A stretch of DNA of 64,000 bases from Alphaproteobacteria bacterium (GTDB lineage Bacteria; Pseudomonadota; Alphaproteobacteria; UBA2136). The position numbers and the translations under genes are program-made. The notes below the pieces were generated by a model. The model had not been told where the DNA came from. It did no database searches and saw only the letters and a list, made by a program, of their open reading frames with translations. Where the stretch lies: NCBI GenBank assembly GCA_047635695.1, contig JBLILN010000001.1, forward strand, positions 140,898 to 204,897. The letters run 5' to 3'. Positions 1-64,000 of this stretch are shown here, in pieces (position 1 is the first letter of the stretch; every line of letters begins with the position of its first letter).

Positions 1-292
1 CATTTATCGCCACGGCCACCACTTCAAAGCCACCAGCGGCGTAGCGTTTTTGTAAAAAATTAAAGGCAGGCATTTCAACAATACAAGGTGTGCACCATGT
101 GGCCCAAAGGTTAAGCAGTACAACTTTACCTTTAAAGTCAGCCATTGAAATGGTATCACCTGTCATGTTTTGCCATGTTACATTGGGTGCTTGTATTGGT
201 TTCTCATAAAATGACATGACTTGCGCTTGGGCAGTGCCTGCGCCTATACAATAAAATAAAGTCGAAAATATCAAGTTATGTAAATGCTTCAA
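1..292 (-). CDS. Thioredoxin-fold thiol:disulfide oxidoreductase (TlpA/ResA/DsbE-like); 3' end cut by the window edge
   Basis: Not in the ORF track because it is open at the edge. My minus-strand translation reads (L)KHLHNLIFSTLFYCIGAGTAQAQVMSFYEKPIQAPNVTWQNMTGDTISMADFKGKVVLLNLWATWCTPCIVEMPAFNFLQKRYAAGGFEVVAVAIN. It has a signal-like N-terminus and a WCxxC active site (codons at 83-97). A TTG at 290-292 is a possible start; ATG at 215-217 is the alternative. Confidence 0.75.
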   Translation of the reverse strand, partial: MKHLHNLIFSTLFYCIGAGTAQAQVMSFYEKPIQAPNVTWQNMTGDTISMADFKGKVVLLNLWATWCTPCIVEMPAFNFLQKRYAAGGFEVVAVAIN

Positions 293-366
293 TTGCGCTC
301 GCTGCCTTGTTGTTGTAATGTTAAGTCTATTATATGAACCAATAACGAGAACCGCAAATGTTTAAC

Positions 367-486
367 ATGAAAAACATCAAATTACTTATTATTCTAACAA
401 TTTTGGCTTTACCGCTTGCGGCCTGTGGCCAGCGTGCGGCACTTCAAACGTCGGATGAAGCTATTATAGATAGCAATTCTTACTAA
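367..486 (+). CDS. Small (39 aa) lipoprotein, possibly LptM/YifL-like
   Basis: Below the ORF-track size cutoff. Translation is MKNIKLLIILTILALPLAACGQRAALQTSDEAIIDSNSY. It has a lipobox (L-A-A-C) followed by G, as in YifL/LptM-type mini-lipoproteins. The ATG is at 367 and the TAA at 484-486. Confidence 0.45.
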   Translation: MKNIKLLIILTILALPLAACGQRAALQTSDEAIIDSNSY

Positions 487-512
487 TTTCAGATGTAGGT
501 TTTTGTGCGCTG

Positions 513-1190
513 CTAGTTTGTGAAGCGAATGCGGTGCTCAAAGACACTGTCAATTTCAGGGTTGAAGAAGCGGCATGTCCATGTTGTTTCTTCACCGGCT
601 TCGAGTTTTGATTTCTCAGGGTAAGCAGGCCAGCGGTCAATTTCAACACCTTTTTCGTCATGTAATGTCACGATAATTTTAGGAACACTCACGCTGACGC
701 TATTGGTGTTCACAACTTTACCTTTGAATGTCAGCACCAAAGGTTCGCCGTCTTCGAGTGTACGTTCAACGGCATTTTTAGGGATAATAAGCCCCGTTGA
801 CGATTGCGTCATTTCTTTGTTGTCATTTGAAAGGCCTATGGCGCTATAAAAACCTTTAGACGCAGGGAAGAGGTTTTCGAAGAAATTTTGTGCCAGCAAT
901 ATGCCACTTAAAACCAGTGTGATAGAAATAAAGGCGCCAAGCGCGATCATTTGCAGTGTCTTTTTATTTTTTACAGCAGCCGATGCGTTGTCAGCGATTT
1001 CGTTGTCTAGCGTACTGTTGATAGGAGCGATTGGTGGTTTTTTTAACTCAGGCTCCGACTCAACTTTCGATATATATTCTTGTTGCCATGTGTGGCTGCA
1101 GTGGGAACAACGAACTGTACGGCCAGTTCTGTGGATCTGGTCGTGTTCTACGCTATAGCCTGTTCGGCACTGTGGGCAACGGATAATCAT
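513..1190 (-). CDS. MJ0042-type zinc-ribbon protein with a TM segment and a DUF3426-like C-terminal domain
   Basis: The N-terminus MIIRCPQCRTGYSVEHDQIHRTGRTVRCSHCSHTW carries CxxC...CxxC. A central hydrophobic helix follows. Divergent placement next to ftsEX is the usual alphaproteobacterial arrangement. Confidence 0.8.
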   Translation of the reverse strand: MIIRCPQCRTGYSVEHDQIHRTGRTVRCSHCSHTWQQEYISKVESEPELKKPPIAPINSTLDNEIADNASAAVKNKKTLQMIALGAFISITLVLSGILLAQNFFENLFPASKGFYSAIGLSNDNKEMTQSSTGLIIPKNAVERTLEDGEPLVLTFKGKVVNTNSVSVSVPKIIVTLHDEKGVEIDRWPAYPEKSKLEAGEETTWTCRFFNPEIDSVFEHRIRFTN

Positions 1191-1408
1191 TGGTATGTTT
1201 TACTAAGCTTCGTCATATTTGTAAAATTAATTTATTACATATTAAATTATTACACTATGTGAATGTGACGCCCTGTGCAACCTTCTTTTAACACTTTAAG
1301 TGTAAATGTCTATAAAGTAGGCAAACGTGGTGTCACCTTCTTGCAAACGATACCTTTCTTATGTAACAATACCCCCATCAAAATTTATGTGAATAGGGGT
1401 GAATTAAG

Positions 1409-2125
1409 TTGATCAATTTTAATCATGTGGCATTTAAATATCGTAAAACAGATGGCTCTGCCGATAAAGACGCTGTACGTGATGTTTGTTTAAACATTGA
1501 AGAGGGTTCATTCCACTTCTTATCAGGCCCTTCAGGTGCAGGTAAGACGACACTTTTTCGTATGATGTACGGTGACTTATTACCAACGGTTGGTTCTGTG
1601 ACTTTGTTTGGTAAAAATGTGTCACGTTTAAACCGCGAAGAAATTGCCCACACAAGACGCCGTATGGGCGTTGTTTTTCAAGATTTTCGCCTGTTGGAAC
1701 ATTTAAATGTACGTGAAAACGTGTCGTTGCCACTTTCTTTGCACGGCAAGTTAACGCCCGAACAAGACAAGTGTGTCGATGAAATTTTAGATTGGGTCGG
1801 GCTTGGCGACAAGCTTGATAAACACCCAAGCCAATTAAGCGGTGGTGAAAAACAACGTGTCAGTATTGCACGTGCGGTTGTTAACCGCCCAAGGTTGTTG
1901 GTTGCCGATGAACCGACGGGTAACGTTGATGCGGCGATGGGTCAGCGTATTATGCACCTCTTTATGGAATTAAATAAACATGGCACCACTGTTGTTGTGG
2001 CCACCCATGACCGTGAACTGGTTGAAAGCTTCCCTTACCCCTGTATCTATTTAAAAGACGGTAAAGTTGTGACGAAAAACACGAAGACAGATCTTGGAAA
2101 AACAACATTAGGGAAGGTGATTTAA
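1409..2125 (+). CDS. ftsE: Cell division ATP-binding protein FtsE
   Basis: Walker A GPSGAGKTT, signature LSGGEKQR, Walker B LLVADEPTGNVD. TTG start preceded by GGGGTGA. Immediately followed by ftsX. Confidence 0.9.
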   Translation: MINFNHVAFKYRKTDGSADKDAVRDVCLNIEEGSFHFLSGPSGAGKTTLFRMMYGDLLPTVGSVTLFGKNVSRLNREEIAHTRRRMGVVFQDFRLLEHLNVRENVSLPLSLHGKLTPEQDKCVDEILDWVGLGDKLDKHPSQLSGGEKQRVSIARAVVNRPRLLVADEPTGNVDAAMGQRIMHLFMELNKHGTTVVVATHDRELVESFPYPCIYLKDGKVVTKNTKTDLGKTTLGKVI

Positions 2126-2126
2126 T

Positions 2127-2987
2127 ATGTTTAAACCCATTGCAAAAAGTGCGAAAAAAGCCTTGTCCCTGCGTAAAGATACCGTTTTTCGCTTGTTGGT
2201 TGTTATGACAGTATTACTTGGCTGGTTGTCGGCTGTTGGTAGCGGTGGCTTGGTTGGCCTTGAAAATCTTTATAAAAATTGGCAGCTTGAACAAAGTAGC
2301 CAGGTGAGTGTTTACCTTTTGGCCGACGCCAAGGACGCTGATATTGAAAAAATGAGCTATGATCTTGAAGCACTTCAAGGCGTTGTGGCAGTAATACGTC
2401 TTTCTACCGATGATACAAAATTACTCTTACAGCCTTATTTTGAAGATGAAAGCGACTTCCCTTTACCTGTCGTTTTGGACGTTGTGGTGAATGAAAGCCT
2501 GCGCCGTAACCAATTTGACGCTAAAATTTATAAAACATTCCCAACGGCTGAAATTGACGATGCACGTTCATTGTTGACGACGGTGAGTAAAGGGGTGCGT
2601 TTTGCACAAATGTCGACCCTTGGTTTTGCTTTGGTGTTGTTTGTTATTATGGCTTTGCTTGTGTCACTCACGGTGAAAGCTGGTTTGCGTGGTAAACAAG
2701 ATAGTTTGGCTGTACTGCAATATGTAGGCGCGACCGATGGCTTTATTACAAGGCTTGTTGTGCGTCAGGTGCTTTTACGTAGCTTGATGGGTTGGTTTAT
2801 CGCTAGTTTTCTAGCTTGTGCAACGCTTTACGGTATGGGGGCTTCGTACCCGCAGTTTGCTGTTTACCTTTCACGTGATGTTTATATTGGCGCTATTTTA
2901 GCACCTTTGGTGTTGGTGATTGTGGCGGTTGTTGCCGCTTGGTTAACAAGTTATAACGTTGTGCAAAAGGCGCAAAGAAGTGCATAA
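2127..2987 (+). CDS. ftsX: Cell division permease-like protein FtsX
   Basis: Starts 2 nt after ftsE. One N-terminal TM, a periplasmic domain, then three C-terminal TMs, which is the FtsX topology. Confidence 0.85.
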   Translation: MFKPIAKSAKKALSLRKDTVFRLLVVMTVLLGWLSAVGSGGLVGLENLYKNWQLEQSSQVSVYLLADAKDADIEKMSYDLEALQGVVAVIRLSTDDTKLLLQPYFEDESDFPLPVVLDVVVNESLRRNQFDAKIYKTFPTAEIDDARSLLTTVSKGVRFAQMSTLGFALVLFVIMALLVSLTVKAGLRGKQDSLAVLQYVGATDGFITRLVVRQVLLRSLMGWFIASFLACATLYGMGASYPQFAVYLSRDVYIGAILAPLVLVIVAVVAAWLTSYNVVQKAQRSA

Positions 2988-3519
2988 GCCTACTGTTTAC
3001 ATAGCGTTTTTAAGCATCGTCGTTGCCTTTTTTTATATGGCAGGCCTTGTACTTTTTGTTATAAGTTTACCGCATAAGGGGGTGCCTTTAACGGTGGATG
3101 GTACAGACGGCTTAGCTATTTTTACAGGCGGTAGTAAGCGCATTGAAGTGGCTGTTGATATGTTGGCGAATGGTTACGAAAAACCTGTGTTGATCAGTGG
3201 CGTGAACCCTCAGGTCAGCAAAGAAGCGCTGGTGGGTCATTTACCTTTGGCTAGTCAAGCGCTTGTCACGGTTGACTATGACTCTCTTTCTACCAGAGAA
3301 AATGTTGTGGCTACAAAAAATTGGGCACAGAAACATCATATGAACTCTGTAAGCCTCATTACAAGTTTTTATCATGTACCGCGTAGCTTGCTATATTGGG
3401 GGCGTGAAGCGCAGTCCATGCAGGTGAACCCTTACCCCGTCTTTCCTGAAGAAATGCCGCTCCTGTTTATGTTAAGGGAATATCACAAATACATTCTGAC
3501 AAGTTTTTATATTATCTAA
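2959..3519 (+). CDS. YdcF/DUF218 family protein (SanA/ElyC-like)
   Basis: N-terminal TM, then LAIFTGGSKRI...LISGVNP...STRENV, typical of DUF218. The start is uncertain: TTG 2959 or GTG 2980. Confidence 0.65.
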   Translation: MCKRRKEVHKPTVYIAFLSIVVAFFYMAGLVLFVISLPHKGVPLTVDGTDGLAIFTGGSKRIEVAVDMLANGYEKPVLISGVNPQVSKEALVGHLPLASQALVTVDYDSLSTRENVVATKNWAQKHHMNSVSLITSFYHVPRSLLYWGREAQSMQVNPYPVFPEEMPLLFMLREYHKYILTSFYII

Positions 3520-3654
3520 TTTAAAGGTGTCAGTTAAGTAAAGCGAAAGTATTTAGAGGTTTGAGGTCGCCTGCTTGCTTTTTCTGGCTTGTTTCTTGCG
3601 TTGACTTCCATAAATATATTGACAGAGGTAATGTATGAAATGCAGACTGGAACG

Positions 3655-5424
3655 ATGATTAAAAAAACGAAAAAAATAGCCATTGCACTCAGTGTTGTTT
3701 TATTGCTTTCTTGTGTGTCCAACTCACAGGACAGTAAAGTTGTGAAAAAACAGCCTGATGATATTGTTAAAACTGTTGAAATTCCAATGGTCGAAGAAGG
3801 TTCTTTTGAAGATGGCCGACCTGTAGACATTGCCCCACTTGTAAGTAACTATTTAGCGGCACGTTTAAGTGAACGTGAAGGGCGTATCGCCGATGCAGCC
3901 TTTTTCTATGACCGTGCTGAAGCTGCGGACCCACAAAATAAAGAATTAAAAGAACATGCCTTTATATTGCAATTGGCACTGGGCAATATGGAAGAGTCTA
4001 TCCGCCTTGCGCGTGAATTGGTAGGTGAAGAGGACGCCATGCCGATGGGTTATATCCTTTTAGGTGCCGACGCTCTTATAGCTGGTGAACTCGACGAGGC
4101 AAAGCGTTCTTTTAAGCGCGCACAAAAAATTTCACCTGCATTATTACAGTTCCATGTTTTAGCGGCCTATATTGACCTTGAGCAAGGTAAGCCTGCGGAC
4201 GTGGTTGTTGCTAAATTAAAAGAATTACCCGTGGCCGCTGGCTTAAGTGCTGTGAGGCATTACCACTTTGCGCGTTTGCTTGAAAAAGCAGGTAGGCTTG
4301 ACGAAGCAAAGGTTGAATATGAATTTGCTTTGGAAGCAGACTCACGTTCTTCATTCACAATATTAGCACTTGAGCGCATTTATGAAAAAATGGGTGCCCC
4401 TGAAAAAACAAAAGCTATGTTTAAGGCTTTTTTCAAAGCGAACCCTGAAAATGTGATGCTGCTCAAGTCGGCTCAGCGTATTAAAGCAGAGTTACCTTAT
4501 GAGGCAGTAAGCGTCACACTAGCGCAGGACGCGGCCTCTGTCGTTTTTGAAATAGCGACCCTTATGTCGAGCCAAAAGCTACATATTGCCGCCGACCAAG
4601 TTCTGAATATTTCATTGCTGCTTGACCCTCACAATGCATTTACTTTTTTCTATAAAGGCATTACGCAAGAGCAGGCAGGGGCTTATGAAGAAGCTATCGA
4701 TACTTACAGCGCTATCCCCGTAGATGCCTATACTTGGCTTGGCGGTCAGATACGTATGGCAGACATTTATACCAAACAAAGTAAACCTGAAACGGCAATT
4801 GCTTTTGTTGAAGGCCTTGCCAAAGATCATGATAACGTCATTATACAACGTATTTTGGCCGAGTTATATTACAATAATGGCCGCTATGAAAAAGCGATTA
4901 AGCTTTATGATCACTTGTTTTCTTTAAAAGAGGATGAACCTTCTAAAAAGGACTTTTGGATGTATTTTGCAAGGGGTACAGCTTATGAGCGCCTTGCTAG
5001 GTTTGAAGAGGCTGAAAAGGATTTAAAGGAATCTATTCGTATTATGCCCAATAATGCCACGGCACTGAATTACCTTGGTTATATGTGGATAGAGCGTGAC
5101 AACCATATTGATGAAGCTTTTCAGTTAATTGGCCGTGCTTTACTTATTAAGCCGAAGGATGCTTCTATTCTAGATAGTATGGGCTGGGTTTTATATAAAA
5201 AGGCAGAGTTTGAAAAATCTCTCGTTTATTTAAAGCGTGCGGCAAAGTATAGGCCCGATGACGCAACAATTAACATGCACCTTGGTGATGTCTATGAAAA
5301 ACTGGAGCGCTTTGAAGAGGCACACAAGCATTGGCAACGTGCTTTATTGCTAAAACCGGAAACACAAAAAGACACTTTACATGTTAAAATGAAGCTCAAT
5401 GAAGTGTCGGCTAAATTAAAATAG
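3655..5424 (+). CDS. TPR-repeat lipoprotein
   Basis: Chosen start gives MIKKTKKIAIALSVVLLLSC with lipobox LLSC. The rest is repeated TPR-like A/Y/L patterns such as AEKDLKESIRIMPNNATALNYLGYMW and FEEAHKHWQRALLLKP. Confidence 0.8.
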   Translation: MIKKTKKIAIALSVVLLLSCVSNSQDSKVVKKQPDDIVKTVEIPMVEEGSFEDGRPVDIAPLVSNYLAARLSEREGRIADAAFFYDRAEAADPQNKELKEHAFILQLALGNMEESIRLARELVGEEDAMPMGYILLGADALIAGELDEAKRSFKRAQKISPALLQFHVLAAYIDLEQGKPADVVVAKLKELPVAAGLSAVRHYHFARLLEKAGRLDEAKVEYEFALEADSRSSFTILALERIYEKMGAPEKTKAMFKAFFKANPENVMLLKSAQRIKAELPYEAVSVTLAQDAASVVFEIATLMSSQKLHIAADQVLNISLLLDPHNAFTFFYKGITQEQAGAYEEAIDTYSAIPVDAYTWLGGQIRMADIYTKQSKPETAIAFVEGLAKDHDNVIIQRILAELYYNNGRYEKAIKLYDHLFSLKEDEPSKKDFWMYFARGTAYERLARFEEAEKDLKESIRIMPNNATALNYLGYMWIERDNHIDEAFQLIGRALLIKPKDASILDSMGWVLYKKAEFEKSLVYLKRAAKYRPDDATINMHLGDVYEKLERFEEAHKHWQRALLLKPETQKDTLHVKMKLNEVSAKLK

Positions 5425-5605
5425 CGGTAGCGACGCCTTGAGGCCTTTAGTCTGCCTTATAACCAGTTTCATTAAAGACGTGTATCAACACCTTTGATGG
5501 GTCTATAAGGGGCTTTAAGATGGCTTGCAAGTGTATGGTTTTGGTTTGAAATAGAGCTATTTTAAATTTTAATGATTATAAATGACTATAAAGTAAAATT
5601 CCCTA

Positions 5606-5634
5606 TTGACAAAAAAAGGGTAAGGTATTAACTT
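5606..5634 (+). promoter_or_regulatory. Candidate sigma70-type promoter for tRNA-Gln
   Basis: TTGACA (5606-5611), 17 nt spacer, TAACTT (5629-5634), about 50 nt upstream of the tRNA. Pattern match only. Confidence 0.3.
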
Positions 5635-5683
5635 AACCCTCGCTTATGGACATTCATTTGACTGTTACATAAGCAACCCGAGT

Positions 5684-5758
5684 TGGGGTGTAGCCAAGCG
5701 GTAAGGCAACGGTTTTTGGTATCGTCATGCGTAGGTTCGAATCCTACCACCCCAGCCA
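5684..5758 (+). tRNA. tRNA-Gln (anticodon UUG)
   Basis: Hand-folded cloverleaf: TGGGGTG/TA/GCCAAGCGGTAAGGCA/ACGGT-TTTTGGT-ATCGT/CATGC/GTAGG-TTCGAAT-CCTAC/CACCCCA/G/CCA. It has the U1:A72 pair, and the D-arm is identical to the E. coli tRNA-Gln D-arm as I recall it. CCA is encoded. Confidence 0.93.
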
Positions 5759-5810
5759 TTTATTCATACAAGGTCGTCCAGTAAAGTTTACTAGACGGCC
5801 TTTTTCTTTT
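5742..5810 (+). repeat. attL: tRNA-Gln 3' end plus terminator (left copy of the island direct repeat)
   Basis: TCCTACCACCCCAGCCATTTATTCATacaaGGtcGTCCAGTaAAGTTtACTAGacGgCCTTTTTCTTTT aligns with 15792-15870. Confidence 0.75.
5771..5810 (+). terminator. Rho-independent terminator after tRNA-Gln
   Basis: Hairpin GGTCGTCCAGT..ACTAGACGGCC followed by TTTTTCTTTT. Confidence 0.7.
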
Positions 5811-5871
5811 GTATTACACTGTCTTACTGTCCATTGCGGTTTAATGCCGTTTTGTGACATCCAGATTAAAA

Positions 5872-5946
5872 GCGGGTACATAAGCGGGTTTATTCCCCAT
5901 GTACCCGCAAAATACGGAAACAAGCAAAAGGATGTACCCGCAAAAT
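5872..5946. repeat. Cluster of three copies of an ATGTACCCGC core motif (candidate arm-type recombinase or regulator sites)
   Basis: ATGTACCCGCAAAAT occurs directly at 5899-5913 and 5932-5946. An inverted GCGGGTACAT lies at 5872-5881. The last copy overlaps the ATG (5945) of the DUF2971-int operon. Confidence 0.5.
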
Positions 5947-6859
5947 GGAAAAACCAATAAGCTTTTTTAAGTACACAGGTGCACATGGTGGAAGGCTTTT
6001 ATTAGAGAACCAAACGTTAAAGTGGTCTCGCCCTTCAGAATTTAATGATCCGTTTGATTGTCATCTTGATTTGGTCATAGATGATCTGGATTATGAATTT
6101 GTTAAAAATGAGTTATTGAGAAAGGCAAGGTGTGTTTTTGATTCAACCGTACCTCTTGATGATAATAATTTTTTTAACCTTACGATAACTAGTTTGAAAT
6201 CAAAAGGAACAGATTTTAATTCTATTCAAAAAATGCTTGAGCCTTTATTTGCTGAGATGTTTGAAAGTTTACCAAATATAGTTCAAAAATATGAATCTGT
6301 ATTTCAAACATTCATGTCTGCGTATAAATTGCTGTGCCTTTCGTCTGTGGTTGATGACAACTTGATGTGGTCACATTATGCGGATAGTCACAAAGGGTGT
6401 GCTTTTGAATTTCGTAGTTCTGATCAGAATAGTCCTTATAACGAAGCTAAAGCAGTTAGCTATCCTGAGTTAGCACCTGTTTATTTTGATGCCAATAAGG
6501 TCGTAAATCTTATGTGTGGTGATTTTTCTGAAGATTATCTTGATATGATACACAAATGCATCTATACAAAATCCCGAGATTGGGACTATGAAAAAGAATG
6601 GAGAGTCTCTTTGGGAGATGGGAGAACACCATCTGAGCCCTTTGAGTTTTTACCTTTCGGCGAAAGGGAACTACATGGGGTTTATTTGGGATGTAAAATG
6701 CCGGATGCTGATTATAAAGACCAAAAGGGTGAAAAATTGTTTGGTAAAACTTCACTTGTGAAGTTAATTCGTGAAAAGTACCCTCAAGCTAAAATATATC
6801 AAGCAAAGAAAATATACGGTAAGCGTGTTGTTGAATTCGAAGAATTAAAGGTAAAGTAA
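5945..6859 (+). CDS. DUF2971 family protein
   Basis: Motifs I recall for DUF2971: SRPSEFNDPFDC near the N-terminus, LMWSHYADSHKGCAFEF centrally, and WDYEKEWRV. The stop TAA directly abuts the integrase ATG. Confidence 0.6.
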   Translation: MEKPISFFKYTGAHGGRLLLENQTLKWSRPSEFNDPFDCHLDLVIDDLDYEFVKNELLRKARCVFDSTVPLDDNNFFNLTITSLKSKGTDFNSIQKMLEPLFAEMFESLPNIVQKYESVFQTFMSAYKLLCLSSVVDDNLMWSHYADSHKGCAFEFRSSDQNSPYNEAKAVSYPELAPVYFDANKVVNLMCGDFSEDYLDMIHKCIYTKSRDWDYEKEWRVSLGDGRTPSEPFEFLPFGERELHGVYLGCKMPDADYKDQKGEKLFGKTSLVKLIREKYPQAKIYQAKKIYGKRVVEFEELKVK

Positions 6860-8050
6860 ATGCCATTAACAGATATAAAGTGTAAAAACGCTAAAGTTCA
6901 ATCAAAGGGCTATAGATTACCTGATGGTGGAGGCTTGTTTCTATGGATAACGCCTACAGGTGGTAAAATATGGCGTATGCGCTATTACTTCCCTAAGGGT
7001 GGTAAAGAAAAGATGCTGGTTATAGGTGAGTACCCAATCGTTTCTTTATCTGAAGCACGTGAAAAACAAATGGAAGCTAAAAAGCTTCTTCTGCAAAACA
7101 TTGACCCTATGGCGACCAAAAAAGAAGAACTACAAGATATAAAGAATGAGCTAAATAATACATTCAAGGATGTAGCACTTCTATGGTTTGAACATAAGAA
7201 GGATAGTTGGACAGAGCGCAATGCTGGTTATGTTATACGTCGCCTTGAGCAAAAGTTGTTTCCTTATATCGGAAAAACCCCTATTACACAGTTAAAGCGT
7301 AAACAGATTCTAGAAGCAATACGCCACACAGAAGAAGCTGGTTCAAACGACCTTGCACACCGTTTGGCTCAATATTGCAAACAAATCTGTACATATGCCC
7401 AACGTGAAGAGATTATTGTTAATAATCCAACCTTAGACCTACACGTGAACCTTAAATCATACAAACAAGAGCATCATGCAGGTTTGGAGGCACATGAGAT
7501 ACCAGCCTTCCTAAAAACACTAGAGCGTAATGATGCGAGGCTATATGCAACTACTCGCTATGCTATCAAACTCTTGATGCTGACTTTTGTCCGTACAAAT
7601 GAGCTTATCAATGCGAAATGGGAAGAAATTGACTTTGAAAATGCACAATGGACGATTCCAGCAGAACGCATGAAAATGAGTAAAGCTCATATAGTGCCGC
7701 TATCTAAACAAGTATTAGAGCTGTTCAAACTACTCCATGAATTGCACGGCAATAGAGATTTCGTATTCCCTAATCAAGTTAATCCACAAAAGACGATGAG
7801 TAATAGCACTATTCTACGTGGTTTATATCAGCTTGGTTATAAAGGTAAACTTACAGGTCATGGATTCAGAGGTACTGCAATGAGTGCCATTATGGAAAAA
7901 TTAGGATATCGCTACGAAGTGGTCGATCTTCAGCTAGCTCATGCACCAAAGGACAAAATGCAAGCAGCTTATGCCAGAGCTACGTTTTTACCAGAACGTA
8001 CCAAGATGATGCAAGAATGGGCCGATTATATTGATGGATTGAAAGGATAA
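6860..8050 (+). CDS. int: Tyrosine recombinase/integrase, P4-like (DUF4102 N-terminal domain)
   Basis: The N-terminus MPLTDIKCKNAKVQSKGYRLPDGGGLFLWITPTGGKIWRMRYYF is typical of P4-type integrases. C-terminal catalytic elements are TFVRTNEL (R), HGFRGTA (HxxR) and AAYARA (Y). It lies next to a tRNA. Confidence 0.9.
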   Translation: MPLTDIKCKNAKVQSKGYRLPDGGGLFLWITPTGGKIWRMRYYFPKGGKEKMLVIGEYPIVSLSEAREKQMEAKKLLLQNIDPMATKKEELQDIKNELNNTFKDVALLWFEHKKDSWTERNAGYVIRRLEQKLFPYIGKTPITQLKRKQILEAIRHTEEAGSNDLAHRLAQYCKQICTYAQREEIIVNNPTLDLHVNLKSYKQEHHAGLEAHEIPAFLKTLERNDARLYATTRYAIKLLMLTFVRTNELINAKWEEIDFENAQWTIPAERMKMSKAHIVPLSKQVLELFKLLHELHGNRDFVFPNQVNPQKTMSNSTILRGLYQLGYKGKLTGHGFRGTAMSAIMEKLGYRYEVVDLQLAHAPKDKMQAAYARATFLPERTKMMQEWADYIDGLKG

Positions 8051-8054
8051 ATAA

Positions 8055-8768
8055 ATGGTAACATCAAAACCTAAATGGGGCGCTAAATATAAACCTCTTC
8101 ATGCTTTTAAGCCGACTGATAAAGAGTTTGAAAGTATAATTCAAGAAATAGAAAGGCACGCAAAGAAAAAATTAAAAGATACAAGTAAAGAAGAGCTTCT
8201 AAGGCTTGTTACTCTTACAAGGTCAAAAATAAGCTGTATTGATAGAATGCCTAACCGTAACGAATTAATTGCTGAATTTAAGCAAATAAAGAAATCGGTG
8301 GAAAATGTTTATAACATGATAGACCTTGATAATATTAGTGATCCTTTGAGAAGCTTAATGTCTCAATACCAAATAATAACTGGTTTAGTTGATGAGAAAG
8401 ATTCTTTATGGTGTATTCACCATGCTTCTAAAAATTTCATTAATACTCTATCTCCTCAAGTTGAAAACCACTTAGAGGTTAGCAGTAATATAGGTTATGA
8501 ATTAATTAAGGCACGTCTAGATGTTTCGATACAATTCGCTAAAATCCTAGTTGAAAATGATATCCCTGTAAAAAGTACTGTCGAAAGCGATTTTTCCACT
8601 ACATTGGAATCCTTTCTTATAATGCTTTCTTTTCAAATTGACAATAATAGCTTCAATATTCCAACCCCAGAAGACATGCATAAGTTGGTACTCGAAGTTG
8701 TTAAGAATCACCCTGAAGAATCAAAACTCTCAATTCTAGATTTAGGTGCAAAGTTTCCCGGGCTTTAG
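8055..8768 (+). CDS. Hypothetical protein (237 aa), island-encoded
   Basis: The ORF starts 4 nt after the int stop and has AT-rich codon usage like the rest of the island. No motif recognised. Confidence 0.5.
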   Translation: MVTSKPKWGAKYKPLHAFKPTDKEFESIIQEIERHAKKKLKDTSKEELLRLVTLTRSKISCIDRMPNRNELIAEFKQIKKSVENVYNMIDLDNISDPLRSLMSQYQIITGLVDEKDSLWCIHHASKNFINTLSPQVENHLEVSSNIGYELIKARLDVSIQFAKILVENDIPVKSTVESDFSTTLESFLIMLSFQIDNNSFNIPTPEDMHKLVLEVVKNHPEESKLSILDLGAKFPGL

Positions 8769-8812
8769 GGCTGACCTTGCACTTACTTCTACAAATTAAC
8801 CGTCCATAATAG

Positions 8813-8841
8813 CCTCATTAAAGATTAACCAATTAATGAGG
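8813..8841 (+). promoter_or_regulatory. Perfect 9-bp inverted repeat overlapping the alpA ribosome-binding site
   Basis: CCTCATTAA (8813-8821), 11 nt spacer, TTAATGAGG (8833-8841). The right arm contains the GAGG that precedes ATG 8851. Confidence 0.35.
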
Positions 8842-8850
8842 AATAAGAAT

Positions 8851-9048
8851 ATGGCTGAAATCCAATTACAAAAATACGGATTCTTAAGACTTCCTGAAGT
8901 TTTAGAATTAATCCCAGTTAGCAAGTCCACTTGGTGGGCCGGAGTTAAATCTGGGAAATATCCCAAGGCAGTTAAACTAAGCTCAAGAATTACGGCTTGG
9001 AGAACAACTGAAATATCTAACTATATAGCAGATTTAGAAGCTTTATAA
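8851..9048 (+). CDS. alpA: AlpA-family DNA-binding protein (excisionase / island regulator)
   Basis: LRLPEVLELIPVSKSTWWAGVKSGKYPKAVKLSSRITAWRTTEI matches the AlpA/MerR-like HTH pattern: (L/I)P.S.ST.W..V..G.FP.P.K.....AW. Start chosen at ATG 8851 (GAGGA 8 nt upstream) rather than 8836. Confidence 0.8.
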   Translation: MAEIQLQKYGFLRLPEVLELIPVSKSTWWAGVKSGKYPKAVKLSSRITAWRTTEISNYIADLEAL

Positions 9049-9184
9049 GTGTTTTCCTCTTGAAGAGTTGAAAGCGCTTTAAGAGGTTTGAAGGCAAGCC
9101 TGCTGGTGATGAAAATTATCAGCAGGGTTACTTAAGAAACTTTTTGCCTTTAAAACCTAATGCTTTCTCAGCGTGAAGCGCGCT

Positions 9185-9206
9185 AATTACAATTAAATTA
9201 CAATTA
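9185..9206 (+). repeat. Perfect tandem 11-mer (AATTACAATTA x2) just upstream of the DUF736 gene
   Basis: 9185-9195 and 9196-9206 are identical. They are followed by TATATAAGGAAAAAACA-ATG. Confidence 0.6.
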
Positions 9207-9221
9207 TATAAGGAAAAAACA

Positions 9222-9578
9222 ATGTCAAACATTGGAAAAATTATCGAAAAACATACAAATGGAAAAATATTTTACAGTGGAAGAGTTTCAACTCTTCAGC
9301 TTAATCTAAAATTTTGGTTTGAAGAGAATAACATAGATGTGGAAGGTTCTTCTGCACCGCATTTTCTGATCATGACGGAGACCTCTGATGGGCTTGAGTC
9401 TCAAGTAGGTGCTGTCTGGAAGAAAAAATTGGAAAAAATTGGAAAAGACCCTTTAGAATTTTTCAGTTTAACTTTTGATGACCCAAGTTTCCCCCATTCT
9501 TTGAATGTTGCAGCATTTAAAAATTCGAAAATTGGTGAATGGAATATTTCTTGGCGTCGTAGACAAGTAGAAATGTAA
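9222..9578 (+). CDS. DUF736 family protein
   Basis: MSNIGKI...GRVSTLQLNLKF...APHFLI...VGAVWKKK...FFSLTFDDPSFPHSLNVAAF...W resembles the DUF736 consensus as I recall it (IG.f.....G.i.TL.l......AP.yR......iGAaWkk......ylsvklDDPsf..P). Confidence 0.6.
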   Translation: MSNIGKIIEKHTNGKIFYSGRVSTLQLNLKFWFEENNIDVEGSSAPHFLIMTETSDGLESQVGAVWKKKLEKIGKDPLEFFSLTFDDPSFPHSLNVAAFKNSKIGEWNISWRRRQVEM

Positions 9579-9588
9579 CTAAAACTCT

Positions 9589-9616
9589 GGGGGGCATGTT
9601 TTGTATCACGCCCCCC
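9589..9616. other. G7C/GC7 hairpin between the DUF736 and rep genes (candidate origin or nick-site structure, or terminator)
   Basis: GGGGGGC (9589-9595), 14 nt loop, GCCCCCC (9610-9616). It is the only GC-rich element in this AT-rich stretch. Confidence 0.4.
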
Positions 9617-9638
9617 TACACATACAAAAGGTATCAAT

Positions 9639-10778
9639 ATGAAACTCATATATCAAAACTTCGATGGTCTAGACATTAGCTTTCAAGGGGCTTTTCCTAA
9701 AAAATGTTTAGAAGAGTTAGAAAAAGCAAAGCATCAGGCACAAAAAGACAGGCAAGATTCAATTACATCTATAGGTAATCCACAAGTGAAAGTTTCTGTT
9801 GGAGAGTCAGGCGCTAGAGGTGGTTATTTATATAGATTTGATACGGGGCTTGATGGGGAAATCTGGTTTGTATCAAAATCTCAAAAAACAACCAACTGGA
9901 ATATTAGAGTATCTGTAAAAAGTTTCTCATTAGCATTGTATGGTTATGAAGGGGTCAAAAAAAGGATATTAGATAAGTTGGTGCAATTTGGAACAATAGG
10001 TAGCGGAAGTAAAAAAGGCCAGCTAACGGAACGCATCAGTCGTGTAGATTATTGTTTTGATTTTGAACATGAAGGACATTTTAATCCTACGCCTGATTTG
10101 TTTATAGCGCATCAAAGATGTCAAAAACACTGTTATGGTGAGAATGTAGGTACATATAGTGCAGGACAAGGGGATCTAATTAATACAATTCGTGTTGGGT
10201 CAATGCCTGGAAGGCAGGCCGTTATTTATAATAAAATCAAAGAAATTCAATCTAATTCAAAACAGTTTTGGTGGGATATTTGGAATATTGAAAAAGAAAA
10301 TTTCGAAAATGAAATTTGGCGTGTGGAAATTCGTGCAGGTAAGGCAGAACTTGATAAATGGCAAATAAAAAAGTTTTCAGAATTAGAAGAGAAAATTGGT
10401 GATGTTTTTATAAATATTTTAGAAAATATTCGTTATGTAAAAAAATCAAAAGATAAAAATCGTTCTAGGTGGGAAATGGCCGAGTTTTGGAAGGTTGCAA
10501 TAAAAAACATTGAAAATTGTTTAAGTGAATATATTTCAGATGCAAATAGAACAAATATTATTCGTGATTACAGGTTTAATATTGAAAATAGATTAAAAAT
10601 ACATATTTTGGGTTCAGTTATTAGTTACACAACTGTAACAAGACGTGACATTTCAGAATTAACAGTTGTTTTAGAAGAATTTCAAAACGAAATTGAAAAT
10701 TTTTCAGAATTAGAATTTGAAATAATTCAAAAAAAATATGACAAAACTGCAGAAAAATATGAATTTATTGGTGAATAA
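9639..10778 (+). CDS. rep: Replication initiation protein, Rep_trans-like (rolling-circle type)
   Basis: Three collinear motifs are reminiscent of the Rep_trans family: ISRVDYCFDF (RxDxxxD), TIRVGSMPGRQAVIYNKIKE (G-S....-YxK with candidate catalytic Tyr) and WRVEIRAGKAEL (RxE.R). Confidence 0.55.
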   Translation: MKLIYQNFDGLDISFQGAFPKKCLEELEKAKHQAQKDRQDSITSIGNPQVKVSVGESGARGGYLYRFDTGLDGEIWFVSKSQKTTNWNIRVSVKSFSLALYGYEGVKKRILDKLVQFGTIGSGSKKGQLTERISRVDYCFDFEHEGHFNPTPDLFIAHQRCQKHCYGENVGTYSAGQGDLINTIRVGSMPGRQAVIYNKIKEIQSNSKQFWWDIWNIEKENFENEIWRVEIRAGKAELDKWQIKKFSELEEKIGDVFINILENIRYVKKSKDKNRSRWEMAEFWKVAIKNIENCLSEYISDANRTNIIRDYRFNIENRLKIHILGSVISYTTVTRRDISELTVVLEEFQNEIENFSELEFEIIQKKYDKTAEKYEFIGE

Positions 10779-10791
10779 AAGGCGTTAAAAA

Positions 10792-10830
10792 GTTAAGGCT
10801 CAGTTTTTTATATAAATACTGAGCCTTAAC
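10792..10830. terminator. Bidirectional terminator between the convergent rep and ABC ATPase genes
   Basis: Perfect 12-bp stem GTTAAGGCTCAG / CTGAGCCTTAAC with a 15-nt AT loop that begins TTTTTT. Confidence 0.6.
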
Positions 10831-10831
10831 C

Positions 10832-12547
10832 TTAATCAAACTGCTCACCAAAAAGTTTATTACTTGGGTCTGAGTCGTAAAGTTCAAGAATTATGCTATC
10901 CTCAATCTCTTGGCGCTCTTCTTTTGATAATATTGAGGGTTGTTTATTGTCCTTGTCCAAAACTTCGTTAAGTGAGGCCTCTCCAATGTTAATAAAGTAT
11001 TGAAGGCCTTGCTCGTGGATATGATCTAAAGCTACTTTAAAAATCATAGCTTTTTGTCGTGGATCCATTTCTGAGAATATACATCCATCGTGCGCAATAA
11101 AATTTAATAGATTGGGGTTTAATGAGTAAAGTAGGAAATCATAACAAAATATTTTGACCTCATTAATTCCTTGTGATCCATCATTTGGTATCTCAGCTTG
11201 AATGTCATAGAGGTATTTTGCATCCACAGTTTCTTTGATCTCGAAAGATCCCCCCGAGTTTTCATAAAACCTTTTAACAAGTGACCTGAATTTGTCTTCG
11301 ATAGTATCAAATTCATTTTTAGTGCTTTTCAGATAAGCTAGGCTATCATTTTTTACTCTTGCATTTTCTAGATCAAGATGACTTCTTTCTTTTTTGAAAC
11401 CCTCTATTACCGTTTTGTATTTGTTTAGCTCTTGTACTTCAGAATTGATATTTTTTATTCTCTCATGAATAGAAGTATATTCTTCCAAAGCTCCTTTTGA
11501 GTTTAGGTCTTTAAGTATATTGTCTCGACAGAGCTCGCTTTGATGAAGCTTTGATTCGAGTGCTTCTAGTTCTTTTCTTAAAGATACTGTTTCGGTATTT
11601 AGGCGGTTAATCCTGCTAACCATTAATTTTTTATGGAAATTATTAGCATCTTCTAGTCTTACCTTTACACCATCTCCAAAGAAGAATTTTGCCTCATCGT
11701 ATAATCTGTAAATTTCTGGTAGATCCACACCAATTGATTTTGAATATTCTAGACTTTGAGATTTACGTAAAATGCTGTTGTTTAATTCGTGAGAATCATT
11801 GCGCATTTTATTTATATCTGCTGTTAGGAGATCAGCTTCTTGTAAAAATTTATCATAATTTTCTGCAATTATGAATTCATTTTTCTCTGTAATTAAAGTA
11901 CTAAGCTGATCTTCTAGGTCTTTTATGTTACTTTTCTCTAATAAGGGTTCATATTCCTTTACTGCTTTCTCAGCGTGTGTGAGCTGATTTAGTTTATTCT
12001 TAATTAGGAATTTCTCTTCTACAAGGTCAGTCTCTACATTGAGTAACGATAGATTGGTATATCTTTGATAATAATCAGATTCTGGCATATCTTGTTGCGT
12101 GAGAATGTTGGAATAATAACTCCCACCATATCGGCGTGCAAATGTATTAAGGATATGTTTAAAAGTAACGTTTGAATTAAGCTTATCGCCAATGATTATA
12201 TCTCTTATTTCTTTTGGAAAGCTGCTTTGATTGACTTTTTTTCCATTAATGTAATAATCAGTTTTAGAAAAATCCTTTTGTATAGTATAGGGCTCTCCAT
12301 CTTGTGTGAATTGTAGATAAAAATTTCCGTATTTGGACAGGAAGTCGTAAACTTTTTTCTGCTTCTTCTTGTCAAGTCTACTACCCAGCATTAAATGAAC
12401 TAAGTTTAGCGTAAAGCTTTTGCCTACACCATTATATGTCTTTTTGTTTGAATCTGTTCGTTGTAGTCCAGCAATTATATTTAGGCCATCTTTAAAAGTA
12501 ATGGTTCTAAAATTTTTATTGTCAGATCTTAATTCTAATAGCTTCAT
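10832..12547 (-). CDS. Coiled-coil ABC/SMC-like ATPase with a DUF2326-like C-terminus (ATPase component of an ABC-3C / Lamassu-like system)
   Basis: The N-terminus MKLLELRSDNKNFRTITFKDGLNIIAG...NGVGKSFTLNLVHLML holds the P-loop. About 250 aa are heptad-rich (KELEALESKLHQSE and similar). The C-terminus is DGSQGINEVKIFCYDFLL (signature-like), NFIAHDGCIFSEMDPRQK (Walker B/D-loop-like) and LQYFINI. Confidence 0.7.
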   Translation of the reverse strand: MKLLELRSDNKNFRTITFKDGLNIIAGLQRTDSNKKTYNGVGKSFTLNLVHLMLGSRLDKKKQKKVYDFLSKYGNFYLQFTQDGEPYTIQKDFSKTDYYINGKKVNQSSFPKEIRDIIIGDKLNSNVTFKHILNTFARRYGGSYYSNILTQQDMPESDYYQRYTNLSLLNVETDLVEEKFLIKNKLNQLTHAEKAVKEYEPLLEKSNIKDLEDQLSTLITEKNEFIIAENYDKFLQEADLLTADINKMRNDSHELNNSILRKSQSLEYSKSIGVDLPEIYRLYDEAKFFFGDGVKVRLEDANNFHKKLMVSRINRLNTETVSLRKELEALESKLHQSELCRDNILKDLNSKGALEEYTSIHERIKNINSEVQELNKYKTVIEGFKKERSHLDLENARVKNDSLAYLKSTKNEFDTIEDKFRSLVKRFYENSGGSFEIKETVDAKYLYDIQAEIPNDGSQGINEVKIFCYDFLLYSLNPNLLNFIAHDGCIFSEMDPRQKAMIFKVALDHIHEQGLQYFINIGEASLNEVLDKDNKQPSILSKEERQEIEDSIILELYDSDPSNKLFGEQFD

Positions 12548-12752
12548 CAGTTCCCTCTAGCTTTCCAATAATAAATAAATAGTTTAAGCACAATAAAATG
12601 GTTTCAATACTTATGGGTTTTGGGTGGTTTTTATTAAGTTGATCGTGTAGTTTATCAACTGAAATATCTTGTGTTCCCATGATTTTAAGAACGTTGGAAG
12701 AGATATAAAACAATGAATCAATAGGCCTTACACTTTTATTGGGTAAAATCAT
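12522..12752 (-). CDS. Small middle-component protein (76 aa) of the three-gene system
   Basis: Its ATG overlaps the upstream stop (ATGA at 12749-12752). Its last 26 nt overlap the ATPase start, which is preceded by GAGGGA. The size and position match ABC-3C MC / LmuC / DdmB-type adaptors. No catalytic motif is present. Confidence 0.6.
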   Translation of the reverse strand: MILPNKSVRPIDSLFYISSNVLKIMGTQDISVDKLHDQLNKNHPKPISIETILLCLNYLFIIGKLEGTDEAIRIKI

Positions 12753-13795
12753 TTTAGATGTACCCCTATATCACAGGCTTCAAAAAAGTATGCTACAATT
12801 ATCCACGATATATTCATATTGTTAAAATCTTTTATTGTAATCAACTCTGAAATTGAACTTTTAAGAGTAAAGATTATTCTGCTGAAATTTAACTCATACT
12901 GTATTGCAAGGTTATGTATTTCAGATATATCTTTTTCTTTAAGTTCTTTTTTGTTTTCCTTAGATTTTAATTCTTCGATTAGGATATTTCGATATAGATC
13001 GTTAATTACTAATTCACGTAAATTTATTCTGATATTTTCATCTTGTATGGAGTCAAGAATAGAGGTGTAGTCTAGGTAAGTATTTATATCATGTGCAACT
13101 CGAGGCACTATTTTGTTAAGTTTAAGCTTTTCTTCTACGAATATTGATCCAAGGTCACTGTCATATTGAAATAATAATTTATTATGGTCTGTTAGTAGTT
13201 TTTTACAGATCAAATTAAGTACAATCTCATCTGTATATTTTTCTGTGTGTGGGGCAAAGTATTTTTTTGAAAGCTCTATTAATTTGTTTGTTTCAAGCTT
13301 CTCTATTTTTCGAATTAAATCACTGGAGTCTCTAAGTGCTTTTTTTAAATCTACTTCGGGGTGTATATCATTTATTTCATCAATAACCTTTTGGCTAGGA
13401 GAGGCTTTGTCAAATAAGAAAAAAATGTAAATTTTGTAGTCTTTATATTTAGATCTGTTAAATATTTTTAAGGTGTTCAAGATTTTATCTTTAGTTCTTG
13501 TTGTTGTTATTTGTATGAATTCCTTCTTGTCATGGTCTACTAAATCAATATACGGCTCGTTTGCATTTTCATCGTTAGCGTTTTTGAAATTTCTATTAAA
13601 AATGAAATTAAAAACGTCTCTGAAATAGTTTTCAGCATGTATGTTGAGGGATAAATCATTGATTGCTTGATGATGCTCTATATCAAGTTTTGTAATGGCT
13701 AGTACACGACTTATGGTGTTGATAGCTGTTGCTCTGTCATCAATCATATTAGCCGCCCAATCCTGTGATTTTGAAGGAATATTGTTTAAATTCAA
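12749..13795 (-). CDS. Putative effector/sensor: SMEK-like N-terminal domain plus alpha-helical C-terminal coupling domain
   Basis: The N-terminal region HAENYFRDVFNFIFNRNFKN...EPYIDLVDHDKKEFIQITTTRTKDKI resembles what NCBI labels SMEK domain proteins (from memory). The C-terminal 150 aa are helical and end in ...IVAYFFEACDIGV. The start is uncertain: TTG 13795 or ATG 13747. Confidence 0.5.
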   Translation of the reverse strand: MNLNNIPSKSQDWAANMIDDRATAINTISRVLAITKLDIEHHQAINDLSLNIHAENYFRDVFNFIFNRNFKNANDENANEPYIDLVDHDKKEFIQITTTRTKDKILNTLKIFNRSKYKDYKIYIFFLFDKASPSQKVIDEINDIHPEVDLKKALRDSSDLIRKIEKLETNKLIELSKKYFAPHTEKYTDEIVLNLICKKLLTDHNKLLFQYDSDLGSIFVEEKLKLNKIVPRVAHDINTYLDYTSILDSIQDENIRINLRELVINDLYRNILIEELKSKENKKELKEKDISEIHNLAIQYELNFSRIIFTLKSSISELITIKDFNNMNISWIIVAYFFEACDIGVHLK

Positions 13796-13988
13796 TGCTA
13801 TTTATATAGTTTAGTGTTGATTAACGCAACATAAAGTTGTAGAAATATGGCGAACTACATTCGTTAATAGAGTTACTTGGGAGCAATGAGATAAAGCAGA
13901 TGTGTTTAACATCGATGGTAAATTGATGCAAATAGTGCAGTAATAGCTATATATGATAGAGATAATAATTGTAGGAGTGTTGTGATAA

Positions 13989-15656
13989 ATGGAACTTGAA
14001 AAAGTAAAGATTGAAAAATTTAAGAGTATTCTTAAGTTAGAGTTGGAATTATCGTCAATAAATTACCTTGTTGGTGGCAATAATGCAGGTAAGAGTAGCA
14101 CTCTACAGGCTATACATACGGCAGTTACAGCTGCACAAACCTCTACGGAGTTGAAATCAAAAATATTAGGGGATAAATTTATTAAATATTGCCCTACGGG
14201 GAATTTTGCGGACATTGGCTATAATGGTCCATTAGGAAATATGGCATCAGGAAAAAGGTCTATTGTTTCTTTTTATGGGAAGAATGATAATGAGGATGAT
14301 GTAAGTTATGCTATAGAGCTATATAAAGGTAGAAACTCTGGCGCAGGTGTTGAAAAATCTGCCGTTGCGGTTGGTTTTAGTAACCATATTGTTAAGTCTA
14401 ACCATCATTTTAGTATCTATGTACCAGGTTTGGCGGGAATACCTCATTATGAAGAGTATAGAAGTCCCGCAAATGTTATTCGTAAAATTGCCGGTGGTGA
14501 AGCTAATTCAGTTTTAAGAAACGTATTACTTCTTATAAAGAAAAAAGGTCAATTAGACACATTAAAATCTTATATGAAAAATGTATTTCCTGATTTTAAT
14601 ATAACAGTTTTGTTTGATGAAAAAAAAGATCAATATATAGAAGTTAAAGGTTCAGTTAAAAAAGGCGGAAAACTCATGCCAATTGACCTTGTTGGTACTG
14701 GAGTTTTACAGGCCTTGCAACTTTTTTCATATGTTATTTGTTTTGAACCAGTTCTATTACTTTTAGATGAGCCAGATTCACACCTACACCCGTCGAATCA
14801 AGAGCTGTTAATTAAAACATTTGAATTTATCTCAGAGGTTACAAAAACTAAAATTATTTTAGCTACGCATAGCCGGCATATGATTAATAACTTGCCAGAC
14901 GGTGCAAAACTATTTTGGTTGGAGAAAGGTAAGTTAAAACTTGACGAAGACTTTGATAGGATAAAATTACTGAATGATTTGGGTGCGCTTGACCACTCTG
15001 ATGAGTTAACTAAAGATTTGGTAATACTAACAGAGGATAAGGATAAGAAGCTTTTAGCTAAGTTATTAAATCAAATTGACACCCCAGTAGATCGAATTGG
15101 TATAGTAAGTTATAATGGGATATCAAATTATAGAATAGCTTTGCATCTGGCAAGAGAGCTTTTAAATGATAATCAAAAAGTAATCGTACATCGAGACCGT
15201 GATTTTTTAACAGAAACGGAGGTTCAGTCTTGGGAAGAAATTGTAAAAAACAACCAAGCTATTCCGTATACAACAGAAGGTAGTGATCTTGAGATGTGTT
15301 TTTTGAATATAGAGCATTTGGCAGATATTTCGGGGAGAAGTGTATCTGATGTTCAAGGGTATGTTGAATCTATAATTGAAGGGAATTCGATAGAGTGGCG
15401 TAAGAAGTTTTCTATGAAGCGCCAGGACTGTATAAGGAGAGAATATCCAAATGGTGGAAGTCCTGCAACGTCTGATTTGTGCCCTGACGATGCCCCTTTA
15501 GGTTTTGAGCATGTTGTTGGGAAGCTTTTGTTGAAAAAAATCCGAAGCGGCTCTTTGTCTGATTTTAATGTTCAGATCGAACCTACTGATAACAGTGAGT
15601 GCCGAAGCCTGGCTCCTACATTGAAGGGTATCGTTGATCAAGTATTTTCACAATGA
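13989..15656 (+). CDS. ABC-type (AAA_15/AAA_21-like) ATPase with a C-terminal Toprim/DUF4435-like region; OLD-family or fused PARIS-like candidate
   Basis: Walker A GGNNAGKSS, GTGVLQAL signature-like motif, Walker B LLLLDEPDSHLHP and H-loop LATHS. The C-terminal LVILTEDKDKKLL ... VIVHRDRDFL fits an E...DxD Toprim-like pattern. AGGAG lies 11 nt upstream of the ATG. Confidence 0.6.
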   Translation: MELEKVKIEKFKSILKLELELSSINYLVGGNNAGKSSTLQAIHTAVTAAQTSTELKSKILGDKFIKYCPTGNFADIGYNGPLGNMASGKRSIVSFYGKNDNEDDVSYAIELYKGRNSGAGVEKSAVAVGFSNHIVKSNHHFSIYVPGLAGIPHYEEYRSPANVIRKIAGGEANSVLRNVLLLIKKKGQLDTLKSYMKNVFPDFNITVLFDEKKDQYIEVKGSVKKGGKLMPIDLVGTGVLQALQLFSYVICFEPVLLLLDEPDSHLHPSNQELLIKTFEFISEVTKTKIILATHSRHMINNLPDGAKLFWLEKGKLKLDEDFDRIKLLNDLGALDHSDELTKDLVILTEDKDKKLLAKLLNQIDTPVDRIGIVSYNGISNYRIALHLARELLNDNQKVIVHRDRDFLTETEVQSWEEIVKNNQAIPYTTEGSDLEMCFLNIEHLADISGRSVSDVQGYVESIIEGNSIEWRKKFSMKRQDCIRREYPNGGSPATSDLCPDDAPLGFEHVVGKLLLKKIRSGSLSDFNVQIEPTDNSECRSLAPTLKGIVDQVFSQ

Positions 15657-15720
15657 TTCTGTAAATGCTGTTCCTGAAATTCAATAAAGTCCAGCCACAT
15701 CCAGCACTTTAGCGGTTACC

Positions 15721-15733
15721 TTTGCGGGTACAT
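15721..15733 (-). repeat. Fourth copy of the ATGTACCCGCAAA motif, inverted, about 60 bp inside attR
   Basis: TTTGCGGGTACAT on the plus strand is the reverse complement of ATGTACCCGCAAA. Confidence 0.5.
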
Positions 15734-15791
15734 TGATTTTATAAAAACTATAAACACATTTGATAACAAGTAGTTATGCGCTTGATCGTGC

Positions 15792-15870
15792 TCCTACCAC
15801 CTTTTCCAGCCATTTATTCATTTAAAGGAGTCCAGTGAAGTTCACTAGGCTCCTTTTTTCTTTTTTTTTC
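15792..15870 (+). repeat. attR: degenerate copy of the tRNA-Gln 3' end plus terminator
   Basis: TCCTACCACCttttCCAGCCATTTATTCATttaaaGGaGTCCAGTgAAGTTcACTAGgCTCCTTTTTTCTTTTTTTTT. The acceptor 3' strand is broken by a TTTT insertion, so this is not a functional tRNA end. Confidence 0.75.
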
Positions 15871-15997
15871 AACGTTTTCGTGTTTAATTATGTCCAAGTA
15901 GGTTTTGTACCATCCTAAACAAGTGGGGGTACTTTCGGGGGCATGTACCCCCAAACTTAAAAATATATTTGAATTATAAAATTAGGATACCCCCCAA

Positions 15998-16363
15998 ATG
16001 GGAAATAAAATCAGTGATGAACAGCGTTCTTATGATAATGAACGTGATCATGTCCAATTTAAGCGTGAAGTTGTAGTAGAGATTATGAAGGAACGTTTTG
16101 ATGTTACAAAGCGTTGTATGTCTGCACTATTTATGGCAAATGCTGGTGCAATAATTGCTGTTCCTGCCTTTTTGGCCCTGAGTGATAATTTTTTAGAGGA
16201 TTGGGTGTTTGACGTTATAGGTATATATACTTTCGGTATAGTAACCTGCTTGTTATCATACTTTTCTTTTACTTATAGTTTAGAGAATTTAGAAAATAAA
16301 TTTAATTATGACGAAAGGTCTCCAAAATCTATAGCTTCAGAGTCGATATATGATTCTGGTTAA
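15998..16363 (+). CDS. Hypothetical small membrane protein (121 aa), possibly disrupted
   Basis: It has two hydrophobic helices (ALFMANAGAIIAVPAFLAL and IGIYTFGIVTCLLSYFSF). After the TAA at 16361-16363 the same frame stays open to 16513 and encodes another helix (LVTVFLLVFSASAFITASF). Confidence 0.4.
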   Translation: MGNKISDEQRSYDNERDHVQFKREVVVEIMKERFDVTKRCMSALFMANAGAIIAVPAFLALSDNFLEDWVFDVIGIYTFGIVTCLLSYFSFTYSLENLENKFNYDERSPKSIASESIYDSG

Positions 16364-16487
16364 CTAGTTACAGTTTTTTTGCTGGTTTTTTCGGCAAGTG
16401 CTTTCATAACGGCTAGTTTTCAGATGGCTAGTAGCCTTGAGGAAAATACAGTAATTGCTAAACATGAAGTATCTGTGGAGATAAATG

Positions 16488-16604
16488 ATGCCTCTAACAG
16501 ATATAAAATGTAAACAAGCCAAGCCTATTGATAAGGCTTATAAGCTAACCGATGGCGGTGGTTTATTCCGCCCTTTTTTTCGATGGTTGCGTGAATCACG
16601 ATAG
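16488..16604 (+). pseudogene. Truncated P4-type integrase fragment
   Basis: MPLTDIKCKQAKPIDKAYKLTDGGGLF aligns with residues 1-27 of the intact integrase (MPLTDIKCKNAKVQSKGYRLPDGGGLF). It then diverges (RPFFRWLRESR) and stops, leaving no catalytic domain. Confidence 0.75.
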
Positions 16605-16612
16605 TAAAAGGC

Positions 16613-17506
16613 TTATCGAGGTTTAACGATAGAGCGTAATGCTTCATCAACTTCAGGGTATTTAAAAATAAAACCTTCTTGTTGGAGTTTTTGAGGTACC
16701 ACACGCTGCCCACTTAAAAGGATTTCACGCCCCATTTCACCAAATAAAAGCTTTACCATAAACGCTGGCATTGGGAATATAGCGGGTCTATGAATGTTTT
16801 CTGCGAGTGATTTTGTAAATTGCTCATTTGTAACAGGCGTCGGTGCTGTTAAGTTATAAGTACCGCAGGCTTGGCTGTTTAAGAAGGATTTAAATGCATT
16901 TATAACATCGTCTCTGTGTATCCATGAGAAGTATTGTTTTCCGCTACCAATAACACCGCCTAAACATAATTTAAATGGTGGCAACATTTTACCTAAGGCA
17001 CCACCTTCTTTTTCTAAAACAACGCCAAGGCGTGCAATACAAACACGGACACCAAGTTCACGTGCCTTTTCCGACTCAGTTTCCCATTCTTTACAAAGGT
17101 TATGTGTAAATCCTTGTTGAGGCTTTGAGTTCTCATGTAATATACGGTTGCCGTCTTTTTGATTGCCGTAATAACCAATAGCAGAGGCGCTTACAAGAAC
17201 ATTAGGTTTATTTTTTAGACGTTTTATTAAGGCAACAATATCTTTTGTAGCATTTATCCGACTAGACAGAATTATTTTTTTATAATCATCACTCCAGCGC
17301 TTAGAAATAGGCGCGCCAGCTAAATTTATAATCGCATCAATTTTCTCTTCGTCTGACAATTTGTTTAAAGAATGAATAACACAAGAACCTTTGGGAACTT
17401 TTGCATTTTTGTGCACCAATACTGTAACTGTATTTCCCTCTGCCAGTAATTCTCTTACCAATGAAAAACCAACAAAACCTGTACCGCCTGTAATTAAGAT
17501 GTGCAT
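16613..17506 (-). CDS. TIGR01777/YfcH-family NAD-dependent epimerase-like protein (SDR39U1-like)
   Basis: MHILITGGTGFVGFSLVRELL is the Rossmann GxxGxxG. The length is about 300 aa, and the C-terminal DUF1731-like QRVVPQKLQQEGFIFKYPEVDEAL is present. Confidence 0.8.
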   Translation of the reverse strand: MHILITGGTGFVGFSLVRELLAEGNTVTVLVHKNAKVPKGSCVIHSLNKLSDEEKIDAIINLAGAPISKRWSDDYKKIILSSRINATKDIVALIKRLKNKPNVLVSASAIGYYGNQKDGNRILHENSKPQQGFTHNLCKEWETESEKARELGVRVCIARLGVVLEKEGGALGKMLPPFKLCLGGVIGSGKQYFSWIHRDDVINAFKSFLNSQACGTYNLTAPTPVTNEQFTKSLAENIHRPAIFPMPAFMVKLLFGEMGREILLSGQRVVPQKLQQEGFIFKYPEVDEALRSIVKPR

Positions 17507-17850
17507 GATAAACCTATTTAATTAATTATAATCAAAATGATATACTAATAGATTATAAAATAACAAGCATACTGTTTATTATGCAGGTGACTTGGTTGTA
17601 TACTAAAAACCTTTAATATAATAAAATACGTATGCATAGTATAGGTGCATATACAAAAAATATGTGCTCGAGTTGAAAAGTCTGCCAGAAAAATATATGC
17701 ATAAATAAACCTTGGGAAGCGCCTGAAGGTGTATTACTATTAGCATGTATCAAGTTTGGAGACGATTACCCAAAGCCTATTTTCGACATAAAAAAGTCAC
17801 GAAAAATAGCTTTAGAACCTTGTTTTTAAAAAAAATAAAAGAGAGATAAT

Positions 17851-18402
17851 ATGAAAAAGAACGCATTATTTTTATTCATGGCACTAACAATTTCTGGCTG
17901 TATAGGCTCTGGGGAAATATCAACGGTACAAAGTAATGGAGAAAACCACTTTCCTACACTTATTGGTATTGACCTTGTGGGTGAAGATAGAGAAATTCCT
18001 CAATCATTTACAGGTGAATATAATATTGTTGCCGTTGCATTTGAACGAGAGCATCAAGAAGCTGTTAATACATGGATAAGTGCCGTTGACTCAATATTAG
18101 AAAATCATAAAAACATCGCCTTTTATGAAGTGCCTCTTATATATGAAATAAACGCCCCATACCGTTTTTGGATAAACAACGGTATGCGTGCAGGTATACC
18201 TGACCTTGAAGCGAGGCTACGTACGATAACGGTTTACACCGATAGGGATAAATTCACTTCAACGATGAATATGAAAACCGACCGTATATACGTGCTACTC
18301 CTAAACAAGAAAGGTGAAATCTTGTGGCAAACACAAGGCCCGCTCACACCTAAAAGTGAAAGCGCCTTGTTAAACAAAATTATGGAAATAAATAAGCTTT
18401 AA
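17851..18402 (+). CDS. Hypothetical lipoprotein
   Basis: MKKNALFLFMALTISGC is a signal peptide plus lipobox. No further motif recognised. Confidence 0.55.
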   Translation: MKKNALFLFMALTISGCIGSGEISTVQSNGENHFPTLIGIDLVGEDREIPQSFTGEYNIVAVAFEREHQEAVNTWISAVDSILENHKNIAFYEVPLIYEINAPYRFWINNGMRAGIPDLEARLRTITVYTDRDKFTSTMNMKTDRIYVLLLNKKGEILWQTQGPLTPKSESALLNKIMEINKL

Positions 18403-18409
18403 ATGTACC

Positions 18410-19144
18410 TTACATTTTGCCTGTTAAGTAAAACTTAAATTTATATGGCATAAGCGCCAACAGCTTTAAAATAAATGTAAACCTCCAAGGGAAGTGTATT
18501 TCAAACCGGCGGCTATTAATCTGCTTAACAATAGCACAGGCCGCTTGTGTTGAGCTTATAACCATAGGCATATCAAAGTCATTCATTTCTGTCATAGGCG
18601 TTTCCACAAAGCCTGGGCTAATAAGTTTGATATCAACATATTTGGGTGATTCTACATATAAGCTTTCAGCAAAATTAATAAGCGCTGCCTTTGTCGCACT
18701 ATAAGGCTGGCCATTTGGTAAGCCGACATAACCTGCAACGCTGCCACACAAAGCAAGCTGACCTTGGCCTTGTTTCTTAAAGATATTCATGGCAGCATTC
18801 GTAACATAAAAAGCGCCTTTTAAATTCACATCAACCATCGTTGATGCAAAGTCCAGATCCATTTCTTCAATAGACGCAGGCTTATATAACGCCGCCATAA
18901 ATATAACGCGGTCCACAGGTTTAGTTAAACCATCAAACATCGCTTTAACTTCGCCTTTATGTGAAACGTCTACAGAGCAAACAGTGTGATGCCCACCGAG
19001 TTCTTCGTTTATTTTATTTAGCACGTCTTCACGCCTTGCACATAAAGTTAGTGTTGCCCCTAATTTAGATAGTTGTATAGCCAGTTCACGCCCAATGCCA
19101 CTGCTGGCGCCAATAATAACAATATGTTCATTTGTAAAGGTCAT
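18410..19144 (-). CDS. Short-chain dehydrogenase/reductase (SDR)
   Basis: Start moved to MTFTNEHIVIIGASSGIGRELA (TGxxxGIG). YSATKAAL is the catalytic YxxxK. The ORF-track start at 19195 would overlap the upstream gene. Confidence 0.85.
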   Translation of the reverse strand: MTFTNEHIVIIGASSGIGRELAIQLSKLGATLTLCARREDVLNKINEELGGHHTVCSVDVSHKGEVKAMFDGLTKPVDRVIFMAALYKPASIEEMDLDFASTMVDVNLKGAFYVTNAAMNIFKKQGQGQLALCGSVAGYVGLPNGQPYSATKAALINFAESLYVESPKYVDIKLISPGFVETPMTEMNDFDMPMVISSTQAACAIVKQINSRRFEIHFPWRFTFILKLLALMPYKFKFYLTGKM

Positions 19145-19145
19145 A

Positions 19146-19673
19146 CTAGTCCTGCTTTTGTAAAAATAGTGTAAGTTCAGCCACTGTAATACCAAACTTC
19201 TTCATGTATGATCTGTTAATAACAACGCCATCATTCATCTGCCACATCCAGTCGTCTAGTTTTAAGCGATATGTTGTGCCGTCGACAGGAATATCCATTG
19301 TGTAAACCCAGCTTACAGCACTGCCTGATTCGGCACCTGTAGCGATACCAACAATATCACCTGCCTTACCCTCATAGCTGCCATCGTCGTTTTTAGTAAT
19401 ATGCCAAATGCGCTTTTGCTTACGGCCGTCATAGTAAACAAAGTCTTCTTCCAAAACACCCTTATTACCTTCCCATGTACCAACCATCTCAACGTCAAAA
19501 CGCGTGACCATTCTGCCGCGCCAATCTTGTACAATGCCCCAAGCTTTTATTTTGCCATCAAAAAATGCCTTAATGTCTGCTTTAGGTAATGTTTCTTTGT
19601 AGTAATTTATATCTTTTGCGCAACCGCTAAACATGATTATAGCTCCTATTAATATTAGATTTTTTATTTTCAT
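19146..19673 (-). CDS. DUF3833 family lipoprotein
   Basis: Lipobox MFSGC. FFDGKIKAWGIVQDWRGRMVTRFDVEMVGTWEGNKGVLEEDFVYYDGRKQKRIWHI fits the DUF3833 pattern as I recall it. Confidence 0.65.
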   Translation of the reverse strand: MKIKNLILIGAIIMFSGCAKDINYYKETLPKADIKAFFDGKIKAWGIVQDWRGRMVTRFDVEMVGTWEGNKGVLEEDFVYYDGRKQKRIWHITKNDDGSYEGKAGDIVGIATGAESGSAVSWVYTMDIPVDGTTYRLKLDDWMWQMNDGVVINRSYMKKFGITVAELTLFLQKQD

Positions 19674-20919
19674 TTAAGTATCTCCAAAGTAAGTAAATTG
19701 ATATTAATTTTATTAAACAAGGTATTGCTGCATAAGCTAAACTTAATGCCTGTAATGATGTTTCATTGTTTTTTAGCCCTGGCGTAAATTCATATTTATC
19801 TAATATAATAAATGATACAGCAACAGCTATAGCTAAAGCAAATTTTGCAATAAAGGCTAATAAACCGAAATAAAATGACACTTGTTTTTCTTTTTTATAA
19901 TACTGGATATGATCTGCTAATATTGAAGGTGGCAGAACCAATTCGGCACCAAATGCCGCACCAGAAGCGATGCAAATTATTAAAAATTGCCAGAAGTCTC
20001 CAGCTTGCAAAAAATAAGCCCAAATAAAACTACAAACGGCCAATATCATTGCACATAACCAGATATAATGCTTGCCGTACTGATCGCTCAAGCTTTTCCA
20101 TGCAGTCATAAAGATGGCGCCCGATAAAAAATAAGAAAGCAAAAATATACCTGTATAAGGCTCAAGGTTAAGCTTGTCCCTTACAAAGAAAATAATAAGC
20201 ACGCCTGGAATAGATGAAGCCAACATACTTACAGCGTAAATGGTAAAGTATTTCTTTACGTTAGTCTCAACTTTCACCCACTGGAAAGAAGTAGACTTAG
20301 GCACATCACGCATCTTATTTAAATACGCATGCTTGCTGTGCCATTTATTAAAAAAATAATAGGTTAACAACATAAGCACAGCCAAAACGCCACTCATATA
20401 ATGAAAGGACAAACCTTTTGACATGTAACTTTGAAGTGCAGTTGGCAAAACAACAGCGACCATGAGCCCTAAAAGGCCTAAAAACTCTCTATAGCTTACA
20501 ATTGTTGTTTTGGTTAATTTGTCTTTACTCCATATACCACCTAAAGAATTTAAGTTAATTGTTAAAATACTAAACGATGTGGTCGTTAACAGTACAAAAA
20601 CACCAAACCATACAAGAGGTGCAGACAATGGAGGGTTAAATAACATTGCAAAACTTATAACTAAGAGCAAAGAAGCTATTAACATAATTTTAGGTCTAAG
20701 ATGAGGGTTTTTATCACTCATATATCCGATAAAAGGGTCTTGGATGGCATCAAAAAAACGCAGGAACATTAACAGTAAGCCAATGGCTGTTAACGATACC
20801 CCATGATCTGTCGCATAGTAGTCAGGTGCATGAATATATATAGGCATACTCGCAAAAGCGAGTGGTATAGCTAAGGCACCATAAGAAAGTAAGTCTTTTA
20901 TGGCTAATTTAATTTTCAT
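19627..20919 (-). CDS. MFS transporter (GPH/MFS_2-like)
   Basis: About 12 predicted TM helices. DAIQDPFIGYMSD is the GPH-type motif after TM2. Confidence 0.8.
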   Translation of the reverse strand: MKIKLAIKDLLSYGALAIPLAFASMPIYIHAPDYYATDHGVSLTAIGLLLMFLRFFDAIQDPFIGYMSDKNPHLRPKIMLIASLLLVISFAMLFNPPLSAPLVWFGVFVLLTTTSFSILTINLNSLGGIWSKDKLTKTTIVSYREFLGLLGLMVAVVLPTALQSYMSKGLSFHYMSGVLAVLMLLTYYFFNKWHSKHAYLNKMRDVPKSTSFQWVKVETNVKKYFTIYAVSMLASSIPGVLIIFFVRDKLNLEPYTGIFLLSYFLSGAIFMTAWKSLSDQYGKHYIWLCAMILAVCSFIWAYFLQAGDFWQFLIICIASGAAFGAELVLPPSILADHIQYYKKEKQVSFYFGLLAFIAKFALAIAVAVSFIILDKYEFTPGLKNNETSLQALSLAYAAIPCLIKLISIYLLWRYLNENKKSNINRSYNHV

Positions 20920-21436
20920 TGTTTAGGCCGAGCAATTGTCGTCTCAGTTTTGGTTCAGATGTTTTTTCATCGAGCCATATACCAAAGAACCATTTACCAA
21001 ATTCTGGATCATTGACAGTGCCTATAAATGCATTGTTTTTGTAAAATTTTGTTGGTTGATTCGGTTTATATAGTCCGCTTAAGATCACACCGTCAGAGAC
21101 ATCAGGGAAAATATTTTTCATAGCAAGATGCCATTTTTCTAAACGGGCAGAGTCTTCAAACCCTAATCCTTTAATCTCATCTATAGATCTACGCGCAATT
21201 TCATGGCCACTAAGTTTCATTTTATAGCTTAAATTCAACGTAAAAGGTTTTTGGAATGTGAAGTTTTCATTTGCATCAAGGCTAATGTCATAAACATGCC
21301 AAAAAAGATAATGTAAACTACCTTCACCTATACGTTTATTAAAGTTGTCAAGTATATTTGCATGTGCACTTAGGCCAATAACCATTGAAAAACAAACAAG
21401 GGCGCACAGGCGCTTAAACATTAAATTAAATATCAT
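20909..21436 (-). CDS. Chalcone isomerase-like family protein (secreted)
   Basis: Signal peptide present. LHYLFWHVYDISL, FTLNLSYKMKLSGHEI, IFPDVSDGVILSG, FFGIWLDEKTSEPKLRRQLLG match the bacterial Chalcone_3-type pattern. Confidence 0.65.
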   Translation of the reverse strand: MIFNLMFKRLCALVCFSMVIGLSAHANILDNFNKRIGEGSLHYLFWHVYDISLDANENFTFQKPFTLNLSYKMKLSGHEIARRSIDEIKGLGFEDSARLEKWHLAMKNIFPDVSDGVILSGLYKPNQPTKFYKNNAFIGTVNDPEFGKWFFGIWLDEKTSEPKLRRQLLGLNNEN

Positions 21437-21924
21437 TTTATAAAACCATTGTTAAAAGAACTGAGTATGCTGCATTTATAGCATTAAAAATTTAAGTATA
21501 AAATATTAATTTCAATTTTGGCTCGTTACAGTTAATGGTGTGCAGGGTTTATGGAAGATATTTATGCTGCATTGTGGGCTTTGGTCCAGAGCTGTATTAT
21601 ATGGTTTATTGACATCCATGTTTTGGGGTTCTTATATTTTGAACGGTTATAATCTCTGTTCATGATCAGCTATTTGTATCGCTAGCACGGCAAAGACTAT
21701 AAATACAGCAGTTGAAATATAAATCTTTATTTTTTAAATAAATAAAAGGGCTGTTTGAGTATGTTTCACTTCATTTATTATATGAAATTCAGTAGGTTGT
21801 TGCTTTGGTGGTACGATTCTTGCTTGACAAACAAAGGTAACTTGTTAGTATGATTGCCTGCGTATGTATACAGGAATAAATACCTGTAAATTATATGATC
21901 GCGACTCATTTAAAGGAGATTGAA

Positions 21925-24336
21925 ATGCCAAACCCAGAAGACAGCCGAAATATTGTACAAGAAGGTGGAAAAACTCATTCATCTCAACAGCAAGCTCAAA
22001 TGACCCTAGAAGAAATAAATGAGCTAGCTAATTCAAACGAATTTTGGAATGTTGAACCGGCGGCAGGTCCTGCTGACGACGCAACGGGCAAATCACATAA
22101 TAAAAATGTGGAATATGCTGAACATGAAGACCTTTTTTCTACAGGGGGCACGCCTGAAGCTGTCGTTTCTAGTGTTCAAAAAAGCTTAAAACGCGAAGAA
22201 GAGTCAGATGAAGAGCCTGAAAGAGAATTACTTCAACAGCCAGTTGCAGAAAAAATTGAACCTGTAGCAATACATCCTATAAAAGAGGAGCCTGTAAAAA
22301 TTGAAGCACATGAGGCGGTGAGAACGGCTGAAATTGAACACACGAAAGCTGAAATAGCGAGATCATTGGTTAAAGAGGCTAGGGCTGAATTGAAAAGTGA
22401 AGCATCTGAAGCGCGAGCTGCAGCAAAGGCTTCAAAAAACGATAGAGATGAGGCAAGAGAAGCTGCAGAAAAACACGACCAAGCTGAATCAGACGCTCAG
22501 GCGGCAATGAAGTTTGCTAAAGCGGCTGCGGCGGAAGCGGCGGAAGCTGTCAAGGTAGCTGAAATTGAAGCTAGTGAAGCGCGTGATGCGCAACACAATG
22601 CTAAGTCTATGTCTGCAAAGGCGAAAGCGGCTGGCAAGCAATTAAGAATTGAAGAAGCGGAAGCGAAAGCGGCTGAACAAGAAGTTAAAGACGGTAAGAT
22701 TGAAGTTAAAGTTGCAGAAAAATCTTCGAAATTAGAGGCTTTTGAGGCAAATGAAGCGAATGATGCGGCAGCGGGTGCGCAAAAATTCTTAACGGCATCT
22801 AATGCGAAAGCACTTGCGGCGTGCGATTTAGCAGAGCTTGCGACTGCAAAAGCAACATTAGCGGCAGCCACCGCAGCTGAGGCGCAATCTATAGCGCTTG
22901 AGTTAAGGGCTATAGCTGATGAATCTTCTACGCCACCAGAGTTTCCCGGTTTCCCTCGTGAATTCCCAGATTTGCCACCAATTCCAGGTGGCACAGACCC
23001 TATAGCTGAAGCTGCGGCTCAAGTTGCTGAGAGAATTGCACATGAAGCATCACGCTTTGCGTCTAAAACAGCGAGAAAAGCGACCGAAGCTGCTAAACAT
23101 GCCGAAGAAACAAAGGCACAGGCTGATCAAGCAAAAACGGCTTCTGAAAAAGCTGATGAACGTGCTTTGTTGGAAACAGCAGAAGGACAAGCGGCAGCAA
23201 GACTTGCGAAGCAGGCAGCTGTTGATTTAGATGAGGATGTTCGTTTAGCTAAAATTGAAGTATCTGAAGCGAAAGAAGCCGCTATATTTGCTAAAGCTGA
23301 ATCTCATGCGGCGAAAGTTGCAGCAAAAGTAGCTGCAAAAGAAAAAGCTGAAGCGCAAAATGCCGACAAGGTAGCAACAAAAGAGACGGCAGAAGCACAT
23401 AAGGCAGAGAAAGTAGCGGCAAGAGAGACGGCAGAAGCGCATAAGGCTGAAAAAATGGCGGCAATGAAAGCGGCTGAAGCTAAGTTATCTGAAGCATTGG
23501 CCAATAAAGAAGCTGACGAAGTAAAAGAAGATAAAGCTGATTTACGTGAAGCGCAAGTTGCTGCACATAAAGCTGTGGCAGAAGCAAAAGAAGCTCAAGA
23601 AAGAGCTGATGAAGCGGAGGCGTTAGAAGCAAGAGAAGCTTCACCGTCAGCCACTATTATAGGTGACGGCTCAACAAACTTCTTATCCGGTGGTGATGAA
23701 GGTGATTATATTTACGGCCGTGGCGCGACAGATATTTTATCTGGCCATGACGGCCATGACCATGTTTATGGTGGAAATGGTAGGGACATCCTATTTGGTA
23801 ATTTAGGCTCTGACATTATTGAAGGCGGTAAAGGTCATGATGTTCTTGTTGGTGGCGCTGGTGATGATATTCTTTATGGTAACAATGGTGATGACATTCT
23901 TGTCGGTGATCAAGGTGCTGATATTTTAAGAGGCGGTAATGGCAAAGACACACTTCATGTTGATGCAGATGACCTGATTGTGGATGGCGGCAAAGGTATT
24001 GATACTGTTGTGATCGGCGTACAAGAAACGATCTATATTGCAGAAGGTGCTTTTACAAATATTGAACGTATAAACATGGATAATTATTCAGAAGAATCTG
24101 TTTATCTTGATATTAATGACGTTGTTAAATTAAGCAATAACGATGAAATATTTATTGATGGTAATGAAGGCGACAATGTTTATGTTGACGATATTAATAC
24201 GGCGACAAGAAGTGCTGACGTTCATGTGAACAATAACACATATGCACATTATTCAACGGGCTTTAACGACTTGTTTGTCGAGCTTGGTCTTGAATTAAAT
24301 AATGCGACTGTCAATGCTTTAAGTGCCGATCGATAA
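21925..24336 (+). CDS. Large Ala/Glu/Lys-rich coiled-coil protein with C-terminal RTX (hemolysin-type Ca-binding) repeats; probable T1SS substrate
   Basis: Start moved to ATG 21925 (AGGAG at 21914-21918). About 550 aa are of AEAxKA-type low complexity. Nonapeptide repeats follow: GGDEGDYIYG, GHDGHDHVYGGNGRDILFGNLGSDIIEGGKGHDVLVGGAGDDILYGNNGDDILVGDQGADILRGGNGKDTL. Confidence 0.85.
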   Translation: MPNPEDSRNIVQEGGKTHSSQQQAQMTLEEINELANSNEFWNVEPAAGPADDATGKSHNKNVEYAEHEDLFSTGGTPEAVVSSVQKSLKREEESDEEPERELLQQPVAEKIEPVAIHPIKEEPVKIEAHEAVRTAEIEHTKAEIARSLVKEARAELKSEASEARAAAKASKNDRDEAREAAEKHDQAESDAQAAMKFAKAAAAEAAEAVKVAEIEASEARDAQHNAKSMSAKAKAAGKQLRIEEAEAKAAEQEVKDGKIEVKVAEKSSKLEAFEANEANDAAAGAQKFLTASNAKALAACDLAELATAKATLAAATAAEAQSIALELRAIADESSTPPEFPGFPREFPDLPPIPGGTDPIAEAAAQVAERIAHEASRFASKTARKATEAAKHAEETKAQADQAKTASEKADERALLETAEGQAAARLAKQAAVDLDEDVRLAKIEVSEAKEAAIFAKAESHAAKVAAKVAAKEKAEAQNADKVATKETAEAHKAEKVAARETAEAHKAEKMAAMKAAEAKLSEALANKEADEVKEDKADLREAQVAAHKAVAEAKEAQERADEAEALEAREASPSATIIGDGSTNFLSGGDEGDYIYGRGATDILSGHDGHDHVYGGNGRDILFGNLGSDIIEGGKGHDVLVGGAGDDILYGNNGDDILVGDQGADILRGGNGKDTLHVDADDLIVDGGKGIDTVVIGVQETIYIAEGAFTNIERINMDNYSEESVYLDINDVVKLSNNDEIFIDGNEGDNVYVDDINTATRSADVHVNNNTYAHYSTGFNDLFVELGLELNNATVNALSADR
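23383..23466 (+). repeat. Tandem 42-nt (14-aa) repeat inside the RTX-protein gene
   Basis: 23383-23424 and 23425-23466 are identical at 35/42 positions by hand alignment (ETAEAHKAEKVAAR / ETAEAHKAEKMAAM). More degenerate copies precede them. Confidence 0.8.
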
Positions 24337-24368
24337 GTTATAATTCTTTCAGAAAGACGATGATAAAA

Positions 24369-24392
24369 AGCACTCTGCGGGGTGCTTTTTTA
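24369..24392 (+). terminator. Rho-independent terminator of the RTX-protein gene
   Basis: AGCACTC-tgcg-GGGTGCT followed by TTTTTT. Confidence 0.7.
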
Positions 24393-24480
24393 TGTCGGTA
24401 ACAGGGGTAGTTTATATGTTGAAAACAAAATATATATCCCTTACAATACCCCCACAAATAACGTTTAAGGTCATGATAAA

Positions 24481-25035
24481 ATGAAATGGAAAAATAGTAA
24501 CAATACATGGGGCGCTATCGCCATGTTTTTTCATTGGTTAACAGCTTTGGCTATTATTAGTTTGTTTGCTCTTGGTTTTTGGATGGTTGACTTAACATAT
24601 TACAGTGAATGGTATAAAACCGCACCTTTTATTCATAAGAGCATTGGTATTTTGTTGCTGATATTGACATTGTTAAGAGTACTTTGGCGCTTGAAAGAAA
24701 AAGTACCTCAACCGCTTGAAGGTCAAACTTTGATAGAGCGCAAAACAGCGCATATTGTTCATGTATTACTTTATATTTTAATATTTGCAGTTATTCTGAG
24801 TGGTTATTTAATGTCGACAGCGGCTGGACGTGCTATAAATGTTTTTAATGTATTTGAAGTAAGTGCCTTACCGTGGATTTTTACAGAGCAGGGTGCTATT
24901 GCAGGCTTCTTACATGAATATCTGGCTTATGCTATTATAGCTCTCGCTTCACTACATGCATTGGCGGCGCTAAAACATCATTTCGTTGATAAAGACAATA
25001 CGCTTAACCGCATGATCGGCCGTATTAAAAAATAA
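24481..25035 (+). CDS. Cytochrome b561 family protein (CybB-like)
   Basis: Four TM helices with conserved His positions (FFHWLTA, HKSIG, HIVHVLLY, HEYLAYAI..LHALAALKHH). Confidence 0.85.
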   Translation: MKWKNSNNTWGAIAMFFHWLTALAIISLFALGFWMVDLTYYSEWYKTAPFIHKSIGILLLILTLLRVLWRLKEKVPQPLEGQTLIERKTAHIVHVLLYILIFAVILSGYLMSTAAGRAINVFNVFEVSALPWIFTEQGAIAGFLHEYLAYAIIALASLHALAALKHHFVDKDNTLNRMIGRIKK

Positions 25036-25064
25036 TTTTAAATGACAATATAGAGGATGACTTT

Positions 25065-25646
25065 ATGACTAAAACGATTAAAATTTCACTCATGGCACTT
25101 GCACTTATGGTTTCAAATGCCGTTTATGCTGATGAATATAAAATTGATGATAAAGGGGCTCACGCATCGATTGAATTTAGGATTAAACACCTTGGTTACA
25201 GTTGGTTAACAGGGCGTTTTAATACCTTTGACGGTAATTTTACCTATAGCAAAAAAGACATGAAAACACTGGTAGCGTCTGTGAATATTGACCCTGCAAG
25301 TGTTGACAGTAACCATGCGGAACGTGATAAGCATTTACGCGGCGAAGACTTTTTAGATGTAAAAGCCTTCCCTAAATCGTCTTTTGTCAGCACGTCTTAT
25401 CATGAAATTGATGAAAACACAGGTGTGCTTTCTGGCGACTTAACTTTACATGGCGTGACGAAGTCTATTGACTTAAATGTACAACGTGTGGGTGAGGGGA
25501 ATGACCCTTGGGGTGGTTACCGTGCTGGTTTTACAGGGTCTACGAAATTTAAATTGAAAGATTTTAACATCGTGCGTGACTTAGGCCCAGCTTCAACAGA
25601 AGTTGAAATGACACTCAATGTTGAAGGTATCTATGAAGGAAATTAA
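25065..25646 (+). CDS. YceI family periplasmic polyisoprenoid-binding protein
   Basis: Signal peptide present. HASIEFRIKHLGYSWLTGRFNTFDG, SVDSNHAERDKHLRGEDFLD and LTLHGVTK are YceI hallmarks. Pairing with cytochrome b561 is the usual arrangement. Confidence 0.88.
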   Translation: MTKTIKISLMALALMVSNAVYADEYKIDDKGAHASIEFRIKHLGYSWLTGRFNTFDGNFTYSKKDMKTLVASVNIDPASVDSNHAERDKHLRGEDFLDVKAFPKSSFVSTSYHEIDENTGVLSGDLTLHGVTKSIDLNVQRVGEGNDPWGGYRAGFTGSTKFKLKDFNIVRDLGPASTEVEMTLNVEGIYEGN

Positions 25647-25769
25647 GCCTTTGATGCTCTCTTTTAAAAGCTGGTATATTTGCCAGCTTTTTTTTATATA
25701 TAAATAGGGTGTGTGTTTTTATCGAAGATTGATGTATTATCTTTAACAAATAAAAAATAAGAGGTTTTC

Positions 25770-26597
25770 ATGCTAACGAAAAATACGATTGATCTTTGGA
25801 AAGAGTCTTACCCTATCCCCGATGAAACAAGCCATAAATATACAAGGGGACATGCTGTTATTGTTGCCGGTAAAATGGTGGGTGCCGCAAGGTTGGCATC
25901 GCGCGCGGCGCGTCGTGTGGGTGCAGGGCTTGTAACAGTTGTATGTGAACCAAATGCTTACCCTATATTAACGCGTGACTGGCCAGGGACAATTGTGAGT
26001 GCCTTGGGCGAGGGTAAGCGTTATACAGAACATTTGGTCGACGATAAGAAAAATGCTTTTCTTTTAGGTCCAGGTGGTGGCCTTGATAGTGATTTGAAAG
26101 CGAAAATTTTATATACCCTTGAAATGGGTAAGCGCAAAGGCGCTGTGATTGACGCCGATGGCTTAAATATTTTTAAGGCTGATATTGAAAAAATCTTAGA
26201 ATCATTGCACAGTAATTGCGTTATAACGCCACATGCAGGCGAATTTACAAGAATTTTCCCTGATATTACAGGCTCACGTGAAAAGATGGCCATGGCAGCG
26301 GCAACGCGTGCAGGTTGCGTGGTGGTGTTAAAGGGCGCTAAAACAATTATTGCGTCTCCTTGTGGTCAGTTAGTAGAGAATGATCATACCTCTCCTTATC
26401 TTGCGACAGGCGGTACGGGTGACGTTCTTGCGGGTATGATTGTTGGTTTTATGGCTTTAGGCGTTTCAGCCTTTGATGCGGCGAATATGGCGGTTTGGTT
26501 GCATGGTGATGCTGGTAAACGTTTAGGTATAGGGCTTGTAGCCGAAGATATTATTGATATATTACCAACAGTTTTAAGAGAAGTTTTTGAAAAGTAA
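25770..26597 (+). CDS. nnrD: ADP-dependent NAD(P)H-hydrate dehydratase (YjeF C-terminal domain type)
   Basis: HKYTRGHAVIVAGKMVGAARLASRAARRVGAGLVTV, ITPHAGEF and GGTGDVLAGMI are carbohydrate-kinase-like motifs of the Nnr dehydratase. Confidence 0.85.
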   Translation: MLTKNTIDLWKESYPIPDETSHKYTRGHAVIVAGKMVGAARLASRAARRVGAGLVTVVCEPNAYPILTRDWPGTIVSALGEGKRYTEHLVDDKKNAFLLGPGGGLDSDLKAKILYTLEMGKRKGAVIDADGLNIFKADIEKILESLHSNCVITPHAGEFTRIFPDITGSREKMAMAAATRAGCVVVLKGAKTIIASPCGQLVENDHTSPYLATGGTGDVLAGMIVGFMALGVSAFDAANMAVWLHGDAGKRLGIGLVAEDIIDILPTVLREVFEK

Positions 26598-26687
26598 AGG
26601 CTTTGTGTCAGTTTATTGACGGTTTTACTATTGGTGTCGCTTATAAGTGACTAGAAGTTTTAAAAAAATATAGGGTTTTACGGGCAA

Positions 26688-27035
26688 ATGAAAAAAATAA
26701 TATTCGGGCTAATACTTTCTTTTATGGTAACGGATGCTTACGCTCAGTCGAGTGCGGTGGTTCATAACCAAGGGTCACAACGTGGCTACATTAAAGTACT
26801 GGAAGATAAAGTTGTTGAACTCAATGAACTTATTGCTGATTTAAATGCTAAATTGGCTGACTATGGCCCGCGTTTGTTGGCTGTAGAAAATACAAATCAA
26901 GCTATTAATGTATGCGCAGGCAAAACACCGCCAATGCTTTATGCTGGGGCAATTAAGGGTTGTGTAGAGTTAAGACCAGCGCCATGTGAGTTATGTGATT
27001 CAGTGGAAGAGGTTCCTACAGAACCTGCTATATAA
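26688..27035 (+). CDS. Small secreted hypothetical protein (115 aa)
   Basis: Signal peptide MKKIIFGLILSFMVTDAYA. Its mature N-terminus resembles that of the next gene: L..L...I.....N...I..CA. Confidence 0.55.
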   Translation: MKKIIFGLILSFMVTDAYAQSSAVVHNQGSQRGYIKVLEDKVVELNELIADLNAKLADYGPRLLAVENTNQAINVCAGKTPPMLYAGAIKGCVELRPAPCELCDSVEEVPTEPAI

Positions 27036-27041
27036 AGGAAG

Positions 27042-28520
27042 ATGGGTGTACTTATGGGTAATTTTATCAAATTTTTAGCCGTGTTTTTATTGGTTCCTTT
27101 TGTCTCTTTACAGGCAATGGAATTTCAAGCCGTTAAAGGGGCCGTTGGTAATACTTTTACTTATCAATCAAAGGTGTTGAGTAATGCTCTGATTAAGGCA
27201 ACTGAATTGACGGATGACCTTATTCGTCGATTGGAAACAATTGAAGATAATCAAAAAGAAATTATGTCATGTGCTAAGCAAGATGCGCCCTTTGATCCAG
27301 ATAGTTATTCTGTATGGGATAACGGTATAGGTCAATGTGTGACCATTACCAGAGCCTGTGTCGATGCGCCTGAAAACCCTATTGAATCGAGAGAGCTAAT
27401 CTTTATTTTTGATGCATCTTCTTCGATGAAATCAACCTATACACCACCAAAAACTGCACATGAGTGTAAGTCATATTACGCCCGATATCAGGACGAGTGC
27501 GGTAGTAAATATTACCCAACATTTAAACAAATGCATCCAACAACTAAATCTTGTGGTAGCAACTCTAGGTCAAAATACTGTAAGTGGTGTGGCTATAAGC
27601 CTAAAGCACCTCAAAAGAAAGTTGTTATCGGCACCAAAGTGGATGGTGAAGGTATAACCCATGACGTTTATGGCACTGTTTATGTGACAGAAGGCTCAGA
27701 ATGGGAAAAATATACTGCTCAAAAAGAAAAGTATGAAACCTGCTTGCAGAAGAATTTAGATACACAGTGTGTCTCGAATTTTAACACCTGTAAAACAAAT
27801 TCTGCTGTGGAAAATGCAGAGGAAATTGCAGGGTGGAATACGGCTTACGCCATTTGGAAGGAATCGACTTATATACCGTATAGAACTTGTCGTTACCAGC
27901 AGTACAATGAATATTTGACCTGTGTAAATGACTTTAACTCTATATGGAACACAGCCAAGTCTGAATCGCGTATCGAAGCCGCAAAAGCTGCCGTTTCTGC
28001 ATCGATTAAAAGTGCGCCAACCTTTGTTGACTTAGGTCTGGTGGTCTTTAATGGCTGTAATGAAATTGTGAATCATGGTTTTTATCTTGATGCCGATCGC
28101 ACCGATCTATTAAAAGCTGTCGCTGCTATTGAAGCCACAGGGACAACACCATTGGTTGACTCTATGATTATTGCCGCTGAAAATATGAAAATAAAAGAAG
28201 AAGGTGTGAATGCCGAAGGCTATATCGTGCTGGTAACAGATGGTGAAGATACCTGCGTGAGTAAAGACTCTGCCATTTCTATGAAAGCCGTATGTAACAC
28301 GGCCAAGGCCTTGAAAAAGGAAAATGATGGTCTGGTTATTAATGTGCTCGATTTATCGAACAACTCGAAGCTTTCATGTATCTCAGAATACACAGGTGGT
28401 GTCTATGCAAGTGTTTCTGGTGAAGGTACAATGCTCACAGCTATTGTGGAAGAAATGTCTAAAATATCAGACGTGCCTGAATATTGCTATGCACCGACTG
28501 ATTTAGAATGGCCAGAATAA
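27042..28520 (+). CDS. Secreted von Willebrand factor A (vWA) domain protein with a large Cys-rich insertion
   Basis: Signal peptide present. MIDAS DxSxS at LIFIFDASSSM. The remaining vWA elements appear only about 190-240 aa later (IEAAKAAV..., LGLVVFNG, ATGTTPLVDSM, YIVLVTDGEDT). The intervening segment contains most of the roughly 20 cysteines in the protein. Confidence 0.7.
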   Translation: MGVLMGNFIKFLAVFLLVPFVSLQAMEFQAVKGAVGNTFTYQSKVLSNALIKATELTDDLIRRLETIEDNQKEIMSCAKQDAPFDPDSYSVWDNGIGQCVTITRACVDAPENPIESRELIFIFDASSSMKSTYTPPKTAHECKSYYARYQDECGSKYYPTFKQMHPTTKSCGSNSRSKYCKWCGYKPKAPQKKVVIGTKVDGEGITHDVYGTVYVTEGSEWEKYTAQKEKYETCLQKNLDTQCVSNFNTCKTNSAVENAEEIAGWNTAYAIWKESTYIPYRTCRYQQYNEYLTCVNDFNSIWNTAKSESRIEAAKAAVSASIKSAPTFVDLGLVVFNGCNEIVNHGFYLDADRTDLLKAVAAIEATGTTPLVDSMIIAAENMKIKEEGVNAEGYIVLVTDGEDTCVSKDSAISMKAVCNTAKALKKENDGLVINVLDLSNNSKLSCISEYTGGVYASVSGEGTMLTAIVEEMSKISDVPEYCYAPTDLEWPE

Positions 28521-28535
28521 TCAAAACTTAAAAAG

Positions 28536-28558
28536 AAAGCGCTGCGGCGCTTTTTTTT
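28536..28558 (+). terminator. Rho-independent terminator
   Basis: AGCGC-tgcg-GCGCT followed by a T8 run. Confidence 0.7.
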
Positions 28559-28629
28559 ATTCATTCTTGTCTGGTTTAAGGGGGTGTTTTTTAGTATTAT
28601 GCGCCCATCATATATAAAGGAAATAAAAA

Positions 28630-29031
28630 ATGTTTATACTACACGAACGTTTAAAGGCGGACACATTTAAGGTCTGTAATATGGCGCTTTGTCAGGTTCT
28701 GCTGATGAATGATACAACTTATCCTTGGCTTATTTTGGTACCACGCCAAAATGATATTGTTGAAATAACCGACTTAACGTTGGCTGATCAGGCCTTGTTG
28801 ATGGTTGAAATGTCAAAAGTAAGTGCTGTTTTACAAGAAATGACAGACGCTGATAAAATGAACGTTGCGGCCCTTGGTAATATGGTGCCTCAGCTTCATA
28901 TGCATGTCATCGCACGCTTTAAAGACGACCCTTCATGGCCGAACCCTGTTTGGGGTAAAACAGAAGCAATAGCTTATGGCGAAAATATTAAAAATGAATT
29001 CTTGAAGGCTTTATCAGAAAAACTTACGTAA
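28630..29031 (+). CDS. HIT family hydrolase
   Basis: The histidine triad motif is PQLHMHVIARF (HxHxHxx), and the size is about 130 aa. Confidence 0.85.
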   Translation: MFILHERLKADTFKVCNMALCQVLLMNDTTYPWLILVPRQNDIVEITDLTLADQALLMVEMSKVSAVLQEMTDADKMNVAALGNMVPQLHMHVIARFKDDPSWPNPVWGKTEAIAYGENIKNEFLKALSEKLT

Positions 29032-29046
29032 AACAATTGAATATAC

Positions 29047-29075
29047 TTGACATTTAGCTGTTATTTACCTATTTT
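29047..29075 (+). promoter_or_regulatory. Candidate sigma70-type promoter for rplY-pth
   Basis: TTGACA (29047-29052), 17 nt spacer, TATTTT (29070-29075), about 70 nt upstream of rplY. Pattern match only. Confidence 0.35.
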
Positions 29076-29144
29076 GCCCGATAGGTATACGACACCCTTG
29101 GAGGTCGATATCAATTAAATTTTATTAAATGAAAGATTAAAGAC

Positions 29145-29816
29145 ATGTCTGATGTATATGTAATGGAAGCACAGGTACGTGAAAATGGCGGTAAGGGGAT
29201 CGCGCGTCGTTTGCGTAATGAAGGAATGGTACCTGCAGTTGTTTATGGTTCTGGTAAAGAGCCTAAAAAAGTAGCGGTAACAGCTCACAGCCTAAAAATG
29301 GCTATTCAACACGGTGGTTTCTTGACTTCGGCTCAAGAACTATTGATTGAAGGAAAAACGGAACTCGTTCTTCCACGTGAAATTCAGTGCGACCCAGTAT
29401 CTGATAAAATTACACACGTAGATTTTCTACGTTATGACGCTAAGCGTATGGTTAAAGCGACTGTTCGTATTGAAATGACAGGCCATGATAAGTCTGAAGG
29501 TGTTAAAGCTGGTGGTATTGCTTCACTTCAACGCTCTGAAGTTGAACTTCTTTGCCGCGCGGACTCTATCCCGAACATTCTTTACGTTTCTCTTGAAGGC
29601 TTGAATGTTGGTGAAGCTGTTAAGTTCTCATCTATCACACTTCCAGACGGCGTTGAACCTGCTATCGCTGACCGTGACTTCACTGTTGCGTCTATTCTTT
29701 CTTCACGTACAACGAAGACAGATGAAGATGATGCAGATGATGCAGCAACAGCTGACGGCGATGCTGAAGGTGAATCAGTTGAAGGCGCAGAAGCCGAAAC
29801 TAAGTCAGAAGACTAA
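29145..29816 (+). CDS. rplY: 50S ribosomal protein L25 / general stress protein Ctc (long form with acidic tail)
   Basis: REN-GGKGIARRLRNEGMVPAVVYG has the L25 N-terminal signature. It has two domains plus a D/E-rich C-terminus and is followed by pth, which is conserved synteny. Confidence 0.9.
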   Translation: MSDVYVMEAQVRENGGKGIARRLRNEGMVPAVVYGSGKEPKKVAVTAHSLKMAIQHGGFLTSAQELLIEGKTELVLPREIQCDPVSDKITHVDFLRYDAKRMVKATVRIEMTGHDKSEGVKAGGIASLQRSEVELLCRADSIPNILYVSLEGLNVGEAVKFSSITLPDGVEPAIADRDFTVASILSSRTTKTDEDDADDAATADGDAEGESVEGAEAETKSED

Positions 29817-29829
29817 AGAGGCTTATGAT

Positions 29830-30408
29830 ATGTTTCTTATTGTAGGGCTTGGAAATCCAGGAACTAAATACGAAGAAACACGTCATAACATAGGCTTTAA
29901 GGCGGTGGACGAAATTGTCCGCCGCTTTTCTTTTTCAAGTTGGTCGGACAAGTTTTCGGGCGTTATATCAAAAGGCACGATCGACGGCCATAAAGTGGTT
30001 GTTCTAAAACCACAAACATTTATGAATTTAAGTGGTTTATCGGTCAAACTTGCGGCGCATTTTTTTAAAATTGAAACCAAAAATATTATTGTCATACATG
30101 ACGAGCTTGATTTACCGCCTCTCAAGGTACGTATTAAAGTCGGCGGCGGTAATGGTGGCCATAATGGCCTCAAGTCTATCCAGCAAACCATGGGCACGGC
30201 TGATTTTATCCGTATACGCCTTGGCATCGGTCATCCAGGAGATAAAAACAAGGTCTCTGCCTATGTTCTCAATGCTTTTGCAAAAGCTGAAATAGTAGAT
30301 TTTGACATTCTATGTGCACACCTGGCCGACAAAATACCGATGGTGATGGCAGGTGAAGGCACACGTGTGGTCAGTGATTTAGCACAGGTATTTGCCCCAC
30401 AAAAATAA
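29830..30408 (+). CDS. pth: Peptidyl-tRNA hydrolase
   Basis: MFLIVGLGNPGTKYEETRHNIGF and the catalytic-His context, with GGHNGLKSI. Start moved from 29605, where the upstream part of that ORF overlaps rplY out of frame. Confidence 0.92.
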   Translation: MFLIVGLGNPGTKYEETRHNIGFKAVDEIVRRFSFSSWSDKFSGVISKGTIDGHKVVVLKPQTFMNLSGLSVKLAAHFFKIETKNIIVIHDELDLPPLKVRIKVGGGNGGHNGLKSIQQTMGTADFIRIRLGIGHPGDKNKVSAYVLNAFAKAEIVDFDILCAHLADKIPMVMAGEGTRVVSDLAQVFAPQK

Positions 30409-30491
30409 TTAACTTTTATTCCTATTGCTTGCTTTTTTCTCTTTTTATAGTCATTCTTTTTTTAGAGTTTAATCAATAAGGGCCATCAGTC

Positions 30492-32324
30492 ATGCAAGAT
30501 ATCATAAGCGCTATATGCTTCGTTATGGTTTTAGGTGTATTGGCACAATGGGTTGCTTGGCGCGTTAAAATACCTGCAATCATCCTTCTTTTCTTTGTAG
30601 GTTTAACTGTCGGGCCTTTAACAGGTTACTTTCAACCGACCGAAATTTTTTCAGATCTACTCAGGCCGTTTATTTCAATAGCTATTGCTATTATTCTTTT
30701 TGAAGGTGGTTTAAATCTTAAATTCCAAGAATTAAGAGAAACCAGAAAGGCCGTGCGCCGCATGGTCATGGGTGCACCCGTTTCATGGTTTTTTACCGCC
30801 ATAGCCGCACATTATGTTGCAGGCCTATCTTGGGAAGTCTCTGTCTTGTTGGGGGGTATTATGGTTGTCACAGGGCCAACGGTTATTATGCCTTTATTGA
30901 AACAGGCACGCTTGAATATGCGTGTGGGTTCAGTATTGAAATGGGAAGGTATTGTCAATGACCCTATTGGTGCTTTATTTGCCGTATTAGCCTTTGAGTA
31001 TTTTACCGTTTTTAAAGAGGCTGGTAGCACTTTTAGCCATGTGTCATTTTTCTTTGGTCATACTTTAATTGTGGTACTGGCTTCCTATGCCTTGGCAAAA
31101 TTAATTGCCTGGGTTTTTGTACGCGGTTTTGTGCCCGAGTTTTTAAAAATCCCCGTTATTTTAAGCGCTGTTATTGCGTCGTATGTCATCGCCAACCAAT
31201 TGCAAGAAGAGGCAGGGCTTGTGGCTGTCACTGTTTTGGGTGTGGCCTTGGGTAACATGCGTTTGGCTTCTATTGAAGAGATTCGCCGTTTTAAGGAAGT
31301 GGTGACCCTCATGCTTGTGTCATCTGTCTTTATCCTTTTAGCCGCGACATTGAAAATGGATCAAATTCTTGGCCTTGATATAAGAAGTATCGCCTTTATT
31401 GTTGTTTTACTTATTGTCATTCGCCCTTTAATGGTGGCGATTGTTTCTATTGGGACAGGTTTGACACTGAAAGAGAAAATTCTCATCGGTTGGATAGCGC
31501 CGCGTGGGGTTGTTTGTGTGGCTGTGGCAGGTATTTTTGCGCCAACGATGCTGGCTTACGGCTATGAAGACGCAACGCAATTGGTGCCTATATGTTTTGG
31601 TGTAGTCTTTGTGACGGTTGTTTTGCATGGCCTTTCTATTCGCTTTTTAGGCAAGCGTCTCGACTTAGTCGCAGAAAAAGAAAATGGTATTTTAATTGTG
31701 GGTGCTTCACCCATGGCACAGGACTTGGCGGAGGTTATTCAGTCACGTGATCTTCCTGTGATGATTGCTGATAACAACTGGCGACGCCTGCGTCCTATTC
31801 GTGTGGGTAATATCCCCACTTATTATGGTGAAACTTTAAGCGATGAAACAGAGCATAATTTAGAATTTAACCAATTTTCATACTTACTGGCATTAACCGA
31901 TAGCGTGGCCTATAACGCTTTGGTTTGTGCTAAGTATGTGCATGAATTTGGCCGTGATAACGTGGCCCAACTGGCACGTGAAAATGAAGACGAGAATGAG
32001 GGCGAAAATGACCCTGCAACTTATAGCCATACATTGCGTGGTAAAACGCTTGTGGGTGAGCAGATGTCGTTTGATAAGTTTAGTCAAAAATATGCCAAAG
32101 ATTGGAAATTTGTGAGTTCACGCTTAAGCGACACCTTCACCTATCAGGACTATCTTAAACAAAAAGGTGAAAATTGCATTCCGCTGATGGCGATAACGTC
32201 ATACGGTAAGGTTATTTTCCATACGACTGACAGTGACTATACACCGATGAGTGGCGATGTTTTAATTGCCTTTATTAAACTTGAAGTCGGCGGTGTCGAA
32301 TCAAAGAGCGGTGTTTATTTATAA
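30492..32324 (+). CDS. Cation:proton antiporter (CPA1/NhaP-like) with a cytoplasmic C-terminal domain
   Basis: About 11-12 TM helices in the first roughly 400 aa, with Na_H_Exchanger-like motifs (FEGGLNL, GWIAPRGVV). A soluble tail of about 200 aa follows. Confidence 0.75.
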   Translation: MQDIISAICFVMVLGVLAQWVAWRVKIPAIILLFFVGLTVGPLTGYFQPTEIFSDLLRPFISIAIAIILFEGGLNLKFQELRETRKAVRRMVMGAPVSWFFTAIAAHYVAGLSWEVSVLLGGIMVVTGPTVIMPLLKQARLNMRVGSVLKWEGIVNDPIGALFAVLAFEYFTVFKEAGSTFSHVSFFFGHTLIVVLASYALAKLIAWVFVRGFVPEFLKIPVILSAVIASYVIANQLQEEAGLVAVTVLGVALGNMRLASIEEIRRFKEVVTLMLVSSVFILLAATLKMDQILGLDIRSIAFIVVLLIVIRPLMVAIVSIGTGLTLKEKILIGWIAPRGVVCVAVAGIFAPTMLAYGYEDATQLVPICFGVVFVTVVLHGLSIRFLGKRLDLVAEKENGILIVGASPMAQDLAEVIQSRDLPVMIADNNWRRLRPIRVGNIPTYYGETLSDETEHNLEFNQFSYLLALTDSVAYNALVCAKYVHEFGRDNVAQLARENEDENEGENDPATYSHTLRGKTLVGEQMSFDKFSQKYAKDWKFVSSRLSDTFTYQDYLKQKGENCIPLMAITSYGKVIFHTTDSDYTPMSGDVLIAFIKLEVGGVESKSGVYL

Positions 32325-32365
32325 AAAAATCCCCTTTAAAAGGAGCTTTTAAGAATACTAATGGT

Positions 32366-32761
32366 TTAATCAACGTTGCGGACAACCGTGCACTGGCTTA
32401 GGTCGTCTATGTTGATGATAAAGACATGACCACAGGTAGAAATGACGGTATGCGTAGGCGTGATGCTATAGCCTTCTTCTTGGCGACGCTCTACGGCTAA
32501 TTTAAGCAACTGCACTGCTTGGGGGTCACTCTTGAGTGGCGCGGCATAGTCTTCTTCATCATGTAAGCTAAATACACCATAACCATTCTCGCTAAATTCT
32601 TCGAGGCACTCGTGCACTTCTTCACTAGAAGAGCTTTTGGATTGCTGCGCAAGCTCAACAAAGTGGCGGCATGTTTCAAGTAGTGACTCTAATAGATAGG
32701 CGCTGTCTGCAGTTTCTTCTAATGCTTCTTCAAAGTCTAAATTCTCATCCATTTTTATCAC
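32366..32761 (-). CDS. Acidic hypothetical protein (131 aa)
   Basis: The ORF has coherent codon usage and sits between two terminator-less gaps. No motif recognised. Confidence 0.45.
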   Translation of the reverse strand: MIKMDENLDFEEALEETADSAYLLESLLETCRHFVELAQQSKSSSSEEVHECLEEFSENGYGVFSLHDEEDYAAPLKSDPQAVQLLKLAVERRQEEGYSITPTHTVISTCGHVFIINIDDLSQCTVVRNVD

Positions 32762-32911
32762 TCTTTAAATTTGTTTGTTTTTATTCATTTGGCATATATT
32801 TATTATATGTTGCCTTTTAATTATAGAACAGCTTAAAAAGATAGCCATAAAATAATCTGACACCACTTTTCTTCTTCGCTTTAAAGGCCATTTTTGTATA
32901 TAGTCAATGAC

Positions 32912-34468
32912 ATGGAAAAAAATATTCAAAAACCTTTTAAAGGGCCAATGCTATTATGCATTGTTGACGGCTTCGGCTTGCGTGAAGACGCATATGGAAA
33001 TGCCGTTAAAATGGCAAAAACACCCACATTAGACCAATTGCTGAATGTGCACCCGCATAGTGCTTTATTGACACACGGCGAAGTTGTCGGTTTACCCAGT
33101 GGACAAATGGGCAATAGTGAAGTGGGGCATATGACCATTGGCAGTGGCCGCACCATATTACAAAGCCTCGACCTGATTCAGCAAGAGCTGAAAACAGACA
33201 TGTCACAAAATACGGTTTGGCAAAAGGCCTTAAAGACGACTGAAAAATCTGATAAAATTCACCTTATCGGTATGTTGAGTGATGGCGGTGTCCATAGTCA
33301 TAGTGACCATCTTTTGGCTCTGTGCGAAAAACTACAAGTGCTTGGTAAACCTATTTTAATTCATGTTATTCTCGATGGTCGTGATACAAAACCAAAGGCA
33401 GGCTTGACGCAGTTAAAAGCATTTATTCATAAAATTAAACATCTCAACAATGTTCATATTGCCGACGTTTGTGGCCGTTTTTATGCAATGGACCGTGACA
33501 ATAATTGGGACAGAATTTCAAGTGCCTATAACCTTTATACCAAATCACAAGCAACAACAACGCCTGTGCTTGATGTGATGGAGGCGCAATATAACAAAGG
33601 TAATACAGACGAGTTTATCGACGCAACGGCTTTTGAGCTACCTGGTGGTTTAACGTCGACTGTTGAAAATAACGACAGCTTGTTCTTCTTTAATTTTAGA
33701 GCCGACCGTATGCGCCAAATTGTCCGTACATTTATAGATACTGATTTGAAGGTTGAAGGCTTAAAGCGTTCTGAAAAATTAAATGTGCATGTTATTTGCA
33801 TCACAGAATATGACCAGACGTTTAACAACCGCGTTATTACGCTCTTTCCACCAACTTTGCCTCAACATACCATCGGTGAGGTTGTCGCAAGCTTGGGCGG
33901 TAAGCAACTGCGTATCGCTGAAAGCGAAAAATATGCCCATGTGACGTTTTTCTTGAATGGTGGCATCGAAAAACCCTTTGTCGGCGAAACACGTATTGTT
34001 ATCCCATCGCCCAAAGTTAAAACCTATGATATGGTACCTAAAATGTCCTTGCCACAAGTGAAGGACGCACTGTTAGACGCGATAGAAAATGGCGATTTTG
34101 ATTTAATCGTGCTGAATATAGCCAATGGTGACCAAGTTGGTCATAGTGGCAGCCTTGTAGCGTCGATAGAAGCTGTTGAGTATATCGACCAGTGTTTGGG
34201 CGAAATAACCGAGACTTTAAAAACGGCAGACGGTGAAATGGTGTTAATTGCAGACCATGGTAATTGCGAGGAAATGTTAGATGCAAACGGCGGCATTTGT
34301 ACATCGCACACATTAAACCCCGTGCCATTTTTATATGTCGGGCGTACAGGTTTTAAAGCACAAAACGGTAGCTTGAAAGACGTCGCACCGACGATATTAA
34401 ATTTAATGAATATAAAAGTACCTGCCTTAATGACAGGGAAAAATTTACTGATGAGGAAAGATGTTTAG
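32912..34468 (+). CDS. gpmI: 2,3-bisphosphoglycerate-independent phosphoglycerate mutase
   Basis: LLCIVDGFG, GNSEVGHMTIGSGR (catalytic Ser), DGGVHSH, HVILDGRDT and ADHGN. Start chosen at ATG 32912. Confidence 0.92.
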   Translation: MEKNIQKPFKGPMLLCIVDGFGLREDAYGNAVKMAKTPTLDQLLNVHPHSALLTHGEVVGLPSGQMGNSEVGHMTIGSGRTILQSLDLIQQELKTDMSQNTVWQKALKTTEKSDKIHLIGMLSDGGVHSHSDHLLALCEKLQVLGKPILIHVILDGRDTKPKAGLTQLKAFIHKIKHLNNVHIADVCGRFYAMDRDNNWDRISSAYNLYTKSQATTTPVLDVMEAQYNKGNTDEFIDATAFELPGGLTSTVENNDSLFFFNFRADRMRQIVRTFIDTDLKVEGLKRSEKLNVHVICITEYDQTFNNRVITLFPPTLPQHTIGEVVASLGGKQLRIAESEKYAHVTFFLNGGIEKPFVGETRIVIPSPKVKTYDMVPKMSLPQVKDALLDAIENGDFDLIVLNIANGDQVGHSGSLVASIEAVEYIDQCLGEITETLKTADGEMVLIADHGNCEEMLDANGGICTSHTLNPVPFLYVGRTGFKAQNGSLKDVAPTILNLMNIKVPALMTGKNLLMRKDV

Positions 34469-35573
34469 TTTGATACGCTTTTTAAAAACAACCGCTTTTA
34501 TAATGTTAATAGCGATAACACCTGTTGACGCAGCAGACTATACAGGACTTTCAGCGCAAGAGAAAGCCACGGCTATAAGTGCTGAAAAGCTTGCAGAACA
34601 GCAGGAAGCTTCACGTTTAAAACGTGTCAAAGTGCGCGAAAACAAAGCGAAAAACCTACAAAAGAAAATTACAAAAATTGATCAGAAGATTTTATTGATC
34701 AACGATGATATGAATATTTTAAAAGGCGAGATGGAACTGCTTGATGAAAAAGAAGCCGCCGCACGCAAACGCCTTAGCCAAAAACTGGACACCTTTAACG
34801 AAACGGCTATTACCATTGCAAGGCTTGAACGTATGCCCATAGAAGCCATGGCAGCGGCATCTTCTATGCGTGCGGCACATAGCCGTAAAGGTATTGTAGA
34901 AGGTGGGCGTAAGTCACTTAGCGGGCAAATTTCTAAAAACCGTGCCGATATTTACGAATTACAAGACATACGCACCGAACGCAGTGAAAAGGTGAAACAA
35001 ACAGAAGTTTTACAAAATAAAAGATTGAATGAGAAAAAACAGCTGGAAAGCTTGTTTGAAAAACAAATTAAATACTTAGCGGCTGACGATGCTGAAAAAG
35101 CAACCTTGCTTAAAAAAGCGCATGCCATGAAACAAAAAAAGACGCTTAATGAATTGTTGCTGAGCTACAAAAAAACAGATGCCTATCTGCCGCAATCACA
35201 AGCCAGTTTAAAAGTTTTTCCTGTGCAGGGTAAAATTGTCAGAGGCTACAATGAGGCGGATAAAAATGGCGTTAAGTCGCACGGTGTGACCATTACCAGT
35301 ACGGCAAGTGAGCCAGTGACAGCTGTGAAGGACGGTCGTGTTATCTACAGCGACCGTTTTCGTGAATATGGCTACATTGTTATTTTAGAACATGCTGATG
35401 GCAGTAACTCGCTTTACAGTGGTATGGGTAAAAGTGATAAAAAATTGGGTAACTTTATTTACGCAGGCAAAAAAATTGGCCTTATGCCTAATAACAGTAA
35501 ACCACAACTTTACCTTGAAATACGTCAAAACGGTAAAACCGTCAATCCGTCAAAATATCTCATGGAAAGCTGA
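34461..35573 (+). CDS. envC: Murein hydrolase activator EnvC-like (coiled coil plus degenerate LytM/M23 domain)
   Basis: Signal peptide and a long heptad region are present. The C-terminal M23-like domain lacks the metal ligands: SHGVTIT instead of HxxxD, and LYLEIRQNG instead of HxH. The gpmI-envC-ctpA synteny is conserved. Confidence 0.8.
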   Translation: MFSLIRFLKTTAFIMLIAITPVDAADYTGLSAQEKATAISAEKLAEQQEASRLKRVKVRENKAKNLQKKITKIDQKILLINDDMNILKGEMELLDEKEAAARKRLSQKLDTFNETAITIARLERMPIEAMAAASSMRAAHSRKGIVEGGRKSLSGQISKNRADIYELQDIRTERSEKVKQTEVLQNKRLNEKKQLESLFEKQIKYLAADDAEKATLLKKAHAMKQKKTLNELLLSYKKTDAYLPQSQASLKVFPVQGKIVRGYNEADKNGVKSHGVTITSTASEPVTAVKDGRVIYSDRFREYGYIVILEHADGSNSLYSGMGKSDKKLGNFIYAGKKIGLMPNNSKPQLYLEIRQNGKTVNPSKYLMES

Positions 35574-35684
35574 AATAAACATCTAAACATAAAAGAATTC
35601 CCTATTTTGGCCTTTGTCTTGCATATGAATTAATGTAGAATACATAATTCTTCAAAAGTTATAAAAACTAATAAAAGAAACGAA

Positions 35685-37022
35685 ATGATACCGATGAAAA
35701 AAACACTTATTTCTTTATCTCTCGCCCTTACGGCAATGGTTACAATTTTCTCTAGTAACGCTTTAGCACTTAGTGAGGAAGCTTATGAAAAATTAGACAT
35801 TCTAGCCAATGTATTTGAGCGTATTAAATCAAGCTATGTGACAGATGTAACTGACACAGAAGTTCTAGAATCGGCTATTAACGGTATGCTTGTTTCTCTC
35901 GACCCACATTCATCCTACATGGCCAAAGACGGCTACAAAGACATGCGTGAGCAAACAAGCGGTGAATTTGGTGGCCTTGGTATTGAAGTAACGATGGAAC
36001 GTGGTGTGGTGAAAGTTGTTTCTCCTATTGATGATACACCTGCTGCTGAAGCTGGCCTTGAGCCTGGTGATTTTATTATTAAAATTGACGGCGAAGATGT
36101 CCAAGGACAATCTTTGGGTGAAGCTGTTGATAAAATGCGCGGTAAAGTCGGTACAAAAATTGTGATTAAAGTTTACCGTGAAAGCGAAAAGAAGGCATTT
36201 GATGTCACTATTGTGCGTGCAAAAATTAAAGTAACGCCTGTTAAATCGCATCTCGAAGATGATGGTGTGGGTTACCTGCGTATCACAACGTTTAATGCCA
36301 AAGTAGACTCTGATGTTGAAAAGGCGATTAAAGACATGGTTAAAGCAAATGATGGTGAGCCACTGCGTGGCCTTGTTCTTGACTTGCGTAACAACCCAGG
36401 TGGTCTTTTAACACAAGCGGTTGCGGCGTCTGACGCCTTTTTAGAAAAAGGCCAAATTGTTTCAACAAAAGGCCGTGTTTCAAGCCAAAACCAAGAATTT
36501 AACGCAAGCAGCGGTGACCTTATTAACGGCAAACCTATTGTTGTACTGATTAATAAAGGTAGTGCTTCAGCTTCTGAAATTGTTGCGGGTGCCTTGCAGG
36601 ACCACAAACGTGCAGTAATTATTGGAACAACAAGCTTTGGTAAAGGGAGCGTGCAAACAGTTATGCCATTACCAGGTGGCAATGGTATGCGCTTAACCAC
36701 AGCCCTTTATTACACACCTTCAGGGCGTTCTATCCAAGCGGAAGGCATTAAGCCTGACGTTGTTGTGAAGCCAGCGAAGGTCGAAGAATTTGACGCTGGA
36801 GACGAAAGTTTTGGTGAAGCGGCACTTAAAGGACATATCGAACTACCAGACGATATTGACGATAAGAGCAAGGACGCTAAAAAAGACCGTGAAAAACGTG
36901 TCAGCGCTAAACAAAAAGAAGTAGATGAGAAAAAGCTTGAGCGTCGTAAGAATGACTTCCAACTGCAACGTGCCATTGGTATGGTGAAAGCGTTGAGTAT
37001 TTGGTCAGAAGCGAAAAAATAG
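35685..37022 (+). CDS. ctpA: Carboxy-terminal processing protease (S41 family)
   Basis: PDZ region (GLEPGDFIIKIDGEDV). Catalytic Ser/Lys context GSASASEIVAGALQD ... TSFGKGSVQ. Confidence 0.9.
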   Translation: MIPMKKTLISLSLALTAMVTIFSSNALALSEEAYEKLDILANVFERIKSSYVTDVTDTEVLESAINGMLVSLDPHSSYMAKDGYKDMREQTSGEFGGLGIEVTMERGVVKVVSPIDDTPAAEAGLEPGDFIIKIDGEDVQGQSLGEAVDKMRGKVGTKIVIKVYRESEKKAFDVTIVRAKIKVTPVKSHLEDDGVGYLRITTFNAKVDSDVEKAIKDMVKANDGEPLRGLVLDLRNNPGGLLTQAVAASDAFLEKGQIVSTKGRVSSQNQEFNASSGDLINGKPIVVLINKGSASASEIVAGALQDHKRAVIIGTTSFGKGSVQTVMPLPGGNGMRLTTALYYTPSGRSIQAEGIKPDVVVKPAKVEEFDAGDESFGEAALKGHIELPDDIDDKSKDAKKDREKRVSAKQKEVDEKKLERRKNDFQLQRAIGMVKALSIWSEAKK

Positions 37023-37027
37023 TTTAA

Positions 37028-38014
37028 GTGAAATCCTTTAAACCTTACATACTCGCCATAGCCGCCACATTGTTGGCGGCTGGCTCTTATTGTATTGCAT
37101 GGGTGAATATGCAAGACCTTAAAGACTTGCGCGCGTTACCTATTGCTGAAACGGTCGTTGTTTCTGGTATTTACGCGTCAGCCCCTGTGGTTGTGGATGA
37201 AGTGCCTGTTACTTTAGCCATGAGCCAAAGAGAGGTGAGTGCCACGATTGAAGCTGTAGGCTTACTCACATCGACGCCTGCGCAAAAACACTGGCAAAAA
37301 AATAGTAAAGCCGAAGCACTAAAGCCAGGTAAAAGTTATATCGCTATTGTTATTGATGACGTTGGCGTTGTGGCGGACCGTTCTAAACGCTCGATTGAAG
37401 AGCTGCCCAAAGAAGTGACTTTGTCATTTTTACCTTACGGTGATGCTACAGCTGAGCTTGCAAAGCAAGCTTATGACTTAGGGCATGAAGTGATGATCCA
37501 CCTACCAATGCAGCCAAAGCTGAGCGCTGACGGTTATGTTGTCGACCCGGGTGAGGGCGCGCTTTACACAAATTTAGAAATATCTGAAATTGCACCGTTG
37601 ACGGCGCTGAATTTTAAAGGCCTTTCTTCTATCGCTGTGGGTGTCAACAATCACATGGGTTCAAAGTTTACTGAGTGGGCTGCGGGCTTAAGTGAAGTGT
37701 TTAAAGTGGTGGAAAAACATGAGTTGATGTTTTTAGACAGTGTGACAACCGCGAACAGTGCGGCTGAAAGTACGGTGCGTCAATACGACATACCTTTCTT
37801 AAAACGCAACGTTTTTCTTGACCACGTCATTGAAACAGATAAAATTCTACAGGCACTACACAAAACAGAACGTGTGGCAAAGTCTACGGGTTATGCCATT
37901 GCCATTGGCCACCCACATGACGAAACGACAGAGGCTATTAAGCTCTGGGCTAAAGGTTTAGAGGCAAAAAATATACAGCTGGTACCTATTACTGCGCTGA
38001 TAAAAGGGAAATAA
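37028..38014 (+). CDS. Divergent polysaccharide deacetylase family protein (YibQ-like)
   Basis: GTG start and an N-terminal TM. YIAIVIDDVG, LSFLPYG, MIHLPMQP, NNHMGSKFT and IAIGHPH match the YibQ family. It lies downstream of ctpA as usual. Confidence 0.8.
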   Translation: MKSFKPYILAIAATLLAAGSYCIAWVNMQDLKDLRALPIAETVVVSGIYASAPVVVDEVPVTLAMSQREVSATIEAVGLLTSTPAQKHWQKNSKAEALKPGKSYIAIVIDDVGVVADRSKRSIEELPKEVTLSFLPYGDATAELAKQAYDLGHEVMIHLPMQPKLSADGYVVDPGEGALYTNLEISEIAPLTALNFKGLSSIAVGVNNHMGSKFTEWAAGLSEVFKVVEKHELMFLDSVTTANSAAESTVRQYDIPFLKRNVFLDHVIETDKILQALHKTERVAKSTGYAIAIGHPHDETTEAIKLWAKGLEAKNIQLVPITALIKGK

Positions 38015-38016
38015 AC

Positions 38017-38523
38017 ATGAGTGAACAAGAAAAAACAATCGAAGATTACCTAGAAGATGATACTTACCGACAAGGTGTTGGTATTATTTTGTATAAAGGT
38101 GGTAAAGTGTTTATTGCTAAACGCAGCGACGTAAAAGATGCTTGGCAGTTCCCTCAAGGTGGTACAGAAGAGGGTGAAGATCTTTTAGACGCCGCCAGAC
38201 GTGAACTGTTTGAAGAAACGGCTCTGGTAAAAGAACAAATGGAACTGATGGCTGTTTGCCCTTTATGGATGGCATATACATTGCCTAAAAAGATGCAAAA
38301 AGACGGTTTTAAAGGACAGGTTCAAAAATGGTTCCTTTTTGAATTTAAAGAAGACGATGCTGTTATTGACTTATCAAAGGCGCAAGATAAAGAATTTAGT
38401 GATTGGCGTTGGGAAGATAAAGACGTTGTGATTGAACAAGTGGCTGACTTTAGAAAGTCTGTTTACACAGAAGTACTTAAAATATTTGCAAGCCGTATCG
38501 ATAAATCAGCAGAGCCTGCCTAA
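38017..38523 (+). CDS. rppH: RNA pyrophosphohydrolase (NUDIX)
   Basis: YRQGVGIILY..., with the Nudix box GGTEEGEDLLDAARRELFEETAL. It has an RppH-like C-terminal extension. Confidence 0.85.
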   Translation: MSEQEKTIEDYLEDDTYRQGVGIILYKGGKVFIAKRSDVKDAWQFPQGGTEEGEDLLDAARRELFEETALVKEQMELMAVCPLWMAYTLPKKMQKDGFKGQVQKWFLFEFKEDDAVIDLSKAQDKEFSDWRWEDKDVVIEQVADFRKSVYTEVLKIFASRIDKSAEPA

Positions 38524-38534
38524 AGTTTTGATAT

Positions 38535-38569
38535 AAAAAAAAGACCACCTATTGGGTGGTCTTTTTTTT
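38535..38569. terminator. Bidirectional rho-independent terminator
   Basis: A7-AGACCACC-tattg-GGTGGTCT-T8, between the convergent rppH and the 38578-38895 gene. Confidence 0.8.
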
Positions 38570-38577
38570 GTCGATAG

Positions 38578-38895
38578 CTATTTTTTAATCAAGGCCCATT
38601 TGGGCCCGTTGTAGCGCAAGGTATAAAATAGTATGGTCGCTGCAAGCGCAAGCGTAATGCTATTCCACATCACCATCACCCATTGGTTAATGGCAAAAGC
38701 ATAGACTATCCATAATGAAATACCGAAAATAAAGACGATGTACATCAGCAACGATATACCCATGGTAGCGGATTTTTTGTCGGCTGTGCGTATGATTTTT
38801 AAAACCTGCAAGGCAAAGCCAACGGTGGTTAGAAAACCTGCCGCTAAGCCAAGTATGTTAAGGTTGTTTTGCGCAAGTTCAATGATGAATTGCAT
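38578..38895 (-). CDS. SemiSWEET / PQ-loop-like small membrane protein (3 TM)
   Basis: 105 aa with three TM helices. The loop after TM1 reads ALQVLKIIRTADKKSATMGISL, in the position of the PQ-loop motif. Confidence 0.5.
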   Translation of the reverse strand: MQFIIELAQNNLNILGLAAGFLTTVGFALQVLKIIRTADKKSATMGISLLMYIVFIFGISLWIVYAFAINQWVMVMWNSITLALAATILFYTLRYNGPKWALIKK

Positions 38896-39011
38896 AGAAT
38901 TCTCCTAAAAGAGATGTATGTAAAAGAAAGAGGTGTTGCGTATTTATAAGTAAAGGTATGAAGCTTTATAGCTTTAATTTCAAGCTTTTTGTTTCATTTT
39001 TTTCATTTGTA

Positions 39012-39404
39012 TTATTTTGATGGGTGCTGGGTATGCAAGCCTGGGCTTTGGCTTTGCCTGCCGAAAAAAACACGGTTTCTAAATGAAGGGTGTGGGCATT
39101 TTTTGCTAAATAAGAAAATAGGGGCACTTTTGTATTGGTAAAACTTTGTACTGCACAAAAATAAAATAGGTTGGCAGTCGTCTTCATATGCCTTTATACG
39201 CTGACATTGACCGTTATGATCTCTTTCGAACATCGTATAAAATTTTGTTTCATCGTCAAAATATGTTTTGTAGGTTTCTGAAATTTCACATTTATCAAGT
39301 TTATGTTTTATTTGATTGTCGGGGCCAAAGGCATGGATGGTGACATCGGCCATGGCCGAGGACGTGGATAATAACAGCAGGATAAAGGTGAAAATACGTA
39401 ACAT
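39012..39404 (-). CDS. Hypothetical secreted Cys-containing protein
   Basis: Signal peptide MLRIFTFILLLLSTSSAMA. Its ATG overlaps the stop of the upstream ORF by 1 nt (TAATG). Confidence 0.5.
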   Translation of the reverse strand: MLRIFTFILLLLSTSSAMADVTIHAFGPDNQIKHKLDKCEISETYKTYFDDETKFYTMFERDHNGQCQRIKAYEDDCQPILFLCSTKFYQYKSAPIFLFSKKCPHPSFRNRVFFGRQSQSPGLHTQHPSK

Positions 39405-39892
39405 TAGCGTCTGTCTTTATCTGTGATAATTTCTTGCATAGGGTTGCCTGTTTCACGCCATAAATATGTCGCCAGTTTCATACTGTCTTTGTAATAATGT
39501 TTGTCACCAGACCAGCTGGTCACGGTTAAAAAGCCATTACTTGCTTCTATGTGTTTTGGCCAGCACATCTTTATTTTGCTTTCGCAGTACTGCTTGTCGT
39601 CACTGTGTATGAGTTCAATTTTGCCTGAAAGGGGTGTCGTTTTAACTTTGTCTTTTTTTACTTCTTTTGCTTCTAATATGAATTTTGGCAAAATACGCAT
39701 GGCACGTTTCGTTAGGTTAAATGATGCTTGCGGTAGTGTTTTTGCTGTTGTTAGTTTGACTTCGTAAGTAGGCATACCAATCAAAAATGTGGGCAGCGCG
39801 CTGGGCTGCGTTTCGCTGTCGTCAGCAAAGGATGCGGCACTAAAAAGGAAAAGAGCGAGTGCCGCTGTTAATAATGTTGTTTTAAAAAACAT
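39404..39892 (-). CDS. Hypothetical secreted protein
   Basis: Start moved to MFFKTTLLTAALALFLFSAASFA (signal peptide), which removes the overlap with icd. Confidence 0.5.
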   Translation of the reverse strand: MFFKTTLLTAALALFLFSAASFADDSETQPSALPTFLIGMPTYEVKLTTAKTLPQASFNLTKRAMRILPKFILEAKEVKKDKVKTTPLSGKIELIHSDDKQYCESKIKMCWPKHIEASNGFLTVTSWSGDKHYYKDSMKLATYLWRETGNPMQEIITDKDRR

Positions 39893-39918
39893 AAACACTG
39901 GCTCCTTTCGGTTGATAT

Positions 39919-41169
39919 TTACATGCAAGAAGTAATTTGTTCACCAAATTCACTGCATTTCACTTCTGTGGAACCGTCCATAAGGCGCGCAAAGTCGTAA
40001 GTAACATTTTTAGATTCAATGGCACCTTCAACGCCCTTGATAATAAGGTCAGCGGCTTCTATCCAGCCAAGGTGGCGTAACATCATTTCACCCGAAAGAA
40101 TAATAGATGAAGGGTTTACTTTATCGAGGCCTGTGTACTTAGGCGCTGTACCATGTGTGGCTTCAAAGATAGAGTGACCCGTGATGTAGTTGATGTTTGC
40201 GCCTGGTGCAATACCGATACCACCCACAGTGGCCGCAAGTGCATCGGAAATATAGTCACCGTTTAGGTTCATCGTCACAATCGTGCTGTATTCGCTTGGG
40301 CGTGTTAAAATTTGTTGTAAGAAGGCGTCTGCTATACAGTCCTTCATCACAAGTTTACCTTCAGGGATATTCCAATTAACGTCTTCTGCTACCACAACAC
40401 GGTCGCTAAATTCGTTACGTGCAACATCAAATGCCCAGTCTTTAAAGGCGCCTTCTGTAAATTTCATGATGTTACCCTTGTGAACAACAGTCACAGAAGG
40501 GAGATCATTTTCGAGGGCAAATTTAATCGCTTCACGGACAATGCGTTCTGTACCTTCTTTTGAAATAGGCTTGATACCGATACCAGAAGTTTCAGGGAAA
40601 CGGATTTTAGTGGCACCCATTTCATTTTGTAAGAAATCGATAACCTTTTTCACTTCAGGTGTGCCGGCTTTATATTCAATGCCTGCGTAAATGTCTTCAC
40701 TGTTTTCACGGAACACGACCATGTCGGTTAGTTCTGGGCGCTTAACAGGGGAAGGTACACCTTCAAAATAGCGTACAGGGCGTAAACAAGTGTAAAGGTC
40801 TAGCTCTTGGCGCAAAGCCACGTTTAAAGAACGGAAACCGCCGCCCACAGGTGTTGTGAGAGGGCCTTTGATACCAACAAGGTATTCACGGAAGGCTTCA
40901 AGTGTTTCTTCAGGTAGCCATAGGTCTTCGCCGTAAACTTTATTGGCTTTTTCACCCGCATAAACTTCCATCCATGAAATACGACGACGACCACCATAAG
41001 CTTTCATCACGGCAACATCTAGCACGCGCTGTGCAGTTGCCCAAATGTCAGGGCCAATACCATCACCTTCAATAAATGCAATAATGGGCTTATCGGGCAC
41101 ATTTAATTTGCCGTTAACCATCGTAATTTTTTCGCCACTGTCTGGTAGTTGGATTTTATTGAAGTCCAT
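39919..41169 (-). CDS. icd: NADP-dependent isocitrate dehydrogenase (prokaryotic homodimeric type)
   Basis: [52 protein letters not shown] and HGTAPKY. Confidence 0.95.
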
Positions 41170-41338
41170 GTGTCTCGTTACCTTCTTGTTAATTAGGTAT
41201 CTAATATAGCAAATTTACGCTTATTTTTCAGCAAAAATATTTTCTTGCTGTTTTGAAGGAGTTAGGTATACTGACGTTTATAAACAAGTAACATCTTTTT
41301 TCTTTTTATTCCTATATTTATAGGTAAGGAGGGCGCAT

Positions 41339-41713
41339 ATGACGCCTCGATTCCGACAATCTGTGACATTGCAAGATCTTGAAGCTTTTGAAAAGCATAA
41401 CCATGAGGCTTTTCTTGTGCTCATGCGTTTTTATACCAAAGTGGATAGAAATATTCCTGATAAATACAAACCAGTACTTTTAGGAGAGGCTGATTATGCT
41501 TTTTCTCATATACCAAAGGGTTTTTTAAGCCAGTTGGGTTATGTGGTGGCCAGTATTTTTCTTGCCGTTTTAGAGGTGAATATTAGTCATACATTTCTTT
41601 TTGAAAAAGAAAATGGTGGTTTTTTAGTTTCTGATTCTACCAGAATAGCCCTTAAAGCATATATAAAAAAGTATAAACCTTTGCCTATAAGTTTTCATCA
41701 AACAAACAAGTAA
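41339..41713 (+). CDS. Hypothetical protein (124 aa)
   Basis: ORF with AGGAGG 8 nt upstream of the ATG. No motif recognised. Confidence 0.45.
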   Translation: MTPRFRQSVTLQDLEAFEKHNHEAFLVLMRFYTKVDRNIPDKYKPVLLGEADYAFSHIPKGFLSQLGYVVASIFLAVLEVNISHTFLFEKENGGFLVSDSTRIALKAYIKKYKPLPISFHQTNK

Positions 41714-41939
41714 TGTTTCAATTCAATGGCTTATAAAAGTCGTCATGGTAAATGAGCTGGTTTTTAACCTGGTGAGGTAATTTTTATGATTTATACATTT
41801 AACCTTAAATGTTGCTAAGGGTGAAAGCTTAAAATTTAGTACAAATTCATTGCATGTTTCTATTAAAATAAAAGGTGCTGGTACAAAACCTTTTGATATT
41901 AAGTTTTTTAACGAATTGGCCTTAAACGGCAAAAAAACA

Positions 41940-41969
41940 CCTCATGGGGTGTTTTTTTTGTCTGAATGT
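41940..41969. terminator. Bidirectional terminator
   Basis: A7-CACCTC-at-GGGGTG-T8, immediately downstream of the minus-strand SIMPL gene. Confidence 0.65.
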
Positions 41970-41973
41970 TGAA

Positions 41974-42702
41974 TTACTGCGCTAAGTCGAGAATAACAGC
42001 CACACGAATACTCACAGCAACACGTTCTTCACTGCCTTCGACAACAGGAGCGGCCATGCTTTTACTATCCATAGCCATCTCTGATATCATGTTATGACGC
42101 ATTTGTGGTCTTGTTACTTGTTGGTTTGAAACGTCGATGGAGCCAATATGAAATGTGCTTGCACCTAATTGCGTTGCAACACTTTTGGCGCGGTCTTGTA
42201 CACGTTTTAAGGCTTCGTTGATGAGGGCGGTGCGGAAGCTTGCAGCTTTTTCACGGCTGAGGTAATAGTTGATACCTGAAATGTTAAAGCCTTGCGCCTG
42301 TAATTTTTGTGCAACGTCAAGGATAAGTTCCTTATTGGCACTATCGAGGATAATTTCTTGGCTCCCTGTCCAGCCATCATTCTTTTTAAGAGCAGCGTTC
42401 CAGCGTTGGTTAACACGGTAAGCGCCGGTTGAAACTTTAACATCTGTATATTTTTTGGCAATAGACACGGCGTATGTCATTTTTTCATTGATGCGGTTTT
42501 GTAGTGTCGTGTTTATTTTTGACTCTTCTTCTATGCGTAAAGTCGCCTTTATGCGGTCTTGTTCGACCTCTTTCTCGGCTGATTCACTTAAGTTAAGAAC
42601 GGTCTTGTTGTCAATAAACTGATAATAGCCTGTATCCTTTGCGTTGGCTGTCATTGTAAATGCCATGGCGCAAGCAAAGAAAGTGAAGATAGTCTTTTTC
42701 AT
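41974..42702 (-). CDS. SIMPL/DUF541 domain periplasmic protein
   Basis: Signal peptide present, about 240 aa. The pattern D.IKATLRIEEE ... SGINYYLS ... R.ALI.EALKRVQDRAK is typical of DUF541/SIMPL proteins. Confidence 0.7.
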   Translation of the reverse strand: MKKTIFTFFACAMAFTMTANAKDTGYYQFIDNKTVLNLSESAEKEVEQDRIKATLRIEEESKINTTLQNRINEKMTYAVSIAKKYTDVKVSTGAYRVNQRWNAALKKNDGWTGSQEIILDSANKELILDVAQKLQAQGFNISGINYYLSREKAASFRTALINEALKRVQDRAKSVATQLGASTFHIGSIDVSNQQVTRPQMRHNMISEMAMDSKSMAAPVVEGSEERVAVSIRVAVILDLAQ

Positions 42703-42749
42703 GAGTTTTATAGCCTTTTGTTGTTTAATGAAGTTTAGCAGGTATTGAG

Positions 42750-42778
42750 AAAAAGAAAAAGGCCGCTTAAAGCGACCC
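42750..42778 (-). terminator. Terminator of rpmB
   Basis: Minus strand reads GGTCGC-tttaa-GCGGCC followed by TTTTTCTTTTT. Confidence 0.6.
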
Positions 42779-42799
42779 TTTTAAAATTTTTAAGAAAGA

Positions 42800-43117
42800 C
42801 TATTTAGCTTCAGTTGTTTCAGTAGCTTCAGTCGTTTTCTTGATAATAAGTTTACGTAAACGTTTTGCAGCAATTGAGAAAGTCTCAGTGTTACGGTTTT
42901 TAACGTTTAACATGAAAGCATCAAATCCACCGAACTTGTCAACAGTACGCATAGCGTTTGTAGAAAGACGTAGAGAAATCATACGGTTTAGTGTTTCACT
43001 AAACATAGATTTTTCTTGAAGGTTTGGTAGGAAACGACGTTTTGTGTGTCTCATTGAGTGAGAAACGTTGTTACCTGACATTGGGCTCTTACCTGTAATT
43101 TCACATACGCGAGACAT
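42800..43117 (-). CDS. rpmB: 50S ribosomal protein L28
   Basis: MSRVCEITGKSPMSGNNVSHSMRHTKRRFLPNLQEK. Confidence 0.93.
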   Translation of the reverse strand: MSRVCEITGKSPMSGNNVSHSMRHTKRRFLPNLQEKSMFSETLNRMISLRLSTNAMRTVDKFGGFDAFMLNVKNRNTETFSIAAKRLRKLIIKKTTEATETTEAK

Positions 43118-43258
43118 TTTGCTGCTTCCTTAATATTCTATATCTTTAATCAAAACTTTTTGTGACGTTTAGCCACTTGTTGGGCATTTAGCCTTTTATT
43201 GCGCAGTTTGTCAACAATATTTTGAACAAATATACAATTTTTTCATTAATAGGCCATT

Positions 43259-44269
43259 TTAATTATTCAGGTGCGGTATGTTGTGATGAATACTCGAAGG
43301 TATCCATAACGTTGCTGTGCATGACAAATCGTGGAAAATACCAAGCTTTGTTGTATAGGAAATATGGCCATTGTCATTGACAAGGTCTAACCATTTTTTA
43401 GGGCCACCTGAGCCTGAAAATTTAACAGACACCTTATAAGGGGTAAGTGGAGGCGCAACATTTATATTCATTTTTTCACAAGGTATATTAAATGATATCT
43501 CTTTTTCTGTGGCCGTGAGTTTAATGGTGCGCGTAAAAGTGTTAAACCAAGCAAGGCAAAATATCACAAAGGCGATAAAGATCAGAATATATCTTGTCTT
43601 GATGACTGTTTTTTCTTTAATAAAGTAACTCCCTATGGTTGCTGTAAGTGCAACGCAGGCAATGCCCCAGACAATATCTGTAAAGAAGTGTGCGCCATAT
43701 ATCATGCGACCATAGCCCATAAGGACGCCCGATAAAATACCTGCACTTAAAAAGGCTTTGGCCAGAACAGGTTTTCGACGTCTGAGTATAAAGAAGGGGA
43801 CAAGGAGCATGGCAGCCGTTGCCACGTGACCTGAAGGGAATGATTTGTCGTGGAATTTTTGTGGTGCTTTGCCATTAAGGTTAAAGGGCAGTGTATAAGG
43901 GGCGGCTCCATTTAAAATAACAGTGGTACGTGGGCGTGGTCTTTCAACGCTGTCTTTTAATATACTATGCACCAGTAGCCCTGCGCCAAAGACAAGGGTG
44001 AATAACCAAATAAGTGCTGTGTGGTTAAGAGTGGGATACTTTTTTCGTAAAGGCGGTATAAGTATAAATACCAAGAGGGCAATGCTTATTGCAATAAAGG
44101 GTGTTGGTGCGTATTCTTTAGCCAGCCATGCAAAGTGACTTTCTGGGTTATGGCTTAGGCGTGCAAATGTTTGGTCGAGGTCAAATATAATGCTTAAAGC
44201 TGTTATGAAGCTAGATATACCCAGTATTATAAAAACGTCTCTTTTTAAAGTGGCGAAATTCATGTGCAT
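43259..44269 (-). CDS. PAP2 family lipid phosphatase with an extra C-terminal domain
   Basis: The three acid-phosphatase motifs are KDSVERPRP, PSGH and GRMIYGAHFFTDIVWG, within about 6 TM helices. A non-membrane C-terminal extension of about 100 aa follows. Confidence 0.8.
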   Translation of the reverse strand: MHMNFATLKRDVFIILGISSFITALSIIFDLDQTFARLSHNPESHFAWLAKEYAPTPFIAISIALLVFILIPPLRKKYPTLNHTALIWLFTLVFGAGLLVHSILKDSVERPRPRTTVILNGAAPYTLPFNLNGKAPQKFHDKSFPSGHVATAAMLLVPFFILRRRKPVLAKAFLSAGILSGVLMGYGRMIYGAHFFTDIVWGIACVALTATIGSYFIKEKTVIKTRYILIFIAFVIFCLAWFNTFTRTIKLTATEKEISFNIPCEKMNINVAPPLTPYKVSVKFSGSGGPKKWLDLVNDNGHISYTTKLGIFHDLSCTATLWIPSSIHHNIPHLNN

Positions 44270-44333
44270 TGGTTATCCTTAGTTTTAATTGCGTCCACTA
44301 TAGATAAAAAAATAAAAAGAAGCGACCCTTAAT

Positions 44334-45896
44334 ATGAAATATACATCTGATGAAAATTTAAAACCTGTTCTGTTAACGGTGTTTGCTTTATTTATATTAC
44401 GCCTTGTTTTTGTTGCCTTTGGCCCTATAGACCTTTCACCTGACGAAGCCCATTACTGGGAATGGTCACGCTACTTAGATTTAAGCTATTATAGTAAGCC
44501 ACCTCTTGTGGCTTGGTTGAATTATATATCAACATCTATTTTTGGTAACACACACGTTGGTGTACGTTTTTTTAGTTGTTTGGCTTTATCAGTATTGAGT
44601 TTTGTGGCTTACTTAATCGCACATCAGGCGGCGGGTCAAAAAGCAGGTTGGTTTGCCTTGTTACTCATTAACTTAACGCCAGAGTTCGCTGCGGGTGGTC
44701 TGATGATGACACCTGACGTGCCTTCATTAACATTTTGGGCGCTCGGGTTGTATATGTTGACTAAAATTGACTTTGAAGCTGCTGACGTACCTTATAGGAA
44801 GTTTGTTATACTCGGTGTTTTTCTAGGATTTGCAGGTTTAGCAAAATATACGACAGCCTTGTTTTACCCCATGCTTGGCCTTTATCTACTTCTAAGTAAA
44901 CAGCGCCGTGCATGGCTTTTAAAGCCTCATATTTATATTGCAGGGTTTGTTTCGCTTGTAATGCAAGCGCCTGTTTTATATTGGAACTATATGCACGATT
45001 TTATTGGTTTAAAGCATGTTATGGGTCAAAGTGCGGGCAGTAGTGACTTTTCAGGATTTAAAAGTTTAGGCAATTTTTTGGGTGGTCAATTGGGTGTTGT
45101 TTCGCCGGTTACCTTTATATTATTGCTCTGTGCTTGGGGCGCGGTTGCTTGCTTGTTGTGGCGAGGGCGTGCGGTCAAAGCACAAACACAAACACAAAAG
45201 CAAAAAACACTCGAAATTCTATGGTATTTTTCAGCGCCTATATTTTTGGCGTTTCTTATTAAGTCCACAGGTTCTAAGGTTCAACCTAATTGGCCTGTTC
45301 TTTCTATATATGGTGGTTTTATATTACTGGCTATATGGGTTTCTGCTGCGGGTAAAGGGCTAAGGCGTACCTTTATTGCAGGCTTGATTTTTTCTACCTT
45401 ATTGACGGTTATATCACACGATACATTCATTGTGCGTAAGGTTTTAAAAATGGCAGGGTCTGATGTGGTGGTGCCTTTTAAGCGTGATCCTTTAAAACCC
45501 GCTTTGGGTTGGCGTGGTTTAGGGCAGGCTATTTCAGCAAAGGTTGACCCTGTATTAAACGGTATTGAGCCTATTATTTTAATGACCCGTTACCAAACGG
45601 CGAGTGAGCTTTCATTTTATATGAAGGGTAACCCTAAAATTATTTACGTCAACCCTGGTTATAGACGTCAAAACCAGTATGATTTGTGGCCTTGGCCAGA
45701 AGGTATGGGCGAAAAACCAGTGGTATATATACGTGAAAATGGTGTAATAGAGCCTTTCATTTTTAATGCTTTTGAAAATTGTGCGCATTTGGGTGCTGTG
45801 GCTTCACGCCGTGATAATGTATTGATGCGTCAGGCTAATGTATATTTATGTTTTGGTTATAAGGGGCTAGAAAGACCGCGCCCAGAAAGATACTAA
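44334..45896 (+). CDS. Glycosyltransferase family 39 (ArnT/PMT-like) membrane protein
   Basis: SPDEAHYWEWSRYLDLSYYSKPPLVAWL is the GT39 DE/loop-1 signature. It has more than 10 TM helices and a soluble C-terminal domain. Confidence 0.8.
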   Translation: MKYTSDENLKPVLLTVFALFILRLVFVAFGPIDLSPDEAHYWEWSRYLDLSYYSKPPLVAWLNYISTSIFGNTHVGVRFFSCLALSVLSFVAYLIAHQAAGQKAGWFALLLINLTPEFAAGGLMMTPDVPSLTFWALGLYMLTKIDFEAADVPYRKFVILGVFLGFAGLAKYTTALFYPMLGLYLLLSKQRRAWLLKPHIYIAGFVSLVMQAPVLYWNYMHDFIGLKHVMGQSAGSSDFSGFKSLGNFLGGQLGVVSPVTFILLLCAWGAVACLLWRGRAVKAQTQTQKQKTLEILWYFSAPIFLAFLIKSTGSKVQPNWPVLSIYGGFILLAIWVSAAGKGLRRTFIAGLIFSTLLTVISHDTFIVRKVLKMAGSDVVVPFKRDPLKPALGWRGLGQAISAKVDPVLNGIEPIILMTRYQTASELSFYMKGNPKIIYVNPGYRRQNQYDLWPWPEGMGEKPVVYIRENGVIEPFIFNAFENCAHLGAVASRRDNVLMRQANVYLCFGYKGLERPRPERY

Positions 45897-45898
45897 GC

Positions 45899-45930
45899 AA
45901 AAAAAAGACCTCCCAAGGGAGGTCTTCTCA
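45899..45930. terminator. Terminator (strong on the minus strand, for the PEP-CTERM gene)
   Basis: GACCTCC-caag-GGAGGTC. The minus-strand reading is followed by T8, the plus-strand reading only by TTCTC. Confidence 0.7.
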
Positions 45931-45945
45931 ATTCGATGTTGTGGG

Positions 45946-46512
45946 TTAGCTTTTGCGAGCCATGTATTTTTTGCGGATAACTAAGCCGATAATAGCTAAA
46001 CCAAACAGAAAAAATGTTGCTGGTTCTGGTACAGATGTCGATGGGCTGTATGTTCCAGAGCGAATATTTTCCCACGTCACGCCAGTGGCGTTGAAGTCAG
46101 TGAAGTTTTGACCAGCGATGCCTCTCATCGACATAGTAACGTCTTGAAATTTAGTGGCACTATAAAAAGCAATTTCTTGATTTCCTGTAAGGTCGTTGAC
46201 AGGGGTGAACATTGTTTCACCAAAATTTAAGTCAAAGCGTGTGATTAAGTTGTAAAAGAAATCAACGTCAGGCACTTCAAAAATAATGACATTTGCTTCA
46301 TTTGCAAGCGAGAAAATTCTATCAAATTGGCCTGCAAAACTAGCATTTGCAGTAAACGTTTCGTTGCCGTGAAGTGTTAAGGTGATGTTGTTGAGGGGGT
46401 CGTAAACGTCCGCAGCGTCAATCATGTGCGTATAGCTTGTGTTAATTAAACCTGCAAAAGCAGATGTGGTTAAAGCAAAAAATAAGCCTAAAGTAAGGAT
46501 TAATTTTTTCAT
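45946..46512 (-). CDS. PEP-CTERM sorting-domain secreted protein
   Basis: Signal peptide present. The C-terminus VPEPATFFLFGLAIIGLVIRKKYMARKS gives PEP, a TM segment and a basic tail. Confidence 0.85.
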   Translation of the reverse strand: MKKLILTLGLFFALTTSAFAGLINTSYTHMIDAADVYDPLNNITLTLHGNETFTANASFAGQFDRIFSLANEANVIIFEVPDVDFFYNLITRFDLNFGETMFTPVNDLTGNQEIAFYSATKFQDVTMSMRGIAGQNFTDFNATGVTWENIRSGTYSPSTSVPEPATFFLFGLAIIGLVIRKKYMARKS

Positions 46513-46752
46513 ATTATGGGTATTCCTATGAGTATCTGGTCAAAACTGACCGTAAAAAAGGTATGAAGGGTGTTTCATCGTGTGTTCAAAAGTATATATA
46601 GGGTAATTGTATGCAGATTTAAAGTCTTTTTTTTTTAAATATGCATTTTTTTTATTTTTCCTTTAATTTTATTGCTTTATATACGTGTTTTCGTTAGTTT
46701 GAGCCTTGTTAAACACATCTTTTACTGTTTTCTCCTTTTATAGGCATTCCAA

Positions 46753-47376
46753 ATGAAAAAACCATCAGTTATCTGGCGACCTTCGCCTAATTTTGGTGAG
46801 CGTTCTTATGAAGGCTTCCCTGTACCCATCAATGCTATTGTCATTCATGGCACCGGCATGAAAACACATCATGACGTTTTACGGCGTCTGCGTGACCCTT
46901 ATTTCGAGGTAAGCGCCCATTACTATATTTCAAGCACAGGAAAGCTTTATCAGCTTGTTAAGGATGAATATAAAGCATGGCACGCAGGCGTGAGCGCTTG
47001 GGGTAATATGCACCACTTAAATTGCAATAGTATTGGTATTGAGCTTTTTAACACCACGGCAGGTAATAAAAAGCCTTACACAAAAGCGCAATATGAAACA
47101 TTGGCGCAGTTGCTTCATTATTTAATAGAAACTTATAAAATACCGCTGGAGCATGTGCTTGGTCATAGTGACATTGCCAGTATCCGTGAAACAAACCACA
47201 GGACAGACCCTGGTATGTTCTTTGATTGGCAATTTTTATACAGAAAAGGCCTTGCAAAACCCTTGCCTCGTTATAAAAACCCAAGCGCCCCTCTTTTATG
47301 GGGCATGGGTTACCGCGGTAGCTATGAAAACCGTATGCGGGCTTATATGTTACGCACAGCAGGCATTTTAATGTGA
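46753..47376 (+). CDS. N-acetylmuramoyl-L-alanine amidase (Amidase_2, AmpD-like)
   Basis: IVIHGTGM, SAHYYIS, AWHAGVSAW, SIGIELFN and GHSDIA...RTDPG. Confidence 0.85.
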   Translation: MKKPSVIWRPSPNFGERSYEGFPVPINAIVIHGTGMKTHHDVLRRLRDPYFEVSAHYYISSTGKLYQLVKDEYKAWHAGVSAWGNMHHLNCNSIGIELFNTTAGNKKPYTKAQYETLAQLLHYLIETYKIPLEHVLGHSDIASIRETNHRTDPGMFFDWQFLYRKGLAKPLPRYKNPSAPLLWGMGYRGSYENRMRAYMLRTAGILM

Positions 47377-47388
47377 TATATCGAAAAC

Positions 47389-47419
47389 AAAAAACCACCT
47401 CAGCTGAGGTGGTTTTTTT
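47389..47419 (+). terminator. Rho-independent terminator
   Basis: CCACCTC-agct-GAGGTGG followed by T7. Confidence 0.8.
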
Positions 47420-47623
47420 ATGCGCTGTGTTTTACCTTATTTCATTTAAAGCTCAAAAATTCATGGGTTTTTATGGGTATTTGTCTCTTTGGTCACAGTG
47501 CTAAGCTATAAAAACCGCCATTTATAGCTGAAATGGGGGCCTATCTGTTACCTTTATACACAAAGTTATCCACAGGCACAGCCTTAGAAATATATACATA
47601 TTTAACATTTTGGTGTTGCTTTA

Positions 47624-47669
47624 TCCCATGGAATCCCATATCATACCATTGTGTCCCAAATACCACCCA
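47624..47669. promoter_or_regulatory. Phased (T/A)CCCA repeats upstream of mraZ: candidate MraZ operator
   Basis: TCCCA at 47624 and 47634, TACCA at 47644, TCCCA at 47654 (exact 10-bp phasing), then ACCCA(C) at 47665. CCCA(C) is the complement of the (G)TGGG repeats with 10-bp periodicity reported for E. coli MraZ. Confidence 0.4.
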
Positions 47670-47762
47670 CGGTTTTTTCAGGGTGAGGGCGCAAAGTTTG
47701 TTGAGGAGCGGTATATTGTTTGGCTTGTTTTATTGAGCTAAACAAATAATGAGGGAGAAGAA

Positions 47763-48227
47763 ATGACGGTATTTCTGTCATCTTATGTAAATGCGGTAGA
47801 CAAGAAGGGACGTGTCAGCGTTCCAGCTTCCTTCCGTGGTGAGATGATAAATCATAGCCGTCAGGTAGTTGTTGTGTATGCTGCGCCAAATGAAGGTTAT
47901 CTCTATGCTTGGGGTTACGATGATTTTGTTCAGTTTGCAGAGCGTATTAAAAAACTACCGCCAATGTCAAAAGAGCGACAGCGTTTAGCTCGAACGATTT
48001 TGGCAGCTGCAAGACCAGTTAATTTTGATGGTGAAGGGCGTATTTTATTGCCAGAGAACTTATTGAAAGAAGCGGGTATTGAAGGTGGAAGTAAAGCCCT
48101 TTTTGCGGGTCAAGGTGATTATTTTACGATATGGAACCCTGAAACATACGAAAGTAAGCAGAAGGAAGACTTTACGCACTACGACGAAGATATTGAAGCA
48201 TTAAGCGCAGGGTGGGATGTTGAGTAA
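47763..48227 (+). CDS. mraZ: Transcriptional regulator MraZ
   Basis: Two SpoVT/AbrB-like halves with DKKGRVSVPASFR and DGEGRILLPENL. It is the first gene of the dcw cluster. Confidence 0.92.
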   Translation: MTVFLSSYVNAVDKKGRVSVPASFRGEMINHSRQVVVVYAAPNEGYLYAWGYDDFVQFAERIKKLPPMSKERQRLARTILAAARPVNFDGEGRILLPENLLKEAGIEGGSKALFAGQGDYFTIWNPETYESKQKEDFTHYDEDIEALSAGWDVE

Positions 48228-49203
48228 TCTTAAACCTACAGTGCATGTTTCAGTCCTTTTAAATGAGGTGGTTGAAAATGCTGGTTCAATTAAAGGTAAA
48301 ACTTTTGTCGATGGTACGTTTGGTGGCGGTGGTTACGCCCGTGCTTTACTAGATGCAGGCGCTGCATTGGTGATTGGCATTGACCAAGACCCACTTGCAA
48401 TTAAGCGTGCAGAAACGATGCAGCAAGAATTCGGAGACCGATTGGTTTTGGTTAACGGGTGTTTTTCTGAGTTAAAAAAAATAACAAAGGAGCTTGGCAA
48501 AAATGAAATTGATGGAATCGTCTTGGACTTGGGTTTCTCTTCTGATCAGTTGGATGATTATGAACGGGGTTTTGCTTTCAAGTATGATGGTCCGCTAGAT
48601 ATGCGCATGAGCAGTTCGGGTGAAACCGCTGCTGATGTATTAGCGAACTATGAAGAAGAAGCGTTGGCGAACATATTTTATAAATATGGGGAAGAAAGGA
48701 AGTCGAGGCCTATTGCGAAATTGATCGTAGAGCGTCGACAAGAAAAACCTTTAAAAACAACGCAAGAATTGGTGGACTTGGTGCAGGAAGTAATACCAAG
48801 TTGGCATGGCCAAAAGAAAAACCCAGCAATGAAGGTTTTTCAGGCCTTGCGTATCCATGTAAACCACGAACTTGAAGAACTTGAGCGAGTTCTTCCAGAC
48901 GCATCGGATATCTTAAATATAGGTGGTCGTTTGTGCGTGGTAACTTTCCATTCCCTAGAGGATCGGTTGGTTAAAAATTACTTCCGTGAGGTAGGGAAAC
49001 CGGTGGCCAAGAATAAATATTCTTCTTCCACAGGGGAAAAAAGTTTTGAGCGAGCACAGCTGCCGGAACCTGCAGGTGAACAAAAGAATAATAAAAAATA
49101 TACAATGGTCAATAGAAAGCCCATATTACCAACAGCGTTAGAGGTTACAGAAAACTCACGTGCAAGGTCGGCTAAGTTGCGTGTATTAGAAAGGATTGTG
49201 TGA
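48217..49203 (+). CDS. rsmH: 16S rRNA (cytosine1402-N4)-methyltransferase
   Basis: HVSVLLNEV, DGTFGGGGYA, DLGFSSDQLD and TFHSLEDRLVK. Confidence 0.93.
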   Translation: MLSNLKPTVHVSVLLNEVVENAGSIKGKTFVDGTFGGGGYARALLDAGAALVIGIDQDPLAIKRAETMQQEFGDRLVLVNGCFSELKKITKELGKNEIDGIVLDLGFSSDQLDDYERGFAFKYDGPLDMRMSSSGETAADVLANYEEEALANIFYKYGEERKSRPIAKLIVERRQEKPLKTTQELVDLVQEVIPSWHGQKKNPAMKVFQALRIHVNHELEELERVLPDASDILNIGGRLCVVTFHSLEDRLVKNYFREVGKPVAKNKYSSSTGEKSFERAQLPEPAGEQKNNKKYTMVNRKPILPTALEVTENSRARSAKLRVLERIV

Positions 49204-49484
49204 AATTTTCCGTACTATTTACAGTTTTGGCTTTTTCCCTTCTTTCTTTTGTAACAATGTTGCATATCAAAACAGATGTCGCACGTTTATACGATGAACG
49301 TGAATATTTATTAGACCAACAACTCACATTTAGAGATTCGATGAAGGTTCAGCAAGCTGAACTTGCGCACCTTACAGGGCCAGACAGGCTAGAGTATTTT
49401 GCTGACTTAGCAGGTATGAGCACGATCGAAGCAAATCAAATTTCACCTATGCAGGCCTCTTACATTTTAGGGGGTCGTTTGTGA
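49200..49484 (+). CDS. ftsL: Cell division protein FtsL-like (small bitopic protein)
   Basis: Assigned by its position between rsmH and ftsI, a single N-terminal TM, and a short coiled region. GTG start overlapping the rsmH stop. Confidence 0.65.
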   Translation: MKFSVLFTVLAFSLLSFVTMLHIKTDVARLYDEREYLLDQQLTFRDSMKVQQAELAHLTGPDRLEYFADLAGMSTIEANQISPMQASYILGGRL

Positions 49485-51166
49485 TCAAGAAAGCCCGCCC
49501 ACGCCGTCGTTTACGTACGCAAGGCAAAAAATCAAAGCAGGCGTTCCTTGCCGAGGTGGCTTCTTTTCGTTCCCTACTTATCGTTCTTCTTGTTTTATCT
49601 GGTTTTATGTTTACAGGCGTTAACCTTGTTTGGTTAAGTTTAGTACCTGTCGATGAGCCTGTGAATAAATTTGCCCGCAGCAACCAAGTAATGCCAAGCC
49701 GAGGTGCTATTTATGACCGTCATGGTGTTTTGCTGGCAACTACATTAAAGGTGCGTTCTTTGTATGCGGATCCTAAGATGATGCTCGATGTGAATGAATC
49801 ACTCATGAAGCTTGCCATCGCTGTACCTTCTCTTAACTTTGAAAGGTTGGCACCACGTTTACAAAATAAAAAAAGACGTTTTGTCTGGTTAAAACGTAAG
49901 TTAACCCCGACACAAGTGAAGGCTGTGAATGATTTGGGTGTACCTGGTGTTTTCTTCCGTGAAGAATTTGCGCGTATTTACCCGCATAAAAACTTGGCGT
50001 CACACGTTTTGGGTACGGTGGATGTTGACGGTAAAGGTATGTCTGGTGTTGAAGGGTCTTATGATGAACAATTGGCTCAAGGCGAAGACGTTCACCTAAC
50101 GCTCGATATACGCTTACAAGGTCAATTACGCTCAACACTCTTAAAAAACATTGACCGTACAGAAGCAAAAAGTTCATGGGGTATTGTGACCAACCCGATG
50201 AACGGTGAAATTTTAGCGCTTTCGAGCCTGCCCGACTACGATCCAAACCATTATGGCACGGCTGAAAAGGCTTCATGGTTGAATAAAGCTGTTTATGGTT
50301 CCTACGAAATGGGGTCAACATTTAAAATATTTACAATGGCGCAGGGTGTCGACCAAGGTTATGTCAATGAAGAAACACCTTTAGATATTCGTAAACCTTT
50401 GCGTGTTGGTAAATACACAATTAATGATTCACACCCACGCTATAAAATTATGACAATGAAAGAAGTGTTTAGACGCTCGTCAAATATTGGTGCCGCAAGG
50501 GTGGCAGACATGTTTGAAAAAGGTTCTCAAGAAGCCTTTTTTGGCGAATTGAATCTACTGTCATCTGTTGATATTGGGCTCAAAGAAATTGGCCATCCAC
50601 GCTATACAAACCGTTGGGGGCGCATTCAAACCATGACACGTGCTTACGGGCATGGGCTTGCTGTTACACCGGTACAAATGATAGGTGCGGTGGGTGCGGT
50701 GGTGAGTGATGGAACGTATAAGATGCCACATATTGTTAAAGGTTTTGAAATGGAAGAGCCTCGTAAAGTGATTGAACCAGAAACAGTTGCCGTTGTGCGT
50801 GACCTTATGACGGACGTTGTTGAAAACGGTACAGGACGTCGTGCTCGTTTAGACGGTTACAGTATTGGTGGTAAAACAGGTACCGCAGAAAAAGCAGAAT
50901 ATGGCCGTTATTCACGTGATAAAAACGTGGCCTCATTTGTAGGGATGATCCCCGTCGATAACCCTCAGTTACTGGCACTTGTTATGGTTGATGAGCCAAG
51001 CGCGCCAGACAATGGCGGTGGTTCAGCCGCGGCACCCGCATTCCGCAACTTTATAAGCCGTGCGGCACCAATGGTGGGTATAAGGCCAGAATTAAACCCA
51101 ATGAATATTAACAGTTTTGAATTAAAGAGAATGGCAGCCAATGAAACTCTCCGAGTTACTCGATAA
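49481..51166 (+). CDS. ftsI: Peptidoglycan D,D-transpeptidase FtsI (PBP3)
   Basis: N-terminal TM and PBP dimer domain. Transpeptidase motifs STFK (GSTFKIFT), SSN (RSSNIG) and KTGT (GKTGTAE). Confidence 0.92.
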   Translation: MIKKARPRRRLRTQGKKSKQAFLAEVASFRSLLIVLLVLSGFMFTGVNLVWLSLVPVDEPVNKFARSNQVMPSRGAIYDRHGVLLATTLKVRSLYADPKMMLDVNESLMKLAIAVPSLNFERLAPRLQNKKRRFVWLKRKLTPTQVKAVNDLGVPGVFFREEFARIYPHKNLASHVLGTVDVDGKGMSGVEGSYDEQLAQGEDVHLTLDIRLQGQLRSTLLKNIDRTEAKSSWGIVTNPMNGEILALSSLPDYDPNHYGTAEKASWLNKAVYGSYEMGSTFKIFTMAQGVDQGYVNEETPLDIRKPLRVGKYTINDSHPRYKIMTMKEVFRRSSNIGAARVADMFEKGSQEAFFGELNLLSSVDIGLKEIGHPRYTNRWGRIQTMTRAYGHGLAVTPVQMIGAVGAVVSDGTYKMPHIVKGFEMEEPRKVIEPETVAVVRDLMTDVVENGTGRRARLDGYSIGGKTGTAEKAEYGRYSRDKNVASFVGMIPVDNPQLLALVMVDEPSAPDNGGGSAAAPAFRNFISRAAPMVGIRPELNPMNINSFELKRMAANETLRVTR

Positions 51167-52562
51167 GAAAATAGAAAATGACTGCGTTGTAACAGACGTG
51201 AAAGATGACTCTCGCCAACTTGTAGCTGGCGATATTTTTGTTTTTGACCGTCGGGTTTCTGACAAAGGGGAGGCCTTTGTTGCACAGGCCAGAAAAGCAG
51301 GGGTTACGGCTATTATTACCAACCTTGACGTGGCGGGTGATGATATTTATACCCTTGAAAATCCTTTTGACGCCATGGCACGTTTTGCGCAAAATAAATA
51401 CCCGCAAATGCCCGCCTTTATTTGCGGTGTAACGGGCACCAACGGTAAAACATCGGTAGCTTGGTTTTATAACTGCATCTTACGTGGTGCTGGTAAAAAC
51501 GTCGCTTCTATCGGTACGCTAGGTATTTACCTTGGCACAGACTTATTGGCAGAAACAGGCTATACATCGCCCACCCCACTTGTGCTTCATAAGCATCTTC
51601 ACGACTTGGCCAAAAAGGGCGTGACGCACTTGTGTATGGAAGTTTCAAGTCATGCGCTTGACCTGCACCGCGCCCATAGCGTGCCATTTAAAGCGGCCGC
51701 TTTTACCAATATAAGCCCAGATCACCGTGACTATCATGGGTCAATGGAGGCTTATATGTTTGCCAAACAGGCACTCTTTACAGAATGTTTGCAAGACAAA
51801 GGTTCGGCTGTTTTAAATATTTTACACCCTGCATCATGGCCACTGGCTTCTATTTGTAAGCAACTTGAAATGGATGTTTTAACCGTGGGGGCAGGACAAG
51901 CAGAATTGGTTGTGAAGCAAAAATCATTATCGGCAGCGGGTATGTTGGTCGAAATTAAGTATAATACTCATGTCACAGAAATAACTCTGCCACTGGTGGG
52001 TGCTTTTCAGGCGGAGAATATGGCGGTTGCCATCGGCCTTGCCTTAAAAAGCGGTCTTTCATGGGCTGAAATTGAAAAAGGTCTTGGCGCTGTTACCAGT
52101 GTACCAGGCCGTATGGAAATGATTGTCGAAGCAGGTAAACCATTGGTGGTTGTCGATTATGCACATACGCCCGACGCCTTAAAAACGGCCATTACAGCCA
52201 TTCGCCCACAAGTTAAAGGGAAGTTATGGACGGTCTTTGGTTGTGGCGGTGACCGTGACAAAACAAAACGTGCCGAAATGGGTAAAATTGCGACAGATTT
52301 AAGCGACATGGTTATTGTAACAGACGATAACCCACGTACAGAAGACGCAGCACTTGTACGAAAAGATATTATGCAAGCTTGCCCAGATGCGTTAGAATGT
52401 GGCGATAGGTCAAAGGCTATTCAGCTTGCCATTGAAAAAGCCAGTGTAGATGATGTGATTTTATTGGCCGGCAAAGGACATGAATCGGGACAATATATTA
52501 ATGGGGAAGTGGTAGCATTCGATGACCGTGATCAAGCTAAAAGATATCTTAGAGGCGCATAA
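51141..52562 (+). CDS. murE: UDP-N-acetylmuramoyl-L-alanyl-D-glutamate--2,6-diaminopimelate ligase
   Basis: GVTGTNGKTS and the Mur ligase core are present. The DNPR motif (TDDNPRTED) indicates meso-DAP specificity. Confidence 0.92.
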   Translation: MKLSELLDKKIENDCVVTDVKDDSRQLVAGDIFVFDRRVSDKGEAFVAQARKAGVTAIITNLDVAGDDIYTLENPFDAMARFAQNKYPQMPAFICGVTGTNGKTSVAWFYNCILRGAGKNVASIGTLGIYLGTDLLAETGYTSPTPLVLHKHLHDLAKKGVTHLCMEVSSHALDLHRAHSVPFKAAAFTNISPDHRDYHGSMEAYMFAKQALFTECLQDKGSAVLNILHPASWPLASICKQLEMDVLTVGAGQAELVVKQKSLSAAGMLVEIKYNTHVTEITLPLVGAFQAENMAVAIGLALKSGLSWAEIEKGLGAVTSVPGRMEMIVEAGKPLVVVDYAHTPDALKTAITAIRPQVKGKLWTVFGCGGDRDKTKRAEMGKIATDLSDMVIVTDDNPRTEDAALVRKDIMQACPDALECGDRSKAIQLAIEKASVDDVILLAGKGHESGQYINGEVVAFDDRDQAKRYLRGA

Positions 52563-52566
52563 AAAA

Positions 52567-53943
52567 ATGGACTATTTATGGACAGTTAAAGAAATAAGGC
52601 GCGCTTGTGGCGTGGCTACTAAAGGTGCTGATGATGAAGTGCACGGTATAAGTATTGACAGCCGTACGGTTAAAAAAGGGGATGCCTTTATTGCCCTTAA
52701 AAATGAAAAAGACGGACACGACTATGTTATAAAAGCTTATGAACGTGGGGCTATATGTGCCATTGTTGAAAAAGAAATTGACTGCCCTATTGCGCAAATT
52801 GTTGTGGCAGATACCTTTAAGGCACTTTATGCCATGGCCGACTATCAACGTAGCCATAGCCAAGGTAAACGCATCGCTGTGACAGGGTCTTGCGGTAAAA
52901 CGTCGGTTAAAGAACTTTTAGCCACAGCGCTCCAATGTCATAAAAGTGAAGCAAGTTATAACAACCATTGGGGTGTGCCTTTAACGTTAGCGCGTATGCC
53001 AAGGGACGCTAAGCAATCCGTTTTTGAAGTGGGCATGAACCATGCAGGTGAAATCGCACCTTTAAGTAACCTTGTAAAACCAGACGTTGCTATTATTACT
53101 AATGTCGCACCTGCTCATATTGGCGCCTTTGATTCTTTAAATGACATTGTCGTTGAAAAAACGGCTATTCTTGAAGGTATGAAAGATAAAAAGAACGTTA
53201 TTGTACCACTTGATCTTTATACAAAATATCCACATTATTTCGCAGAAAAGCCTTATACTTTTTCTTATACACCGAATACACAAGCCAGCAGTTATGCCGA
53301 CGCTGTTCAGTCGGGGTTATCGGGGCAAAATATTGTCGCTAATATTATGGGTGAAATGGTTAGCTTTAGCATCACCTTGCTGGGCGAACACCAGGTGTTA
53401 AACGCCTTAGCTGTTTTAACGGCTGTTAAAGTTGTCGGTGGTGACGTGCAAATGGCGGCGACCAATATGGGCAGCCAACAGGCAGTTGAAGGGCGTGGCC
53501 TCATACATAACATTCACGGTGTACTTTTGGTGGATGAAAGTTATAACGCCAACCCTAAGTCGATGCAAGTTGCGCTTGAAATGTTGAAAAAACGCCCAGG
53601 TATGGGGCGTCGTATTGCTATTTTGGGTCAAATGTTTGAATTGGGTGACAAAAGCAATGACATGCATGCGGCATTGGCACCTTTGTGTGAAGAACTTGAT
53701 ACGGTTATTACAGTCGGTGATGACATGAAAGTGTTGTTCGATCGTTTGCCAAAATCAGTGCAAAAAGTACATTACCCAAGCCAAAGAGAAGTTAATATCC
53801 AAAAACTAGCAACACAGCTTGAAGTGGGGGATATGGTTATGGTAAAAGGCTCTAACGGTACTTTTTGGCAATGGAAATTTGTACCACGCCTAATGAATGA
53901 AATTGAGCGCCTTGCCAGTGTTCTGAAAAATAAAAAAGCTTAG
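52567..53943 (+). CDS. murF: UDP-N-acetylmuramoyl-tripeptide--D-alanyl-D-alanine ligase
   Basis: VTGSCGKTSVKE, EVGMNHAGEI and DESYNANP. Start chosen at ATG 52567, just after the murE stop. Confidence 0.9.
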   Translation: MDYLWTVKEIRRACGVATKGADDEVHGISIDSRTVKKGDAFIALKNEKDGHDYVIKAYERGAICAIVEKEIDCPIAQIVVADTFKALYAMADYQRSHSQGKRIAVTGSCGKTSVKELLATALQCHKSEASYNNHWGVPLTLARMPRDAKQSVFEVGMNHAGEIAPLSNLVKPDVAIITNVAPAHIGAFDSLNDIVVEKTAILEGMKDKKNVIVPLDLYTKYPHYFAEKPYTFSYTPNTQASSYADAVQSGLSGQNIVANIMGEMVSFSITLLGEHQVLNALAVLTAVKVVGGDVQMAATNMGSQQAVEGRGLIHNIHGVLLVDESYNANPKSMQVALEMLKKRPGMGRRIAILGQMFELGDKSNDMHAALAPLCEELDTVITVGDDMKVLFDRLPKSVQKVHYPSQREVNIQKLATQLEVGDMVMVKGSNGTFWQWKFVPRLMNEIERLASVLKNKKA

Positions 53944-53959
53944 AAAAGTGAATTAATTT

Positions 53960-55045
53960 ATGTTTTACAATGTTATTTACCCGTTTGCCGACCAATTTAC
54001 TTTTTTGAACGTGTTTCAATATCTCACTGTACGCAGTGGTGCGGCCTTGGCTACCAGTTTCTTTTTAAGTTTAGTCTTCTTTCCTTGGGCTATTCGTAAA
54101 TTACGTGTTTTGCAAGCGGGACAAAAAACAGTACGTGACGACCACCCTGAAGGTACAACGTCTTCAAAACAAGGGACGCCCAGCATGGGCGGGCTCATGA
54201 TTGTGGCGACATTACTTATTTCCACTCTTTTCTGGACAGACCTTTCAAACCCTTATGTGTGGTTGCTTGTGTCAACGGTGCTTGGTTTTGCCACCATTGG
54301 CTTTGTTGACGATATTTTAAGCTTACGCGGCCATAAAAAAGGTATTCCTGGTAAATTACGCTTGTTGCTAGAAACCATTATTGTGGGCGCCGTTGCTTAT
54401 GCGGTGACTTACATAGGTGCAGAAAATGCAACCAGCCTTTATGTACCATTTTTTAAAGACGTTGTTTTCGAAATGAGCTTATTTGGTTTTATATTCTTTT
54501 CTGTTTTAGTAGTGGTTGGTAGCGCTAATGCCGTGAATTTAACCGATGGCCTCGATGGCTTGGTGAGTGTACCAGCAGCCGTGACGGCGGCAAGTTTCGC
54601 CTTGGTTGCTTATATTGTTGGCCGTGTTGACTTTACCGATTACCTTCATATTCCTTATGTTGCAGGGGCAGGTGAAGTGGCTGTTTTTTGTAGTGCTTTA
54701 ACAGGTTCAATGCTTGGTTTTCTTTGGTATAACGCACCGCCTGCGCGTATTTTTATGGGCGACACAGGCTCGCTTGCTATTGGTGCTTCACTCGGAACAT
54801 CGGCCATTATTTTAAAACAAGAATTTTTGCTGGCGATTATTGGCGGCTTATTCGTGCTCGAAACCGTTTCGGTGATTGTGCAGGTTGTTTCCTTTAAACT
54901 TACAGGTAAGCGTGTGTTCCGCATGGCGCCTATTCATCACCACTTTGAGCATAAAGGCTGGCCTGAATCAACAATCGTTGTACGCTTTTGGATTATTTCA
55001 ATTATCCTCGCACTTGTAGGGCTTGCAACGCTTAAAATTAGATAG
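53960..55045 (+). CDS. mraY: Phospho-N-acetylmuramoyl-pentapeptide transferase
   Basis: KQGTPSMGG, NAVNLTDGLDGL, MGDTGSLA and APIHHHFE. Confidence 0.95.
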   Translation: MFYNVIYPFADQFTFLNVFQYLTVRSGAALATSFFLSLVFFPWAIRKLRVLQAGQKTVRDDHPEGTTSSKQGTPSMGGLMIVATLLISTLFWTDLSNPYVWLLVSTVLGFATIGFVDDILSLRGHKKGIPGKLRLLLETIIVGAVAYAVTYIGAENATSLYVPFFKDVVFEMSLFGFIFFSVLVVVGSANAVNLTDGLDGLVSVPAAVTAASFALVAYIVGRVDFTDYLHIPYVAGAGEVAVFCSALTGSMLGFLWYNAPPARIFMGDTGSLAIGASLGTSAIILKQEFLLAIIGGLFVLETVSVIVQVVSFKLTGKRVFRMAPIHHHFEHKGWPESTIVVRFWIISIILALVGLATLKIR

Positions 55046-55068
55046 ATAAATAGAAAGTACCTTAAATT

Positions 55069-56433
55069 ATGTCTGAACTTGGTTTCGCAGGAAAAAAAGT
55101 ATTTGTTTACGGCCTCGGCCGCAGTGGTTTTGCACTGGCAGCAGCGCTCTATGCAGACGGTGCAGAAGTACATGCCTACGACAAAAAGGGCATTGATTCT
55201 GTTTTGTCTGTGCCGCAGGGGCAAAAACTTTTTGCAAAAAATACTGTTTATTTTGCAGACGAAGGGTTGGCTGATTTTTCGAGCTTTGATGCCTTTTTTA
55301 AATCACCAGGTATTCCTATGGATGACCCTTTGGTGCAAAAGGCGATAGAAGCTAAATTACCTATCATGGGTGATATTGACCTTCTCTTTAGGCGTGAACC
55401 AAATGCCCTTTTTGTGGGTATCACAGGGACAAATGGTAAATCGACAACCACAGCACTTATTGGCCATATTCTCGAGAAATCTGGTAAAAAAGTGGCTGTA
55501 GGCGGCAACTTAGGTACGGCTTGCCTCAACCTTGAAAAAGAGCAAGATATTTACGTTATTGAACTTTCTTCATATCAATTAGAAACCATGTATGAAGCGA
55601 AAATGGATATTGGTATTCTATTAAATTTAACACCCGACCATTTGGCGCGACACGGCGACATGGCGCATTATCTTAAAGAAAAACTGCGCATATTCAACCA
55701 AGACGAAAATACAGTGCGTGTTATAGGTGTGGATAATAAAGAACTTAAAGACATTGCAGCGACATTAAATGCGACAACCGTCAGCGTTGATTCAACGGAT
55801 GCCCATATTATTGTGACAGATGATGGCCTGCTAAAGGAAGGTGATGCAACATTGCTTGATTTTCGTGAATTTAGCCACCTACCAGGTAAACATAACTGGC
55901 AAAATATTGCTTGTGCTTATGCCGCTATAAAAGGGCTTGTTCACCTTAAAACGTTTAAGGAATCGGTGATGAGTTTTTCAAACCTCGCACATCGCATGGA
56001 AAAAATTGCCACTTATAAAGGTGTTACATTTTACAATGATTCAAAAGCGACCAACCCCGATTCTGCGATCCGCGCCCTAGAAAGTGTGTCGAATGTTTTT
56101 TGGATATGTGGTGGCGAAGCGAAAGAAGAAGGTATTAAACCCTGTTTAACACATTTAAGTAATGTCAAAGCGGCATTTGTTATTGGTAAAAACCGTGAAG
56201 AATTTATGCATGACCTCGACGGTAAGGTGCAAGCGTTTGACTGTGAAACCATGGAGGCGGCTATTTATAAAATATGGCAGCGCTACGAAGTTTCTGGTTT
56301 AGATACAGCAACCGTTTTACTATCACCAGCCTGTGCATCATGGGATCAGTACAATAGTTTTGAACACCGAGGTGACCAGTTTGTAACGCTTTGTCATGGG
56401 CTCATTGGAAGGCTACAAGAGCAAAATGGCTAG
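55069..56433 (+). CDS. murD: UDP-N-acetylmuramoylalanine--D-glutamate ligase
   Basis: ITGTNGKSTT, the Mur ligase middle and C domains, and YNDSKATN. Confidence 0.92.
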   Translation: MSELGFAGKKVFVYGLGRSGFALAAALYADGAEVHAYDKKGIDSVLSVPQGQKLFAKNTVYFADEGLADFSSFDAFFKSPGIPMDDPLVQKAIEAKLPIMGDIDLLFRREPNALFVGITGTNGKSTTTALIGHILEKSGKKVAVGGNLGTACLNLEKEQDIYVIELSSYQLETMYEAKMDIGILLNLTPDHLARHGDMAHYLKEKLRIFNQDENTVRVIGVDNKELKDIAATLNATTVSVDSTDAHIIVTDDGLLKEGDATLLDFREFSHLPGKHNWQNIACAYAAIKGLVHLKTFKESVMSFSNLAHRMEKIATYKGVTFYNDSKATNPDSAIRALESVSNVFWICGGEAKEEGIKPCLTHLSNVKAAFVIGKNREEFMHDLDGKVQAFDCETMEAAIYKIWQRYEVSGLDTATVLLSPACASWDQYNSFEHRGDQFVTLCHGLIGRLQEQNG

Positions 56434-57562
56434 CCGTATCAACCGCAATTCATCTCACCCGTTATTACGTTGGTGGCGCAGTTTAGACCATACGGTTTAT
56501 ACGTTAGTGGGCGTTTTGATGGTGTTTGGTCTGGCTTCAGTTATGTTGGCTTCTACAGGGGTAAGTGGTACCTATGAACTGGGGAGTAATGACTATCATT
56601 TTGCCAAAAAACAATTGGTTTTTGTTATACTGGCCTTTCCTCTTATGACGCTTCTGTCAACTTTAAATGCTAAACAAATTAAACGTATCGGTGTTGCTTT
56701 GGCGTTGTTTTCAGGCCTTGCTATTGTGCTCACTTTGTTTTCAGGCGATGGTGTTAAAGGTGCAAACCGTTGGGTGCGGGTCTTTGGCGTATCACTTCAA
56801 CCAACAGAGCTGATGAAGCCCGCTTTGGTTATTTTAACCGCAGCATTACTGGCGCCTATTGAAGCGAGCATTCGAGTGAGGAATTTTATTTTGTCTTTGC
56901 TTGCACTCACGGCGGTGTGCGGCCTAACATTCCTTCAGCCTGACTTTGGTATGGTTATTATGTTTTGTGGTGTTTGGTTTGTGCAGGCCTATTTGTCGGG
57001 TGTACCACTGACTTGGGTGATGTTTATGGTGGTAGGTGGTATGTCAACGGTTATAGGCGCTTATAGTTTTTTACCGCACGTGAAATCACGTATTGAAAGG
57101 TTTTTTGACCCGTCTTCTGGTGATTCGTACCAAGTTGACCAAGCACGTGAAGCCCTTTTAAGTGGTGGTTTTTTAGGACGAGGACCTGGTGAGGGTGTAG
57201 TTAAACATCATTTACCCGACGCCCATACTGACTTTATTTTTGCTGTCATTGCTGAAGAGTTTGGTATTTTAACTTGTCTGCTTTTATTGATTGTTTTTGC
57301 GGTGATTGTTTTTAGAGGCTTTAGCTCTATTCTCGATCAAAAAGACCGTTTTATATTTCTGGCAGGTTTTGGCTTGCTGACAACGTTTACAATGCAAACA
57401 TTGGTGAATATTGGCGTGGTGATGAATGTTTTACCTACAACGGGTATGACGTTACCCTTTATTAGCTATGGGGGATCTGCTATGATCGGTGTGAGTTTTA
57501 CAATGGGTTTCTTGCTTGCATTAACGAGGATTAAGGGGAAAAAGAATGTCAAAAAGAACTAA
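56426..57562 (+). CDS. ftsW: Peptidoglycan glycosyltransferase FtsW (SEDS family)
   Basis: 10-TM SEDS pattern with QPTELMKP, PDFG, HTDFIFAVIAEEFG and PFISYGGSA. Start chosen at ATG 56426. Confidence 0.9.
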   Translation: MASRINRNSSHPLLRWWRSLDHTVYTLVGVLMVFGLASVMLASTGVSGTYELGSNDYHFAKKQLVFVILAFPLMTLLSTLNAKQIKRIGVALALFSGLAIVLTLFSGDGVKGANRWVRVFGVSLQPTELMKPALVILTAALLAPIEASIRVRNFILSLLALTAVCGLTFLQPDFGMVIMFCGVWFVQAYLSGVPLTWVMFMVVGGMSTVIGAYSFLPHVKSRIERFFDPSSGDSYQVDQAREALLSGGFLGRGPGEGVVKHHLPDAHTDFIFAVIAEEFGILTCLLLLIVFAVIVFRGFSSILDQKDRFIFLAGFGLLTTFTMQTLVNIGVVMNVLPTTGMTLPFISYGGSAMIGVSFTMGFLLALTRIKGKKNVKKN

Positions 57563-58667
57563 ATTAGCGATTATTGCAGCAGGTGCTTCAGGCGGCCATA
57601 TTTTCCCTGCATTGGCTGTGGCCAATGAGCTTAAAAAGCAAGGTTTCCGCTGTATATTTGTTGGTAGAGGTGGTGCATTCTCTCGTATTGTGAAGGAAGA
57701 TGGCTTCGAAATAAAAGAATTACCCGCCAGTGCTTGGAATGTTAAAAACCCTGTGCGTAAGCTTATGGCTATTTTTAATTTAATGCGTGCGTTTATACAG
57801 GCCTTTAAATTAATTCATCACGAAAAAGCTTCTGTTGTTTTTGGTACTGGTGGTTACGCAACAGTGGCTGCCGTTTTAGCCGCTAAATTAAGCGGTGTAC
57901 CAACAGTCATCCAAGAACAAAATGTACTGCCAGGGCGTGCAAACCGCTTCTTGTCAAAATGGGCTGACCGTGTTTGCTTATCCTTTGAATCTTCACGTCA
58001 CTATTTGCGTTACCGTGAAGACGTAATGGTGGTAACGGGTAACCCTATCCGTGAAAAAATTATTAAAGTACGTGATAAAAAGCGTCATAATGATGGTAAA
58101 TTCCGTATTTTAATCGCTGGGGGTTCACAAGGTGCGCGTATTCTGTCAGACGTCGTGCCACATGCTGTTAATTTATTGCCACAGGCCATCAAAAAACAAA
58201 TTGAAATTATTCAACAGACCCGTGCAGAAGACAAACAGCGCGTGATTGACCTGTATCATAAATTTGATGTACCCGCACAGGTGGCGATTTTCTTTGATGA
58301 TCTTGAAAATCAAATGTTGCGCAGTAACCTTGTTATTGCACGCAGTGGCGCAAGTACCGTGAATGAAACATCATTGCTTGGTCGTGCCGCTATATATGTG
58401 CCTCTTAAATTGGCCGACGGCCATCAGATACAAAATGCACGCGCGATGGAAAGCCTTGGCGCCGCCATTGTGATGGAACAGGCATGTTTTACAGCTGAAA
58501 AACTAGCAGAAAAATTAACTGAACTTATTGAAGATAAGGCATTTCTTGCTAAAATGGAAAAGTCCGCCTATGATTCAGCAAAAGTGGATGCCGCTAAAAA
58601 TGTTGCGGCAGAAGTTATAAAGTTAAGCGAAGAAGACCTTTTACACCTTGGCGAAGAATTTAAATAA
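57546..58667 (+). CDS. murG: UDP-GlcNAc--undecaprenyl-PP-MurNAc-pentapeptide GlcNAc transferase
   Basis: AAGASGGHIFPALAVA, GGYATV and GGSQGAR....ARSGASTVNE. Confidence 0.92.
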   Translation: MSKRTKLAIIAAGASGGHIFPALAVANELKKQGFRCIFVGRGGAFSRIVKEDGFEIKELPASAWNVKNPVRKLMAIFNLMRAFIQAFKLIHHEKASVVFGTGGYATVAAVLAAKLSGVPTVIQEQNVLPGRANRFLSKWADRVCLSFESSRHYLRYREDVMVVTGNPIREKIIKVRDKKRHNDGKFRILIAGGSQGARILSDVVPHAVNLLPQAIKKQIEIIQQTRAEDKQRVIDLYHKFDVPAQVAIFFDDLENQMLRSNLVIARSGASTVNETSLLGRAAIYVPLKLADGHQIQNARAMESLGAAIVMEQACFTAEKLAEKLTELIEDKAFLAKMEKSAYDSAKVDAAKNVAAEVIKLSEEDLLHLGEEFK

Positions 58668-58696
58668 AAATTTATAAAGAATGAGACAATAAAAAA

Positions 58697-60109
58697 ATGA
58701 TAGAACTTTTTGGTAAAAACCCAAACACAATGGGGCTGGTACACTTTATTGGTATTGGTGGTATTGGTATGAGTGGTCTCGCTGAAATTTTACACGACAA
58801 TGGTTTCACTGTTCAGGGGTCTGACCTGAGTGAAAATGCTAATGTCAAACGTCTCAAGGCCAAGGGTGTCGAAATTTTTTATGGGCACGGTGCCGCTTAT
58901 ATAGAAAAAGCATTTCGTGTGGTCATCTCATCCGCTATTCCTGACGATAACCCAGAACTTGTTGCCGCCAAAAAACTTGGCCTACGTGTGATGCACCGCA
59001 GCGAAATTTTGGCTGAAATTTTAAGTAAACATAATTCTATCGCCATTGCCGGCACACACGGAAAAACAACAACAACTTCCCTTGTTTTTACCTTGCTTGA
59101 CTATGCAAAAACAGGTGCGGGTGTGATTAATGGTGGCGTTATATATGCCATTGGCAGCAATATTAAAGCATCGACAGAAAAAGGTGGTTTAATGGTAGCA
59201 GAGGCCGATGAATCGGACGGTTCATTCACTAAAATATCCTCAAAAATTGCCGTGATCACCAATATGGACGCCGAGCACATGGAATATTATAAGTCGATGG
59301 ATAACATGCGCCAGGCTTATGAAAAATTTGCGACGAATACACCAGAAGGCACAGGTACGATTATTTTAGGCATTGATCACCATGAAGTGGCGGCTTTGGC
59401 ACAAAAACTAAATGACCGTAAAGTGGTGACTTATGGTTTCTTGGCAGAAGCTGATATTTCTGCAAGAAATCTGCGCCAAAATGGTGCGGCAATGGTGTTT
59501 GACCTGATGGTAAAAGGGAAAGAATACACAGACTTTCGTTTAAATATGCCAGGTAAACATAATGTTTTAAACTCACTTGCAGCGATTGCCGTGGCAATAG
59601 AATGTGGTGTTGATGTTGATAACTTGCGCCCCGGTTTATTATCTTTTAAAGGTGTTGGCCGTCGTTTTATTAAAATGGGTATGGCACATGGTGCCTTGGT
59701 TATTGACGACTATGCGCACCACCCCGTAGAAATAAAAGCGACCATCCGTGGTACAAAACAAGGTTTTATTAACAATAAAGTTGTGGCTGTTATTCAACCA
59801 CACCGCTATAGCCGCTTGCAGGATTTGTTTGAAGAATTTTCAAAATGTGCTGATGACGCGGATGAGGTAGTAATTGTTCCTGTGTATGCGGCGGGTGAAA
59901 AGCCAATTGACGGTATTAGCCATGAAACGTTGGCTAAAAAAATGAAGGAAAATGGCGTTAAAAGTGTTCACACTGTGCAAGATCATAAAGAATTATCTGA
60001 CCTTATACCGTCACTTGTCACAGACGGCGACATTATTCTTTGTATGGGGGCGGGTAACATTAACGCTTGGGGCCAATTTTTAGTAAAGACATCACGCTCA
60101 ATTCAATGA
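58697..60109 (+). CDS. murC: UDP-N-acetylmuramate--L-alanine ligase
   Basis: HFIGIGGIGMSGLAEIL, AGTHGKTTTTS and DDYAHHP. Confidence 0.93.
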   Translation: MIELFGKNPNTMGLVHFIGIGGIGMSGLAEILHDNGFTVQGSDLSENANVKRLKAKGVEIFYGHGAAYIEKAFRVVISSAIPDDNPELVAAKKLGLRVMHRSEILAEILSKHNSIAIAGTHGKTTTTSLVFTLLDYAKTGAGVINGGVIYAIGSNIKASTEKGGLMVAEADESDGSFTKISSKIAVITNMDAEHMEYYKSMDNMRQAYEKFATNTPEGTGTIILGIDHHEVAALAQKLNDRKVVTYGFLAEADISARNLRQNGAAMVFDLMVKGKEYTDFRLNMPGKHNVLNSLAAIAVAIECGVDVDNLRPGLLSFKGVGRRFIKMGMAHGALVIDDYAHHPVEIKATIRGTKQGFINNKVVAVIQPHRYSRLQDLFEEFSKCADDADEVVIVPVYAAGEKPIDGISHETLAKKMKENGVKSVHTVQDHKELSDLIPSLVTDGDIILCMGAGNINAWGQFLVKTSRSIQ

Positions 60110-61014
60110 TAAATATAGAAAATCTGCCAAAAATTGATGGCGAATATCAATTTAACGCGCCTCTTGCACCTTACACAACCCTAAAAATTGGCGGTAAGGC
60201 GGACGTTTTATTTACCCCTCAAAGTCTCGACGAACTTACCAACTTTATGAAGAATCTTTCTCTTGACGTACCTGTGACTTTGCTGGGCGAAGGCAGTAAC
60301 ATGATGCTGCGTGATGGTGGTATCCGTGGCGTGGTTATTCGTTTGAATGAAGGTTTAAATGATGTGACTGTTTTGGGTAATATCATCACAGCAGGTGCAG
60401 GTGCAACGGGCGGTAAGGTAGCCAGAGCCGCAAGGGAACATGAGCTCACAGGCATTGAGTTTTTATGCGGTATTCCAGGTTCTGTTGGTGGTGCTTTAAA
60501 AATGAATGCGGGTGCTTATGGTCATGAAACGGCCGATATTTTACAGTCTGTACGTGTTTTAACCCCAACAGGTGATATTAAAACGCTTTTACCAGAAGAT
60601 CTTGATTTTTCATATCGTCTTAGCCACTTACCAGTGGGTTGGTTGTTTTTAGAGGCGACATTTGTGCTTAAAAAAGGCAATAAGCAAGATATTCGCCATA
60701 AGATGCGCCAAATTAATAAAGACAGAGCCACAAGCCAGCCTTTAAATAAACCCAGCAGCGGCAGTTGGTTTAAAAATATTACTTTAGAAGATGGTGAAAA
60801 AATACATGCATGGCAAGCCGTTGACGAAGCGGGTTGTAGAGGAATGACTTTTGGCGGTGCGCAAGTGAGTGAAAAACACTGTAATTTCTTCATTAATGCC
60901 CATAATGCGACAGCAACGGATATGGAAACCCTTACCGAAATGGTTGAGAAACAGGTTTACGATAAGCTTGGTATCGTCCTTCAGCGTGAAGTACGTTTTA
61001 TCGGTGAACGCTAA
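60106..61014 (+). CDS. murB: UDP-N-acetylenolpyruvoylglucosamine reductase
   Basis: TTLKIGGKAD, GEGSNMM, GIPGSVGGALKMNAGAYG and SGSWFKN. ATGA overlap with the murC stop. Confidence 0.9.
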   Translation: MINIENLPKIDGEYQFNAPLAPYTTLKIGGKADVLFTPQSLDELTNFMKNLSLDVPVTLLGEGSNMMLRDGGIRGVVIRLNEGLNDVTVLGNIITAGAGATGGKVARAAREHELTGIEFLCGIPGSVGGALKMNAGAYGHETADILQSVRVLTPTGDIKTLLPEDLDFSYRLSHLPVGWLFLEATFVLKKGNKQDIRHKMRQINKDRATSQPLNKPSSGSWFKNITLEDGEKIHAWQAVDEAGCRGMTFGGAQVSEKHCNFFINAHNATATDMETLTEMVEKQVYDKLGIVLQREVRFIGER

Positions 61015-61090
61015 ATAAATTTTTATCTCTATTTTCGCTACCATTTTATGTATGATATTCTAAGTTTAGATTTAAAAAGTGAGATCAGTG

Positions 61091-62038
61091 ATGCAAGAAA
61101 ATATCGTTATTTTATTTGGTGGGCCAGGGGGCGAAGCCGAAGTTTCTAGAAATACAGCTAAGTCAATTGAAACGGCAATGGTCGACCTTGACCTAACTTA
61201 TTCGACACTAGAATTTTGCCCCAAAACATGGGTGCATGACCTCATTTCACTTAAACCCACGTTTGTTTTTATTGCCATGCACGGTAGCCCAGGTGAAGAC
61301 GGTACGGTTCAAGCTGTTTTGACAAGCTTGCAATTACCATATAACGGCAGTGATATGCGATCCTCAACACTTGCAATGGATAAGTCTATCGCTAAAAAAC
61401 TGTTTGCAACGCAAGGGTTGGATGTAGCGAAGGAAGGGTTTATCTCCGAAAATCAAGCTATTCCAAGTGACCTATCGGCTTTGTCTGTGGATTTACCCGC
61501 GGTTTTTAAACCCAACAATGGTGGGTCCTCTGTGGGTATTGAAATTGTTCGCAGTCAAAATGAATGGCCAGCCGCCTTTGAACGCTTGTCTGCAGCACAA
61601 AAAGAAAATAAAACGAACTGGCTTGTGGAAGAATTTATTCACGGACGTGAACTCACTATCCCTGTGTTGGGAAATAAAACTTTAGGCGTCATGGAGATAA
61701 CAAGTGACGGCCATAATTTTTATGACTATAGTGCAAAATATGAGGTTGGGGGGAGCCAACACATATACCCTGCTCCAATTGCAACAGAGGTCAGAAAAGA
61801 AGCTGAGCTTTTGGCTTTAAAAGCGCATAAAAGTTTAGGTTGCACTGGCGTTAGTCGGGTAGACTTTAGATATGATGAAGAAAAGAACCGTTTGGTTGTT
61901 CTCGAGGTAAATACATTACCAGGGATGACAGCAACAAGCCTTGTGCCAGAAGTTGCAAATTATAACGGTATATCTTTTTCTTCTTTAATTTCGTGGATAA
62001 TTGAGGACGGTAAGTGCAGACAAAAGGACAAAAACTAA
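61091..62038 (+). CDS. ddl: D-alanine--D-alanine ligase
   Basis: ILFGGPGGEAEVS, HGSPGEDGTVQ, the ATP-grasp core and EVNTLPGMT. Confidence 0.9.
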   Translation: MQENIVILFGGPGGEAEVSRNTAKSIETAMVDLDLTYSTLEFCPKTWVHDLISLKPTFVFIAMHGSPGEDGTVQAVLTSLQLPYNGSDMRSSTLAMDKSIAKKLFATQGLDVAKEGFISENQAIPSDLSALSVDLPAVFKPNNGGSSVGIEIVRSQNEWPAAFERLSAAQKENKTNWLVEEFIHGRELTIPVLGNKTLGVMEITSDGHNFYDYSAKYEVGGSQHIYPAPIATEVRKEAELLALKAHKSLGCTGVSRVDFRYDEEKNRLVVLEVNTLPGMTATSLVPEVANYNGISFSSLISWIIEDGKCRQKDKN

Positions 62039-62802
62039 AGAGACCCAAAAAGCTTCAAAAGAAGCTTGTTATACGTGTGCTTTTAAGTTTTGTTGCTCTG
62101 GCTCTTGTCTATGGTGCCTCTATTGTTATTCCTAAAGTTTCTGACGACGTGAGCGAATTCGTGGCACGTAGTATTGACGCCAAGCTCGAAAAAATTCTTG
62201 TTACAGGCACAAAAAACATCGATCACAAAGAACTTTTAACATCTCTTGGGCTTGTAAAAGGTGATTCCCTTATTGGTTTTGACGCTGCGGCTGTCAGAGA
62301 AAACATACAAGATATTTCATGGGTCAAAGAAGCCGTTGTTGAACGTCAATTACCATCTACACTTAAAGTGACTATTTATGAATATACACCCATTGCAAGG
62401 CTAGAAAGCGACGATGGCCTATGGTTGGTTGATTCTAACGGTCATGAAATTAACGCAGTGGCCATAAATGATTTTATGCATTTACCGCTTTTACGTGGGG
62501 AAAATGCTGCAGAACAAGCGGCTGAGCTCTTTGGTTTGCTTATGAGTAAAAATATTAAGCTTGGCGAACAAGTTGTTGAGGCACGTTATATTGGTGACAG
62601 ACGTTGGGACATTGCCTTTCATTCAGGTGTATGGGTTCAATTACCAGAAAATAACCCCGAGCAAGCGCTTGATATATTAAAAAAATTAGATGCTAAAAAG
62701 GGTGTTTTAGCAATGGACGGTGGCGTGGTGGATTTACGTCTCGAAGACCGCATTGTATTGCGATTACCACCACACAAAAAGTTGAAAGAGAGGATTTTAT
62801 AA
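62014..62802 (+). CDS. ftsQ: Cell division protein FtsQ
   Basis: N-terminal TM. POTRA-like segment (ILVTGTKNIDHKELL...I.WVKEAVVERQLPSTLKVTIYEY). Position between ddl and ftsA. Confidence 0.85.
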   Translation: MQTKGQKLKRPKKLQKKLVIRVLLSFVALALVYGASIVIPKVSDDVSEFVARSIDAKLEKILVTGTKNIDHKELLTSLGLVKGDSLIGFDAAAVRENIQDISWVKEAVVERQLPSTLKVTIYEYTPIARLESDDGLWLVDSNGHEINAVAINDFMHLPLLRGENAAEQAAELFGLLMSKNIKLGEQVVEARYIGDRRWDIAFHSGVWVQLPENNPEQALDILKKLDAKKGVLAMDGGVVDLRLEDRIVLRLPPHKKLKERIL

Positions 62803-62803
62803 T

Positions 62804-64000
62804 ATGGCTAAAGGGAACTATATTGCAGGTTTAGATATTGGTGGTAGCAAAGTGACCTGTTTTATTGCAGAGCTGGACGACTTTTATAATCCTCGTATTA
62901 TTGGTTATGGACAACATGTTTCGCATGGTATGAAGCGTGGCATGATCATTGACATGGACCGTACTGAAACGGCTATCCGTGAAGCGGTTGCTGGTGCTGA
63001 AGAAATGGCAGACGTTTCTATCAGTGGTGTTTACGTTAGTCTAGGGGGTGTTCACCTACGTAGCCATATGACCGACGGTTTGGTTGTTCTGAACCAACAT
63101 GAAATTACAGACGTTGACATTAACAAAGTTATTGACGTTGCAAGAGCGAAGCAGCTTGAAGGCGACCGTCAAATTATTCATGCACAACCTGTGCGCTATG
63201 TTCTTGATAACCATACAGATATTCGTGACCCACGTGGCATGACAGGTTCACGCCTCGAATCAGAAGTACATATTATTTCAGCGGCATCAAACGCTGTGCG
63301 TAATGTTGTGCGCTGTGTTGAACGTTGTAACCTTGATATTGAAGATATCGTTGTTCAGCCTTATGCATCAGCCATGGCTTGCCTTGTGCCTGATGAAAAA
63401 GAATTAGGCGTTTGTCTTGTTGATATTGGTGGTGGGACTTGTGATATTGCTATTTACGCTGAAGGTGTATTGCTTTATACAGCCGTATTGCCAGTAGGTG
63501 GTAACCATATAACAAGTGACATTGCCCGTGGCTTGTCAACACCTATCTCCTATGCAGAGCGTATCAAAAACCTTTATGGTTGCGCGCTTGCTTCCTTGGT
63601 TGCCGCAGACGATAACATCGACATTCCGCATGTGGGTGAAGACGAAGATGCTGCCACTGGCCACGTTACACGCGGTGCACTTGCAGGCATTATTCAACCA
63701 CGCTGTGAAGAAATCCTTGAAATGGTACGCGACAAAATTGAACAATCAGGCTTTGAATCAGTAATCGGTCGCCGTGTTGTTTTAACAGGCGGTGCATCTC
63801 AACTTGAAGGTATGAAACAGCTTTCTGAAGTGGTTCTCGACAAAAATGTGCGTCTGGCACGCCCTGTTGAGCTTGAAGGTTTAACAGATATGTCTTCTCT
63901 GCCACAGTTCTCCACAGTTTCTGGTTTGGTTGTACATGGGGCAAAAGAGTATGCTTCACAGCAAAGAAACAGAGCTGTAACCCGCAAGTTTACTGATTTG
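62804..64000 (+). CDS. ftsA: Cell division protein FtsA (3' end beyond the window)
   Basis: Not in the ORF track because it is open at the edge. My translation reads MAKGNYIAGLDIGGSKVTCFIAE..., with DIGGGTCDIAIY in frame at 63422. The frame is open for all 399 codons to position 64000. Confidence 0.9.
   Translation, partial: MAKGNYIAGLDIGGSKVTCFIAELDDFYNPRIIGYGQHVSHGMKRGMIIDMDRTETAIREAVAGAEEMADVSISGVYVSLGGVHLRSHMTDGLVVLNQHEITDVDINKVIDVARAKQLEGDRQIIHAQPVRYVLDNHTDIRDPRGMTGSRLESEVHIISAASNAVRNVVRCVERCNLDIEDIVVQPYASAMACLVPDEKELGVCLVDIGGGTCDIAIYAEGVLLYTAVLPVGGNHITSDIARGLSTPISYAERIKNLYGCALASLVAADDNIDIPHVGEDEDAATGHVTRGALAGIIQPRCEEILEMVRDKIEQSGFESVIGRRVVLTGGASQLEGMKQLSEVVLDKNVRLARPVELEGLTDMSSLPQFSTVSGLVVHGAKEYASQQRNRAVTRKFTDL

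What the first reader, a model, noticed from the sequence alone, without database searches (positions are those of the whole stretch)
10832..13795. Three-gene overlapping operon with ABC-3C / Lamassu-like architecture and an effector of unknown chemistry
Seen in sequence:
- Three minus-strand ORFs are translationally coupled. There is an ATGA overlap at 12749-12752, and a 26-nt overlap at 12522-12547 with GAGGGA ahead of the ATPase ATG.
- The gene order is a 348-aa protein, a 76-aa protein and a 571-aa protein.
- The last protein has an N-terminal P-loop (NGVGKS), about 250 aa of coiled coil, and a C-terminal block (DGSQG...FIAHDGCIFSEMDPRQK...LQYFINI). I recognise that block as DUF2326-like.
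- The first protein has an N-terminal region (HAENYFRDVFNFIF...YIDLVDHDKKEFIQITTT) resembling SMEK-domain proteins. I cannot find a canonical nuclease, Sir2, TIR, protease or phospholipase motif in it.

Established knowledge: effector, small adaptor and SMC/ABC ATPase in this order is the layout of Lamassu/DdmABC and of the computationally defined ABC-three-component conflict systems.

Inference: this is an anti-phage or anti-plasmid system. As far as I know, neither its effector biochemistry nor its trigger has been tested. Its location inside a mobile island beside another defence-like gene supports a conflict role.
Basis: partly seen in the sequence, partly recalled or inferred. Interest (0 to 1): 0.8.

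Follow-up and report, generated by a model that had tools for sequence, protein, structure and literature searches.

The report
SMEK-nuclease Lamassu defence operon
This is an intact three-gene bacterial anti-phage/anti-plasmid cassette of the Lamassu (ABC-3C) family, carried on a small mobile island; its subtype is already catalogued, and its "unknown" effector is a restriction-enzyme-like DNA-cutting domain, so it is a correct but fairly ordinary find.

Summary
Three overlapping minus-strand genes lie at 10832-13795, with a 4-nt ATGA overlap and a 26-nt overlap, and end in a strong terminator hairpin. The first gene most likely starts at ATG 13747 (332 aa), not at TTG 13795.

Profile searches place the genes as follows:
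- Effector: SMEK_N (5e-30) plus a distant CTD10-like tail.
- Middle gene: ABC-3C Middle Component 6 (1e-12).
- ATPase: DUF2326 (4e-25). Its AlphaFold model matches B. subtilis YydD, SMC heads, Lamassu LmuB and Rad50.

The same trio, in the same order and with the same overlaps, recurs in 27 genomes from several phyla. The 332/76/571-aa architecture matches the "Lamassu_SMEK" subtype in DefenseFinder, and NCBI already names such genes "ABC-three component system" proteins.

The claim of unknown effector chemistry is overstated. SMEK_N is homologous (E 1e-9) to the solved nuclease domain of the Kordia Argonaute partner, and it is a recurrent N-terminal effector module.

The cassette sits on a ~10-kb island integrated at tRNA-Gln, next to an OLD/AriA-like ATPase.

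It most likely works like Lamassu. An SMC-like dimer plus a small adaptor sequesters the nuclease, and foreign DNA structures release it. I found no report of an experimental test of this subtype.

Verdict: new member of a known kind; modest interest.

The parts
12749..13747 (-). lmuA-like effector gene (332 aa from ATG 13747; the open frame extends to TTG 13795, 348 aa). N-terminal SMEK nuclease-like domain plus a helical C-terminal docking domain.
   Evidence: ORF. 44 of 47 homologues start at Met17. The AlphaFold model has mean pLDDT 84.
13304..13714 (-). SMEK_N domain (residues 28-164 in 348-aa numbering). Conserved candidate active-site residues are E55, D84, D87, Q95, T97, K102 and K104.
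   Evidence: Pfam PF21941 5e-30; NCBIfam NF033859 5e-21; PADLOC Aga_REase-PNTD1-PNTD2 2.3e-22. PDB 26bh_D 'Mrr domain' of Kordia Mrr-APAZ, E 1.1e-9. Invariant and near-invariant columns.
12752..13237 (-). Effector C-terminal helical domain (residues ~187-348), presumed to dock onto the ATPase/adaptor. It is distantly CTD10-like.
   Evidence: Pfam CTD10 E 0.027, below the cutoff. 2 of 47 relatives reach E<0.01, best 1.6e-5. 28 of 47 relatives weakly hit PADLOC PDC-M68A. Whole-chain Foldseek top hits are YydB and LmuA, none significant.
12522..12752 (-). lmuC-like adaptor gene (76 aa), ABC-3C Middle Component 6. It overlaps the effector stop by 4 nt (ATGA) and the ATPase start by 26 nt.
   Evidence: Pfam PF20293 MC6 1e-12, 48.3 bits against a cutoff of 27.2. 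Found in the same slot in 27 loci. Same length as LmuC_Clade_VI in Lamassu_SMEK systems.
10832..12547 (-). lmuB-like SMC-family ABC ATPase gene (571 aa, DUF2326/YydD family): split ATPase head with an intervening coiled coil of ~250 aa and no CxxC zinc hook.
   Evidence: Pfam DUF2326 3.6e-25. PADLOC PDC-M68B 1.2e-66. AlphaFold pLDDT 85. Foldseek: YydD 1e-22, Smc head 3e-12, LmuB 5e-12 and 8e-11, Rad50 1e-9. 16 of 34 family members hit PADLOC LmuB models.
12416..12433 (-). Walker A core NGVGKS (N39-S44). It follows a ~10-residue family-wide insertion (residues 28-38) and has Thr in place of the first P-loop Gly.
   Evidence: Sequence and alignment. pLDDT is below 50 for residues 32-42.
11084..11101 (-). 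Walker B FIAHDG (residues 483-488). Asp487 is followed by an invariant Gly, so there is no catalytic Glu.
   Evidence: Invariant H486, D487 and G488.
10786..10833 (-). Intrinsic terminator: a 16-bp stem followed by a U-run, starting within the ATPase stop codon. It is shared with the convergent Rep-like gene.
   Evidence: RNA fold -23.3 kcal/mol, z -6.5, and 0 of 200 shuffles fold as well.
13796..13988 (.). Divergent intergenic region between the operon and the OLD-like ATPase gene. It presumably holds the promoter(s), but none matches the sigma-70 consensus.
5752..15821 (.). ~10-kb integrative island that carries the operon. It lies at the 3' end of tRNA-Gln (5684-5758), with direct repeats CCAGCCATTTATTCAT at 5752 and 15806. 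Contents: DUF2971 gene, tyrosine integrase, AlpA, DUF736, a weakly Rep_trans-like gene, the Lamassu operon and an OLD-like ATPase. GC is 30-35%, against ~40-43% in the upstream flank (1-5 kb) and ~34-39% just downstream.

Best explanation
This is a type II 'short' Lamassu (ABC-3C) defence operon of the SMEK subtype.

Shown here:
- The 571-aa DUF2326 protein is an SMC/Rad50-fold ATPase (LmuB-like).
- The 76-aa MC6 protein is the LmuC-like adaptor.
- The 332-aa protein is LmuA-like: an N-terminal SMEK restriction-endonuclease-like domain joined to a helical docking domain.

Inferred by analogy with the Vibrio, Bacillus and Salmonella Lamassu structures:
- An ATPase dimer with one adaptor holds one effector monomer inactive through its C-terminal domain.
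- Binding of abnormal DNA from a replicating phage or plasmid (free ends, hairpins or palindromes, replication intermediates) releases the effector.
- The released effector oligomerises, and its SMEK nuclease domains then degrade DNA indiscriminately. This aborts the infection or eliminates the plasmid.
- The deviant Walker A/B motifs suggest that ATP binding, with little or no hydrolysis, acts as the regulatory switch.

The cassette is cargo of a tRNA-Gln-integrated mobile island. Its tight translational coupling would help keep the toxic effector in step with its sequestering partners.
For: - Domain hits above curated cutoffs: SMEK_N, MC6 and DUF2326.
- The ATPase model matches YydD (1e-22), an Smc head, LmuB chains 9ux7_A and 9hqu_A, cohesin and Rad50.
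- 16 of 34 close family members hit PADLOC LmuB HMMs, best 8e-10.
- The trio is conserved in order and in gene overlaps in 27 loci across Gammaproteobacteria, Campylobacterota, Bacteroidota and others.
- DefenseFinder Lamassu_SMEK rows show LmuB_Short of 560-586 aa, LmuC_Clade_VI of 76 aa and LmuA_SMEK of 323 aa. SMEK is listed as a short-Lamassu effector.
- SMEK_N is homologous to the solved Kordia 'Mrr' nuclease domain and to an Argonaute-associated REase model. The SMEK-APAZ/pAgo complex is reported to cleave DNA (PMC10810196).
- SMEK_N is always N-terminal and is swapped among Lamassu, STAND NTPase, TPR and PIN-TPR proteins.
- Every family-invariant residue is intact in the window proteins.
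- Lamassu mechanism: A1B2C1 sequestration, DNA-end sensing and LmuA tetramer activation.
- Mobile-island and defence-gene context here and beside a Gabija-like gene pair on a Vibrio plasmid.
Against: - No member of the SMEK subtype has been tested, as far as the held literature shows.
- The window's own ATPase does not reach PADLOC LmuB models at E<=0.05. Neither it nor its family profile hits any solved LmuB, SMC or Rad50 by sequence.
- Foldseek scores LmuB no better than generic SMC or cohesin, so the fold alone does not prove Lamassu membership.
- The nuclease site is non-canonical: D84...Q95-x-T97, with no Lys at the usual position. A SMEK_N profile shows no similarity to E. coli Mrr (hhalign probability 0.1).
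- Structural matches of the effector to nucleases and to LmuA are individually non-significant.
- Walker A is interrupted, and Walker B lacks a catalytic acid.
- Many homologous loci sit among housekeeping genes rather than in defence islands.
Confidence: 0.75

Rival explanations
1. The complex is the same, but the effector is not a DNase. The SMEK domain here may be an RNase, a nickase or a non-catalytic binding module, so toxicity or defence would run through different chemistry than DNA degradation.
For: - The canonical (D/E/Q)xK lysine is replaced by an invariant Thr97.
- There is no profile similarity to EcoKMrr.
- Foldseek matches to PD-(D/E)xK enzymes are all non-significant.
- Related Argonaute-associated nucleases (SPARDA DREN) are described as DNase/RNase (abstract listed).
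Against: - Significant homology to the Kordia domain that depositors call Mrr and that the literature describes as a nuclease supporting DNA cleavage.
- E55, D84, Q95 and K104 are invariant or nearly so, as expected for a metal-dependent phosphodiesterase site with a relocated Lys.
- The named weak structural neighbours are overwhelmingly restriction/Vsr/Cas4/VRR-NUC-type enzymes.
Confidence: 0.1
2. The cassette mainly serves the mobile island. It could act as an addiction or stabilisation module, or as a weapon against competing plasmids and islands (DdmABC-style plasmid elimination), rather than as host anti-phage immunity.
For: - It is cargo of a small integrase/AlpA/Rep-like island.
- DdmABC, a Lamassu, eliminates plasmids.
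- Homologues occur on plasmids.
- tblastn found no homologue in deposited phage genomes.
Against: - This is not mutually exclusive with anti-phage function.
- All tested Lamassu systems protect against phage.
- In other genomes the cassette moves independently of this island's genes.
Confidence: 0.1
3. It is a decayed or non-functional copy, or a cellular SMC-like DNA-repair or chromosome-maintenance module rather than an immune system.
For: - The interrupted Walker A, the Walker B without a catalytic Glu, and the Asn in the LQYFIN strand where an H-loop His might be expected could be read as loss of ATPase function.
- Lamassu is reported to descend from SbcCD/Rad50-Mre11 (abstract).
Against: - These deviations are invariant across 34 relatives at ~50% identity, so they are selected features and not decay.
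- Naturally deviant Walker B motifs are reported for functional LmuB proteins.
- All three ORFs are intact.
- The distribution is patchy and horizontally transferred, the locus sits on an island, and there is no Mre11-like partner.
Confidence: 0.03

Closest known systems
Lamassu_SMEK subtype of short type II Lamassu (DefenseFinder models of Haudiquet et al. 2025, bioRxiv 10.1101/2025.04.02.646746)
   Same: - Same three components and near-identical sizes: LmuB_Short 560-586 aa, LmuC_Clade_VI 76 aa and LmuA_SMEK 323 aa, against 571, 76 and 332 aa here.
- SMEK effector, short coiled coil and no zinc hook.
   Different: - I could not run the DefenseFinder HMMs, so membership rests on architecture and Pfam/PADLOC homology.
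- That paper describes a prototypical Gx4GK[ST] Walker A and hhhhD[Q/S/T/E] Walker B for short LmuB. This family instead has T-x4-GKS after a 10-residue insert, and hhhhDG.
- I found no experimental data for this subtype.
ABC-three-component (ABC-3C) systems of Krishnan, Burroughs, Iyer and Aravind 2020 (cited)
   Same: - Effector, Middle Component, ABC ATPase operon.
- The middle gene passes the Pfam MC6 model, and the effector tail is CTD10-like.
- PGAP names a Vibrio homologue trio 'ABC-three component system protein / middle component 6 / DUF2326'.
   Different: - The CTD10 match of the window protein is below the Pfam threshold (15.5 against 28.1 bits).
- The original paper could not be read here.
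DdmABC / VcLmuACB and Salmonella LmuACB (structurally solved type II Lamassu)
   Same: - SMC-like ATPase with a deviant Walker B, a small middle protein, and an effector with an N-terminal nuclease and a C-terminal docking domain.
- The ATPase model aligns to LmuB chains 9ux7_A and 9hqu_A.
- LmuA chains are among the top, non-significant, matches of the effector model.
   Different: - The effector there is a Cap4 nuclease, not SMEK.
- VcLmuC contacts are reported out to residue 133 and is MC3 type. The adaptor here is only 76 aa and MC6 type.
- No sequence-level hit to those chains.
B. subtilis YydB-YydD (DUF2326 founder; integrative model PDB 9a6c)
   Same: - Best structural match of the ATPase (E 1e-22, TM 0.59).
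- YydB is the top match of the effector model (non-significant).
- Same DUF2326 family name in JGI annotations.
   Different: - Only 19% identity.
- YydB is 481 aa and carries a different effector domain.
- Its function is likewise uncharacterised, as far as I could find.
SMEK/Mrr-APAZ effector of the short Argonaute system of Kordia jejudonensis (SPARMA; PDB 26bh)
   Same: - Homologous N-terminal nuclease domain (E 1.1e-9 over residues 38-179), sharing the HAE, IDL-D and QIT-T motifs.
- In both cases the domain is an effector coupled to a nucleic-acid sensor.
   Different: The sensor there is a guide-loaded Argonaute reached through an APAZ domain. Here it is an SMC-like ATPase reached through a CTD10-like domain.
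PADLOC candidate system PDC-M68
   Same: - The B component matches the ATPase strongly (1.2e-66; 34 of 34 relatives).
- The A component weakly matches 28 of 47 effector relatives.
   Different: - The window effector itself does not reach PDC-M68A.
- PDC-M68 is an untested candidate, and no paper describing it was found.

Membership tests
ABC-3C system (Krishnan et al. 2020) | Three co-directional, tightly linked genes in the order effector, small middle component, ABC ATPase | tested here: met
   ORFs and overlaps. The same order and overlaps occur in 27 other loci.
ABC-3C system (Krishnan et al. 2020) | The middle gene belongs to one of the MC families | tested here: met
   Pfam MC6 PF20293, E 1e-12, 48.3 bits against a cutoff of 27.2.
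ABC-3C system (Krishnan et al. 2020) | The effector carries one of the ABC-3C C-terminal domains (CTD1-12) | tested here: inconclusive
   CTD10 scores E 0.027 and 15.5 bits, below the cutoff of 28.1. Only 2 of 47 relatives reach E<0.01, best 1.6e-5.
Lamassu (type II, short) | LmuB: an SMC/Rad50-fold ATPase of ~600 aa whose head is split by a coiled coil | tested here: met
   AlphaFold model with helices 174-425 between the head halves. Foldseek hits: LmuB 9ux7_A 4.7e-12, 9hqu_A 7.9e-11, Smc 3e-12, Rad50 1e-9.
Lamassu (type II, short) | The ATPase is recognised by LmuB profile HMMs | tested here: inconclusive
   The window protein has no PADLOC LmuB hit at E<=0.05. Among its 34 close relatives, 16, 11 and 8 hit LmuB models PDLC03859, PDLC03863 and PDLC03865, best 8e-10. 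The DefenseFinder LmuB_Short model could not be run.
Lamassu (type II, short) | LmuA: an N-terminal effector domain plus a C-terminal domain that binds LmuB/LmuC | tested here: inconclusive
   The two-domain model supports this layout. LmuA chains 9ny1_D and 9uxi_A, and YydB, are top Foldseek hits, but with E 0.1-0.3. Binding itself is not testable here.
Lamassu (type II, short) | Subtype Lamassu_SMEK: a SMEK effector with a ~76-aa LmuC and a short LmuB | tested here: met
   SMEK_N 5e-30. Sizes of 332, 76 and 571 aa compare with 323, 76 and 560-586 aa in the DefenseFinder table.
Lamassu (type II, short) | Protects against phage or plasmids in a Walker A- and effector-dependent way | not testable with these tools
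   This needs cloning and plaque or plasmid-stability assays. No published test of a SMEK member was found.
SMEK_N / Mrr-like restriction-endonuclease-fold nuclease | Passes the curated SMEK_N family models | tested here: met
   Pfam 104.6 bits against a cutoff of 27; NCBIfam 74.3 bits against a cutoff of 30.
SMEK_N / Mrr-like restriction-endonuclease-fold nuclease | Homology to a structurally solved nuclease domain | tested here: met
   PDB 26bh_D, 'Mrr domain' of Kordia Mrr-APAZ, E 1.1e-9. PADLOC Aga_REase model 2.3e-22.
SMEK_N / Mrr-like restriction-endonuclease-fold nuclease | Canonical PD-(D/E)xK or Mrr-type D...QxK catalytic motif | tested here: inconclusive
   E55, D84 and Q95 are conserved, but position 97 is an invariant Thr, not Lys. 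An invariant K104 lies in the next helix. hhalign against EcoKMrr gave probability 0.1.
SMEK_N / Mrr-like restriction-endonuclease-fold nuclease | Metal-dependent nuclease activity | not testable with these tools
   The only support is indirect, from the literature: the SMEK-APAZ/pAgo complex cleaves DNA (PMC10810196).

The most novel reading that the evidence does not exclude
The SMEK/DUF2326 branch may be a mechanistically distinct Lamassu. Four family-wide features set it apart:
- The ATPase has an interrupted P-loop (a 10-residue insert, with Thr in place of the first Gly).
- Its Walker B is 'HDG', with no catalytic acid, and an invariant Asn (N520) sits in the LQYFIN strand where an H-loop His might be expected.
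- Its adaptor is a minimal 76-aa protein.
- Its nuclease has a D...QxT site with a relocated lysine.

Together these could mean a non-hydrolysing, ATP-binding-only switch, with a different stoichiometry, trigger or substrate than the solved Cap4-type systems.
Probability: 0.15. Interest if true: 0.5.

Novelty: new member of a known kind. Interest (0 to 1): 0.25.

Why it matters
The find adds a divergent, intact example of a catalogued but experimentally untested Lamassu subtype; its nearest relatives are 56-60% identical. It also shows that subtype riding on a compact tRNA-Gln island beside a second defence-like ATPase.

Practical value:
- It offers a clean, self-terminated 3-kb cassette for testing whether the SMEK nuclease module, which is also used by short Argonautes and STAND NTPases, is activated by release and oligomerisation as Cap4-type LmuA is.
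- It allows a test of whether an LmuB with such deviant nucleotide-binding motifs still needs ATP.

It does not open a new class of system.

Tried and rejected
- **Sequence searches of the ATPase against the PDB.** Neither the single protein nor a 34-sequence profile found any SMC, Rad50 or LmuB. Only structure comparison showed the relationship.
- **hhalign of the SMEK_N profile against E. coli Mrr.** No similarity. The template was a single sequence and the query had low diversity, so the test is weak. I do not claim membership in the Mrr_cat family proper.
- **Foldseek of the whole effector model against PDB and BFVD.** Nothing was significant.
- **Reading Krishnan et al. 2020.** Attempts by DOI and by PMC id failed because the paper is not held.
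- **Searching for PDC-M68 or DUF2326 in papers.** Nothing relevant.
- **Looking for a conserved fourth gene.** None of this island's genes travels with the trio, except one DUF2971 neighbour in L008. Flanking ORFs in 27 loci are heterogeneous: some restriction-modification, Olokun or PDC genes, and many housekeeping genes. I therefore rejected the idea that the OLD-like neighbour is a system component.
- **Identifying the organism.** Exact-cluster look-ups returned no names, and the contig comes from an uncultured source.
- **tblastn of the ATPase against deposited phage genomes.** No match, although phrog_5467 matches it.
- **Consensus promoter scan.** No convincing promoter upstream of the operon.

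Full report
**1. Observation**

The sequence shows the ATGA stop/start overlap at 12749-12752. It also shows the 26-nt overlap at 12522-12547, with GAGGGA five bases upstream of the ATPase ATG.

One correction is needed. In an alignment of 47 homologues, 44 begin at the residue equivalent to Met17, and database relatives are 328-337 aa long. The real start is therefore very probably ATG 13747, giving 332 aa.

The operon ends in a strong hairpin plus U-run at 10786-10833 (dG -23.3 kcal/mol, z -6.5) that begins inside the stop codon. The consensus scan found no sigma-70-like promoter in the 193-bp divergent intergenic region 13796-13988.

**2. What the genes are**

Profile searches gave the following:
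- Effector: Pfam SMEK_N (residues 28-164, E 5e-30), NCBIfam SMEK_N (5e-21), and a sub-threshold CTD10 match in the C-terminal half (E 0.027).
- Middle gene: ABC-3C Middle Component 6 (E 1e-12, above the cutoff).
- ATPase: DUF2326 (residues 424-570, E 3.6e-25).

PADLOC v2 gives PDC-M68B for the ATPase (1.2e-66) and "Aga_REase-PNTD1-PNTD2" for the effector N-domain (2.3e-22).

An AlphaFold model of the ATPase (pLDDT 85) has a split head separated by long helices at 174-425. Its best structural matches are:
- B. subtilis YydD (E 1e-22)
- an Smc head with coiled coil (3e-12)
- LmuB in the LmuAB-DNA complex (5e-12)
- Salmonella LmuACB (8e-11)
- cohesin, Smc5/6, condensin and Rad50

By sequence alone the ATPase is remote. 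Neither it nor a 34-member profile hits any solved SMC, Rad50 or LmuB, and the window protein misses PADLOC's LmuB HMMs. However, 16, 11 and 8 of its 34 close relatives hit three LmuB models, best 8e-10. This links the DUF2326 family to LmuB transitively.

**3. Co-occurrence**

A scan of one genome per species found 35 loci that encode an effector relative. tblastn with the three window proteins shows A-B-C in the same order wherever the contig allows.

Across 27 complete loci:
- The B/C overlap is 26 nt in 19 loci and 29 nt in 8.
- The A/B overlap is 4 nt in 13 loci, and 1-26 nt in all but one of the others.

The hosts span Gammaproteobacteria, Campylobacterota, Bacteroidota, Saccharibacteria and others, so the cassette moves horizontally as a unit. 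None of this island's other genes travels with it.

The flanks are heterogeneous. They include some type IIG restriction-modification, Olokun and candidate defence genes, and many housekeeping genes. On a Vibrio alginolyticus plasmid the trio sits next to an AAA ATPase plus UvrD-helicase pair (Gabija-like). PGAP already annotates that trio as [quoted passage not shown].

**4. The effector is not of unknown chemistry**

- phmmer against PDB sequences gives a single hit: "the Mrr domain from Kordia jejudonensis Mrr-APAZ pAgo" (26bh_D, E 1.1e-9, residues 38-179). The two share the HAE, IDL-D and QIT-T motifs.
- Lu et al. [quoted passage not shown] They cite earlier work in which the SMEK-APAZ/short-pAgo heterodimer mediated guided DNA cleavage.
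- In the family alignment, D84, Q95, T97 and K104 are invariant, and H53, E55, D87 and K102 nearly so.
- In the AlphaFold model (pLDDT 84), E55 lies in a helix. D84 precedes one strand of a hairpin, and Q95-x-T97 lies in the next strand. K102 and K104 open the following helix. This layout fits a restriction-endonuclease-type site of the Mrr-like D...QxK kind, with the lysine displaced. That reading is my inference.
- Tests of it were weak. hhalign against E. coli Mrr found nothing. Foldseek matches of the two-domain model are individually non-significant, although the named neighbours are mostly PD-(D/E)xK enzymes: EcoO109I, Vsr, PA endonuclease and Shedu in the PDB, and "PD-(D/E)XK nuclease", restriction enzymes, DUF559, Cas4 and VRR-NUC in BFVD.
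- Independent support for an effector role comes from modularity. A search of 1.8 billion representatives with the N-domain alone found 1,303 clusters (E<=0.001), with the domain always N-terminal. Besides the ~330-aa class, it is fused to TPR arrays, STAND NTPases (nSTAND3/NPHP3_N), a PIN-TPR-GreABC protein and pentapeptide repeats. In Methylobacter it heads a 990-aa P-loop NTPase-TPR protein.

**5. Classification against the literature**

Reviews and structural papers equate ABC-3C with type II Lamassu. Haudiquet et al. 2025 list SMEK as an effector specific to "short" Lamassu. Their DefenseFinder output contains Lamassu_SMEK systems with these components:
- LmuB_Short, 560-586 aa
- LmuC_Clade_VI, 76 aa
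- LmuA_SMEK, 323 aa

That is the architecture seen here (571, 76 and 332 aa). I could not run those HMMs, so membership rests on architecture plus Pfam and PADLOC homology. I found no paper that tests a SMEK-type Lamassu.

**6. Family-wide peculiarities**

These features are shared by all 34 aligned ATPases and are not special to this window:
- The P-loop reads AG-[10-residue insert]-NGxGKS, with Thr where the first Gly of Gx4GK[ST] should be. The model has pLDDT below 50 there.
- The Q-loop (Q151/Q152) and a GSQG signature are conserved.
- Walker B is FIAHDG, with an invariant Gly after the Asp and no catalytic Glu.
- An invariant Asn (N520) sits in the LQYFIN strand, where by my reading an H-loop His would be expected (not checked structurally).
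- There is no CxxC zinc hook.

Haudiquet et al. describe short LmuB as having a prototypical Walker A and hhhhD[Q/S/T/E]. Li et al. report naturally deviant Walker B motifs in functional LmuB proteins. These features are therefore differences of degree. They are compatible with a slow- or non-hydrolysing ATP switch.

**7. Context**

- tRNA-Gln lies at 5684-5758.
- A 16-nt exact direct repeat (CCAGCCATTTATTCAT, extending at 80% identity over 64 nt) occurs at 5752 and 15806.
- GC is 30-35% within the repeats, against ~40-43% in the upstream flank (1-5 kb) and ~34-39% just downstream.

The ~10-kb island encodes a DUF2971 protein, a tyrosine integrase, an unknown 237-aa protein, AlpA, DUF736, a weakly Rep_trans-like 379-aa protein, the Lamassu operon, and a divergently transcribed 555-aa AAA_15/AAA_21 ATPase. 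That ATPase hits NsnB, AriA, Old and GajA models.

**8. Mechanism**

Shown here: homology, fold, gene linkage and context.

Inferred from the solved Cap4-type Lamassu complexes:
- An LmuB-like dimer with one LmuC-like adaptor holds one effector monomer inactive through its C-terminal domain.
- DNA ends, hairpins or replication intermediates of an invader trigger release.
- The effector oligomerises, and the SMEK domains then cut DNA non-specifically, which aborts the infection or eliminates the plasmid.

Nested start/stop overlaps conserved across phyla argue for strict co-translation of a toxic effector with its keepers.

Confidence:
- I put 0.75 on this overall reading. I put less, perhaps 0.5, on each specific step.
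- The main rivals, at about 0.1 each, are a different effector chemistry (RNase or nickase) and a primarily island-selfish or anti-plasmid role.
- A decayed or housekeeping module is unlikely (0.03), because every family-invariant residue is intact and the deviations are conserved.

**9. Verdict**

This is a new, divergent member of an already catalogued and routinely annotated, though experimentally untested, Lamassu/ABC-3C subtype. Its effector domain has known nuclease relatives and a solved structure. Interest is 0.25.

The most novel reading that remains open is that the SMEK/DUF2326 branch works as a non-hydrolysing, mechanistically distinct Lamassu (probability about 0.15).

Noticed in passing
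window 13989-15656 (+): A 555-aa AAA_15/AAA_21 (DUF2813-start) ABC-type ATPase is transcribed divergently from the Lamassu operon, inside the same island. It hits PADLOC NsnB (5e-27), AriA (1e-24), Old (3e-18), GajA and ATPase-Toprim models, and weakly hits AriA and OLD chains in the PDB. ILTEDKD and HRDRD motifs suggest a Toprim-like C-terminal part. It is probably a stand-alone OLD-family defence gene and does not co-occur with the trio elsewhere.
   Followed up: partly
window 5684-5815 and 15806-15869: tRNA-Gln (5684-5758) is followed by an att-like direct repeat, CCAGCCATTTATTCAT, at 5752 and 15806 (80% identity over 64 nt). The repeats bound a ~10-kb low-GC island containing an integrase (6860-8050), AlpA (8836-9048), DUF736 (9222-9578) and a weakly Rep_trans-like gene (9639-10778).
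   Followed up: partly
window 15806-16522: Beyond the right repeat lies a decayed second copy of the island's left end. The 15-mer ATGTACCCGCAAAAT occurs at 5899 and 5932, with a 2-mismatch copy (87%) at 15943. A 35-nt fragment that is 83% identical to the 5' end of the integrase gene lies at 16488-16522. Between them sits a 121-aa membrane-protein ORF (15998-16363). This suggests tandem or successive insertions at the same tRNA site.
   Followed up: no
window 5945-6859 (+); L008 9008-9787: A DUF2971 gene (phrog_1762, 5e-38) ends exactly where the integrase gene starts. A DUF2971 homologue (27% identity) also lies immediately downstream of the Lamassu-SMEK operon in a Campylobacterales genome, and DUF2971 appears in 2 of 86 flanking ORFs. 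The link is possibly a loose association and its meaning is unknown.
   Followed up: partly
L031 6004-8976 (Ca. Methylobacter oryzae); also L033: The SMEK_N domain (46% identical to the window's) heads a 990-aa protein with a P-loop NTPase (AAGGIGKS) and TPR-like repeats, which resembles an Avs/STAND architecture. Other representatives fuse SMEK_N to nSTAND3, TPR, PIN-TPR-GreABC and pentapeptide repeats.
   Followed up: partly
L002-L034 (27 loci), equivalent to window 12522-12547: The adaptor/ATPase gene overlap is held at exactly 26 nt (19 loci) or 29 nt (8 loci) across phyla. The last ~8 codons of the adaptor and the conserved MKLLxL start of the ATPase are thus co-encoded in two frames.
   Followed up: partly
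window 12416-12466 (ATPase residues 28-44) and all of alignment A2: There is a family-wide ~10-residue insertion inside the P-loop (AG-LQxxxxxKKTY-NGxGKS), predicted with low confidence. Whether it still forms a nucleotide-binding loop is unknown.
   Followed up: no
L024 and L025 (Campylobacter concisus CCONP22O1, one contig): Two copies of the whole system with identical tblastn statistics lie ~317 kb apart in one genome. This suggests a duplicated mobile element.
   Followed up: no
window 10832-12547 against the phage resources: The ATPase matches PHROG family phrog_5467 (5e-70, unknown function), yet tblastn finds no homologue in 50,697 deposited phage genomes. The PHROG members presumably come from prophages that are not in that collection.
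   Followed up: no
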